In this document: positions 1 through 64,000 of the stretch, in pieces
Layout of the letters: every line of letters starts with the position of its first letter
Position numbering within the stretch: the first letter of the stretch is position 1
Assembly (NCBI GenBank): GCA_002269645.1
Contig: NIVC01000130.1
Span: 845,776-909,775 of the forward strand
From: Macrostomum lignano
Taxonomy: Eukaryota
Length of the DNA: 64,000 nt
Direction: 5' to 3'
Notes under the pieces: generated by a model
What the model was told of the DNA's origin: nothing
Seen by the model: only the letters and a program-made list of their open reading frames with translations
Database searches by the model: none
Program-made: the position numbers and the translations under genes

Positions 1-3000
1 GACCATGGGCCGCTACGCGGAGGCGGCCCCGGACACGCACAAGCTTGAGATCATGAAGTACCTGTTAACTTACCAGCCTTCATCCGAGCTGTCACCGGCA
101 ACTGATCGGTCTAACGAGAAATTAATTGACGAGCTAAGCATGTCGTTGCTAAGCGCCGTTGCTATGGTAGCGGACGCCTATCGATCTCGTTCATTGAATG
201 TCGCTTTGCCATTGGACTTGCTCGGCGCCCTGCTGCTGCCCAAATACCGGCTTCAGTCGCAGCTGCAGCATGGGCGACAGCGAATTGCCGTCCTGGCCGC
301 TCTGCTAGACCGTCGCCAGTGCCGCCAGCGACTTTGTCCCAGTCCGCTGCCTCTGTTCACCGCCTGGCCGACGCCAGAGGATATCGCTGATGATGACGGC
401 GACAAAGGTCGGGGAACTGTTGGAGGATGGGATGCGGTGAGCTGACAACGATATTTTCACTTCGATGGCGTGGTGGATTGCAAATTTTCGATGCGTCACA
501 TGTAGCTTAGATTGCATGGTTGGAATGGGATTTGCCTTGGCTGTTTTTAGTGTAGTATAATTTGCATAGCAACTAGAAAGACATCCCTGGCAACTGAAAG
601 TACTTTAATCACAAAGCAACAATGGGGATTCCTATAGTTACTAAAAGTACTTTAGTTGCATAGCAATAATGAGGATTCCCTATAAGCTACTAAAAGTACT
701 TTAGTCGCATAGCAACGATAGGGATTCCCATAGTTACTAAAAATACTTTAGCACTTGTAGCATAGCAACAGTGCGGATTCTCTTAGCTACTAGAAAAGCA
801 CTCAAATCGTATAGCAACAATGGGAATTCCTATCCTATAGTTACTAAAAGTACATTTGTCGTATAGCAACAATGGGAATTCCTATCCTATAGTTACTATA
901 AGTACTTTTGTCGTATAGCAACAATAGGGATTCCCTTAGGTAGTATAAGTACTTTAGTAACACAGCAACAATAGGGATTCCTATACTAAAGTACTAAAAG
1001 TACTTTAGTCGCATAGCAACAATAGAGATTCTCTAGATCTGCAAGTACTGCCTTTGCATAGCAATGTCTACTTCAAAATAGGATTTAAAACACCAAAATT
1101 CCAGGACCCATCTGCATCAGCGTTTCCTCTGACGCGAACAGGCCGTCAGCTCTTGGGATTTCTAGCTTACGAATTAGCTGCAGTGTCCGACCCGGACAGT
1201 GCTCAACAATTAGGCATCTGCTCGTGCCTGTTGGCTGTACAGTGCGCTTCGGCTAGTCAGGGACTTGTTGAACTGCACCGACTCTGGGTGGCCGCTCAGG
1301 ACAGCCTTGTAGCCAGGCAGACTGAAGACTCAGAGAGAGCTCTGCAGCCGAGCTTTGCCGCCGGACATGCTGCGCTTGCCACCTACGCCAGCCTGCTGTG
1401 CTGGGCCACGCCTGGCAGCGAGTTTCGTCAGCACGTGGAACAGGTCTGTGTCTGGTGTCTCTGGTGCCTCTGGTGTCTGGTGTCTCTGGCGTCTCTGATG
1501 TCTCTGGTGTCTCTGGTGTCTCTGGCGCCTCTGGTGTCTGTGGTGTCTCTGGTGTCTCTGGTGTCTCTGGCGCCTCTGGTGTCTCTGAAATTGACACCCC
1601 ACTCATGAAATTGACACCCCACTCATGAAATGGCGCCCTTTAGATGAAATGGCGCCCTTTAGATGAAATGGCGCCCTTTAGATGAAATGGCGCCCTTCAG
1701 ATAAAATGGCGCCCTTTAGATGAAGTGACGCCACACCAAATAAAATGGAGCCCACCTAAAATGCCTGTCTCGAAGACGCGACTCTGAAGTTACAAAAATC
1801 CTGGCTATGATTGCGTGTTGATGTGCCTATTTATCGACATAACTGATTTCGCCAATTTTTAAATCTTTATCCGAAAGCTTCATTATCCATTTTTCCAGGT
1901 AATTAAACTGCGCGAGAAGTCTGCACCGCATCTGCTACCAAATGTAGCGTTCGGTCAGTCACGGGATAAACTGAGTAACGCTGAGAAAGTGTAAGTTTAA
2001 ACTGTCATCACATGTGTACACTGTGCCGACACCCACCCCAATTTACACTCTGCCGACACACGCCCCAATGTACACTCTGCCGACACCCACCCAATGTACA
2101 CTGTGCCGACACCCACCCCAATGTACACTGTGCCGACACCCACCCCACCCCAATGTACACTCTGCCGACACCCACCCCAATTTACACTCTGCCGACACAC
2201 GCCCCAATGTACACTCTGCCGACACCCACCCAATGTACACTGTGCCGACACCCACCCCAATGTACACTGTGCCGACACCCACCCCACCCCAATGTACACT
2301 CTGCCGACACCCACCCCAATTTACACTCTGCCGACACACACCCCAATGTACACTCTGCCGACACCCACCCAATGTACACTCTGCCGACACCCACCCAATG
2401 TACACTCTGCCGACACCCAATGTGCACTCTGCCGACACCCACCCAATGTACACTCTGCCGACACCCACAACCCCAATGTACACTCTGCTGACACCCACCC
2501 AATGTACACTCTGCCGGCACCCACAACCCCAATGTACACTCTGCCGGCAACCACAAGCCCTATGTACACTCTGCCGACACCCACCCCACCCCAATGTACA
2601 CTCTGCCGACACCCACCCCAATGTACACTCTGCCGACACCCACAACCCCAATGTACACTCTGCCGACACCCACCCAATGTACACTCTGCCGACACCCAAT
2701 GTGCACTCTGCCGACACCCACCCAATGTACACTCTGCCGACAACCACAACCCCAATGTACACTCTGCCGACACCCACCCAATGTACACTCTGCCGGCACC
2801 CACAACCCCAATGTACACTCTGCCGGCAACCACAAGCCCTATGTACACTCTGCCGACACCCACCCCACCCCAATGTACACTCTGCCGACACCCACCCCAA
2901 TGTACACTCTGCCGGCACCCACAACCCCAATGTACACTCTGCCGGCAACCACAAGCCCTATGTACACTCTGCCGACACCCACCCAATGTAAACTCTACCG

Positions 3001-5231
3001 GCACCCACAACCCCAATGTACACTCTGCCGACACCCACCCAATGTACACTCTGCCGACACCCACCCAATGTACACTCTGCCGGCACCCACAACCCCAATG
3101 TACACTCTGCTGACACCCACCTCATGCACACCCACAGTACATCGGCAGTACCCGATGAGCTGCTGTTCTCAGTGGATATCGCCGAATCAGCTCTTCAAAC
3201 CTGCGGACTGGACACGTCGCCATTGCGACGTACTTTCGACTCGTCGCTTGTACAGCCGGAGGAGCAGCGCCAGCGTGTGGCAACCTTTGGCTTGGCGCCT
3301 GCGGATTCGAATGCCTCGGTGCTGTCAAACTCGTCGAATAGTAATTCAAAGTTACACGGTGTGTGCACCGCATCTGCCCGTAGTGTTTGCTTATCGAGAC
3401 CGTCTGTCTTAAACAATATAATTTAAATGTTAATGTGAGAAGACTTTTGAGAAACTGGGAGAGTCTGTGAAGCGGACAGGGCGAAAGAGGGAGAAATGGA
3501 GAGAGAGAGGGAGAGAGACAGGGAGAGAGACAGGGAGAGAGACAGAGAGAGACAGGGAGAGAGACAGGGAGAGAGACAGGGAGAGAGACAGGGAGAGAGA
3601 GACGAGAAGAGAGAAAGGGTGAAACACAGGGAGAGAGACAGGGAGAGAGACAGGGAGAGAGACAGGGAGAGAGACAGGGAGAGAGACAGGGAGAGAGACT
3701 GGGAGAGAGACAGGGAGAGAGACAGGGAGAGAGACAGGGAGAGAGACAGGGAGAGAGACAGGGAGAGAGACAGGGAGAGAGACAGAGAAGAGAGAAAGGT
3801 TGAAACACAGGGAGAGAGACAGGGAGAGAGACAGGGAGAGAGAAAGGGTGAAACACAGGGAGAGAGACAGGGAGAGAGACGAGAAGAGAGAAAGGGTGAA
3901 ACACAGGGAGAGAGACAGAGAGAGAGAGACGAGAAGAGAGAAAGGGTGAAACACAGGGAGAGAGACAGGGAGAGAGACAGAGAAGAGAGAAAGGGTGAAA
4001 CACAGGGAGAGAGACAGAGAGAGACGAGAAGAGAGAAAGGGTGAAACACAGGGAGAGAGACAGGGAGAGAGACGAGAAGAGAGAAAGGGTGAAACACAGG
4101 GAGAGAGACAGGGAGAGAGACGAGAAGAGAGAAAGGGTGAAACACAGGGAGAGAGACAGAGAGAGAGACGAGAAGAGAGAAAGGGTGAAACACAGGGAGA
4201 GAGACAGGGAGAGAGACGAGAAGAGAGAAAGGGTGAAACACAGGGAGAGAGACAGAGAGAGAGACGAGAAGAGAGAAAGGGTGAAACACAGGGAGAGAGA
4301 CAGAGAGAGAGACGAGAAGAGAGAAAGGGTGAAACACAGGGAGAGAGACAGAGAGAGAGACAGAGAAGAGAGAAAGGGTGAAACACAGGGAGAGAGACAG
4401 GGAGAGAGACGAGAAGAGAGAAAGGGTGAAACACAGGGAGAGAGACAGAGAGAGAGACGAGAAGAGAGAAAGGGTGAAACACAGGGAGAGAGACAGAGAG
4501 AGAGACGAGAAGAGAGAAAGGGTGAAACACAGGGAGAGAGACAGAGAGAGAGACGAGAAGAGAGAAAGGGTGAAACACAGGGAGAGAGACAGAGAGAGAG
4601 ACGAGAAGAGAGAAAGGGTGAAACACAGGCAGAGAGACAGAGAGAGAGACGAGAAGAGAGAAAGGGTGAAACACAGGGAGAGAGACAGGGAGAGAGACGA
4701 GAAGAGAGAAAGGGTGAAACACAGGGAGAGAGACAGAGAGAGAGACGAGAAGAGAGAAAGGGTGAAACACAGGGTGAGACGGAGAGGCAGAACAGTGCAA
4801 TTAGTACATTTGGATCATGACGCAGCTCGTAAAACCGGCACCAGAAGAGACGGACAAGCAAGAATTTTATACTTGCCTTTGACTTTCTCTACCGCAGCCC
4901 CAAATTCAGACGCACGCGATTATCTGGCGCCTGCTAGCGCCCGAGAAGACGGTGTGCAGCGCCACGACAGCGTCTGGTCGTTGAGCAATTACGGCGTGCA
5001 GTCGGAGCGTCGACCTAGTCGACAGTTTGTCAGCGGTGGAAGCGGCGGTCAGGCGGCTGCTGCTTTGGATTTGTCGTTTAACGCCTTCCGCGGCATCATG
5101 TGTGAGCGGCTTTATTTGGGTTTTGTTGGCGACAGGAATTTTTTTGAGGCTATTCTCAATAACCCAACCAATTAATCAATCAATCAATCAATCTATCTAT
5201 CTATCAATCAATCAATCAATCAATCAATCAA

Positions 5232-5264
<33 letters not shown>

Positions 5265-5438
5265 TAATCTATCTATCTATCTATCTATCAATCAATCTAT
5301 CAATCTATCAATCAATTAACCAATCAATCTATCAGTCAATCAATCAATCAATCAATCAATCATGAATCAATCAATTAATCTATCTATCTATCTATCAATC
5401 AATCAATCAATCAACAATCAATCAATCTATCAATCAAC

Positions 5439-5482
<44 letters not shown>

Positions 5483-5825
5483 CAATCAATCAATCAACTC
5501 AATCTCCGCAGTCGAATCGCCTCAAGAGCGCAGTCGTCGCCGGGCCCGCGAAGACCAGCAGCTCCAAGAGCTGTACACCAGCGCCACTTTCGACGAATTG
5601 CTAGAGTACAATCGGCGCAATCGCGCGGCAGACATCGCCGACCCCGACGAAGTCTCCCTCGCCGCCGCAGACGAAGAGAGACTCGGCACTGTGGACATAT
5701 CCGATGTTGTTCGGTCGATTCGAGCTTGCGACGCATGTCCAACCGGTGCTCAACAGCAGCAGTTGGAGATGCGGAAAACTGCCACAATCAAGGAGATTGA
5801 ATTCCCCGCTCTGTTTGCCTACTGA
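1..5825 (+). CDS. 3' part of an unidentified multi-exon protein-coding gene (5' end outside window)
   Basis: Phase-consistent GT-AG exons <1-436, 1105-1443, 1899-1990, 3138-3358, ~4805-5101, 5512-5825, ending ...EIEFPALFAY*. Helical, Leu/Ala-rich; no family recognised. The exon 4/5 junction is the least certain. Confidence 0.6.
562..1065. repeat. Degenerate intronic tandem repeat (~45-50 bp)
   Basis: Recurring GCATAGCAACAAT(G/A)GGGATTCCTATAGTTACTAAAAGTACTTT. Confidence 0.75.
1446..1740. repeat. Compound intronic repeats (9-bp TCTGGTGTC; 20-bp x2; 19-bp GAAATGGCGCCCTTTAGAT)
   Basis: Directly visible arrays starting at the exon-2 donor. Confidence 0.85.
2014..3120. repeat. Intronic minisatellite, ~26-33 bp unit AATGTACACTCTGCCGACACCCACCC(C)
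   Basis: Many variant copies; source of the spurious MYTLPTP ORFs. Confidence 0.95.
3495..4775. repeat. GA-rich intronic repeat (12-bp units changing to a 48-bp unit)
   Basis: GAGAGACAGGGA units, then GAAACACAGGGAGAGAGACAG(G/A)GAGAGAGACGAGAAGAGAGAAAGGGT with period 48. Confidence 0.95.
5163..5500. repeat. (AATC)n/(TATC)n microsatellite
   Basis: Directly visible; ends at the acceptor CTCCGCAG (5511). Confidence 0.95.
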
Positions 5826-5845
5826 TGCACTCTCTGTAGCTGCCT

Positions 5846-6110
5846 TTGCCCAAACTTAACTATCCCCAAACTTAATTATCCCCAAACTTAATTATCCCCA
5901 AACTTAACTATCCCCAAACTTAATTATCCCCAAACTTAACTATCCCCAAACTTAACTATCCCCAAACTTAATTATCCCCAAACTTAATTATCCCCAAACT
6001 TAACTATCCCCAAACTTAATTATCCCCAAACTTAACTATCCCCAAACTTAACTATCCCCAAACTTAACTATCCCTAAATGTAATATTTTGCAAACTTAAA
6101 TATCCCCAGA
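5846..6110. repeat. 16-bp tandem repeat TATCCCCAAACTTAA(C/T)
   Basis: Array begins ~20 nt after the stop codon of gene 1. Confidence 0.95.
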
Positions 6111-6649
6111 ATTTGTTATTCCAACTCTTCTAACCTTGAAAATTGCGTCAAGTACATTTTCATAAAAAAATAGATTCATAGATTTTTTATTCTTATTTTA
6201 ATTACTACAACTAAATGTATTACTAACAGTAGTAAGAGAAACAATCGATTTATTTTCTTTCCACAATTTTCCGAATCTTTAATGTATCTATAGCCAATTT
6301 GCAGAATTTTCTGTGTTAGTTTTTATAAATTTGACTTTCATTTAGCATTTCTTCGCACGCGTGACTTAGTGATTTTTTTCTCTTCAAAAAACATTTTACA
6401 TTCCAGTGCCGGGTGTTGTAGTCCGATTGCTTAAAATTCCCAATAATATTATATTTTTCGATTACTTTCTTCCTGCTGGCCCAGTTGTCTTCCTAGTTTA
6501 AGTTTTTCTATTGTACTTTTGGTTCAGGTAACTTCACTTGACCCTAGTTGCTGTGTTTATTTTGACTTTTTTGGCTATTGTGTATTGTGGACTTTTGATT
6601 CGTTATTTTTGACATTTTGCCAGTAGTTTTTTAACCCTGATCATTTCGT

Positions 6650-7295
6650 TGACCCCTGACCCGTTTGGTGCTTGACCCATTTGACTCCTGACCCATATGA
6701 CTCGTGACCTATTTGACTCCATACCTATTTAATCCATGACCCATATGACCCTTTGACCCATTTGACTTCTGACCCATTTGACTCCTGACCCATATGACTC
6801 GTGACCTATTTGACTCCATACCTATTTAATCCATGACCCATATGACCCTCTGACCCATTTGACTTCTGACCCATTTGACTCCTGACCCATATGACTCGTG
6901 ACCTATTTGACTCCATACCTATTTAATCCATGACCCTCTGACCCATTTGACTTCTGACCCATTTGACTCCTGACCCATATGACTCGTGACCTATTTGACT
7001 CCATACCTATTTAATCCATGACCCATATGACCCTCTGACCCATTTGACTTCTGACCCATTTGACTCCTGACCCATTTCACCCCTGACCCATTTGACTCCT
7101 GACCCATTTCACCCCTGACCCATTTGGCTTGTGACCTATTTGACTCCTGACACATTTGACCCCTGACCCATTTTACTCGTGACCCGTTTGAATCCTGACA
7201 CATATGACCCGTGACCCATTTGACTCGTGTCCGATTTGGCTTGTGACCCATTTGGTTCGTGACCCATTTGACTCCTGACCCATTTGACTCGTGAT
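6650..7295. repeat. TGACCCATTTGAC-based tandem repeat with longer repeated blocks
   Basis: Directly visible. Confidence 0.9.
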
Positions 7296-7794
7296 ACATG
7301 AAATTTCTGCCTTTTTAATCCTGTTTAATAAGTTGCGAGTCTTCAACACTTTTGCTATCCTTGAAACATTCTATTGTTCTATTGTTCTAAAGTTCTTAAT
7401 GTCCTAATTATGCACTTATTTTTCCCATTTGCTGTGTTCATAGCGAATCAAATTTATTAATAATGACTGTCACAATATGAATTCCGTCGGTCAAGCTGTT
7501 TTTTTTATTCCCCAGTTCCTTACTTATTGCCTAGATGATCTATTTGCAGTAAATTGAATGGAAATGCACCTTGAAAATATTTTTTACACATGGCTGAAAT
7601 GATTTTTTTAACCACTTGATTTAATTTTGATTTGAATAATTCATACAAAAATATATTTAATTATTGACATTGTGATCTATTTATCAATAAAATATGCGCT
7701 TATATTGCAGAGCGTTGAGTTGAAACTAAATTTACTTAAACTAACTTAAGTGCTCCGAATTTCTCAAAAAATATTTAGCCAAACACTTTCCAGT

Positions 7795-8122
7795 TCCTCA
7801 GTTGCTGGGCCAGCCTCCCAGATCCTCAGTTGCTGGGCCAGCCTCCCAGATCCTCAGTTGCTGGGCCAGCCTCCCAGATCCTCAGTTGCTGGGCCAGCCT
7901 CCCAGATCCTCAGTTGCTGGGCCAGCCTCCCAGAGTGTCAGTTGCTGGGTCAGCCTCCCAAATCCTCAGTTGCTGGGCCAGCCTCCCAGAGTGTCAGTTG
8001 CTGAGTCAGCCTCCCAAATCCTCAGTTGCTGGGCCCGCCTCCCAGAGTGTCAGTTGCTGAGTCAGCCTCCCAAATCCTCAGTTGCTGGGCCAGCCTCCCA
8101 GAGTGTCAGTTACTGGGCCAGC
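7795..8122. repeat. 28-bp tandem repeat upstream of LENG1
   Basis: CCTCAGTTGCTGGGCCAGCCTCCCAGAT and variants. Confidence 0.95.
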
Positions 8123-8236
8123 CTTTCTTCACAATAAAAAAACTTCTGAAAACCTGTATTTTTCCTGCCTCGTTATATAAGTTTCTAAACATATCGGCGT
8201 CAAACCAAACCCGTAGCAGCCGCCGGCCAGTCAGCC

Positions 8237-9025
8237 ATGAACATCCTGCCCAAGAAGCGCTGGCACGTCCGCACCAAGGAGAACATCGCTCGGGTGCGGG
8301 CGGACGAAGCCGCTGCGGCCGATGAGCGGCGTCGTCAGGAGCTGCGGGCGGCCGACGCCGAGTCCGAGCGCCGACTGGCCGAGCTGCGCGCCAGAGCCGG
8401 TGCAACCGTCGCCATCGCTGCTTCAACATCGTCGAACGCCGACGTCACCGACACCGGCAACGCCGACAGAGCGGCGGAGGAGCGGCAGCGCGAGCGTGAC
8501 GCCGAACGAGCCATTGGGCTGCGCAACGTCTTCGCCGAAGGCGCCGACGCTCGCGCCTGGTGGATGGATGCGCCGTCGACGTCATCGACGGATGATTGTC
8601 GCCGACACGCCGAGCTGGAGCTGGTTAAAAAGTCTCGCCTTGATCCCATGGCTGCGTGCCGTCGGTCAGCTGCTTCGGCATCAACATCTTCGGCTTCTGC
8701 CGCCGCGTCTTCGACATTGTCGTCAAAGCCGTCGACATCAGTGAAGTTGCCGACAAACAAACCGGCTGACGATATCCGAGCGCCGGCGCGGAGTTCGGCC
8801 GGTCGCGCCGGCGGCAGTGGCGAATCGACGCTCGAACGACTACGGCGAGAACGACTGGAGCGGGAGAGGGCGGAGCGGCTGCGGGCGAACCGGTTGCTAG
8901 GCCGGCAGAGGTCCAGGTCGAGATCGCCTGTGTCGCCGTCGCCGCCGCCGCCGCTTGACGACCGGCAGCGGCCGTACAATTCTATGTTTAATCCTCAGCT
9001 GGCTAGGCAGAATAGGAAGCGCTGA
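8237..9025 (+). CDS. LENG1: Leukocyte receptor cluster member 1 homolog (CIR N-terminal domain, spliceosome-associated), single exon, 262 aa
   Basis: N-terminus [24 protein letters not shown] and C-terminal [12 protein letters not shown] match the LENG1 family signature (MNILPKKSWHV...YNSQFNPQLAR). Confidence 0.92.
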
Positions 9026-9071
9026 TTGGGACCGTGTGTGCCCGATATTCCCCATTTATGATCCCCTATAC

Positions 9072-10880
9072 CGGTATCTGATCCCCTTATCTCTGATCCC
9101 CTTATCTCTGATCCCCTTATCTCTGATCCCCTTATCTCTGATCCCCTTATCTCTGATCCCCTTATCTCTGATCCCCTTATCTCTGATCCCCTTATCTCTG
9201 ATCCCCTTATCTCTGATCCCCTTATCTCTGATCCCCTTATCTCTGATCCCCTTATCTCTGATCCCCTTATCTCTGATCCCCTTATCTCTGATCCCCTTAT
9301 CTCTGATCCCCTTATCTCTGATCCCCTTATCTCTGATCCCCTTATCTCTGATCCCCTTATCTCTGATCCCCTTATCTCTGATCCCCTTATCTCTGATCCC
9401 CTTATCTCTGATCCCCTTATCTCTGATCCCCTTATCTCTGATCCCCTTATCTCTGATCCCCTTATCTCTGATCCCCTTATCTCTGATCCCCTTATCTCTG
9501 ATCCCCTTATCTCTGATCCCCTTATCTCTGATCCCCTTATCTCTGATCCCCTTATCTCTGATCCCCTTATCTCTGATCCCCTTATCTCTGATCCCCTTAT
9601 CTCTGATCCCCTTATCTCTGATCCCCTTATCTCTGATCCCCTTATCTCTGATCCCCTTATCTCTGATCCCCTTATCTCTGATCCCCTTATCTCTGATCCC
9701 CTTATCTCTGATCCCCTTATCTCTGATCCCCTTATCTCTGATCCCCTTATCTCTGATCCCCTTATCTCTGATCCCCTTATCTCTGATCCCCTTATCTCTG
9801 ATCCCCTTATCTCTGATCCCCTTATCTCTGATCCCCTTATCTCTGATCCCCTTATCTCTGATCCCCTTATCTCTGATCCCCTTATCTCTGATCCCCTTAT
9901 CTCTGATCCCCTTATATCTGATCCCCTAATCTCTTATCCGCTTATCTCTGATCCCCTTATCTCTGATCCCCTTATCTCTGATCCCCTTATCTCTGATCCC
10001 CTTATCTCTGATCCCCTTATCTCTGATCCCCTTATATCTGATCCCCTTATCTCTCCCTTTATCCCTGATCCCTTTAAATACGACCCCTTTATCTCTGATC
10101 CCCTTATCTCTGATCCCCTTATCTCTTATCCGCTTATCTCTGATCCCCTTATCTCTGATCCCCTTGTCTCTGATCCCCTTATCTCTGATCCCCTTATCTC
10201 TGATCCCCTTATCTCTCCCTTTATCCCTGATCCCCTTATCTCTGATCCCTTTAAATACGACCCCTTTATCTCTGATCCCCTTATCTCTGATCCCCTTATC
10301 TCTTATCCGCTTATCTCTGATCCCCTTATCCCTGATCCCTTTATCACTGATCCCTTTTCCCTGATCCCCTTATCTCTGATCCCCTTATCTCTGATCCCCT
10401 TATCTCTTATCCGCTTATCTCTGATCCCCTTATCCCTGATCCCTTTATCACTGATCCCTTTTCCCTGATCCCCTTATCTCTGATCCCCTTATCTTTGATC
10501 CCTTATCCCGGATCCCCTTATCCTTGATCCCTTTATCCCTGATTCCTTCATCCCTGATCCCCTTACCCTGATCTCTTTATTTCTGATCCGCTTATCACTG
10601 GTCCCCTTATCTCTGATTTCCTTATCTCTGATCCCCTTATCTCTGATTTCCTTATCTCTGATCCCCTTATCTCTGATCCCCTTATCTCTGATTTCCTTAT
10701 CTCTGATCCCCTTATCTCTGATTTCCTTATCTCTGATCCCCTTATCTCTGATCCCCTTATCTCTGAGTTCCTTATCTCTGATCCCCTTATCTCTGATTTC
10801 CTTATCTCTGATCCCCTTCTCTCTGATTTCCTTATCTCGGATCCCCTTATCTCTGATTTCCTTATCTCTTATCCGCTTTT
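9072..10880. repeat. 15-bp tandem repeat CTCTGATCCCCTTAT
   Basis: Essentially perfect to ~9915, progressively degenerate after that. Confidence 0.98.
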
Positions 10881-11304
10881 CCCTGATCTAGTCCTCTCAT
10901 CTTTGATCCCCTCATTGCTGAATCAAAATTACGAACTCCTATTATCATGAGTATGAGCGTACCTTTTTCTAAACAAACGACTGTAGTTAAGCTACCCTCT
11001 TATTAAATAATTTTAGCCATAGCGCGGCATTAATGCGTTCATTTGCGGCTTTACCGGTTCGAAAATTGTAAATAAAATTGTTTCAACACTTCCTGACTTT
11101 GAGAGCAACATAATGTCTATTTATGTTTTTAATAAATTATTTTATTAAAAATCTTGGTACTTGTGCAATGTACTTTGCGGCTTTCTAGTTTGATAAAGTA
11201 TTTTCTGGGGACCTCTGAACACAGTCTCCATCTTGTCTTTGACTGTCACTGGAAGCTTATCCAGACTTTCCATCATACTCCATACGAGTACTCACACAAA
11301 GTGG

Positions 11305-12810
11305 CACCCCTTGACAGTCAAAGTGGTACCCCCCGACACTTACATGACACCCCCTGACAGTCAAAGTGACACCCCGTGACATTCAAAGTGACACCCCGTG
11401 ACAGTCAAATTGACACCCCGTCACAGCTATATTGACACCCCGTGACATTCAAAGTGACACCCCGTGACAGTCAAAGTGACACCCCGTGACAGTCGAAGTG
11501 ACATCCCGTGACAGTCAAAGTGACACCCCGTGACAGTCAAAGTGACATCCCGTGACAGTCAAAGTGACATCCCGTGACAGTCAAAGTGACACCCCGTGAC
11601 AGTCAAAGTGACATCCCGTGACAGTCAAAGTGACATCCCGTGACAGTCAAAGTGACACCCCGTGACAGTCAAAGTGACATCCCGTGACAGTCAAAGTGAC
11701 ACCCCGTGACAGTCAAAGTGACATCCCGTGACAGTCAAAGTGACATCCCGTGACAGTCAAAGTGACACCCCGTGACAGTCAAAGTGACACCCTGTGACAG
11801 TCGAATTGACACCCCGTCACAGCTATATTGACACCCCGTGACATTCAAAGTGACACCCCGTGACAGTCAAAGTGACACCCCGTGACAGTCGAAGTGACAT
11901 CCCGTGACAGTCAAAGTGACACCCCGTGACAGTCAAAGTGACATCCCGTGACAGTCAAAGTGACATCCCGTGACAGTCAAAGTGACATCCCGTGACAGTC
12001 AAAGTGACATCCCGTGACAGTCAAAGTGACACCCCGTGACAGTCAAAGTGACACCCTGTGACAGTCAAATTGACACCCCGTCACAGCTATATTGACACCC
12101 CGTGACATTCAAAGTGACACCCCGTGACAGTCAAAGTGACACCCCGTGACAGTCGAAGTGAAATCCCGTGACAGTCAAAGTGACACCCCGTGACAGTCAA
12201 AGTGACATCCCGTGACAGTCAAAGTGACACCCAATGACAGTCAAAGTGACACCCTGTGACAGTCAAATTGACACCCTTTCACAGCTATATTGACACCCCG
12301 TGACATTCAAAGTGACACCCCGTGACAGTCAAAGTGACACCCCGTGACAGTCAAAGTGACATCCCGTGACAGTCAAAGTGACATCCCGTGACAGTCAAAG
12401 TGACACCCCGTGACAGTCAAAGTGACACCCTGTGACAGTCAAATTGACACCCCGTCACAGCTATATTGACACCCCGTGACATTCAAAGTGACACCCCGTG
12501 ACAGTCAAAGTGACACCCCGTGACAGTCGAAGTGAAATCCCGTGACAGTCAAAGTGACACCCCGTGACAGTCAAAGTGACATCCCGTGACAGTCAAAGTG
12601 ACACCCAATGACAGTCAAAGTGACACCCTGTGACAGTCAAATTGACACCCTTTCACAGCTATATTGACACCCCGTGACATTCAAAGTGACACCCCGTGAC
12701 AGTCAAAGTGACACCCCGTGACAGTCAAAGTGACACCCCGTGACAGTCAAATTGACACCCTGTCACAGCTATATTGACACCCCGTGACATTCAAATTGAC
12801 ACCCCGTATT
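11305..12810. repeat. 22-bp minisatellite TGACACCCCGTGACAGTCAAAG with higher-order structure
   Basis: Directly visible; periodic variant block TTGACACCCCGTCACAGCTATATTGACACCCCGTGACATTC. Confidence 0.97.
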
Positions 12811-12861
12811 TACCTGACTCGGGGGTAAATAACATTGGATAAGCCATTCAACCACTGCAGA

Positions 12862-15800
12862 ATGTCTGGCGAATTAACTATCCTGCACTTCAACGATGTG
12901 TACAATGTTGAACCGGGCGAAGAGGTTGGCGGGGCAGCCAGATTTGTGACCGCCCTGCGCACCTATCGACACCTCAGCCCGCTAGTGCTGTTCTCTGGCG
13001 ATGTATTCAGCCCGTCCACGATCAGCACAGTGACTAAGGGCTCGCATTTGATTGACGTGTTGAAAGCTTGCAGCATTGATGCAGCCTGTTTTGGCAATCA
13101 TGATTTCGATTTCGGCATTGACAATCTGGTTCAGTGCTGCGCTGAGACCGGGTTCCCCTGGCTGCTGTCCAACATTATCGATGCTGAGACTGGCGAACCG
13201 TTGGCTGATGCTCGAGAGTTTGTGTGCATCCAGCACGCATCTTCCGGATTGAAGGTTTGAGCTGATTGACATCAAGTTTTATGCTTGAGTTCGATGCAGT
13301 GCTTTCTCAGACCGAATCTTGTTTCGTAGTCATTGGTCGCCACCCTACCAGATCTGTTTGGTAGATATGGTCGCCACCCTACCAGATCTGTTTGGTAGAT
13401 ACGGTCGCCACCCTACCAGATCTGTTTGGTAGATACGGTCGCCACCCTACCAGATCTGTTTGGTAGATACGGTCGCCACCCTACCAGATCTGTTTGGTAG
13501 ATACGGTCGCCATCCTACCAGATCTGTTTGGTAGATACGGTCGCCACCCTACCAGATCCTCAGTTGCCGGACCAGCCTCATAAATTGTCTCCTCTCCGCA
13601 CTTTCCAAGGTGGGCATCATCGGCCTAGTGGAGCTGGAATGGGTGGACACCCTGTCTTCAATAGACGCTGATGACATTGAATTCTTTGACTTTTGCGAGC
13701 TCGGCGAAGAGCTGGCCAAGCAGTTGAAAGAGGGGCCGGAAGCCTGCGACCTGGTGCTGGCGCTCACCCACATGCGCTGGCCTAACGATCGCAAACTGGC
13801 GAGGGCTGCCCGGTATATTGACGTCATTCTGGGTGTGTAAAAATAATTTTGTTATCCTACGTCCTACGACTCGCTCTCTAAAGAGTTAGCGCAAATTTTA
13901 CTTTGCGACAGATAAAAATAGTGTTTCTATTTTTAGTAAATGACGTAATTATATCGCGAGTCTGACGTAATTAATTGAATTATGTATAGATATTTCATTC
14001 ATACTATGATTTAATAATCCTAATAATCTATTTTAGTGTTTTTAAATACTGTACAAAGAAGTTTTTCGCTTATTTTATTTTATTAATTTCAATTGAAAAA
14101 GCACGCGATCACATGGTTTCTATTTTTAGCAACTGACGTCATTCAGTGGTGACGTCAGAATTTTTTATTGAATATTTATCAAATTTTAGGCAATCTGCGA
14201 TCACATGGTTTCTATTTTTAGCAACTGACGTCATTCAGTGGTGACGTCATATTTTTTATTGAATCTTTATCAAATTGTAGGCGGTCACGATCACAACTAC
14301 GGCATTGAGTTCGTCAACAATCGTCTCATCCTGAAGAGCGGCACAGATTTTCGACAATTCACAGTTGTCACATTGGCAGCGCCATCGCGATCTACATGTA
14401 CAACTGGTCAGCCGAGCATTCCCTTAGAGATTCGACTCGAAACTGTCGACGTTGTTGGTAGCAGATTCGCGGAGGATCCGACAGTGGCCAAAGCAATCGC
14501 TGGTCACGTGACAAATCTCGAGCGGAGCATGCAGAGGGAGCTGGGCTCCATCGATTGCCCGCTGGAGTGCCGGTTTAGCCATGTTCGAACTCAGGAGACC
14601 AACTTGGGAAATTTGTTTACTGACATTGTGCTCACGGCTTTGCAGGTGAGTCAGCTTGTTCTGCGCCCCCCCCCCCAACATTAAAAAGAATCGCCCCAAC
14701 CCTACAGTCGCCCCCAACCCTGCTGAGAATCGCCCCCAACCCTACAGTCGCCCCCAACCCTACAGTCGCCCCCAACCCTACAGTCGCCCCAACCCTACAG
14801 TCGCCCCCAACCCTACAGTCGCCCCCAACCCTGCTGAGAATCGCCCCCAACCCTACAGTCGCCCCAACCCTACAGTCGCCCCCAACCCTACAGTCGCCCC
14901 CAACCCTACAGTCGCCCCCAACCCTACAGTCGCCCCCAACCCTACAGTCGCCCCCAACCCTACAGTCGCCCCCAACCCTACAGTCGCCCCCAACCCTACA
15001 GTCGCCCCCAACCCTACAGTCGCCCCCAACCCTGCTGAGAATCGCCCCCAACCCTACAGTCGCCCCCAACCCTACAGTCGCCCCAACCCTACAGTCGCCC
15101 CCAACCCTACAGTCGCCCCCAACCCTACAGTCGCCCCCAACCCTACAGTCGCCCCCAACCCTACAGTCGCCCCCAACCCTACAGTCGCCCCCAACCCTAC
15201 AGTCGCCCCCAACCCTACAGTCGCCCCCAACCCTACAGTCGCCCCCAACCCTACAGTCGCCCCCAACCCTACAATCGCCCCCAACCCTGCTGAGAATCGC
15301 CCCCAACCCTACAGAGAGTCGCCCCCAACCCTACAGAGAGTCGCCCCCAACCCTACAGAGAATCGCCCCAACCCTACAGAGAATCGCCCCCAACCCTACA
15401 GAGAATCGCCCCCAACCCTACAGAGAGTCGCCCCCAACCCTACAGAGAATCGCCCCCAACCCTACAGAGAATCGCCCCCAGCCCTACAGAGAGTCGCCCC
15501 CAACCCTACAGAGAATCGCCCCCAACCCTACAGAGAGTCGCCCCCAACCCTACAGAGAATCGCCCCAACCCTACAGAGAGTCGCCCCCAACCCTACAGAG
15601 AATCGCCCCCAACCCTACAGAGAATCGCCCCCAACCCTACAGAGAATCGCCCCCAACCCTACAGAGAATCGCCCCCAACCCTACAGAGAATCGCCCCCAA
15701 CCCGACCGATAATCTACAATCAGGCCGACTTCGTTCTCGTCAATTCCGGTTCCTTCCGAGCCGACTGCGTACTTCCGGCCGGGCCCTTCCGTTTAGGTGA

Positions 15801-17969
15801 CCTGCACCGAGTGCTGCCAATGCTGGACCCCATGGTGGTGCTGGAGATCGATGCCAAAGGCGTGCTGTCTGTTCTTGAGAACGGCGTCTCCCAGTGGCCC
15901 GCTTTGGAGGGCCGATTCCCGCAGGTGATTCATGGGAGCCGGACTGTGAGACTGGAGTGACGCAAACAGCACCAAGAGTGACACACACTGCACTAAGAGT
16001 GACACACAGACACGAGCAGCGGGAGTGACACACACAGCAGCGGGAGTGACACACACAGCTTCAAGAGTGACACATACAGCAGCGGGAGTGACACACACAC
16101 AGCTTTAAGAGTGACACACACAGCAGCGGGAGTGACACACACACAGCTTCAAGAGTGACACACAATCCAAACTGGGCCCTGCAGGTGTCCGGAATCAAAT
16201 TCCGATTCGACGGTTCCCGCCCGGCCGGTTCCCGAGTTGATCCAAGCAGTGTCCGAATTGGTGGACGAAAACTTCGCTCGGACGCCGTGTACCGCATGGC
16301 AACCAAGCAGTACCTGTACACCGGCCGCGACGGTTACGACATGCTGCCCAACTGTCGGCTTCTTGTCGACGACGAAGAAGGCCCTATCTGGAGCGTAGCT
16401 GTGCAGAACTATTTCCTAGCTAGCGCCGTACTGCATGGCTGGCAACAATTGCGTAATCAGCGACACAGGCATCGCTTGATCTCCATGCAACGCCGCAGGA
16501 CCCTCACCGGCCAGGTGTCCGTCTCTCTGGCTGCCAGGCTTGAAGTCGTGGCAACGGCAGCCGCTACAGCCAACGCCAACGAGGCTGATCCGTCAGATGA
16601 AACTGTGGCCGACGCGGGATTCGATCTATCAGCGGTGACCGACGCCGCTGGCTGCGAGGGCCAGGTGATGAAGAATCGGCGAAGTTCCGAAGGGTAAGAT
16701 GCCGAATGCTGGGTTGGTTGAAATTTTCCTCCTGTGTCTCTGTACATGTAGGTCTGGGATTTACCATCGGCTGTTGTAATTGGAATTCCCCTTAAAATGT
16801 GCATTCACGATTGGGATTTCCCTTTAACGACCTTGGCGACTGGGATTCCCATCCAACGTCTATTCGTGATTGGGATTTCCCTCTAACGACCTTGGCGACT
16901 GGGATTCCCATCTAACGTCTATTCGTGATTGGGATTTCCCTCTAACGACCTTGGCGACTGGGATTCCCATCTAACGTCTATTCGTGATTGGGATTTCCCT
17001 TTAACGACCTTGGCGACTGGGATTCCCATCCAACGTCTATTTGTGATTGGTATTTCCCTTTAACGACCTTGGCGACTGGGGTTCCCATCAAACGGCCAAT
17101 TGGAATTCCCCTTAAATGTTCATTGGTTATTGAGATTCCTTTTCACATTCATTTACGATTATACTTCCTATTTAACGGCCATTAGGAAATTCCTAATTTG
17201 AAATTCGAAATTTGAAATTCCTCTATAGCCCATTTGTGATTGAAATTTTTTCAAAAATTTGGGTTCTCCTCCAATGCCCTTCGAGACAAGAATTCCCCTG
17301 AAATTGAGATTGGAATTTCGCTCGAATGTCTAGTTGGGACTGGCAGTTTCCGAGTTTAAGACTGGGATTCCCCAAATGACCCCTTAATGACTGGGATTCC
17401 CCAAATGACCCCTTAATGACTGGGATTCCCCCTTATTGGCTCTTTATGACTAGGATTCCCCGCTAATGGCTCGTCATGATTGGGATTCCCCCTAATGGCT
17501 CTTCATGATTAGGATCCCCCCTAACGGCCCTTCTTAGCGTCCTTATTAACTAATTGTAAGCGAATGAATCCATGCATGCATAATTGGGGTTCCCCAAAAT
17601 ACGCAGTAGTGTTTGATGAAATTGCAATCATCTTTGCGGACTGGACTTTCTCTTAAACTGTCCGTCTTTGTCTGCTCGACCGTCCTCAGCAGTCAACGCG
17701 CGAAGACGACCCGCGAACGCTGGGCAATGGTCCGTCGGCGGGTTCTGATGGATCGTGAGGAGGCGAAACTGCTGTCAGACCGCAGACCTCTTTGTCCCCA
17801 AGTCGAGGGTCGGATTGTCCAGGGCACCTGGAGTGAAACCGAGGAACCCGATGAAGAGGAAGAGGAGCAGGATGAACAAAGAGCAGTCGACGAAATAAAA
17901 GATGAAGATTTAGTAGACCTGGAACTATCTGCTGCAAATGCTGGAGCTACTGTTGATCTGAAACAATAA
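12862..17969 (+). CDS. 5'-nucleotidase / calcineurin-like metallophosphoesterase with C-terminal 5'-nucleotidase domain (~655 aa, no signal peptide)
   Basis: Exons 12862-13254, 13610-13832, 14281-14645, 15724-15924, 16185-16693, 17693-17969 (1968 nt, in frame). Motifs HFNDVY, SGD, GNHDFD, LTHM, GGHDH, NSGSFR, GRFPQVSG, CPQVEGRI. Confidence 0.9.
13336..13557. repeat. 34-bp intronic repeat with internal hairpin
   Basis: GGTCGCCACCCTACCAGATCTGTTTGGTAGATAC, ~6.5 copies. Confidence 0.95.
14689..15703. repeat. 18-22 bp intronic minisatellite CCCCCAACCCTACAG(TCG/AGAATCG)
   Basis: Directly visible; ends ~20 nt before the acceptor at 15723. Confidence 0.95.
15945..16163. repeat. Intronic repeat GAGTGACACACACAGC...
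   Basis: Directly visible. Confidence 0.85.
16805..17540. repeat. 59-bp intronic repeat followed by degenerate GACTGGGATTCCCC units
   Basis: Period 59 across 16805-17100. Confidence 0.85.
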
Positions 17970-20900
17970 AAACAGTCCGGAGAACTCGTTAAAAGATTAG
18001 GAATAGCAAAATCTGGTGAGTTGCGATCTGGTCGCAGCCATTTTTTTATCGAAACTTTTTTACCACAATACAGCCTGATGCTGTTGTCCGTTTCTTCCAC
18101 TCTATTTATTTAAGTTATGACGCGCTTGAAATTAATTCACTTTTTACTAATATCGCTACTATTTATTTTCAGTAGTATAGATAGAAAAGAAAAATCCTAA
18201 ATGTTGATTTAAATTTTGCGTCAAAGTGGATAAATTGTGCAATGTGCCACTTGCTTTATCAAATATATTTCTATTGATTATAATATTATACTGACAGAGC
18301 TGTGTATAAATTTACTGTGTTATAAAATCACTAGACTTTAAACAGCTTTATTGGTTTTCCTCTACAAGCAGCCAATTCATACACGTAAAATCTACAATAA
18401 AATTCAATTTTTGTTTTCATTGTTTTCATTTTCGTCCATTTTTATAATTCTATCTTGTACTGCTGCCCTCTGTCTGCTGTCTGCCTGTCTGCATGCCTAT
18501 TTTCAATATTTTAAACCCGCATCCTTTACAAGTTTACTGCACTCACATAGATTTTATTATGTAGTTGCAAATTAGTACCGCTTGAATTTGAATTAACTCA
18601 ATTATATTAATCAGAAAGATTTTCATTTATTTAAAAATCTTATTATTCTTGGTTTTAAAGTATATTAATTTTTGAATTGTTTGGGCTAAAATTATTTTAT
18701 ACTAGCATTGTATTTTTGAACTTCGTATTGTTGCACTCGGATTGAATAGCGAATCTAAATGCGGTAGTAAATTGGGTACATATTAAGAAAATTTGCAATT
18801 TTTATACAATTTTTAACAAAAAAATTTGGTATTAAAACAGTATACAGACTACTGAATTTAGCTAAGAGTTAATTCTCTAAAAGAATTGTTATGACGTTTG
18901 TGTCTCGTTTCTAAAATGCTTCTTAGAATCATGACTATGCCAAATTTAAGTAGCTTTATGTAAACCGGTTTTCTCACAGCGCTAATATTTTTAATTAATG
19001 ACTGAAGGATATCGACAAAGTAAAGGTTAAGTGCCTTTTTTGTTTTGTATCTGTTAATTTGATGGCCTACTTGTTATTTTATGCAATAAAGTTCTCTTAT
19101 TTATTTTTAATTTGACATCTAATCTAACAACGAATTAAACGAAATATGTAGGCCTACGTCGTACGTTCTAAATTCTAATTGAATTAAGTAAGTCATGCGA
19201 CGTATGACTAGGGCCTAGCTAGCGCTTAGTGACTTCAGTGCGGGTCATATTACTTGCCATATGAGTATGGAAGTCAAATTTTAGAAAAATTTAGGTCTTT
19301 TTGCAAATATAACTTTCCAATGCAAATACATTGAATAAAAGGCAAACTGCTAGGCCTAGTGAAAAAATACCTTGCCATAGGCCCTTAGTGAAAAACTTTG
19401 AACATTTGAGTATGTAACTTGCTTTTATTGAGATGATTACAAACGAACATCTCATCTTTTTTATAAAAATTGCTTCTTGAAAAATTGTAAAATGTTTTTT
19501 ATTCAATACAAATAAGATTTATCAAGTGTCCTGCAGAATTGTTCATGTAATTATTTTTTCATTTGAATTCATATGGTGATGTGTCCATAATTCCAAAAAT
19601 GATGTCTGTTGGTTTGCCACATTGGGTAGGCTCTAACATGAAATGTGATGCAAGAAATACATCTATGCCTATGGCCAAAATTAGTCCATGGAGTATTTAT
19701 GGTGGCGACAGTTTTTGGCGACTTTCTATACTGGGTTATCTACTATTACCTGCTCTGAATATGTGAAGTTATATAAAGACATGACTATAAGTATAACAAA
19801 CTAACTTGGTATCTAGTTTACCTTTTATTATTTCAATGTTATTTTCTTAGCCTACATTATTCTAAACTCTAAAGTTAGGATGCAAGTTATTTCTATTAAG
19901 GAAAAAAATTACCAAATGATTCTGCAGGATAGCTGATTTATCTTTATATTTGGCTAGACTTGAGGCTAGAGGCAGCCACTAATATATAAGGCCTATCAAG
20001 ACAAAGATATGCCAAACTAGCATATACTGCCTTAGCTTAGGTTGTAAAATTGGCCATTTCTTTTGATAGTAATTGTCTTCATTGCCTTGGCAACTGGCTG
20101 GCTTTATTATGGTGATCTTCTTAGTGGCAGCAAATTCTTTTAGCTTCTTTGCAGTGATTTTCTTGGGCTTTGCCATGAAAACATTGGTGGCATTAAGGTG
20201 GCTGTTGACACAAATGTGCTTTGCCAAGGCATCTTTGAGCTTTAAGATATTGATGCAATAGCCAAGGCCTTAATCTATATCTTGCAGCCATTGGTAAGTA
20301 GGATAGCCTCAATCACCATTGATTATATTGGTACTACAGCTTGGAAGTCCAAAAGTGTAGCTCATTTTTGTCATGGTTCTTTGCTCACAGTAGCTGGTAG
20401 CAATCTCTTAGCCTTGCCCCTTCATTTCATTGAGACATGCAAAGTGCCTTGTTCTCTTATTCTTCTTGTTTAGTAGCTAGTTCAATAGGTGTTGGATCTG
20501 GCATAACTTCTGATAGTTCCTATATAAGTAATAGAGACAAATTCAGCAGACTATAGAATGTCTTTTTTGTAGTCAATGATGGGCTCTCTCAATATTTAGG
20601 ATAATGACTTAGTGGCTGACTCAGTATAGTGGCTCTGAGAAAATGTCTTTGAAATGTTAGCTCTTTGAATAGTGGGGGTGTTTGGCTCTGTGAACTATAG
20701 AGCCTTCTTGGCTACAGAGGGCTTTTATTTATAGGTGGGCTAGCAGGTAACTGGACTGCATCAATGTGTTTTCCATACCTAGGGTAGGCCTGCTAGTTTT
20801 GGTAGATTTGACACAAAAATTTTTAGGTTTTTTATTTATGCTTATAATGTTATTATTTTTAAAATGTTTTTTTAGTAATGTGTCAAATTAAAGATCATAC

Positions 20901-21206
20901 TTTGTAGATTAATATTATTTACAGATTTGCTCTATGTACAATATGTCAGATTTTATGAGCAGATAACTATTAGTAATATGCTATTTTTACTAATTTGCAC
21001 TGTTTCTAATGGCATTTTGCTTATGTCTAGGGCCTGATTGTGATCATAATCATGTTTACAAATTTCTGATTTTGCAACCAATAAACCCATGGTTGTGATG
21101 ATTTCCCACTGAATTTTTCATTGTGATTTCTGTATGTCAATTGATTTTAAAAAAATAAGTACAATAATATCATTGAAAATCATTTGAAAATGAAAAATAT
21201 AGAAAC

Positions 21207-21458
21207 AACAGTTTGAATTTTTTATGAAAAGCTTTATTTTATAATTTACATTTTTCTTTCATTGCACTATAAATATATTCCACCATAGAAAAACAAGTTT
21301 AAGTTACAGACTTTAATATTATATATTAAAACAAATATTTTATTTTTTACTTCTATAACTAGACTACTAAAATAGCATAGATTTCTGTTTATTGCATATT
21401 AATGAAATGAAAAATGTAAATTATGTAGTAAGCTTTTCATAGAAAAATTCAAATTGTT
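21207..21458. repeat. AT-rich inverted repeat (~55-bp imperfect arms, ~135-bp loop), MITE/foldback-like
   Basis: TTTGAATTTTTTATGAAAAGCTT...ATAATTTACATTTTTCTTTCATT pairs with AATGAAATGAAAAATGTAAATTAT...AAGCTTTTCATAGAAAAATTCAAA. Confidence 0.75.
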
Positions 21459-22758
21459 CTTTTAGTATTTTAATTATTTTTAAATATGTTAAATGACCCC
21501 TTGTACCCCTTTTCTTAAAACCTATTGCACACTTTCAGGCCTAGAAAGAGTGTCCTTAGCTTTATTAAATTCATTCCAATAGGGTTTCGGCATAGCTGCA
21601 CAAGCAAATTTTCATAAGCAGGCTGGATGCTATCTGCAAAAACCCCTATTTACTCCAATAGCTAGTCTTAAATGTAGTAGTAGTAGTGTTCCACTATAAG
21701 GAGGGTCCATGTGCCATAGCTCTAGCCATAAGCAAAACTATAGCTTATTCTAATTCTCTATATTCTGTAGCTACCAGGTATAAGGACTCCAATATTACTA
21801 TATTCCCATAGTTCCTATAGCCATAGCCATAGTTTTAATGAAAAGTCTAGGAAAAAAATATTTTGAATCAGGAGATAACAAGTTTCAAAGTCTATAATAC
21901 AGTTTACCAAAGTATCTTTGTTTTATTCTACCTGTTTCTTATATATATTTTTTAAATTAATAACTTTGGCTATGTTAATCTACAGAATATGACAGCAACT
22001 ACACCATATTTCTACAGTCATAGCCATATGAGCAGCTATCTACCATAGGTATATCTATAGTTGCTATAGGCACATATTTTACCATATTTGCTGCAGGATC
22101 TCATAGCCATTGTTGTAGCTATGGAAGAACACTAGTATCTAGACTGTCATTTTAGGATCAAGGTTTTAGGTCCATGATGTAAAAATCACTAGGGTTCTGA
22201 ATAAAAAACAAGCTAAACTTCATCAAATCATCTAATCTGATCACCTGCCAAGTATTTCTAATCAACCAAAGCAATAAAGACAATTCAAATTGTTTTGTTT
22301 GGAATATTTATTTATTTGCTGCTTTTCTGTATTACAACTTTTATCTACATCAATTGTATGTCTAGTGCAGTGTTTTGCTGCCATGCCATATCAGATTTCA
22401 GTGAGAAAATAGATGGCCAACATTGAAAACTGTTTGTAAAAGGGAAGGGGATCAGCAATACAGCTGATGCAATGCAGAATGTTTCCTACTGTGTAATTTA
22501 TGTATATGCATAAGAGAGGTAGATAAAGCAGCTTGTAAACTAGCTACAGACAGTTATCTTAGCTTGATAAAAGTTTTGTTTGTTTGAGGTCCAAAAGTTT
22601 GTTATAAGTGCATTATGTACAAGGTTTTGCGAATGGAACTTTAACCATGTGCATGCACGCAACAGTCTACTAAGTGTTCAGTAGTAAGATTTGTAAATTA
22701 TATTGCAAATTTATTAAAAGCTGTAGCGCCATTTTCTTTGAATCCTTGATGGCTAGGC

Positions 22759-23927
22759 TTAGCCGTCCAGCTTTTTGTAGCAAATAAAGAAATTGTGCTT
22801 GTAGCAGTTGATATCGTGCCACTTATAATCAGTAGCCTTAGAGTTAGCTCGCATAGCCATGCAGTGCTCGTGCTTCCGTCTCATATCCGGCTGCCTGTTG
22901 CCCCAATTGGCGTAGCCAATGTCATCTATTAGTCGATTATCGGCTAGCCAGCGCCACTGGCCTTCGAATGCCAGGTCTGTTGCTCCAATCCAGAATTGCT
23001 GCTTCTGCACATTCATCGACGGTCGCCATTCTAAAGAGAGAGGAACAGTTTGTTTTAATGAGGCCAGTTATACAATTTTTACATCCCATTATGGTTTCTC
23101 AGCAGCTGGATGGCACGGCTAAAGTAAAGAATTGCTCAGAGAGGACCATGCGTGAAATCAGTCTAGTGGACAGAGGGAGGATAGCGATTGCATATTTAAC
23201 CTATGATATGAAGGTTCACGCTTGATTTCCAGGCTCGTTCTTTACCAGTGAAATTGTTGTCTATGGCCAAATCAAGTATTGCTCAACGAGCTCAAGGTTA
23301 ATTGGCCTCGTTTCGAATTATCAAGCTTAATTTTAGTGAGTTTTGGTCATAGACGCTTATGTGGGGCTTCCGAGATCTGTAGAATAAGTAAGTACGGTCT
23401 TTATTCTTTTGGTATCTATGGCAGAAAGACCTAGCTGCGTATTGTTGTTTTAAACTTACGTAGACTGGCTTTAATCTCGTTAGCAACGAAACTCTGCTCC
23501 TGTAGCGAAGTGATCTCGGCTAGCACGGAGTTCATCGCTTCGCAATAGCCTTTAGCGGAGATCCAGCTAGCCTTGAGAAGTACCACCTTGAAGCAGCGTC
23601 GAGCGTGTCTTGGCTCGCGTTTAAATCCTCGTGGGCAGAGCGGGCCGGCGCGTCGACTTAAGTCGTAGGTGATGCTGTAGGGGCCGTCTGCAGTTAAGGT
23701 TTCGATACATTGTAAATAAGCCTAAATATGTAGTTAAAATTCTTCATTCACTACTCACCAACGCTGCTAATTCGCGATGCGCCAATGCCGACGTTGATTG
23801 ACGCTGCTTCTATCGTTGAAAAGTGTTGAACTAGCGCGCTTAAGCATAGCACAGCTAGCCATTGTACTGTTAGTAGCTTGAATGATTTGTTGTTCTTATT
23901 AGTTTCTGTGCCTATGGGCAGTGACAT
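22759..23927 (-). CDS. Secreted C-type lectin (single CTLD, 222 aa)
   Basis: Exons 23927-23759, 23687-23460, 23030-22759 (669 nt, in frame). Hydrophobic signal-like N-terminus (LLTVQWLAVLCLSALV); CP..F..RCF, W..AKGYC, FWIG, QPD, EHC, WHDINC, FIC. Confidence 0.92.
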
Positions 23928-24046
23928 TTTGTATTGGTGTTTTTAAAAAATTGAAACTATTTGATTTCGAGTCACACAATGTCTGGTTTCTTCTGAGCTG
24001 TCCTGTGAATGAAACACTACAGCTAGGAAGGCATGGTTTGGGCCGG

Positions 24047-24055
24047 TATTTATAC
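24047..24055 (-). promoter_or_regulatory. Candidate TATA box of the C-type lectin gene
   Basis: TATAAATA on the minus strand ~120 nt upstream of the ATG. Confidence 0.5.
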
Positions 24056-26269
24056 AAAAATTTTGCCGCTTCCGCGATCAAAGAGGATGCTGGAAGGCTA
24101 AGATGGGGTTGGTCCCGTCTTCTGCCAATCTAAACAGCGCTCTACTCGTATAGTCAGTAGTAGGACTTGGCCAGCCAACCACAAGGAGTGGTTTTCCGTC
24201 TTAGAGTTTAGTATTATTAAGAAGAAGAAATCGGCGGCGGCTTCCTTTCAAGTGTCGGCTAGTCTATTTTTATCTATTCTCTTCGTCTGTTATTGTGCCT
24301 TATTCAAAGACCGCTACGTCGGGACACCTGGATTTTTCTAGGAAATGTTTTGTAATTGTAGGCCTAACGACGGGTTATAATTTGGAAATAGAAACCAAAA
24401 TAGAAACAAACCAATGTTGAAATCAAACTACCCAATAGTTTTAAGTTATATGCACTGCTTCTTTGCATAAAAACATAGTAGAAGCATGTGTTATATCACA
24501 ATGAAATCTTAAATTCTGATTTATAACTTTACTAAACCTTTACTTCTTGTGTGAAGCAAGCAAAAATAGAAGAAAATTAGTAGAAAATGGAATTTTATAC
24601 ACCTGCGGCCAAATTAATGTGACACAAACAGACTTAGGAGTCCCGGTTTTGGCAGAGACGACCATTCGCTGCCTGAAGTCCCTGTGCCAATTGCAAATTG
24701 GATTGCCAACAAAAACAAAGAATGAGCACATTCTAGTGATCTTTGGTCTGAAACAGGTCTTTACGAGTGAATCACGCGGTCTCTCTGTCAGTCCAATTCA
24801 GTATTTTATCTCACAGTTCCGCTCTGACGCAATCTATAAACATCTTTGTGGGTGTAAAAAGAATTAAATTTTCTGTGAGAGGCAGGTCTGATTTAGAAGA
24901 AATAAATGCATATAGTTAGTTTGAAAAAGGTGGTGCATTTTATGCTTGGAATTCGTCTTTTACACACATTCAATGATGGACTGACTGCGAGACTGAAGCC
25001 AGGCCGAAATCGTTTGCTTTTAACCATTTCTGCGCGCTCTATGGGCAACCCCCGTTTTTCCCATTGCCTATTTCTGGCTTTGCGCTGCCGAAACATCAAA
25101 GGATGCCGCCATCTCTCTCCATATTGGGAGGCCGACCTCGCCCAAAAGCTGCTACCCGCCCCCCGACCCAGCACAGCGGGTGGTTTCGGCGGCCCCTACG
25201 GCCACTGCTGTCTGTAGCAGATTGCTGGCCCTGGCGGCACTCTTTGATGCTAAAAAGGCGCGTAGAGGTGGTGGGGGCACGGAGGCTTGTGTGTATTTTT
25301 TGGCGAAAGCTGTGGTTAAAGGCTCGTCTCCCCTCTAAGTCTAGGGTTAATCTCTTCATCCTACCTGCCCCACCCCCTCATCCTTGATAAACACCTTTCA
25401 GTCCGTGGGACGAGACAAGCTACCGTTGTGGGGGGGGGGTTAGTCTTGGATGGAATGATGTCTTCTTTCTTCTAAAAGCTGCCGCCGCCTATTGGGAAGT
25501 TTAGAAAGTTAAAGATGGGACCGCACGATGTCTTGTTTGAGGAATCCCTAATCCTTCTTGCTGATGCCTGTCTAAGTCTGTCCGTCTGTCTGTCTGGTCT
25601 GAAACTTTTCTCTTTAGAAAAAATAAACCGTTGCCCGACTCACGGCTCATAATTGATTTCATTATGCAGCTCGTTTTAGTACTGCGGTCCGTAGTTGTGC
25701 AGTTTTTGGCTATTTCTGCCCGTCCTCCTGGCGGCACTGTTTGATCTTTCATCCGCCCAGGCCTGACGTTGCCGATCAAACGAAATGATGAGAAAAAACT
25801 TGTGCTAATGCGGCTTTAGTCAGCTTCGCGGCCTAGTTACTAATTCACTATTTTCACCAGAGTGAAAAAAGAGAAAATGTGTGACAGGCATAGGAGAAGA
25901 GAGGCTTTAAACAGGCCCGATTCTTGGCGATCAAAGTCGGCAAAATCGGAATTTTTATTTGCCTTTTTTTTCTTCTTTTATCTGTTTCTGAATTCTAGTC
26001 TACTCGTATTTGCGCTAATCGCATTTTTTCTCGCCCATACCGAACTGTTCGATCAATCCTAGTAGAAAAAAGTTGTTCAAATCGAATCGGCCGTCAGTAA
26101 GACTGACTAAACAGTGTCTATTCTTGGAGTCGATTAAATTAAAAATTGCTATTGAAAATCCCAGAAGATTCATCTAGTAAAAAGTTGCTATAAAATCTTT
26201 TGTTATTGCATAATTCAACTTGAATAAAACAAAACATGTGACATATGGCCGAAACGGTTGCTACACATT

Positions 26270-27512
26270 AACAACACAAATGACAGTCTATTAGCTACCC
26301 ATATATATTTTTTGTTCCAAAAACTACACATTAATAACACAAATGACAACCTATTAGCTACCCGTAGAGCTTTTGTCATCCCAAAGCTGCACATTAATAA
26401 CACAAATACAACCTATTAGCTACCCGTAGAGCATTTGTCATCCCAAAGCTGCACATTAACAACACAAATGGCAACCTATTAGCTACCCGTAGAGCATTTG
26501 TCATCCAAAAGCTACACATTAACAACACAAATGACAACCTATTAGCTACCCGTAGAGCATTTGTCATCCCAAAGCTGCACATTAACAACACAAATGACAA
26601 CCCATTAGCTACCCGTAGAGCATTTGTCATCCCAAAGCTGCACATTAATAACACAAATGACAACCTATTAGCTACCCGTAGATCATTTGTCATCCAAAAG
26701 CTACACATTAACAACACAAATGACAACCTATTAGCTACCCGTAAAGCATTTGTCATCCAAAAGCTACACATTAACAACACAAATGACAACCTATTAGCTA
26801 CCCTTAGATCATTTGTCATCCAAAAGCTACACATTAACAACACAAATGGCAACCTATTAGCTACCCGTAGAGCATTTGTCATCCCAAAGCTACACATTAA
26901 CAACACAAATGGCAACCTATTAGCTACCCGTAGAGCATTTGTCATCCAAAAGCTACACATTAACAACACAAATGGCAACCTATTAGCTACCCTTAGATCA
27001 TTTGTCATCCAAAAGCTACACATTAACAACACAAATGGCAACCTATTAGCTACCCGTAGAGCATTTGTCATCCCAAAGCTACACATTAACAACACAAATG
27101 ACAACCTATTAGCTACCCGTAAAGCATTTGTCATCCCAAAGCTACACATTAACAACACAAATGGCAACCTATTAGCTACCCGTAGAGCATTTGTCATCCA
27201 AAAGCTACACATTAACAACACAAATGACAACCTATTAGCTACCCGTAGAGCATTTGTCATCCCAAAGCTGCACATTAACAACACAAATGACAACCTATTA
27301 GCTACCCGTAGAGCATTTGTCATCCCAAAGCTGCACATTAATAACACAAATGACAACCTATTAGCTACCCGTAGATCATTTGTCATCCCAAAGCTGCACA
27401 TTAACAACACAAATGACAACCTATTAGCTACCCGTAGAGCATTTGTCATCCCAAAGCTGCACATTAACAACACAAATGACAACCTATTAGCTACCCGTAG
27501 AGCATTTGTCAT
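26270..27512. repeat. 63-bp intergenic minisatellite (~19 copies)
   Basis: ATTTGTCATCCCAAAGCTGCACATTAACAACACAAATGACAACCTATTAGCTACCCGTAGAGC. Confidence 0.97.
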
Positions 27513-27887
27513 CGGAAAGTTACACATTGGCCAGGCCAGACAAGTAGACTTATGCCACCTATTTGCAACGAAAGTATCTAATACTTATAAGTCTCTCTTA
27601 TGTAATAACTCTTACTATTATAAGTAGCCAATAGCACTTTAACCTACCAAAAAGTAAAAACAAACAAATATCGCCAATATCGCGCCAAGCATAAAATAGG
27701 AGTGTATTAAATATAAAAACCTTCTTTAAAGGTTAATAAAAGCAATAATTCTAATGCATAATATTTATGCTGTTGTTGGCCTGTTACGCGTTTATTTCGT
27801 TAAAGCAACACCGCACTCGTGGCAGTCCAAAGAACTGTGACGGTCTGTCTGATTTGGTGCGCAAAAAATACTATAAAACTTGTTGCC

Positions 27888-30800
27888 ATGCAGCAACAAC
27901 AACAAAACGAACTCAGCCACAATGCTGCAACATCGTCTTCGCAAACAATAAACGATCCAACATCTAATATTGCTACAAACCAATCGTCCAGCAATACTAA
28001 CAATAGTAACAATACTATCGCTTCCTCGTCGGCGGAGCCGACCGTGGTCGATCTCGACGCCGGCGCGCCGGACGTCGAAGACGACGACGACGATGATAAT
28101 GAGAAAATAATTGAGAAAAGTCCGAGCGAACGATTCCAGAAACGGAACATACGCCAGCCAGTGACCATTGTTGGCGTTGATTCCACTTATCTGTCTATTG
28201 ATCCCAAGGTTGGCAGGGAGGTGCTCTGGAACGAGGTGCTGATTGGCAGCGATCAGGGCAAAGCTGTTGCCGAGTTGGAGGTAATTTCACTTTGATATCG
28301 ATTTGGTTTATCGATTTCGACATTAATTATTTTGATGCTTTAGATCAGACAATCGTTAGCTCAGGATTAGGTATATTTGTAACTGGCATATCGATGTAGT
28401 ATCGATATTTGAGCATTAACATTGATAACCTAAAATTAATACTGATAACTCATTATTCTTGATAATTAGGAGTTAATATCGATAACTAGGAATTATTACC
28501 AATAACTAACGGTTAGTATCGATAACGCTAGGGATTATTATCGAAAACTAGGGAGTAAATATCGATAACGCGTTAGTTTTGATAACCAAGGATCAACATC
28601 GATAACTGGGGCTTGATATCGATAACTAGAGATTAATATTGATACCTAGGGATTAATATCGATAACCAGGGATTAATATCTGATAACTAGGGATTGGTAA
28701 CTGGGGATTTGGAAAGTCGGAAGACTTGGGATTAGGGTATCAATAACCGGAGAGTTTTAGTGTTAACAACAATCGCCCCCCCCCTCCCTAATCAAGTCGC
28801 TTTTCCGCAAACTGAGGCGCATTAATCATCCGTCGATGGTTCGAATCCTGGACAACTGGACAGTGCAGTTAGAAGATGGCAAATCAAAATTCGTATTCGT
28901 CACCGAAAGAACGGAGGAAGGCTCGCTTAAACAGTACCTAAGCAACTCCAAGATTAACAGTGTCATGTGGAGAAAGTACACCGGCATCCTGCTGTCCGTT
29001 ATTAAGTGAGTGGTTTCTCCATTCAGTTTTGTGGGCATTAGCTTGACCTGATTTCATGACCTTGAAGTGACCTTACCGGTACTTTCCTTTACTTGCCTTT
29101 AATGCGACCTCGAAAGGGGAAAAGTAACAATAGGTTGACAGAAATATTGACCTAATTAACTTGACCTTTGACCTTTTTGTGTGCTTGACCTTAATGTGAC
29201 CTTTCGTGTGCTTGACCTTAATGTGACCTTTCGTGTGCTTGACCTGAAAGTGACCTCGTGTGCTTGACCTTAATGTGATCTTTCGTGTGCTTGACCTTAA
29301 ATTGACCCTCTGTTCTTGACTTTGAAGTGACCTTTTGCCTGCTGGACCTTTAAATGACATTTTGTTTTGTTGACTCTGCTAGTGTTTTTTACTTGAGCAA
29401 ATAGTTGTTATAGCCTTTTTCTTAACTGTCTCCGATAATTCCCAAACGACCAACACCTGAAGGTTCCTATCAGACGCCGGGATAGTGCACGGCAACTTGA
29501 GCAGTGAATCGATTCACTATCACACTAGCGGCACTCTTAAAGTCGGCTGCTTTGCTATTAGTCAGTGCCTCGGACCGTCTAGACAGAGGTTGACGGACTA
29601 CTCCAGGGTGCCGCAGAGCGTCGCTTACCTGGCGCCGGAATGTCGCCAATCCGTTGCTGCTTCAGCCGAAAATGTTGCAGATTCTGCTACAGCGGAAGCA
29701 GCAACGCCGCCTTCAGGTCCGATGGTTCGAGTTAACCTAGCCAGCGATATCTACGCGGTCGGCCTGCTGTCACTGGAGATTCTTACCTGGGACGCTAAAG
29801 ACTCGGCTAACTCGAACGAATCGGCTACTAGTCAGCAGCAAAAGCAGCAACAGGAGCAGCAACAACAACAGGAGCAGCAGCAACAACAAGAAGAGCAGCA
29901 GCAGATTTCTCGCGACCATCGCATCGAAACGATGCTAGCGAGAGTTTCCGACAGTGTCATGCGCGACTTTTTCATTGGCTGTTTAGAAGCCGATCCTAGC
30001 CGGCGGCTGTCTCTGGCTGAGCTGTACCAGCACCGGGCTCTGCTGGAGGTGCCATCTCTTGTCATTCTGTGCGGCACTGCTCTGGTGTCCTTTAGTGAGT
30101 GTCTTTTGTTTGATATGCGCTTTGGTTGTTGTTACATTAGAGTAGACTTGGATTATTAGTTCTAAGCTAATAGCTATTAGTTATTATCGGAATTAAATTG
30201 GTTTATTTTAATAGATCGTTTTAATTAGGTGATTCGATAATTCTCATTAGGTGATTAGATAACTCTCATTAGGTCATTAGATAGTTCTCATTAGGTGATT
30301 ATATTATTCACATTAGGTCATTAAATTATTCTCATTAGGTGATTAGATAACTCTCATTAGGTGATTGGACAATTCTCATTAGGTGATTAGATGATTCTCA
30401 TTAGGTGATTCGATAATTCTCATTAGGTGATTAGATAATTCTCATTAGGTGATTAGATAATTCTCATTAGGTGATTAGATAACTCTCATTAGGTGATTAG
30501 ATAATTCTCATTAGGTTATTATTAGATTTTTCACATTAGGTGATTAGATTATTCTCATTAGGTGATTAGATAATTCCCATTAGGTGATTAGATTATTGGC
30601 ATTAGATGATTAGATTATTCTCATCAAGTAATTGAAATGTTATCATTGGATAATTAGATCATTCCCATTAGGTGATTAGAATATTCTTATTAGATAATTA
30701 TATAATTCTTATTAGATTACCCTGATAGAATTACCCTGATTGTGTACAATAATTAGATTAGATCTAATGAGATCATTCTCATTAGAGAATCTATCGCATC

Positions 30801-31635
30801 AGTTGTTTATATAATTTTAATTACCAGAGCACTTATTTTCTTCAAAATTGGACAATTGCAGTTCCGGCCGAGAGGCGCGGAGACAACAGCCGCTTACAAG
30901 AGCTAGTAGACCATTTCAATGACAAATTTGACAATGACACGGTGATCTGCAAAATGACTAAGGACGGCATTGAGAGAACTCGCTACGTTAAAGAGATGAC
31001 TCATTCTCTGTCTATGACTGTTCGCTTTCTTGAAGACATCAGGTATGCCTTTGAAACTTATATACTCGTAGAATAGTTTAGATAACTTTTCACAGATTCG
31101 AACTCAGGAGCGCAGCTTAAAAAGTGCATCGGGCTCTTAACCTCCATGCCAGTGATGTTTTACTAGGAGTGTCAAGCTCAGGACGCGAGGCTTACTGCCA
31201 AAGCCCTATTAAAGCTTGGGACTCGAACTTGGGACCTTTGCCAAAACTCAAACTCAGATCTTACCGAGACTAAAATTCGGCTCGGAAGTTTTACTGGGCT
31301 TGAACTAGGAACCTTTACCGGGCTCGAACTCGGCACCTAATATATAACGTGCTCAAACTCGGCACCTATATTAGGCTCGAAATCTCACGACCTATACCGG
31401 ACTCGAACCCGGTACCTATAGCAGACTCAAACTCGGGACCTATAGTCTCAGGACCTTTATCGGAATGGAACTCGGGACCTATACCGGACTCGAACTCGGG
31501 ACCTAAAGCAAACTCGAACTCCCAAACCGCAGGTACGGCTTCTATCCAATATTCGGCATCGCTCGATCTAAGTCAAGCCACGGCGGCTCGGCGGGCCCCA
31601 ATGCCAGCGTTAGTCGAACACCTTCGCAGAAGAGA

Positions 31636-31675
<40 letters not shown>

Positions 31676-34600
31676 AATCATTAGCTAGTTCGCTATCCTC
31701 TTCACAGAATTCGCAGATTCTGCAACACTCAGCAGCCTCTTCTACTAACAGTAGTACTGGTTCAACAGCTACTTTACCGGCTAATTCTGACGTACAATCA
31801 TTGAAACCGGCATCTGTTGCAGATTCTGCCAGCGAAAGAAGTTCGCCAATTATACTAGAAACTGCTTCTGTGTCTAATAATCTGACTACTGCTGCAAGTA
31901 GTATTAGTAGTAGTAGTATCGGCAATGAGCCACCTGCAATTGCTGTCTCAGTTTCTTCTGCTCATAATAGTGCTACTGTATCTGCATCAGTGTCGGGCAC
32001 TGCTAAGCTGTCTACAGTGGCACCTGTGTCACCGACTGCTGGCCTGACTGACTCTGGGTTGGATAACAAAGGCGCTCCGATGATGGAACAGAATCAATCC
32101 GTAGCGACTTTAACTACAACTACTACTACTACCGCTGTATCGGCACCTGGCAGTGCTAGTTCTGTCCAACTATCTGATGCGGTTTCCAATGTGTCCACTG
32201 GTTTGCTTGCTGGGGACGCTTGTGTAAGTGTGCTGTGTTTTTAATTGAGATTTCTCCTATAATCTCTATGAAATTTGTCCTATAATCTCTATGAGATTTG
32301 TCCTATAATCTCTATGAGATTTGTCCTATAATCTCTATGAGATTTGTCCTATAATCTCTATGAGATTTGTCCTATAATCTCTATGAGATTTGTCCTATAA
32401 TCTCTATGAGATTTGTCCTATAATCTCTATGAGATTTGTCCTATAATCTCTATGAGATTTATCATGTAATCTCTATGAGAATTGCCCTGTAATCTCTATG
32501 AGAATCGCCCTGTAATCCCCATGAGAATCGACCTGTAATCTCTATGAGAATCGCCCTGTAATCTCTATGAGAATTGCCCTGTAATCTCCATGAGAATCGC
32601 CCTGTAATCTCCATGAGAATCGCCCTGTAATCTCTATGAGAATCGCCCTGTAATCCCCATGAGAATCGCCCTGTAATCCCCATGAGAATTGCCCTGTAAT
32701 CTCTATGAGAATTGCCCTGTAATCTCCATGAGAATTGCCCTGTAATCTCTATGAGAATCGCCCTGTAATCCCCATGAGAATCGACCTGTAATCTCTATGA
32801 GAATCGCCCTGTAATCTCTATGAGAATTGCCCTGTAATCTCCATGAGAATCGCCCTGTAATCTCCATGAGAATCGCCCTGTAATCTCTATGAGAATCGCC
32901 CTGTAATCCCCATGAGAATCGCCCTGTAATCCCCATGAGAATCGCCCTGTAATCTCTATGAGAATTGCCCTGTAATCTCCATGAGAATTGCCCTGTAATC
33001 TCTATGAGAATCGCCCTGTAATCTCTATGAGAATCGCCTAACTCAGTCTCGAACCTGGGATTCATAGGTCTCCCCAATGGCGCATCAGCTGTTAACAATG
33101 GTTCCGAGTCGACTCTTAATACCCCAGATGAAGCTGCTCAGCAGCAGCAGGAGCCAACCAAGCTGGACTTATTCGGCGATTACGACGATGAAGAGGACAG
33201 CATCCTAGTTGTTGACAACGAGAATCACGAGCCGCCGACTAAACAGATCACTAGTCGAGCACAGTTCATAGACGTTTACATCATCTACATCGGCTTAGGG
33301 AGGTGGGACGTCCACGTTCGACTGTGGTTTGGCAAAGAGAACATAATGAGAAATGCGCATTGTCAGTTTGTCGAGTCCGAATACAGCGACTTGGATTATT
33401 TGACCACTTTTATGATTGACGAGGTGAGTTGAAACGTTGTAGGCTCATTTCTTTAAGTTGCTGTGTGTTTTGCCTAGAACTCAAGATATCAAAGAACTCA
33501 AGAACTCAAAAATCCCATCCTAAAAATATAAATAATCCCTAACGAAAAACTGTAAAGATCCCCAACGAAGAATCCTAGGATCCCCACTCCATGAATCCCA
33601 CAATCCCTGCCCCATTAATCCCAAGTTCCCCATGCAAAAATTTCAAGATCCCCACTAAACAATCCCCAGATCCTCAACGAAAAATCCCAAGATCCCGACT
33701 CCATGAATCCCAAGATCCCCACTCCATGAATCCCAAGATCCCTACTCCATGAATCCCAAGATCCCCACTCCATGAATCCCAAGATCCCAATTCCATAAAT
33801 CCCAAGATCCCCATTCCATAAATCCCAAGATCCCCATTCCATAAATCCCAAGATCCCCATTCCATGAATCCCAAGATCCCAATTCCATAAATCCCAAGAT
33901 ACCGCTCCATAAATCCAAAGATCCCCATTTCATAAATCCCAAGATCGCCATTCCATAAATCCCAAGATATCCAATTCCATAAATCCCAAGATCCCCACTC
34001 CATAAATCCCAAGATCCCAATTCCATAAATCCCAAGATCCCCATTCCATAAATCCCAAGATCCCCACTCCATAAATCCCAAGATCCCAATTCCATGAATT
34101 CCAAGATCCCCATTCCATAAATCTCAAGATCCCGCTCCATTAATCCCAAGATCCCCATTACATAAATCCCAAGATCCCCACTCCATAAATCCCAAGATCC
34201 CAATTCCATAAATCCCAAGATCCCCACTCCATAAATCCCAAGATCCCAATTCCATAAATCCCAAGATCCCCATTCCATAAATCCCAAGATCCCCACTCCA
34301 TAAATCCCAAGATCCCCATTCCATGAATTCCAAGATCCCCATTCCATAAATCTCAAGATCCCGCTCCATAAATCCCAAGATCCCCATTCCATAAATCCCA
34401 AGATCCCCACTCCATAAATCCCAAGATCCCCATTCCATAAATCCCAAGATCCCCACTCCATAAATCCCAAGATCCCCATTCCATGAATTCCAAGATCCCC
34501 ATTCCATAAATCCCAAGATCCCCATCCCCAAACGCAAGTCTGTTAGCTTGCGTTTATTTTTTTATTCTCAAAGTATCCACTGCACCTTCTTTACTTTTTT

Positions 34601-37600
34601 CGCAGCGTAGTTTTGTTATTTTGTTTTTGCAATTTAATTATATTTATTGTTACTCGACTATTCTCGCGCGTAATTTCGTTGCTCTCACTACACTGCGTAA
34701 GTGCACTGAGTTGCTTTTGTTTTAATTTTATTTCTCCTGTTGGTTGCTTTTAACTATGATTTCCTATTTATCTAAGGTGCTGTCAGTTTTCGAGAATTTT
34801 TTGGGATATTCATAGATAATTGGTGCGGGTTGGTAACTTATATTCAGTATTCAAAATCGCTATTGTTTGGTAGCGTTGAACTTAAAAACGATCTTAATGT
34901 GTAAGGGACAGTAAATCCGTATCATATTCCGATTGCTTTCATCTTTTTCGTATTTAAAGAGTCTAAAATTTTCGCTTAAACCACAAAAAATATTCTTGAC
35001 CCATTTTATGAGCAACTAAATAGTCTTCTCTTGCTTATCTTATTGTGCTGACCCAGTGAAAAGAATCTTGACCCATTGTTATCACCCCACTGAATAGTAT
35101 CTTGACTCATTGTCATGACCCACTGAATAGTATCTTAACCCATTGTCATGACCCACTGAAGTGTACCTTGACCCATTGTCATGACCCACTGAATAGTATC
35201 TTGACTCATTGTCATGACCCACTGAATGGTATCTTGACCCATTGTCATGACCCACTGAATGGTATCTTGACCCATTGTCATGACCCACTGAATAGTATCT
35301 TGACCCATTGTCATGACCCACTGAATGGTATCTTGACCCATTGTCATGACCCACTGAATGGTATCTTGACCCATTGTCATGACCCACTGAATAGTATCTT
35401 GACTCATTGTCATGACCCACTGAATAGTATCTTGACCCATCGTCATGACCCACTGAAGTGTACCTGACCCATTGTCATGACCCATTGGATTGTACCTTGA
35501 CCCATTGTCATGACCCACTGAAGTGTACCTTAACCCATTGTCATGACCCACTGAATAGTATCTTAACCCATTGTCATGACCCACTGAATAGTAACTTGAC
35601 CCATTGTCATGACCCACTGAAGTGTAACTTGACCCATTGTCATGACCCACTGAATAGTATCTTGACCCATTGTCATGACCCACTGAAGTGTACCTGACCC
35701 ATTGTCATGACCCACTGAAGTGTACCTTAACCCATTGTCATGACCCACTGAAGTGTACCTGACCCATTGTCATGACCCATTGGAGTGTACCTTGACCCAT
35801 TGTCATGACCCACTGAAGTGTACCTTAACCCATTTTCATGACCCACTGAATAGTAACTTGACCCATTGTCATGACCCACTGAAGTGTAACTTGACCCATT
35901 GTCATGACCCATTGGATTGTACCTTGACCCATTGTCATGACCCACTGAAGTGTACCTGACCCATTGTCATGACCCATTGGAGTGTACCTTGACCCATTGT
36001 CATGACCCACTGAAGTGTACCTGACCCATTGTCATGACCCATTGGAGTGTACCTTGACCCATTGTCATGACCCACTGAATAGTATCTTAACCCATTGTCA
36101 TGACCCACTGAATAGTAACTTGACCCATTGTCATGACCCACTGAAGTGTACCTGACCCATTGTCATGACCCATTGGATTGTACCTTGACCCATTGTCATG
36201 ACCCATGGATTGTACCTTGACCCATTGTCATGACCCACTGAAGTGTACCTTGACCCATTGTCATGACCCACTGAAGTGTAACTTGACTTATTGTCATGAC
36301 CCACTGAAGTGTACCTTGACCCATTGTCATGACCCACTGAAGTGTACCTTAACCCATTGTCATGACCCACTGAAGTGTACCTGACCCATTGTCATGACCC
36401 ACTGAAGTGTAACTTGACCCGCTATCATGAAATATTAAAGAATCCTTACCTGGCAGTAGCATCAAATCTTAGTAGTGTCATCCCAGCTCCATGGTCAGTG
36501 TACTTTACCTCGCTCCCCCGTTCTGGCGAATAATTCCGCAGGTGTCCGTGTGCAGTCCGGAAGATCGCGCCGAGCTGCACCGTCGCCTGGCCCTGGCCTA
36601 CGCCGGCCATCCGACCGTATTCGGTTACATTCAGCGCTATCGTCAGCTCTGCCGCAAGATGGGCTGGCCTGAGCCGCACAAAGACTACGAATCTGCCGTA
36701 CAGCGCGCTATTAGTCGCAGTCTTGCTACGGACTGTGGCAGCGGCAGCGGCGGAGGTCACAACGATGATCCTGCGCCGGCTACAGAGCAAACGACAACCA
36801 CCGCAGCGACTTCGTCGGTAGCCGCGTCCGCCGTGACAATCGCTAATAGTACATCCGGAGCCGCTGCTCATCTGCAACAGCAGGCTGTTGTTGCTGGCAT
36901 TGGTTGGTGCTGCTTGATGAAGACTCTGGATAGTCAGTTTGCACTTTTGAAGCTCTAGACAGCCAGTTTGTACTTTAGCAGCCCTAGATGGTCATTTTGC
37001 ACTCTTGAAACTCTAAACAGCCAGTTTGTACTTTAGGAGCCCTAGATGGTCATTTTGCACTTTTGAAACTCTAAACAGCCAGTTTGTACTTTAGGAGCCC
37101 TAGATGGTCATTTTGCACTTTTGAAACTAAACAGCCAGTTTGTACTTTAGGAGCCCTAGAAACTCTAAACAGCCAGTTTGTACTTTAGGAGCCCTAGATG
37201 GTCATTTTGCACTTTTGAAACTCTAAACAGCCAGTTTGTACTTTAGGAGCCCTAGATGGTCATTTTGTACTTTTGAAACCCTGTGTAATCAGTTTGTGCA
37301 TCTCGTAGATGGAAAGTTTTACTTTTGGAACCCTAGATGACCAGTTTGTACTTTTTAGAGGGCCCTAAATAATCCGTATTTTATTGTACCCCTACCCGGT
37401 AAAAAGTAAGGCCATTGAATGGTCAGTTTTTACTTTAGGAACCCTAGATTGTAGCTTTGTACTTTTGGCACCATATTTCTTAAAAGTACTTTTAGGGTTG
37501 TACTTTAGGACCCTATACGTGGTTTGATTGTACTTTTAGGGACCATAGATACTAAAAATGAATGTTCTCAACCCTCTCTGTAAACCAGGTGGCGGCGGCG

Positions 37601-40470
37601 GCGGCGGCTGGGAGTTGGATCCCAACGTGCTTAATGAGAAGTTGCTCCTGCTCAGAGAGACCGCCGTGGCAGCCGCAGCCGCCGCACAGAAGTCTCCAAC
37701 TAAAGAAGAGTTGCCAATTCTTGAAACTGTCGATAGAGCTGACACCGCAGATAGCGAACCAGCCGCACTAGGAGCACCAGAAGCAGAAGAAAAAGCGGGC
37801 ACAAAAGTGACGGAAGAGACTGCAACCGACGATGCGGCACTGCTGCCGTGCATCACCGACAATCACAGCTGCCAGCTGATGGTGAGGCTGTTAGACTCGA
37901 GTGTCTCCCTGTTTGACTCGAGTGTCTCCCTGTTAGACTCGAGTGTCTCCCTGTTAGACTCGAGTGTCTCCATGTTAGACTCGAGTGTCTCCCTGTTAGA
38001 CTCGAGTGTCTCCCTGTTAGACTCGAGTGTCTCCCTGTCAGACTCGAGTATCTCCCTGTTAGACTCGAGTGTCTCCCTGTTAGACTCGAGTGTCTCCCTG
38101 TTAGACTCGAGTGTCTCCCTGTTAGACTCGAGTGTCTCCCTGTCAGACTCGAGTATCTCCCTGTTAGACTCGAGTGTCTCCCTGTTAGACTCGAGTGTCT
38201 CCCTGTTAGACTCGAGTGTCTCCCTGTTAGACTCGAGTATCTCCCTGTTAGACTCGAGTATCTCCCTGTTAGACTCGAGTGTCTCCCTGTTAGACTCGAG
38301 TGTCTCCCTGTTAGACTCGAGTGTCTCCCTGTTAGACTCGAGTATCTCCCTGTTAGACTCGAGTGTCTCCCTGTTAGACTGGAGTATCTCCCTGTTATAC
38401 TGGAGTATCTGCCTGTCACACTGGAGTATCGCATATCGCCCTATCGCAGGCGGTCCAGCCGGAGAGCTCAGCAGCCGTGGACTGGGAGACAGACCGGCAG
38501 GAGTTGCAGCAGCTCAAAGATCGCCTGTTCGATTTGTCGGCCGCCAGAGAGCGGGAAAGATTTCGCAAATATCCGCAGGATTTTTATCCCGGAGCTGGCG
38601 GCCAGGCGCAGCAGCAGCTCCATCAGCAGCAGCAGCATTCCTACAGTCAGCTGATGCGGCAGCAGCGAAGCAGACGGAAGCAGCGATCTCGAGCTGACAG
38701 CGAACCGCCTGAGGCTGCCGACTTCACCGGAGCGGCCGCTGCTACGGCTGAAGCGCCGCCGCCTGCTGCAAACGAAGAGGTTGCTGGTGGATTGGCCACA
38801 GCGGCAGCTGCGTCGGAGTCCACGGACGAGCGTCGTTCCGCGTCATCGAATAGAGGGGTGAGTTTTTTTGTCGTTTTGATGGAATTTTCCAATTCTCTTG
38901 GCTTTGGGGTCAGTGGAATTTTCCATTTCTCTTGGCTTTGAGGTCAGTGGAATTTTCCATTTCTCTTGGTTTTGAGGTCAGTGGAATTTTCCATTTCTCT
39001 TGGTTTTGAGGTCAGTGGAATTTTTCCATTTCTCTTTGTTTTGAGGTCAGTGGAATTTTCCATTTCTCTTGGCTTTGGGGTCAGTGGAATTTTCCATTTC
39101 TCTTGGTTTTGGGGTCAGTGGAATTTTCCAATTCTCTTGGTTTTGAGGTCAGTGGAATTTTCCATTTCTCTTGGTTTTGAGGTCAGTGGAATTTTCCATT
39201 TCTCTTGGTTTTGAGGTCAGTGGAATTTTCCATTTCTCTTTGTTTTGAGGTCAGTGGAATTTTCCATTTCTCTTGGCTTTGGGGTCAGTGGAATTTTCCA
39301 TTTCTCTTGGTTTTGGGGTCAGTGGAATTTTCCAATTCTCTTGGGTTTGGGGTCAGTGGAATTTTCCATTTCTCTTCGTTTTGAGGTCAGTGGAATTTTC
39401 CATTTCTCTTGGTTTTGAGGTCAGTGGAATTTTCCATTTCTCTTGGCTTTGGGGTCAGTGGAATTTTCCATTTCTCTTGGTTTTGGGGTCAGTGGAATTT
39501 TCCAATTCTCTTGGGTTTGGGGTCAGTGGAATTTTCCAATTCTCTTGGGTTTGGGGTCAGTGGAATTTTCCATTTCTCTTGGCTTTGGGGTCAGTGGAAT
39601 TTTCCATTTCTCTTGGCTTTGGGACCAGTGGAATTTTCCATATCTTTCAACTTCGCTCCCATTCAGGTCATGTCGGATGGCGAGTCGGGTGTCGACGCTG
39701 TCGCTGCCGTATCTGCCGCCGCAGGCAGCCAGCGCACCTCCGGCCTGGCGCTGTCCGTAACGCCCAGACCGGAGGTGCCGCCGAACCCAATCCACTGGGG
39801 CTGCTCCCACGACTGCCGGCGCTACCGCCATTGCCGTTGGCACGATCGAAACGATTATTTAAACAAATCCTACCTGCCGCCCTACCTGATCTCCCGCTGC
39901 TATCACTGCCGCGAACAGTCAGCTAAAGAGTGCGGCATCAGCGCCTTCATGCTGTGGTTTCTGCACCTGCAGCACCAGATTCCCTATCCGTATTTCCTGC
40001 AGCAGCGGCTGCGCTACCCGCCTGGCCGGGTTGGCGAGGCCGAGATTCGCTACGAGATGCGGCACCGCGGCAGGCAGCCGTGCACCTGTCTGCGCGACCG
40101 GGCCACGGGACGGCCGCTGGTGATGCCGCCCTGCACGGAGTTCCCCGAGGATTACCTACCGGATGAGGAGTTCGCCGCCCAGCTAGCGGCGCAGTTTCCT
40201 TGGGCTGATAAAGACAATAAGGATAATTATGATGACGCTGAGGCGGCTACTGAGCGATGCTGGATTCAGCGAATGCTGTCGGCCGGGGATGTGCCACTTC
40301 CGGCTAGGCGGCGCAGCACTTCCGGCGATTGCGAATGCGAGCCTTCTGATGCCGCTGATGATGGTGCTGATGACACTGGACAGGTTGTCGAAGTTGGAGA
40401 GAAACGTCAAGATGTCCTTGACGCCGACGCGTCCGCAGTCACGACTGCGCAAGTGGCCAGTTCCGGTTGA
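27888..40470 (+). CDS. NRBP1: Nuclear receptor-binding protein (NRBP/Madm) pseudokinase with long C-terminal extension (~1434 aa model)
   Basis: Exons 27888-28280, 28797-29005, 29463-30094, 30862-31042, 31533-~32200, 33068-33423, 36542-36902, 37589-37881, 38450-38857, 39667-40470 (4305 nt, in frame). NRBP motifs: acidic stretch + IIEKSPSERFQKR, EVLWNEV, IVHGNL, DIYAVG, HRALLEVPSL, FLEDIRYGFYP, CSPEDRAEL. Inclusion of exons 8-10 in the same transcript is inferred from phases. Confidence 0.8.
28380..31520. repeat. Four separate intronic repeat patches in NRBP introns 1-4 (ATCGATAACT; GACCTT; 22-bp CTCATTAGGTGATTAGATAATT at 30220-30790; ACTCGAACTCGGGACC)
   Basis: Directly visible, mostly degenerate; interspersed with exons 2-4. 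Confidence 0.75.
32260..33040. repeat. 23-bp intronic minisatellite with two variant domains
   Basis: CTATAATCTCTATGAGATTTGTC to ~32460, then CTGTAATCTCTATGAGAATCGCC. Confidence 0.95.
33560..34525. repeat. 23-bp intronic minisatellite ATCCCAAGATCCCCA(C/T)TCCATAA
   Basis: Directly visible. Confidence 0.95.
35062..36425. repeat. 33-bp intronic minisatellite TGACCCATTGTCATGACCCACTGAATAGTATCT
   Basis: Directly visible. Confidence 0.95.
36945..37520. repeat. ~58-bp intronic repeat, degenerating 3'
   Basis: AAACTCTAAACAGCCAGTTTGTACTTTAGGAGCCCTAGATGGTCATTTTGCACTTTTG. Confidence 0.85.
37888..38430. repeat. 21-bp intronic minisatellite CTGTTAGACTCGAGTGTCTCC
   Basis: Directly visible; fills the intron almost completely. 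Confidence 0.97.
38880..39640. repeat. 34-bp intronic minisatellite GAGGTCAGTGGAATTTTCCATTTCTCTTGGTTTT
   Basis: Directly visible. Confidence 0.97.
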
Positions 40471-40604
40471 TTTTGATGAACTTGCTTGGCATTGAACTGT
40501 CGGTTCATTGTTTGTTTATTTGTGTGCACTACTGTGCTGTGGGCTGATCCTGCCATTGGGTGGCGTGTCTTTCTGCTGTGTGTCTTTCTCTGGCCTTGGC
40601 TTGT

Positions 40605-40867
40605 CTGCCTGTCTGTCTGTCTGCCTGTCTGTGTCTGTCTTTCTGTCTGTCTGTCTGTCTGTCTGTCTGTGTCTGTCCGTCTGTCTGTCTGTCTGTGTCT
40701 GCCTGTCTGTGTCTGTCCGTCTGTCTGTCTGTCTGTGTCTGCCTGTCTGTCTGCCTTCCTGTCTGTCTGCCTTCCTGTCTGTCTGTCTGTCTGTCTGTGT
40801 CTGTCTGTCTGTCTGTCTGCCTGCCTGTCTGTCTGCCTGTCTGTGTCTGTCTGTCTGTCTGTGTCTA

Positions 40868-40906
<39 letters not shown>

Positions 40907-41027
40907 GCCTGTCTGTGTCTGTCTGTCTGTCTCTGCCTGTCTGTCTGCCTGTCTGTGTCTGTCTGTCTGTCTGTCTGTCTGCCTGCCTGTCTGTCTGCCT
41001 GTCTGTCTGTCTGTCTGTCTGTGTCTA

Positions 41028-41066
<39 letters not shown>

Positions 41067-41307
41067 GCCTGTCTGTGTCTGTCTGTCTGTCTGTCTCTGC
41101 CTGTCTGTCTGCCTGCCTGTCTTTCTGTCTGTCTGTCTGTCTGTCTCTGCCTGTCTGTCTGCCTGCCTGTCTTTCTGTCTGTCTGTCTGTCTGTCTCTGC
41201 CTGTCTGTCTGCCTGCCTGTCTTTCTGCCTGTCTGTCTGCCCGCCTGTCTTTCTGCCTGTCTGTCTGCCTGCCTGTCTTTCTGTCTGTCTGTCTGTCTGC
41301 CTGTCTT

Positions 41308-41338
<31 letters not shown>

Positions 41339-41523
41339 TTCTGTCTGTCTGTCTGTCTGTCTCTGCCTGTCTGTCTGCCTGCCTGTCTTTCTGTCTGTCT
41401 GTCTGTCTGTCTCTGCCTGTCTGTCTGCCTGCCTGACTTTCTGCCTGTCTGTCTGCCTGCCTGTCTTTCTGTCTGTCTGTCTGTCTGTCTGTCTTTCTGT
41501 CTGTCTCTCTGCCTGCCTGTCTT

Positions 41524-41554
<31 letters not shown>

Positions 41555-41567
41555 GCCTGCCTGTCTT

Positions 41568-41606
<39 letters not shown>

Positions 41607-41753
41607 GCCTGCCTGTCTTTCTGTCTGTCTGTCTGTCTGTCTCTGCCTGTCTGTCTGCCTGCCTGTCTTTCTGCCTGTCTGTCTGCCTGCCTGTCTTTCT
41701 GTCTGTCTGTCTGTCTGTCTGTCTTTCTGTCTGTCTGTCTGCCTGCCTGTCTT

Positions 41754-41788
<35 letters not shown>

Positions 41789-41801
41789 GCCTGCCTGTCT
41801 T

Positions 41802-41838
<37 letters not shown>

Positions 41839-41859
41839 GTGTCTGTCTGTCTGTCTGTG

Positions 41860-41896
<37 letters not shown>

Positions 41897-41905
41897 GCCT
41901 GTCTT

Positions 41906-41940
<35 letters not shown>

Positions 41941-42137
41941 GCCTGCCTGTCTTTCTATCTGTCTGTCTGTCTGTCTCTGCCTGTCTGTCTGCCTGCCTGT
42001 CTTTCTGTCTGTCTGTCTGTCTGTCTCTGCCTGTCTGTCTGCCTGCCTGTCTTTCTGCCTGTCTGTCTGCCTGCCTGTCTTTCTGTCTGTCTGTCTGTCT
42101 GTCTGTCTTTCTGTCTGTCTGTCTGCCTGCCTGTCTT

Positions 42138-42172
<35 letters not shown>

Positions 42173-42185
42173 GCCTGCCTGTCTT

Positions 42186-42220
<35 letters not shown>

Positions 42221-42283
42221 GCCTGCCTGTCTTTCTGTCTGTCTGTCTGTCTGTCTCTGCCTGTCTGTCTGCCTGCCTGTCTT

Positions 42284-42318
<35 letters not shown>

Positions 42319-42331
42319 GCCTGCCTGTCTT

Positions 42332-42368
<37 letters not shown>

Positions 42369-42389
42369 GTGTCTGTCTGTCTGTCTGTG

Positions 42390-42426
<37 letters not shown>

Positions 42427-42435
42427 GCCTGTCTT

Positions 42436-42470
<35 letters not shown>

Positions 42471-42667
42471 GCCTGCCTGTCTTTCTATCTGTCTGTCTGT
42501 CTGTCTCTGCCTGTCTGTCTGCCTGCCTGTCTTTCTGTCTGTCTGTCTGTCTGTCTCTGCCTGTCTGTCTGCCTGCCTGTCTTTCTGCCTGTCTGTCTGC
42601 CTGCCTGTCTTTCTGTCTGTCTGTCTGTCTGTCTGTCTTTCTGTCTGTCTGTCTGCCTGCCTGTCTT

Positions 42668-42702
<35 letters not shown>

Positions 42703-42715
42703 GCCTGCCTGTCTT

Positions 42716-42750
<35 letters not shown>

Positions 42751-42868
42751 GCCTGCCTGTCTTTCTGTCTGTCTGTCTGTCTGTCTCTGCCTGTCTGTCT
42801 GCCTGCCTGTCTTTCTGCCTGTCTGTCTGCCTGCCTGTCTTTCTGTCTGTCTGTCTGTCTGTCTGTCA
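40605..42868. repeat. ~2.3 kb (TCTG)n-type microsatellite
   Basis: TCTG/CCTG/TTTC variants downstream of the NRBP stop codon. Confidence 0.98.
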
Positions 42869-43624
42869 ACATGCCTCCCTTCCCGTCCGATTGTACGTTG
42901 CCATATTTCGCCTACTTTGCCAGTGACCCGCTCTTACTTGTACTCCGAACACTGTCATCCAAGTCAATCGGTGTCCGCGACTATTTATAATATTATAAAT
43001 TTCTTCCTGATTTGCTGTGGAAATTTTTATCAATTACGTCTGGCCTCTCAATGCAATTTCAGCTGCAATTTAAATGCTTTCTCTTTGCCATTTCTTTCTT
43101 TAACTGTCCGCCCTTCCACCTTGGCCGGCCCCCGCCCTGTCTCCTACATGCAGATCTGCTGTGTTGCTTTGCCGCTCTCCGCCTTACTGCTCTAGTTCGT
43201 CATAGATTGTAGCTGTGAATTTTTATTGATGAATTTGTACTAATTTTAGTTTTACACCATTATAGTACCTTCAATCAAATCGATTTTATTAATACAAATT
43301 GTTCCTTTGTGTTGCAGTTTACACACGCATCAATTGATTAATCTGTGATTGTTTTTCTATTCGTTAATTAATCCGAAATTATTTAATGCATTGCATTGTA
43401 TTCCTTTTCTTCCTTGACATTTGGTACTACGCTTGCTTATACAGAGGCGAAGGGCTACTAACTAATATTGCATGCTATTTACTAATTGATAATTTTCACC
43501 TTTGAGAGTGATAAAAACGATTTTATTGGAATTTAGCCAGCTTTTGTCGTGCTTTTTCTGATGTTTTTTTAGGTTGGATTACTATATTATTTTTTTGTAC
43601 GTTGTGCTCTACATTTTACTTGAT

Positions 43625-44500
43625 GTACACTCAACCATTCTGTACGAAACTCTCACCCTAGATGTACACGCGGCCTGCCCCCGCCAACCCCCATTTGGCT
43701 CCTCTGGCCCTAGATTACACACGGCCTGCCCCCGCCAACCCCCATTTGGCTCCTCTGGCCCTAAATGTACACACGGCCTGCCCCCGCCAACCTCCATTTG
43801 GCTCCTCTTACCCTAGATGTACACACGGTCTGGCCCCGCCAACCCCCATTGGGCCACTCTTACCCTAGATGTACACGCGGCCTGCCATCGCCAACCCCCA
43901 TTGGGCCACTCTTACCCTAGATGTACACGCGGCCTGCCCCCGCCAACCCCCATTGGGCCACTCTTACCCTAGATGTACACGCGGCCTGCCATCGCCAACC
44001 CCCATTGGGCCACTCTTACCCTAGATGTACACGCGGCCTGCCCCCGCCAACCCCCATTGGGCCACTCTTACCCTAGATGTACACGCGGCCTGCCCCCGCC
44101 AACCCCCATTGGGCCACTCTTACCCTAGATGTACACGCGGCCTGCCATCGCCAACCCCCATTGGGCCACTCTTACCCTAGATGTACACGCGGCCTGCCCC
44201 TGCCAACCCCCATTGGGCCACTCTTACCCTAGATGTACACGCGGCCTGCCCCCGCCAACCCCCATTTGGCTCCTCTTACCCTAGATGAACACGCGGCCTG
44301 CCATCGCCAACCCCCATTGGGCCACTCTTACCCTAGATGAACACGCGGCCTGCCCCTGCCAACCCCCATTTGGCCCCTCTTACCCTAGATGTACACGCGG
44401 CCTACCCCTGCCAACCCCTATTTGGCTCCTCTTACCCTAGATGTACACGCGGCCTGCCATCGCCAACCCCCGTTTGGTCCCTCTTACGCTAGATATACTC
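43625..44500. repeat. 52-bp intergenic minisatellite
   Basis: CTAGATGTACACGCGGCCTGCCCCCGCCAACCCCCATTGGGCCACTCTTACC. Confidence 0.95.
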
Positions 44501-45498
44501 TTCTCTAACTAAACGTGTTCAATTTTTTTCGGATATAGAAGACGCCGAACTACTGTTAGAAGTTTAGAATAACTTTAGTTTTTTCTTTAAACTTAAAAAA
44601 GTAACTTTTTCTGAGCTTGCTTGCCTTTTCGCTGGCCTTTTCTCAGCTTTTTTGAAAATTGTTTTTTTTTAGTTACCGATTTTTGTGTTTCTTTCCGTCA
44701 TTTATAGATCTAAAAAAATTGAAACGCCACAATGATGCCTAAATATGGCTATAATTTTTTATAGTGTTCTGATTCAACCCATTTTCGATTCTTTTTTAAT
44801 TTATCAATCTATTCAGACTGCACGATCTTCCTTTTGTATATATATTATATATAAGTATTTATTGTGTTAGTGTAAAACGCGCTGTAGCCTATTTCGTTGG
44901 ACAATCGTCATAACTATTTTAGTCCTACTCTAGCTAGTAAAGCTCATTTATTCAAGTACAAATCATTATTCACATTGTTTGATGTCAGCATTGCAAATGA
45001 ATTCAAATTTATTGGAATGGTATGTATAATTTGTTTCATTTGCAATGCTGCCCAGTTAATACAAACCTTTATGCTAGAAGTTTTGTTACATTGAGAGTTC
45101 ACGATGTACTACAGAAAGATTGTACTTTTTGTTTGGTACACGAGTAACTAATAGTTTTTATTGATTTACTCATTTTTGGTATTATTTGTTTTGATATGCT
45201 ACACCTTTTTTCTTTTACTATTAAAGCTTCCGCTGTAAATCTATATTACTAAATATAACATTTTTATTAAAATCAATGGTTACTTTCCTTTCTGTTTTTA
45301 TTATTTATTATTCATTTTATTCGTATATTACTTATAGTAGATTAGTTGCGCAAACAAAGAGTTTACTACATTTTATTATTTCTACTTACAGTAGGTTGAC
45401 AATGCTAGCAGTAAAAACAAACTTTTTTTGTAAATATTTCTGCTTTTCTTTTTTTCGGCTACAAAGAATTAGACTGATTGATAATAATATCATACAGC

Positions 45499-48400
45499 AT
45501 GGTACTCGAAGCCACCGTGATCTGCGTAGACAATTCCGATTACGCTCGGAATGGCGATTTTGTGCCCACAAGACTGCTGGCCCAGCAGGACGCTGTCAGT
45601 TTGGTTTGCCATTCTAAGAAGTCCAACGCTGAGAATACGGTAAGAAAATATCGCGTACATGCATGTCGGTGTGCGTTTGTTCATTGGTTTTATTGGTTAA
45701 TTGCTAGTGCCGATATGTATCGAAGTTAACTTTAACAGCTTTCATTTACAAGGAAAAAATTAAGTTCAGTTCAGTTGCCGATATGTATCGAAATTTTTGT
45801 TATTTATTCAATCCTGTTAGGTCGGTTTAATCTGCATGGCTGGCGCCGAAGTGCTGGTGACTCTGTCCCCGGACGCCCAGAAGGTCATGTCCCGGCTGCA
45901 GTCTGTGCAGCCCCGGGGCAGCATCCAGTTTAGTACATCCATTCGCATCGCTCACTTGGCCCTGCGACACAGGCAGAGTCGAAATCAGCGAATGCGCATT
46001 GTGGCCTTCGTTGGCTCGCCTATTGCCGAGGACGAGAAGGTTAGCTCAATTGTGAGGCTTTGATACCAATTAGGGATATTGTATTGATAGTTATCCCAAT
46101 TAGGGATATTTTATTGATAGTTATCCCAATTAGGGATATTGTATTGATAGTTATCCCAATTAGGGATATTGTATTGATAGTTATCCCAATTAGGGATATT
46201 GTATTGATAGTTATCCCAATTAGGGATATTTTATTGATAGTTATCCCAATTAGGGATATTTTATTGATAGTTATCCCAATTGGGGATATTGTATTGATAG
46301 TTATCCCAATTGGGTATATTGTATTGATAGTTATCCCAATTAGGGATATTGTATTGATAGTTATCCCAATTAGGGATATTTTATTGATAGTTATCCCAAT
46401 TAGGGATATTTTATTTATATTTATCCCAATTAGGGATATTGTATTGATAGTTATCCCAATTAGGGATATTTTATTGATAGTTATCCCAATTAGGGATATT
46501 TTATTTATATTTATCCCAATTAGGGATATTGTATTGATAGTTATCCCAATTAGGGATATTGTATTGATAGTTATCCCAATTAGGGATATTGTATTGATAG
46601 TTATCCCAATTGGGGATGTTGTATGGATAGTTATACCAATTAGGGATATTTTATTGATATTTATCCCAATTAGGGATATTGTATTGATAGTTATCCCAAT
46701 TAGGGATATTTTATTGATAGTTATCCCAATTGGGGATATTGTATTGATAGTTATCCCATTGGGGATGTTGTATTGATAGTTATCCCAATTGGGGATGTTG
46801 TATTGATAGTTATCCCAATTAGGGTCAGGGATATTGTATTGATAGTTATCCCAATTAGGGATATTGTATTGATTAATTGAGAATTTCATTCATAACTTAT
46901 GTTACCAGGATCTGATTCGCCTGGGCAAACGGCTTAAAAAGGAGAATGTCAGTCTAGACGTGGTCAACTTTGGCGAGGAGGAGGCCAACCAGACCAAACT
47001 GACCGCCATGCTGGATGCTGTGAATGGCAAAGACGGCACCGGCTCTCATCTGGTTACCGTTACGGCCGGATCTATGCTTCACGATAGCCTGATGGTGAGG
47101 GACCGACTGTTACTGGGTTCATTTGAACCGCCTTCTGACTCCCATGAGAATCTCTCTCACTCCCATGAGAATCTCTCTCTCACTCTCAGGAGAAACGCCC
47201 CCCCCTGACTCCCATAAAAATCGCCCTCTGACTCTCACGGGAATCTCCCTCTGAATCTAACGAGAATCTCCCTTACTCTCACGAGAATCGCCCTCTGACT
47301 CTCACGAGAATCACCCTCTGAATCTAACGAGAATCGCCCTCTGACTCTCACGAGAATCACCCTCTGAATCTAACGAGAATCGCCCTCTGACTCTCACGAG
47401 AATCACCCTCTGAATCTAACGAGAATCGCCCTTACTCTCACGAGAATCACCCTCTGAATCTAACGAGAATCTCCCTTACTCTCACGAGAATCACCCTCTG
47501 AATCAACGAGAATCGCCCTGACTCTCACGAGAATCACCCTCTGAATCTAACGAGAATCGCCCTCTGACTCTCACGAGAATCACCCTCTGAATCTAACGAG
47601 AATCGCCCTCTGACTCTCACGAGAATCACCCTCTGAATCTAACGAGAATCGCCCTTCCTCTCACGAGAATCACCCTCTGAATCTAACGAGAATCGCCCTC
47701 TGACTCTCACGAGAATCACCCTCTGAATCTAACGAGAATCGCCCTTCCTCTCACGAGAATCACCCTCTGAATCTAACGAGAATCGCCCTTACTCTCACGG
47801 GAATCGGCCCCTGACTCTCACGAGAATCGCCCTTACTCTCACGGGAATCGGCCCCTGACTCTCACGGGAATCGGCCCCTGACTATCATAAGAATCGCCCC
47901 TTCAATCCCTCAGGTAAGCCCAATCGTTGTCGGCGAAGACGGCGCCGGCTCGCTGCCGCCGGGCTACGGCGGTGGCTACGACTTCGGCGTCGACGCCCAG
48001 GACGACCCGGAGCTGGCACTGGCTCTGCGCGTCTCCATGGAGGAGCAGCGGGCCAGGCAGGAGCAGCAAAACGCCAATCAGGAGGGCTCCGGCAGCCTAG
48101 CCGGCGGTGTTGTGGCCGCCTCGACTGGCGCCGGCACCGGCGCTGGCAGCGAAGCGCCACGCAACGCCGAGGAGGCGATGCTGGCTAGGGTTATGGGCGG
48201 CGCTGATACTGGTTAGAAACTGTTTTGTTAATCTGTATCGTAAAACTCTCTGTATGCCTACTATCAGTAGCTAATAAATGCCTTTTGATTGGTTCAAATT
48301 GCCACGAAACTGGCCCTCTAAAAGTAGCTTCTAGGAGTCTGATAAGAATTAGGAGTGACTCTGCTTAGGATTAGGAGTGACTCTCTGAGGATTAGGAGTG

Positions 48401-49178
48401 ACTCTACTGAGATTAGGAGTGACTCTCTGAGGATTAGGAGTGACTTTGATGAGGATTAGAAGTGACTTTGATGAGGATTAGAAGTGAAGGAGTGACTGTG
48501 ATGAGGATTAGGAGTGAAGGAGTGACTGTGATGAGGATTAGGAGTGAAGGAGTGACTGTGATGAGGATTAGGAGTGAAGGAGTGACTGTGATGAGGATTA
48601 GGAGTGACTGTGATGAGGATTAGGAGTGACTGTGATGAGGATTAGGAGTGACTGTGATGAGGATTAGGAGTGACTCTCTGATGATTAGAAGTGACTCTCT
48701 GAGGGTTAGGAGTGACTCGGTTAAACCTGCCGCCTCCGCAGGCGTCTCCATGGACACGGACATCGACATGCTGGCCAGCATGACCGAAGATGAGCAAATC
48801 GCGATGGCACTGCGCATGTCCCTCCAACCCGAGCTTGGCGCCGAGACCCCGGCGCCAACTGCCAGTGCCGCGGCCGCCGCTGCGGGCGGCGCCGGCGCCG
48901 CTTCTGGCGCCGCTTCTGGCTCGTCTAGCGAAGGCCGCCTCGATCCGCCTAGCAAGAAAATCAAAGTCGACCCGTCCGAAGATCTCAAATCCGGCTCGGC
49001 AGCCGCCGATGACGACGAGGCCCTCGAGGACCCGGAATTCCTGGAAAGCGTGCTCCAAGGCCTGCCGGGCGTGGACCCGAAATCCGCCGAAGTTCAAGCC
49101 GCCCTGCGCAATAGGAAGCGCGACAAAGACGGCGGCAATGAGGGCGGCAGCGGCGGCGGCGGCAGCGGAGCAGCTTGA
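45499..49178 (+). CDS. PSMD4: 26S proteasome non-ATPase regulatory subunit 4 (Rpn10/S5a), 426 aa
   Basis: Exons 45499-45639, 45821-46039, 46909-47094, 47914-48211, 48742-49178 (1281 nt, in frame). vWA start [21 protein letters not shown]; RIVAFVGSP; UIMs [16 protein letters not shown] and [12 protein letters not shown]; C-terminal [17 protein letters not shown]. Confidence 0.97.
46065..46870. repeat. 30-bp intronic minisatellite GATAGTTATCCCAATTAGGGATATTGTATT
   Basis: Directly visible; unit contains the TATCCC-AATTA-GGGATA inverted repeat. Confidence 0.97.
47140..47900. repeat. Intronic 23+23 bp dimeric minisatellite with GAGAATC(G/A)CCC core
   Basis: CTCTGACTCTCACGAGAATCACC / CTCTGAATCTAACGAGAATCGCC alternate. 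Confidence 0.93.
48335..48720. repeat. Intronic repeat GAGGATTAGGAGTGAC...
   Basis: Directly visible. Confidence 0.9.
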
Positions 49179-49317
49179 TTCATTAATTTTATTACCTGCT
49201 TTATTAATCCTTACCTATTACTGTCTGACTAAAAACTCGTTGGTTTGTTTTCGGCTCTTATTAATTAACTGCGCGCCTCTTTTGTTATTCTTAGGAGAAA
49301 CTATTAAGATATGGCTA

Positions 49318-49700
49318 CCTAGCAACGGGAGTGTTTACCTTGGATACCGGTAGTTTTGTGGATTTTCCGTGTAGCTTAAATACTCTGCATAGCAACGGTG
49401 TGTTTACCTTGGATACCGGTAGTTTCGTGGATTTTCCGTGTAGCTTAAATACTCTGCATAGCAACGGGTGTGTTTACCTTGGATACCGGTAGTTTCGTGG
49501 ATTTTCCGTGTAGCTTAAATACTCTGCATAGCAACGGGTGTGTTTACCTTGGATAACGGCAGTTTTTCGGATTTTCCGTGTAGCTTAAATACTCTGCATA
49601 GCAACGGGTGTGTTTACCTTGGATACCGGTAGTTTCGTGGATTTTCCGTGTAGCTTAAATACTCTGCATAGCAACGGGTGTGTTTACCTTGGATACCGCT
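49318..49700. repeat. 70-bp tandem repeat downstream of PSMD4
   Basis: GCAACGGGTGTGTTTACCTTGGATACCGGTAGTTTCGTGGATTTTCCGTGTAGCTTAAATACTCTGCATA, ~5 copies. Confidence 0.95.
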
Positions 49701-50699
49701 ACCTATAGTGAACAGAAAATTGCTTCCTTATCTACCGCCCTACCATAACTACGCGACTTAAGTTGCCTTGGGTACTAACGACTCCTGTGTACTTTTATAT
49801 TTTCAGCAAAGCTATGTACTATTAAATCTATTCAAAAGTTTGTCAATACTTGTACGATCTATTTGCAACCGTAGTAAAGCGAACACCACTATAATAAAAG
49901 TTTATATTTTCCTTTATTCCGCTCCAATTCGGCTTGTCTAAACTACTTCAAGTAGCACTGCATGAATATGACTATTTAATTTGCTAATAAGGAATCAAAT
50001 TGGCAATTGGCATTTTTTCTGCAAAAAAGCAAATAAAATTTAAAGTGCGTACTAATACGATCATTTAGCTTTGTCACCTCTTTTCCCCAAGTCTTTTAAC
50101 TTCAGCAAAAAAGTTTAAATAATACTAAACAATGGGAATATCTGCCGTCTTGCGCTTCATATGCTGTTGCTGCTAAAAGAAGACAAATTTTGCCTGGCCT
50201 GAAAGGCATCAATTGTTTGACTTTGTTTTCGTGTTTTCTTTAATAAAACTGACCCAACGAAACATGCCAAGTGGACTACTCGCGAAAACCAGATGAAGCC
50301 TTCATTTATTGATTCGTCCTTGAAATGCAGATCATTTGTAATCTTGATCGCATGCTCGTCTCAGAATTAGCACGGCCCAAGAGTCCAAAATCCAGACCAG
50401 ACAATGTGCCTTAGTCACCTGATGATGCTGGCAGCCTCAGGGCAGACCACAGATATTATAGTAATCTACAGACAGACAGACATCAAGAGAGTTGAGTGAG
50501 AATTACAGTATGTAATGGAATTCTTCGCTTCTCTCCAAGAGTCGCAGTAAATACTGGTATAAAGCCTGTTTCTTTCATTATTGTCAGCACGCCTCAGACA
50601 GGATTCTGTGAGCGTCTTAAGGTCGTTATTTGACGGCGAATGTACATATGAAATGTACGCAACCCTAGAGAGAGAGAGTGGGGAGGGTGTTAAATTCTG

Positions 50700-50935
50700 G
50701 CACTCCAATTTAAAGACTTTCTAGTGGAAAATTCCACTCCAATAGAACCTTGTGTGTCCGTTTACTTATTGGCTACAATAATCACTCAACCCCAAAGCGC
50801 CACCCTCCCCTATCCCCTACTAGCTCGACCCCCTCCAACCCCCCCTCTATAAATTATCGGACGAAAGCGCAGTTGAGGCTTCGCCTGCCTTCTTTTTTGA
50901 CACATTTTTAAATGGAGTCAATTCTATGTAAGTTT
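50700..50935 (+). promoter_or_regulatory. Candidate terminal promoter of the element (CCAAT x3, TATAAAT at 50848) and splice donor GTAAGT at 50928
   Basis: CCAAT at 50705 and ~50739, ATTGG at ~50769, TATAAAT 50848-50854, short ATG exon 50912-50927. Confidence 0.5.
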
Positions 50936-51353
50936 AACAATTTGGTTGTTATTGTTGCTTATCTGATGATATTCTTGTTTGTGCTGTTTTGGTAATCAGT
51001 GCAGTGGCTGTAAAATTACTAATTAGTGTAAGTAGTATGGGATAACAGAACTCTGCCGCAGGAATTTCCGTGGAAAAGCCATGGGCCCTAGTGAGTGAAC
51101 ATACGGGCCCATGTAAATCCATTGAGCGACTCTGCCGCAGGGAAAGCCATGGAAATTCCATGGGGGGCACATCGGGTGGGCATGGGGGCCCGGTGAGATA
51201 ACAAAGCGCATGCTGGTATATGTACTGAAGGAAACTCATTATTGCACCCACCCCACTCCGCCTAGAAAGTATATATAAGATGGGCGATTTTTTGAGGTTG
51301 GCTTCATGACGAAAGGAATTTTTGTGCATCCTTCTTAAAGAAACATATCATTA

Positions 51354-52082
51354 ATGGATCTCTGTGACGGCTTCAAAGTTCAAGTGCAAGAGTACGAAGG
51401 TCATCGCTTTATTGCAATCCGACGTTTCTTCTCCTCTGAAAGCGGGCTCAGAGCGGGCATCCCTGGCTTTAACCTCAATGCATACCAATGGGAGAAGTTG
51501 AAGCAGCTGAAACGCCAGCTTGTGCACTCGGCAGTCAATCGGCACAGCGTCACAGTCAAGCTTGGCTTTGATAAACTCGTTGTGGTCAGCAGGGGTATCA
51601 TCTGGCTGAAGCGCCTGCCGGAAGACTGTACAGAGGATTATCTGCGGCGGAACTCAGTGGCGCTGACTCCCCGTCTATGGGGAGAACTCTGGAAGAAGGC
51701 CGAGTGGATCGACAACGAGCTGCGAGAGAAGTCGGCGGAGAGTGAGTATCAGCTGGAGGCCGAGGACATCAAGCATGAGGGCCAAGAAACTCTGCCGGTC
51801 AGCGAAGAAGAAGAAGAAGAAGAGAAGAGGCTGCGCATCGTCGAGTCGGACAATGCAACCAGCTCGCCTGTTCTGCCAGAGACTTCAGTCGGGCGCATAC
51901 CCCAGCAAGACAGCGACCTGTCGCACGACCCACTGTGGTACCGGTTCCGTGCTGCTTCAGGGCTCGGCAACAGCGGCTGTCACAAACGAAAGCTTCCGTG
52001 GCCCCTGCGCAGGCAAAATGCAATCAAGTTGCCCAAAGTGATCAATGGTGGAGAGGATGGTGACGCAGACAAAAGTGCTTGA
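51354..52082 (+). CDS. PC4/Sub1-like (transcriptional coactivator p15, ssDNA-binding) protein, probably two tandem PC4 folds plus acidic tail
   Basis: VQVQEYEGHRFIAIRRFF...GIPGFNLNAYQWEKLKQ resembles PC4 VSVREFKGKVLIDIREYW...GRKGISLNPEQWSQLKE; second repeat ends NSVALTPRLWGELWK. Confidence 0.75.
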   Translation: MDLCDGFKVQVQEYEGHRFIAIRRFFSSESGLRAGIPGFNLNAYQWEKLKQLKRQLVHSAVNRHSVTVKLGFDKLVVVSRGIIWLKRLPEDCTEDYLRRNSVALTPRLWGELWKKAEWIDNELREKSAESEYQLEAEDIKHEGQETLPVSEEEEEEEKRLRIVESDNATSSPVLPETSVGRIPQQDSDLSHDPLWYRFRAASGLGNSGCHKRKLPWPLRRQNAIKLPKVINGGEDGDADKSA

Positions 52083-52302
52083 TAACTTTTTAAGTGACTA
52101 TGCGTGGACATTGCTATGCCATCTGTATTGATGTCTAACAGTTCTATTTATCCAGCTTTTTCAGCTTATTCATTAATGTCCTATTAAATGAGCTCGTTTA
52201 AAATTAAAAATAAAATAAAATAAGCATCTCTCTCTATAGTTATGCTAGTTTACTGGTGAACTTAAGAATGCGAAATGAGTTTAATTTTTTCTCTAATTAA
52301 AA

Positions 52303-53370
52303 ATGGAAAAGATTTACTTTAACCCTGAGCAGCCAGCAAGCTTTTCTGGCTGCAATAAATTTATTAATGAAGTTCGCACGCAGGGTATCCGAGTGAGTGA
52401 AAAAGCTGCGAAAAACTGGCTTAACGATCAGACAGTCTACACATTACATAAGCCAGCAAGGAGGAATTATCCGAGGGCCCCAATCATAGTTCGAAGTATT
52501 GATGACCAATGGGAGTTGGATCTGGTGGAGATGATTCCTTTTTCCAAGTATAATAACGGCTACAGGTATATTCTAACATGCATTGATGTGCTGTCCAAGT
52601 ACGGATGGGCGAGGGCATTAAAGAACAAGTCTTCTATTGAAGTGAAGTCGGCATTCGAGAGCATATTAAGAAGTTCAAAGCGGCAACCGCGCACTGTTCG
52701 CACTGATCAGGGGAAAGAGTTTATCAACTCTACTTTTCGCCAATGCTGTATGGAAAGGGGAATCCTGGCATTCCCAACCAACAGTGAGCAGAAGGCGGCT
52801 GTCATTGAACGATGGAACCGAACTTTAAAGAGCAAAATGTGGCGCTACTTCACTCACAACAGCACTCTGCATTGGCTTGATGTGTTGCCTAAGCTAGTGA
52901 AGTCCTACAACAAAACATACCACAGAAGCATACGAATGGCCCCAACGAATGTCAGCCAGGAGAACGAGTCCGAGGTCTGGATGAGCCTATATGACGGGAA
53001 AGCGATTGAAACTGTGGAAAAGCTGGGAAAGCCAAAGTTCAGCGAAAACCAGTCTGTGCGGATTTCCAATGCACCCAGGCTTTTTAGAAAAGGGTACAAG
53101 GCCAACTGGAGCGAAGAAGTGTACACGGTGGTGTCCAGAGCTCCAAAGCATTATCCCTACATGTACAAGATAAAAGACATGAAAGGAGAAGAGATTCGTG
53201 GGCTTTTTCACGAGCATGAACTGCAGGCCGTTCCGGAGTCGCAGCGGCTGTATGTGATTGAAAAGATTTTGAAGACTGAGAAGCGGCAGGGAAAGATCCG
53301 ATATCTGGTCAAGTGGGCCGGCTACGACTCCACTGACTGGGTGGATGAGAAGGACTTAAGAAAAGTGTAA
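52303..53370 (+). CDS. Retroviral-like (rve) integrase with C-terminal chromodomain
   Basis: DDE triad in QWELDL, RTDQGKEF, IERWNRTLK; Maverick-type YFNPEQPASFSG start; chromodomain YVIEKIL...YLVKWAGYDSTDWV. Confidence 0.96.
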   Translation: MEKIYFNPEQPASFSGCNKFINEVRTQGIRVSEKAAKNWLNDQTVYTLHKPARRNYPRAPIIVRSIDDQWELDLVEMIPFSKYNNGYRYILTCIDVLSKYGWARALKNKSSIEVKSAFESILRSSKRQPRTVRTDQGKEFINSTFRQCCMERGILAFPTNSEQKAAVIERWNRTLKSKMWRYFTHNSTLHWLDVLPKLVKSYNKTYHRSIRMAPTNVSQENESEVWMSLYDGKAIETVEKLGKPKFSENQSVRISNAPRLFRKGYKANWSEEVYTVVSRAPKHYPYMYKIKDMKGEEIRGLFHEHELQAVPESQRLYVIEKILKTEKRQGKIRYLVKWAGYDSTDWVDEKDLRKV

Positions 53371-53382
53371 GATGCCGACATT

Positions 53383-54210
53383 GTGCAGCCATTCCCAATT
53401 ATGAGAAGCATCATCATTAACAGCGAAAATGCTGAAGGTACTCCTGCTGACTTTCATTTTCACCTGCCTTCACCTATTTACTTGGATCGAAATGTGGACT
53501 ATGAGGCAGGTCTGGCTGAAATCCATCTGCCTGCTGCATGGTTCAATGTTGACGAGCCTTACTGCTTCACTGTCTCAGATGGAAGAGAGCATGAGGCCTT
53601 GGTTCTTCAACCCGGACGCTTTGCTAGAGTGGAGGAGTTGGTGGAGCGCATGAATGAGCTGCTGGCCAACTCTGAGTCACTGTTCTTCGATGCAATGAGT
53701 GAGAGGGAGTCTGAAATGGAGGCTGATGAGTCTGGTTTAATGGGGCGGAGCAGCGCTAGAGATATTGGCATAAAGTTTGAGATCCAAGAATTGAGAACGG
53801 TAGTGCTCAACAACACGGCTCGAGCAGAATTATTCCTTCCATCAAGTAAAATTCTGCAGTGGCTGGGATTCGGAAATCAGTCCGTGAAAATTCCACCTGG
53901 GCGCCAAGTTTCCATGTACCACATTGGCTGCCCGCCCACCAATCTGATCAACGTGCATTGTAGCATTGTGGAGTCAACTAATTGCAACTGGAATTCCCTG
54001 CTGCGAACTGTGAACATGAATCCTGAAGCCGGATGGGGAAGCTACTGGAGCAAAGTGTTTAAGAAAACAGTTTTCTTCCCCATTCAGAAAACAAATTTTC
54101 TACACAGCATTCGAGTTCAACTGCGAGACATCTTTGGCTTCTCACTGACTGCTCATAGCGGCAGCCCTGTTCTGCTCACAATTCTGATACGTGAGAGACC
54201 AATGCAATGA
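53383..54210 (+). CDS. Minor capsid protein (penton-like, single jelly roll)
   Basis: Maverick mCP pattern: F..HLPSPIYL..YEAGLAEIHLP..WFNV; INVHCSIVE..LLRTV; FFPI..IRVQLRDIFG. Confidence 0.8.
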   Translation: MQPFPIMRSIIINSENAEGTPADFHFHLPSPIYLDRNVDYEAGLAEIHLPAAWFNVDEPYCFTVSDGREHEALVLQPGRFARVEELVERMNELLANSESLFFDAMSERESEMEADESGLMGRSSARDIGIKFEIQELRTVVLNNTARAELFLPSSKILQWLGFGNQSVKIPPGRQVSMYHIGCPPTNLINVHCSIVESTNCNWNSLLRTVNMNPEAGWGSYWSKVFKKTVFFPIQKTNFLHSIRVQLRDIFGFSLTAHSGSPVLLTILIRERPMQ

Positions 54211-54623
54211 ACTATCAGCAGCTGATTCGGCAGTATTCAGGGACTCGGACGGGAAATGAAAAGTCCATGCTCTATGGCTGCGGGAGTTTTCCTGGAATAA
54301 TGACTTACCAGCCTCCTCCAGCACCTTCCATAACATCATCATCATCATTAGCATCAAAGCCTGTACAAACCAGCAGTAGCAGCAGAAGCAATAGTACGAG
54401 TAATAGAAACATAGGAAATCAAGGACAGGCTAAAAAGGTGAATAAAAAGCAGGTGCGCATGAAGAAGAAGAAAAAAAGTGGCGAAGCACGCAAAACAAGC
54501 AAGGTCAGAACTAGCAAGCAACCTAAGAAAAGAACGACTAAAACACAGACCAAGAAAACAGGCAAAAGAAAACAAAAAGTGGGCAAAGAAACTGTGAAGC
54601 GTGTTCTGGACTCACTCTCATAG
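54207..54623 (+). CDS. Small, very basic protein between the capsid genes (candidate DNA-condensing core protein)
   Basis: 138 aa with a Lys/Arg-dense C-terminal half; ATG overlaps the mCP stop codon; function inferred. Confidence 0.65.
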   Translation: MNYQQLIRQYSGTRTGNEKSMLYGCGSFPGIMTYQPPPAPSITSSSSLASKPVQTSSSSRSNSTSNRNIGNQGQAKKVNKKQVRMKKKKKSGEARKTSKVRTSKQPKKRTTKTQTKKTGKRKQKVGKETVKRVLDSLS

Positions 54624-54625
54624 CA

Positions 54626-55909
54626 ATGGCTTACGGATTCAACCCGAGACTCGATTTGTTCAAGTCCCCCGTGCTGCAGACTGCTATTGAAAAATCCACG
54701 TATGTTGATATTCACCCCGTGAACTCTATTTCTACTAACTCACCAATTGAATTCGACTGCCATCCATCGGCTGATGAGTACACTGATCTGCTGAGCTCAT
54801 TCCTGTATATTCGCTGTCGCCTAGTCCGGCTTGGCGGGGCTTTGATGAGGGAGGAGGTTCGGAATGCCGATGGAGTTGTCACTGAGCGCAGAGACAGTGG
54901 GGTGCACCCAGAAAACTTTGTCCTATCTACGGCATTCTCAGATGTAATCGTGAGCATCAACCAGCGCATTGTCTCTGGCGGAGACCAGCTCTACCCCTAC
55001 CATGCCTACCTAAAAGCTCTCATGAGCTCATCCGATGCTCAGCAGTTAAATTTCTACCCCGCCGGATTCCTGGAACCCGAAACTGCTGCTGAGGGGCATG
55101 CCGAGAGACACAGGGAGTCCCGCTGGGTGGAGTATGCGGGACCGCTGCTCAGCGACATCTTCCAGTGTCCTGTTCTGCTGCTGAACAATTTACACCTGCA
55201 CATCAAGCTGATGCCCAGTGAAGCTGCATTTGCCATCCGAACCCCAGATGAGAACAACACAGCCTACCGAATTGAAATTTCCCATTGTATTCTGAACCTG
55301 CGCCGAGTCAAAGTGGCGCCTCACATCAGCCTAGCGCATGAGCAGGGACTTACCAATCAGAACGCACTTTACCCCATCGAGCGAACCGAAATGCAAAACT
55401 TCATTCTACCCCAGGGAATTCAGTCAAAAAACATTGAAGGATTCACCCATGGCAAACTGCCGAAGTTCGTTATGCTGGTCTTCGTGAACCACCGAGCCTT
55501 CAATGGCCATCACCATTCCAGCCCCTTCGAGTTCCAGAGCTTCAACCTCAGCCAGCTAGCACTAAAGAAAGGTGGTGAAGCCATGTGCCACGCTGCATTT
55601 GCACCTGAGAATAATTCATTCGTGAGAGAGTACTTGCACTACCTGAAAAGCTGTCAGTCTGCCAGCCCTACCAACTCGGTTCCGTGGGTCCCCTACCAGT
55701 TGTTCTCCAACGGCAACACAGCTTTCGCATTCGATCTCACGCCTGAGGGAGCGGCCCTGTGGTACGGACAGAAGGAGGGAAATTTGCGGCTGGAGATTCG
55801 CTTCCGACAGGCCCTGGAGGAGCCTGTATCTCTGATTGTTATGTGCCTGTATGACTCACTGATTGAGGTCACGAAGCACAGGGAGATTCTGCTAGATTTT
55901 CCATCCTAG
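54626..55909 (+). CDS. Major capsid protein (double jelly roll, hexon-like)
   Basis: LDLFKSPVLQTAIEKSTYVDIHP...PIEF...YTDLLSSFLYIRC, LYPYHAYL, GKLPKFVML, PFEFQSFNL, FAFDLTP, GNLRLEIRF: typical Maverick MCP motifs. Confidence 0.92.
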   Translation: MAYGFNPRLDLFKSPVLQTAIEKSTYVDIHPVNSISTNSPIEFDCHPSADEYTDLLSSFLYIRCRLVRLGGALMREEVRNADGVVTERRDSGVHPENFVLSTAFSDVIVSINQRIVSGGDQLYPYHAYLKALMSSSDAQQLNFYPAGFLEPETAAEGHAERHRESRWVEYAGPLLSDIFQCPVLLLNNLHLHIKLMPSEAAFAIRTPDENNTAYRIEISHCILNLRRVKVAPHISLAHEQGLTNQNALYPIERTEMQNFILPQGIQSKNIEGFTHGKLPKFVMLVFVNHRAFNGHHHSSPFEFQSFNLSQLALKKGGEAMCHAAFAPENNSFVREYLHYLKSCQSASPTNSVPWVPYQLFSNGNTAFAFDLTPEGAALWYGQKEGNLRLEIRFRQALEEPVSLIVMCLYDSLIEVTKHREILLDFPS

Positions 55910-55932
55910 GAGTACGCTGGCGCAACGCTAAT

Positions 55933-56451
55933 ATGGATGCTTTTCAACTGCTTAAACTGGCTAAAAGCTTTTTGCCACAAAATAACTATTTAATTATTGT
56001 CTTGAATTCAATAAATAAAACATCTTATGCTTTAAACTTTATTCAGCGAGCAACTCTCAAAAGAAATTTATCTCGATGTAGGTTTATTTTCTTTCTGCTT
56101 CAGTACGGCTCGTCCTTTGGTCACTGGGTGGTTTGTTATGCCAATAAGGAGAATTCCATAGAACTCTTTAACTCTCTGGGCTGGGACTCAAGCACTTTAG
56201 AGATCATTCACAGAGCACTGAAATCCTTTTGGTATTCTCCATTCTACTTACGTAGCAATGTGAATCGAATTCAGAGCTGCAACTCTGCTAAATGCGGTTT
56301 GTTCTGTCTCTTGTTTGCCTATCAAAAGTTTCGTTTCAAGCGCTCGTTTGAGTGGGTTCTGCGGCACCTCCATGCAAATCAGCAGAGCCACTTGAATGAA
56401 AGAATTCTGCAAAGGTTTGAGAGTTGCTTAAGAAAAAATAAATTTAATTAG
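55933..56451 (+). CDS. Adenain-like cysteine protease
   Basis: GHWV (His), ELFNSLG, IQ...CGLFC (Gln oxyanion, catalytic Cys). Confidence 0.88.
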   Translation: MDAFQLLKLAKSFLPQNNYLIIVLNSINKTSYALNFIQRATLKRNLSRCRFIFFLLQYGSSFGHWVVCYANKENSIELFNSLGWDSSTLEIIHRALKSFWYSPFYLRSNVNRIQSCNSAKCGLFCLLFAYQKFRFKRSFEWVLRHLHANQQSHLNERILQRFESCLRKNKFN

Positions 56452-56484
56452 ACTTTTAAAATCAAGGATTTAGCTCAACAGGCG

Positions 56485-57138
56485 ATGGAAACACGTGAGC
56501 GGATAAACTGTTATGATGTGCGCCTGCGACAAGGAAGCTGCATGATTGTCAGCGGGCCTACAAATGCAGGAAAGACAACCTTCGTGAAACATCTGATACA
56601 ATACAAGGATGTCATGTTTGATGTGAAGCCTGGGAGAGTTCTGTGGTACTACGGAATTTCACAAGCAGCACACTCTGAGCTCAGCAGTCTCGGCGTGCAC
56701 TTGCAGCAGGGATTTCCCAGCAGTATCGAGACCGCACTGAGACCCAATGACCTGGTTGTATTTGATGACCTGATTGAAGAAACTTCCAATTCTGCTGCAA
56801 TGCGAAATGTTTTCACTGGAATTGCCCATCATTTGCCCTGCTTTCTGGTTATGCTGACCCAAAATGTATTTTTTAAAGGGAAGGAGTTGCGAACAATGAG
56901 TCTGAATGCGATGTACTTTGTGATCATGAAGAACCCCAGAGACCAGCTGCAGATTGCGGCGCTGGGCAGGCAGTGTTTTGCTGAGAAGCCCGGCTTTCTG
57001 CTGTCAGTGTTCAAGCACGTGACATCGCACGGCAGGGGAGCCTACCTGCTCCTGGATTTTCACCCTTCCACCCCTGATGAGCTGCGGGTCCGGGCTCGAA
57101 TCCTGCCCAATCAGCGACCCCACCTGGTTTACACTTAA
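56485..57138 (+). CDS. Genome-packaging ATPase (A32/FtsK-HerA family)
   Basis: Walker A GPTNAGKT, Walker B LVVFDDL, HH..LTQN, RTMSLNA..MKNPRD. Confidence 0.95.
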   Translation: METRERINCYDVRLRQGSCMIVSGPTNAGKTTFVKHLIQYKDVMFDVKPGRVLWYYGISQAAHSELSSLGVHLQQGFPSSIETALRPNDLVVFDDLIEETSNSAAMRNVFTGIAHHLPCFLVMLTQNVFFKGKELRTMSLNAMYFVIMKNPRDQLQIAALGRQCFAEKPGFLLSVFKHVTSHGRGAYLLLDFHPSTPDELRVRARILPNQRPHLVYT

Positions 57139-57155
57139 GAATAACAGCCGAGATT

Positions 57156-57503
57156 TTGCCATTTGCTCTATATTCTGCAACACTAATGATAATGGAAACA
57201 TTCGACTCACATGAAAGTTTGTTTGATGTTCTCGCCTCACCGAAATATTCCATCAGCTTTAAACGTCTGTTGATCAGAGCGGGTCCAAAAGCAGTACATG
57301 AATTTCTCATTGAGGCCTGCTATAACCTATTGCAAAACACTCTGTCGTTCTCACTCACTGAAAAGGCAGCGCTAGTGAAGCAAAAGCAAATAATCCGCAA
57401 AATTTCTACACATAGAAGAGCTGCGGATCTGCTAAATACGGGTTTTATCAAAATTCTCTACATTCTAATAAAGCTAGTGAAGAAAAAGAAACAAAATGAA
57501 TAA
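57156..57503 (+). CDS. Conserved small Maverick protein with hydrophobic/cationic C-terminus
   Basis: LIEACYNLLQNTLSFSLTEKAALVKQKQIIRKI resembles the conserved post-ATPase small ORF of animal Mavericks; tail GFIKILYILIKLVKKKK. Confidence 0.65.
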   Translation: MPFALYSATLMIMETFDSHESLFDVLASPKYSISFKRLLIRAGPKAVHEFLIEACYNLLQNTLSFSLTEKAALVKQKQIIRKISTHRRAADLLNTGFIKILYILIKLVKKKKQNE

Positions 57504-58188
57504 GTTCTCAGAAATGGTTCTGATCCCCAAGTCAGAATACGACATGCTCACACAGAATTTGAAGCCAGTTGAGTCTGAACTCGACACTGCTGTGAGATAT
57601 GCGCAGAGGAAATGCAATGATATTTTGCTTGCCGAGGATTGCCCAGACGATGTGAAAGCTGCCATGTACCATGATGCGATGAAGAGTTTGCTGGCCAAGC
57701 GCAAGCGGACTGGAAAGGATGATGCGGTACCTGCGAGTGATGCAAAGATGCTGAAAACTGATATTGCACCAAGCAGCTGGGGGGAAAAGATCACCCAATC
57801 CGTGCCGCAGAAGTTTAAAGCGAGAGCCCGCAGTCTATGGGCCATCCTATCTGGCAATCCTTCTCTGATTCGGGTGTCCGAAAATGGCGAGGCGCAAATT
57901 TGTGGGAAGACAATACCCTCCTCAAACATCCTGGATTTGTTTCACAGTGCCGTGAGGGATTCGAAATGTGCCAGCGAGCCGGTGGGCTGGAGTGAGTTTG
58001 TCTCATTGCTCCAAGATAAAAAGCTTAACATCCCAGCTTCGGCCATAGGAAAGTCAGTTAGGCAGCTAATTTCTAAACCTGCTGTTTCTCCAGAGGCCGC
58101 CCCTGCTCATCATACAGTTAAAGGATTCGGGAGTGGGAGAGCTTGGCTACAGCTGAACAGGAAAAAACTATTTAAGAAGGGGAACTGA
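57496..58188 (+). CDS. Conserved Maverick protein of unknown function
   Basis: MVLIP start and SVPQKFKARARSL...SENGE..ICGKTIPSSNILDL resemble a widespread Maverick core ORF; ATG overlaps the preceding ORF. Confidence 0.65.
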   Translation: MNKFSEMVLIPKSEYDMLTQNLKPVESELDTAVRYAQRKCNDILLAEDCPDDVKAAMYHDAMKSLLAKRKRTGKDDAVPASDAKMLKTDIAPSSWGEKITQSVPQKFKARARSLWAILSGNPSLIRVSENGEAQICGKTIPSSNILDLFHSAVRDSKCASEPVGWSEFVSLLQDKKLNIPASAIGKSVRQLISKPAVSPEAAPAHHTVKGFGSGRAWLQLNRKKLFKKGN

Positions 58189-58228
58189 GTCGGCTTCCCG
58201 ATATCAGGCATCTTGAAACCATCCGATC

Positions 58229-59074
58229 ATGAACTATATTGACTTCCAAGGCTTCCCACGCGAGAGATCGAGCAGAGATTTCGTTGTGAAGGAGCTAGCC
58301 ATTGCCCAAGTCCGGGCAGGCAGTTACCATATCACTCATCACGTGTACGCCTCTCCGTTCTCATGGGAGCGAATCTCACCTGAGATGCAGGTGCATTACA
58401 GAAAGCTCTCAAAGAATTTGCATCATTTCAAGTGGACAGATGGATCCCGATCGTACATGCATTTGGCAAATGACATTCTAAACATTGCTTACGGCCCCAC
58501 CTGGACAAGCGGGGTGAAAAAGTCCATCTTTCTGACTGAGCTGCTTGGCAGACAGGTGTACAACCTAGAGGATCTGGGATCACCTTTGATTCAAGCATCT
58601 GATACTGGTTGTGCAGTGAAAAATGTATTGCTCTACTACAACTGGCTGAAGCCAAAGTTCTGTATCAACTTAAGAAGCGAGGTGTGCCCGCACCACTCAA
58701 AGGCTCTCAAAGACAGCACCACTGACAGAAAGGACTCTCTAAATGAGTACACCTGCGACAGCCCTGCGAGTGACCAATCTGGTTGGCGGCGTGGATCTGA
58801 GGCTGGCTGGAGGCAGGGGTGCCCAGTTGCCTCTGCGGGAACTGGCTCTCAGCATGGCTCATGTCATCTATCGCCCCGTCTGGCCCCGAGTGCTCATCAA
58901 GAGGATGCGGAATCCCAGAGTGACTCTGTTGCTCTATCCGACTGGACAACTGAGTATCTGTGGCGCCCGGAGCTACTCGGCCTCAGTCAAGGCTGCCCGT
59001 CGCTTCGTGGCTATGCTGCATCGCAGAGTTCCGCCTCAACTGCTGCCTCGTCAATCCGTTTGTGTCCGAATTAA
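58229..59074 (+). CDS. DnaQ/DEDD-fold-like protein of the type seen in Mavericks; C-terminal ~110 codons overlap the next ORF
   Basis: IDFQGF...FVVKELA, HHFKWTDG...Y, SGVKKSIFL..LL...VYNLEDLGSP, CAVKNV..NW. Confidence 0.65.
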   Translation: MNYIDFQGFPRERSSRDFVVKELAIAQVRAGSYHITHHVYASPFSWERISPEMQVHYRKLSKNLHHFKWTDGSRSYMHLANDILNIAYGPTWTSGVKKSIFLTELLGRQVYNLEDLGSPLIQASDTGCAVKNVLLYYNWLKPKFCINLRSEVCPHHSKALKDSTTDRKDSLNEYTCDSPASDQSGWRRGSEAGWRQGCPVASAGTGSQHGSCHLSPRLAPSAHQEDAESQSDSVALSDWTTEYLWRPELLGLSQGCPSLRGYAASQSSASTAASSIRLCPN

Positions 59075-59309
59075 GACTATTACTGCTTATGGAAAAATAG
59101 ACTTGCCCAAGGCTCTATCACTAAGAAACCTCTGTGAAGTGCTACCGAATGCGAAATATGAACCTGAAAGTTTTACTGCTTTAGTTTGTCAGCTTCAATA
59201 CTGCAAGTGTACGCTTTTTCACAATGGCTCATTTGTGCTCAGCGGAGCAAAGTCTAAGCATATGCTACAATCAGACCGTTCCCTATTAGCTTGCTTGCTT
59301 TCAAACTGA
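58743..59309 (+). CDS. Divergent TATA-box-binding protein (TBP)-like protein, 188 aa
   Basis: Two TBP repeats: RVTNLVGGVDL...LRELAL...YRPVWPRVLIKRMRNPRVTLLLYPTGQLSICGARSYSASVKAARRF and YEPESFTALV...TLFHNGSFVLSGAKS (cf. QNIVSTVNL...[44 protein letters not shown]...IFVSGKVVLTGAK). Confidence 0.85.
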   Translation: MSTPATALRVTNLVGGVDLRLAGGRGAQLPLRELALSMAHVIYRPVWPRVLIKRMRNPRVTLLLYPTGQLSICGARSYSASVKAARRFVAMLHRRVPPQLLPRQSVCVRIKTITAYGKIDLPKALSLRNLCEVLPNAKYEPESFTALVCQLQYCKCTLFHNGSFVLSGAKSKHMLQSDRSLLACLLSN

Positions 59310-59790
59310 AATAAATAAAAAGAAAGAATAAATCGCGGCTTGTTTAATTAAAATATTCAAATTAATTCTCTCTCATGCACTAGCTTTTTTGTCTTCATTT
59401 TTAATTGCAATGAAAAACCAGTGGTGAACATCTTGTAGAGATAAACAAATAGCAAGCTAAAAGCAAATACGAGCAAGCAGATAAACCACTACAAAAATAG
59501 GAAAAAATAGTCCAAAAGCAGATGGAATATATTAAAACTTATAAAGCAATATCAGGATTCAAAAAACCAACCACAAAGTACAGGTAAAATTAGAAAAAAA
59601 TAAAACTCTCACATGCCATCACCGCAAACACCACCACCACCACTAACGAAGCATTGGTTTCATTATCATCATCGCGCAATTGTAAGTAAATATTGTGAAG
59701 CAAAAAATTGTTGCTAGCCTCAGCAGATGATCAAAGTTTTTATTGCATTTGGAAAAAATCCTATTTAGATTAGCGGTTAACCTTTATTCA
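59310..59790. terminator. Convergent polyadenylation region between the TBP-like ORF and PolB
   Basis: AATAAA at 59310 and 59314 on +; TTTATT (AATAAA on minus) at ~59738 and ~59783. Confidence 0.55.
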
Positions 59791-59869
59791 ATGTCAAAGA
59801 AAGAAACTTTGAAATCGCAAAGAAATTATTGTTTTTGTTTAGCAAGCTTGTTGTACTCATTATTCAATT

Positions 59870-59957
59870 TCAAAGTAGTCGGCGCCGTTTTGATGATTTC
59901 TGCTGCTGTTGCTGCTGCTGTTGTTGTTGTTGTTGTTGTTGTTGTTGCTGCTGTTGC

Positions 59958-60026
<69 letters not shown>

Positions 60027-63000
60027 AGCAGCCGAATGTGACCAAATGGGAGACTATAGTTAGGGCTCAGCCAAGCGCGCTTGTCTTCCCAAATGCTTAA
60101 GGCACACTTCCGCTGCTGCAAAGTGTACAGTCGGTGATGGATGCTGGCAATACGATGAACAACGACAGAATGGCTGCAGAGCTCATTGAACACCCTTAGG
60201 TAGTCACTGTGAGCCAGCTCTTTCTTAACAATGCATCCTTGAACTCCTTTGGCCTTCTTCTTTTCCGCGGCTTGGCTACTCGCCTTGAATGAGTAAAGCT
60301 TCGGCCTTAGGAGCAGCCACTCCTCAAAGCGAGCACCGGCTGCTTCATCCTTAATGCAGCCAAGTCGCGCTTTTAAATCATTCGAGAATAGCGCGTGCTC
60401 TTGAGGATAGTTTGAAGTGTCGAGCAGCTGCTTCGACTTCAACAGCGGTAGAACTTTAGACTGAACGCTCATGTTGCTGATTGAGAGAAAGAAAGAATCG
60501 GTATCACCACCGCATAGCTTGATGACACCTCCATCGTTCTCTATCCAGGGCTTCAGTTTGTCGTAAAACAGCTCGTACATAATCATTTTCGAAAAGTCTA
60601 GGACGCATTGCCCGATAAAAATAGGCCGATCGAGCTTTAATTTTGTCTTTTGCAGTTCCAAAACGCTTAGTGAATCAGTAATTATGATAAAATTGGTAAT
60701 TGTCGGCTTGGCAAGCAGTACCTTTACCTTTTCCACGTTGGTGCAGACTCGAATATCACGCCGCTTTCGCACATTCTCCATAGTTTTGCCGAATAGCGCG
60801 TTATTCTTTAACTTGTAGAAATCCTTTTCGAAGTTGGTTTTCGCTGCAGCCCGCTTCTGGCTATTTTTCTCGACGTAGGCAGCAAAGAGAGGCTCTTGGT
60901 GAAACTCAATCATGCGATTGATGCGTCTAACCCGCATTCCATGGTTCAGGTAGAACGCCAAAATAGAGGAATGAACCACATAGGAAGGCTTATCGTGACA
61001 AGTGAGCATCAGCTTCTCTGTCGGATGATAGGTGGAGTTCTCCGTACCGACCTTTTCCCACAGCTGCTGCATGTATTCAGGAAATTCCCTGAAATTCGGG
61101 GCAGCCTTTTCCGGTGCAAATGGTAGGTCTTCGGTGGTTTCGTGAATCTCTGGGGGATACTCAAGGTCAACATCAAAGAGGTAGGCGAGTGGATCGGTTA
61201 GCTTGAGTCCTCGAATGCGATCTTCAGTCCACAAAAGCAGCTCATCATCGTCCAGCCAACGGAATCCTCCGACTGGTAAGTTCATAGTGAGCGCCTGTCC
61301 ATACAGGTTGTTTGCATCCACAGCAAGAAGCTCGGTGAGGCCAGCATGAATAGTAGGAGTGCCACCATCAACATCCTCATTGCTGTCAACACCAGTGCTG
61401 GCGCCCGCTGCTGAGGTAGCCTGCACTTTGTGGATGTTAACAAACGACATGCCGCCGCGAATGCCGCGCTCAAACAGCGAATACATCTGCGCATCTGTTA
61501 GCAGTTCAATCCCTGACTTGATGGATTTCAATGCCGAAGCGAATGATAGGCCTGGTGTCGAAATAAAATGGACTGGATCAAGGCCATCCTCTTGCATGCT
61601 GATCTTGCGAAAATTTTCAAAAATATCAGCCAACTGCCTGATGTCGAGCTCGAGGTAGCACAGCATGTACTCTTTTAGATTTGAAACCTGAAATTCTCGC
61701 CAGGCGCGTTGAGCATGCTCATAGTCAGAGTTGGTGCAGTGGCTCTTAGTCAGAGCATTGTAGAAGCTCTCTTGGCTGGGAAGCACGGCATCCTTCAGCA
61801 CGTCTGAATTTTTAAGATAGTCATACGGGAAAACTCCCTTGCTGAAAAGCACTTCGGATGATAGCAGTGGGAATCTGCTGCTGCGTAGGCGACTAGTGAT
61901 ACGACATTCAGCCTCTGGTAAATTTTTGATGAGCTGTGAGAGGCTGGCATTAAGAAATTGATTCGAATCAATGAACTGAATAGTAAAATTTAAAGGCTTG
62001 ATCTTGCCCTCACTCTCATACTCGCCGATTTTAAATTCGATTTTCATCGACAGAAACTGCTCTGGATTCAGAGGGATGACGGAGATTTTCCAACCCTCCA
62101 TCAGACCCAAAGCGGATGACATCATGAGATGGAGATCGTACCCCTTGAAATTGTGGAACACGACGGGAAGGAAAGACCTCTTTAGTCTGGCCTTCATATT
62201 ACAATCAGCACACGCAGCTCCCCGAAATTCTCCGCTGAGGTGGTCGTGATCCCAATGTTTATTGGACCCTTCCGTGAATTCGCTTCTACAATAGCAGCAA
62301 GCTGTGGCTTCTCTGAACTGTCGCCCTGCCATCTCTGTTCTTATCGCTGCTTGTCGACTGAACTCCGTGTTCCAGCCGTAAACTTCACGAGCGAGCTTCT
62401 CCAGCGATTGCAGGAAATCGGAAATGCACTTATTAGGATCGTCGCTGACAAAAGTGCTCACTTTATCATCCGCTCCTCTGGGCGCTAGACCAGTCATCCC
62501 TTCTCTGTGCAGCACGATGTAGCCAGCAGCAACAGCAATGTGCTCAGTTAACTTCTTCGTTGCTATACCAGCAATCGAATCTTCTTGGCATGGAGCATTC
62601 AATGCTTCGAAGTCGGCGTAAACAACAAATGGCGGACTAATTGTTTTTTCCCATGATGAGAATCGGAGAATATTATTCCTTTCATCTGGCAACTCTTCCT
62701 TGACGTTGATCACTCCAGGTTGACAAGGAGCTCGGCTGTGTTCTTCAAAGGCTGCATCACTATGAAAGGGCAGCAAGCAGCGCTCACACCACTTCCGCCG
62801 ATGCAGAGCTGCCTTGCTATTAAGAAGCCTGTTGATGCTTGAAACAGCACACCAATGACCCGAGGCCTCGTCTTCTGATGGTGGAATAAATAAGAGTAGA
62901 ACAACTTCTCGATCTTTAATTGTAGCTGCAGTAGGCAAGCGGAGGACTTGAGCGCTCTCTTTCTCCCAGATGAAAACCGTGAAGCAAAGTCTCGGGTTCA

Positions 63001-63669
63001 GTCTCTCAACAATGGAAAGGTCGGTGACATTGATTGGCAAGTCAATTCCACTCATGTTAAGTTCATCCAGCCAGTCAGTGTAGGAAGACTCGCGTTGCGC
63101 TGATTTCTTTATTTTGTTGTCTTCCTTGTGCAGAAAAGCAAGGCATGCGTAAAGAAAGCAATTTACACCATTGCTTGGAGGACAAATAACCGCCTTCTTC
63201 CGAAGAAGTGGAGTCGGTAGAATAAATTCCGCAGCATGCCCCGTGTAGTAGGAAACTCGTTCGACGAGAGCTGAGTAAAGTTCAAAAAAATTGATTTTTT
63301 CAATTATCCAGCCACTACCGTTGGTGTTGTAGACATCGACTTTGCGCTCCAGCTCTGTAAACTGCTGTCTCCACCAATCATCAAACTCCTGTATATCTAC
63401 CACCAATCCGAGTTGTGTGCTCATCCATTTATCCTCCCCCTTGACAGCTTCTGACGCCTGCACTCTGACCATGCGCAAATTCAGTTTGATCTGAGCTTTA
63501 ACAGAGCAATTATCCGAAGAGTCGAAGCGAATTTCAAGACACTGCTGCACTGCGATTTTGCAGAAATCGAGAAACTCGAATGTTTCAGTGGCAGCTCCAG
63601 GTGTAAATCGATGAACTTGAAGAACATCTTCGTGAGCGCTGGTTTTTAACGCCAGGGTGAATGAAGGTC
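59870..63669 (-). CDS. Protein-primed family B DNA polymerase (5' exon/start codon not in window)
   Basis: ExoI VVYADFE; EndoVII-like insert CCYC...HWDHDHLSGEFRGAACADCN; motifs DANNLYG, KLKNNALFGK, GGDTDS, RPKLYS, KAKGV; C-terminal polyQ. Frame open without ATG to 63808; strong acceptor at 63670-63671. Confidence 0.97.
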
Positions 63670-64000
63670 CTACAATTGAAGAAGGGAAGATAGTATTAAA
63701 AATATTTATGGAAAGTGGAAATGATGAGAAATGTCTCTGGGAGTTATGGAAGTCGAATATTTTATTGCCCTTTTTTACACTTACGAGTATACTATTTATC
63801 CTACTACCTTATATCTAGATTTAATATTTTTTTATTAATCAATACGAGCTACGTATAAGTGTAAAAAAAGAATTTGAAGAGTTATTATTGAAGAAATAGA
63901 TGGAGTTCTGCTTTCGCATTTTTGTCAATTCATCTAATGAGGAATAAAAATGTCTCATTATTGTGAGTTCTCCGGCTTAATCCTGTTGGGAACCATTTGA

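Follow-up and report, generated by a model that had tools for sequence, protein, structure and literature searches.

A TBP-like gene maintained by selection in Maverick elements of Macrostomum lignano, and a candidate promoter word

A stretch of 64,000 nucleotides from Macrostomum lignano (contig NIVC01000130.1, positions 845,776 to 909,775; hereafter called the window) contains, within a Maverick element, a gene at 58743-59309 that encodes a protein of the TBP fold and is maintained by selection. The TBP-like gene is real, selected and present in several families of Mavericks, and a private promoter is a candidate on the basis of sequence comparison. By analogy with the TBP mimics of herpesviruses, the product likely serves the late genes as a promoter factor specific to the element. 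Features of the element are listed in Table 1.

Table 1. Features of the Maverick element in the window, with positions counted from the first letter of the window.
Feature	Position	Strand	Evidence or remark
Element left end (AGTAGT...), where the terminal inverted repeat begins	51031..51182	+	
Canonical TATA TATATATAAG, 82-84 bp upstream of the PC4-like gene	51270..51279	+	
PC4-like ORF, 242 aa	51354..52082	+	Pfam PC4, E 8e-5, 22.5 bits, below the cut-off of 25
CTTAAGAA box, 42 bp upstream of integrase	52261..52268	+	
Retroviral-type integrase with chromodomain	52303..53370	+	rve, 1.8e-12
CTTAAGAA box, 46 bp upstream of the minor-capsid-like gene, within the 3' end of integrase	53355..53362	+	
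Minor-capsid-like ORF	53401..54210	+	no Pfam match
Lysine-rich core-like ORF, no box	54207..54623	+	
Major-capsid-like ORF, 427 aa, no box	54626..55909	+	no Pfam match
Adenain-like protease, no box	55933..56451	+	Peptidase_C5, 4e-5, above cut-off
CTTAAGAA box, 58 bp upstream of the ATPase	56427..56434	+	
P-loop ATPase	56485..57138	+	weak Pfam matches
CTTAAGAA box, 52 bp upstream of the 105-aa ORF	57134..57141	+	
105-aa ORF, conserved across family-A subfamilies	57186..57503	+	
230-aa ORF, conserved in all three families (A, B, C); the window copy has no box	57496..58188	+	
TTTAAGAA box, 58 bp upstream of the 281-aa ORF	58171..58178	+	TATAAGAA or CATAAGAA in other subfamilies
281-aa ORF: conserved head of ~160 aa, then a tail that shares the DNA of TBP repeat 1 in the -1 frame	58229..59074	+	
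CTTAAGAA box, 74 bp upstream of the TBP start, inside the 281-aa ORF	58669..58676	+	
TBP-like gene, 188 aa, two repeats	58743..59309	+	Pfam, PDB matches, host TBP alignment, AlphaFold
Three AATAAA polyadenylation-like signals	59310..59332	+	sequence
Protein-primed DNA polymerase B (pPolB), convergent with TBP	59870..63472	-	DNA_pol_B_2, 7e-14

The window element has the hallmarks of a Maverick/Polinton, namely pPolB together with a retroviral-type integrase, and an adenain-like protease above the Pfam cut-off. The contig stops before the right end of the element, and the window contains the left end only. A sister copy, G000:C754, spans about 16.5 kb and has a 674-bp terminal inverted repeat (TIR) at 99.85% with matching 6-bp flanks; the TIR is also long in C878 and is seen as a 134-bp inner match in C393, and none was found within the C114 stretch. 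The two capsid candidates have a size and place that fit jelly-roll capsids, with no Pfam match; the minor-capsid, core and major-capsid labels are our presumed assignments, and we likewise take the P-loop ATPase to be the packaging ATPase. The genes for the core, major capsid and protease (54207-56451) abut their upstream genes, with overlaps or gaps of 2-23 bp. The head of the 281-aa ORF, presumably DEDD-like, had as Atlas neighbours eukaryote clusters without a name at 0.95 and a Maelstrom cluster at 0.88, the latter a lead only. The pPolB frame ends in about 45 Gln codons (59870-60040), a length not seen in the tblastn alignments of other copies, which were low-complexity filtered. About 1.9 kb to the left of the element lies a host exon with a weak Pfam match to UIM (48700-49178), which we assume to belong to an Rpn10-like proteasome subunit, and a 70-bp tandem repeat (49258-49746) comes next after this exon. 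Two proposals of an earlier note on this DNA fared poorly. A TATA at 50848, named there as a region for binding assays, falls in host flank outside the left end. The transcription module of PC4-like and TBP-like proteins is weak, with the PC4 match below its cut-off and the PC4-like gene preceded by a canonical TATA and not by the box described below; we presume that single-strand-DNA binding in replication is an equally plausible role for this protein.

The TBP-like ORF is intact, as the earlier note had stated, with an ATG immediately 3' of a TAA, Maverick genes on both sides, and three AATAAA after its stop (at 59310, 59314 and 59327). Pfam PF00352 matched it in two stretches (E 1.3e-22; 79.8 bits, with the cut-off at 22.9), in agreement with the proposed alignment to both halves of the TBP saddle. 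A PDB sequence search returned TBP chains or TBP fusions in 35 of 39 matches, with a best E of 7.9e-17. The TBP fold, named earlier as a check, was predicted by AlphaFold from an input alignment of 91 sequences, cellular TBPs among them: the model is a saddle (pLDDT 96.2, pTM 0.87) that compares with solved TBPs at TM 0.76-0.84 among the listed structure matches. In this model the whole ORF is TBP core, with no N-terminal extension or Pol II-binding domain on it. A gap-free alignment with host TBP gave 26% identity, and identity to the host TRF2-like protein is 24%. The four intercalating Phe of canonical TBP are not all present; P48, Y65, F144 and F159 occupy these positions, and Pro and Tyr replace the N-repeat pair. 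The earlier reading of W, Y, F and F is upheld at the last three positions. Its first residue, W47, has no support from the alignment as an intercalator, being one residue off the place where Pro48 aligns. Canonical TBP has two symmetric minor-groove Asn, and the earlier statement that the first is kept and the second lost was borne out by N12 and T112. E140 and E142 align with YEPE of the host C-terminal stirrup, where acidic residues of TBP serve TFIIB. Across element proteins, the second stirrup Glu, the Y-P-x-G and E-x-F motifs, the last Phe and the C-repeat Phe pair are invariant (17/17), and Pro was read by eye at the first intercalating place in all 17, a column that MAFFT shifts between families. 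Helix H2 is basic and host-like in family A, acidic in family B and unrelated in family C.

A search of the genome with the TBP-like gene yielded at least 151 matches, a lower bound with 150 scored out of 228 candidates. At least 94 among the 150 listed matches are near-full-length, stop-free family-A copies. Fifteen stretches were examined, and in 12 the family-A gene follows the 281-aa ORF or has Maverick surroundings according to tblastn, the truncated L040 and L041 excepted, in which the C-terminal half of TBP alone remains, beside the protease; the remaining stretches include the window's own contig end and L031 (family B). The gene has the same position in all 12 additional family-A stretches that contain it with its neighbours. 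For family A, dN/dS was 0.05-0.45 in repeat 1 (55/55 pairs of 11 sequences) and 0.06-0.31 in repeat 2 (41/55 pairs, with dS saturated in the other 14), values of a gene under purifying selection. Quick trees placed families A and B in one clade, with SH-aLRT of 98 and 96, apart from host TBP and TRF2; at 24% identity and in a separate clade of these trees, the element protein does not group with the host TRF2-like protein. Family C sits on a long branch of the same trees, and its joining A and B was not demonstrated. An AU test did not reject the placement of A and B with host TBP (p 0.10), which leaves some room for a host TBP paralogue that was captured recently and is decaying neutrally. 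Against this stand the low identity to both host proteins, the many intact listed copies with dN/dS well below 1, and the clade that the element TBPs form on their own. A recent capture confined to this one copy was among the refuting cases of the earlier note; the gene is in many copies, and recent host capture is excluded.

That the gene is instead a by-product of an overlapping frame gains something from the overlap of the whole of repeat 1 with another open frame. The 281-aa ORF is open in the -1 frame across the first 106-110 TBP codons at 41/41 family-A loci with an intact start. In family B the overlap is 128-130 codons in 16 of 21 entries, 108 in one and 89 in two, and the frame is offset in two. 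Under synonymous resampling a stop-free overlap had P 0.006-0.02 in family A and 0.001 in family B, for an endpoint chosen post hoc. It is the overlapping frame, however, that lacks amino-acid constraint in families A and B: its omega is 0.7-4.9, and a conserved second protein was rejected at the amino-acid level on this value. Taken together, a decaying capture or a by-product frame is scarcely credible as the origin of the gene. Fused frames of the 281-aa ORF and TBP exist in some copies; with a box of its own, the TBP gene does not need a programmed frameshift fusion. Recombination accounts better for the fact that repeat 1 is the more conserved of the two. The window copy and G000:C393 are 93-99% identical up to 59038 and 58-78% beyond; the left arm of the window copy is 97.7% identical to C393, its right arm and polymerase come from another subfamily, the breakpoint lies at about 59040-59100, between the TBP repeats, and the polymerases are 53% identical. 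Subfamilies swap arms at the TBP repeat junction, in frame, and the resulting TBP proteins are chimeric yet intact.

Family B (L031) is 36% identical to family A in TBP and 43-47% in capsid, with the TBP gene adjoining the same upstream ORF as in family A and a PC4-like gene adjacent. About 24 long stop-free TBP copies were found; pairs gave dN/dS 0.19-1.36 on 1-6 changes, these copies being too recent to judge. Family C was found by a profile search of eight other Maverick-bearing stretches (E 7e-6), and its TBP-like protein is about 21% identical. It had 72 matches in several subfamilies, and six frames, each neighbouring pPolB or what remains of it, scored E 1e-9 to 2e-16 against the TBP profile. 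One protein of this family, predicted from an alignment of element sequences only, folds as a TBP saddle (pLDDT 93.6, TM 0.62-0.78). No Pfam match was obtained for the family-C protein; such genes are invisible to Pfam and therefore probably under-counted. A P-loop ORF follows the TBP-like gene in family C (L148:5592-6251, L149:3719-4387, L150:5288-5905, L151:5440-6846), which we take to resemble a deoxynucleoside kinase, and the two share one reading frame in L151 and L152. Several of the TBP-like frames have a domain start without an ATG (L126:6243-6860, L147:6966-7520, L148:5863-6921, L149:3031-4062, L151:5440-6846). In L126, L148 and L149 the domain opens in frame straight after a pyrimidine tract ending in TTTCAG, which resembles a splice acceptor, and L150 has an in-frame ATG upstream of the domain. 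An AUG at the end of the flatworm spliced leader can provide a start codon (available text of PMC9851317); host trans-splicing may for this reason start the family-C protein, with cis-splicing as the alternative.

Outside its own genome the element TBP clade consists of a few proteins from short contigs. These relatives (P0002-P0004, P0006, P0007, P0011, P0177 and P0178) are on contigs of 0.9-3.0 kb. The only relatives that carry a species name are two Macrostomum lignano proteins. Searches with the element alignment confirmed 0 of 15 candidates in IMG/VR and 0 of 68 in JGI metagenomes. Three other short, divergent TBP alignments gave 1, 0 and 5 IMG/VR loci, none of them Maverick-like by tblastn and ORF reading. 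Parts of element TBP are joined to long host proteins by splicing in the database gene models P0009, P0010 and P0012, which look like annotation chimeras over inserted elements.

A box of the form [CT][AT]TAAGAA was picked post hoc in a search of the regions upstream of 12 element ATGs. The gene block has seven on its sense strand, and six of these are at a distance of 42-74 bp from the ATG that follows; such zones make up 8.5% of the block (binomial P 2.5e-6, the motif having been chosen with the data in view). At most four boxes fell in the zone in 3000 synonymous resamplings, and two to three were retained in most of them because they are partly or wholly outside the resampled codons. Several boxes fall in coding sequence, as Leu-Arg-Lys/Ser. 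Among ten same-strand genes, the box precedes integrase, minor capsid, ATPase, the 105-aa ORF, the 281-aa ORF and TBP; the core, major capsid, protease and 230-aa ORF have none. In a subfamily of 52-85% protein identity the box repeats, with 6/8 near an ATG (P 4.8e-5), and it is found upstream of TBP in 16/16 distinct family-A upstream sequences from 56 loci. The box upstream of the minor-capsid-like gene (53355..53362) is retained in family B too. Upstream of TBP, family B has TATAAAAG in 9/10 distinct sequences, which is near canonical, and CTATAAGAA was seen by eye upstream of two further genes; the box statements for families B and F, and in part those for E, rest on reading upstream sequences. 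The word in family C is TAAGCA, with 5/10 near an ATG (P 6.8e-4) and 3/5 (P 8.6e-3) in two counts.

Families D and E gave no TBP match in stretches of 14-20 kb, in which the elements are partly covered. Family D had no [CT][AT]TAAGAA, and TAAG[AC]A was near a start in 1/7 (P 0.37); in family E, with six of eight genes examined, none had a box. The Mavericks without a TBP match (L118-L125, L130-L133; G000:C3178, C273, C2068, C1511, C2506 and C67) form a distant group, and because of this distance the contrast in boxes rests on few independent lineages. Their genes mostly start with AAAATG after an AT-rich run (6/8 genes in D, 5/6 genes examined in E), a pattern reminiscent of poxvirus late starts. 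These Mavericks may rely on a different transcription system, perhaps that of a helper virus. It is quite possible, if short of probable, that the TBP and the promoter word of each family diverged together (TAAGAA in A, near canonical in B, TAAGCA in C), as parts of a self-encoded late-gene switch on host Pol II. Families sharing this genome would in that case have promoter codes that are partly orthogonal, and their proteins would be natural altered-specificity TBPs of 16-kb endogenous viruses, arrived at independently of herpesviruses.

The boxes could instead be read by host TBP, with the element protein binding element DNA in another way, for example to repress its early canonical-TATA promoters, or to bend the termini during replication or packaging. 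Wild-type TBP has room for a G at position 6 of the box (available text of PMC1636458) and structure matches included TBP on the T(-30) and G(-26) TATA variants, so that host TBP might read the box; each single deviation in it is tolerated by host TBP, the family-B boxes are near canonical, and KSHV ORF24 acts also at the replication origin, according to the available part of PMC6541308. We nevertheless consider this unlikely. The box word tracks the TBP clade (TAAGAA versus TAAGCA) and is missing from the families that gave no TBP match, the element proteins share an invariant stirrup Glu, and all five plus-strand CTTAAGA sites of the window element precede genes, with none in the left end. 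The idea in the earlier note of an altered-specificity factor for the element's own promoters gains indirect backing, while staying putative, from a positioned and conserved box that differs by TBP family and is missing in the sampled families that gave no TBP match.

As the promoter factor that we favour, the element TBP would bind its own TATA-like box, [CT][AT]TAAGAA, and, by bringing in host TFIIB and RNA polymerase II, switch on the genes for the integrase, the virion and packaging. Early genes with a canonical TATA (the PC4-like gene and, in family B, the TBP gene itself) would be read by host TBP. In cellular TBP the 5' half of the box is contacted by the C-terminal repeat, and two Phe pairs kink the DNA (PMC3142196 and PMC1636458, available text). 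The C-terminal repeat of the element protein, in which F144 and F159 are kept, would sit on the 5' half in the same way, and the remodelled N-terminal repeat, with Pro and Tyr for two Phe, would read the altered 3' half; the 3' halves of the family words differ (AGAA, AAAG and AGCA). The kept stirrup glutamates may dock host TFIIB, a partner proposed because the elements encode none: a Pfam scan detected neither TFIIB nor RNA polymerase among 12 element ORFs, and the genome has 15 TFIIB-family matches on 7 contigs, none multi-copy. In family A the box upstream of the TBP gene would provide positive feedback. The core, major capsid, protease and 230-aa ORF stand directly behind boxed genes, and shared transcripts are therefore proposed; operons and trans-splicing are both known in the host group (PMC8629364, available text). 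The outcome would be an early/late cascade resembling that of beta- and gamma-herpesviruses. Several findings count against a promoter factor, as the major capsid gene has no box, the family-B box is near canonical despite a more derived protein, and the protein has lost one Asn and one Phe, a trait of paralogues such as TLF that do not bind TATA. Sequencing runs contribute little: the stretch is present in 20 of the 24 listed, and none of these is recorded as RNA. Four runs guessed to be RNA, from four studies, have low-depth contigs over the element including its non-coding parts, and no splice joint or leader-like loose end occurs at the TBP start among the guessed-RNA rows listed; both observations are uninformative either way.

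The same losses would suit a TLF-like decoy that does not bind DNA and sequesters host TFIIA or TFIIB, damping host (defence) transcription. TLF represses through sequestration of TFIIA, as the available text of PMC3142196 describes, and helix H2 of family A is basic and resembles that of the host. A decoy is nonetheless quite improbable, since the DNA-facing Phe pair of the C-repeat and the Tyr are invariant across families that are about 20% identical, H2 is not conserved, and the family-specific boxes would be left unexplained. With the promoter factor as the preferred reading, the candidate 8-bp box opens the timing of capsid and integrase genes in animal Mavericks, and with it the question of viral self-sufficiency, to binding and reporter assays. 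The three families would serve as natural pairs of TBP and box for the study of TATA re-specification.

The closest known proteins are cellular and archaeal TBP and TRF2/TLF (PF00352), which share with the element protein the saddle (TM about 0.8), the first Asn, the C-repeat Phe pair and the YEPE stirrup. Cellular TBP differs at 24-26% identity and in the N-repeat Phe, second Asn and N-terminal extension that the element protein lacks; the element gene is also mobile-borne, in well over 100 copies versus three TBP and three TRF2-like host loci. NCLDVs encode their own RNA polymerase. Their TBP homologues, for example ASFV pB263R (PMC5825884), are likewise virus-encoded and divergent, with some intercalating Phe lost in the cases described in the available text, and TBP-fold matches were present in BFVD; those structural matches are at most 20% identical to the element protein, and no IMG/VR relative was confirmed with the element alignment. 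Novelty, which the earlier note had left to a search, is qualified by Starrett 2021, where the Fig. 5 legend lists 'TBP' for an element with an adintovirus-like PolB (PMC8502044; preprint 10.1101/697771). In the available text of that paper this is a single legend entry without analysis, and Macrostomum and PC4 are absent from the main text. Beyond this label, no paper analysing a Maverick TBP was found in a literature search that was thin on subscription papers and Repbase reports. The nearest parallel is with the TBP mimics of beta- and gamma-herpesviruses (KSHV ORF24, EBV BcRF1 and HCMV UL87) and their TATT late promoters (PMC6541308, available text). Common to both systems are a nuclear DNA virus-like genome and a TBP-like protein, with a modified TATA in front of structural genes; the use of host Pol II, and the link between protein and box, are what we propose for the Mavericks. 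KSHV ORF24 has its own N-terminal Pol II-binding domain and acts in a six-protein complex, in the same available text, whereas the Maverick protein is a bare 188-aa core, which sequence comparison still identifies as TBP, in an element of roughly 16.5 kb. If the proposed role is correct, these Mavericks would provide a second case, beside the beta- and gamma-herpesviruses, of a TBP-like factor that redirects host Pol II, and would do so in minimal form.
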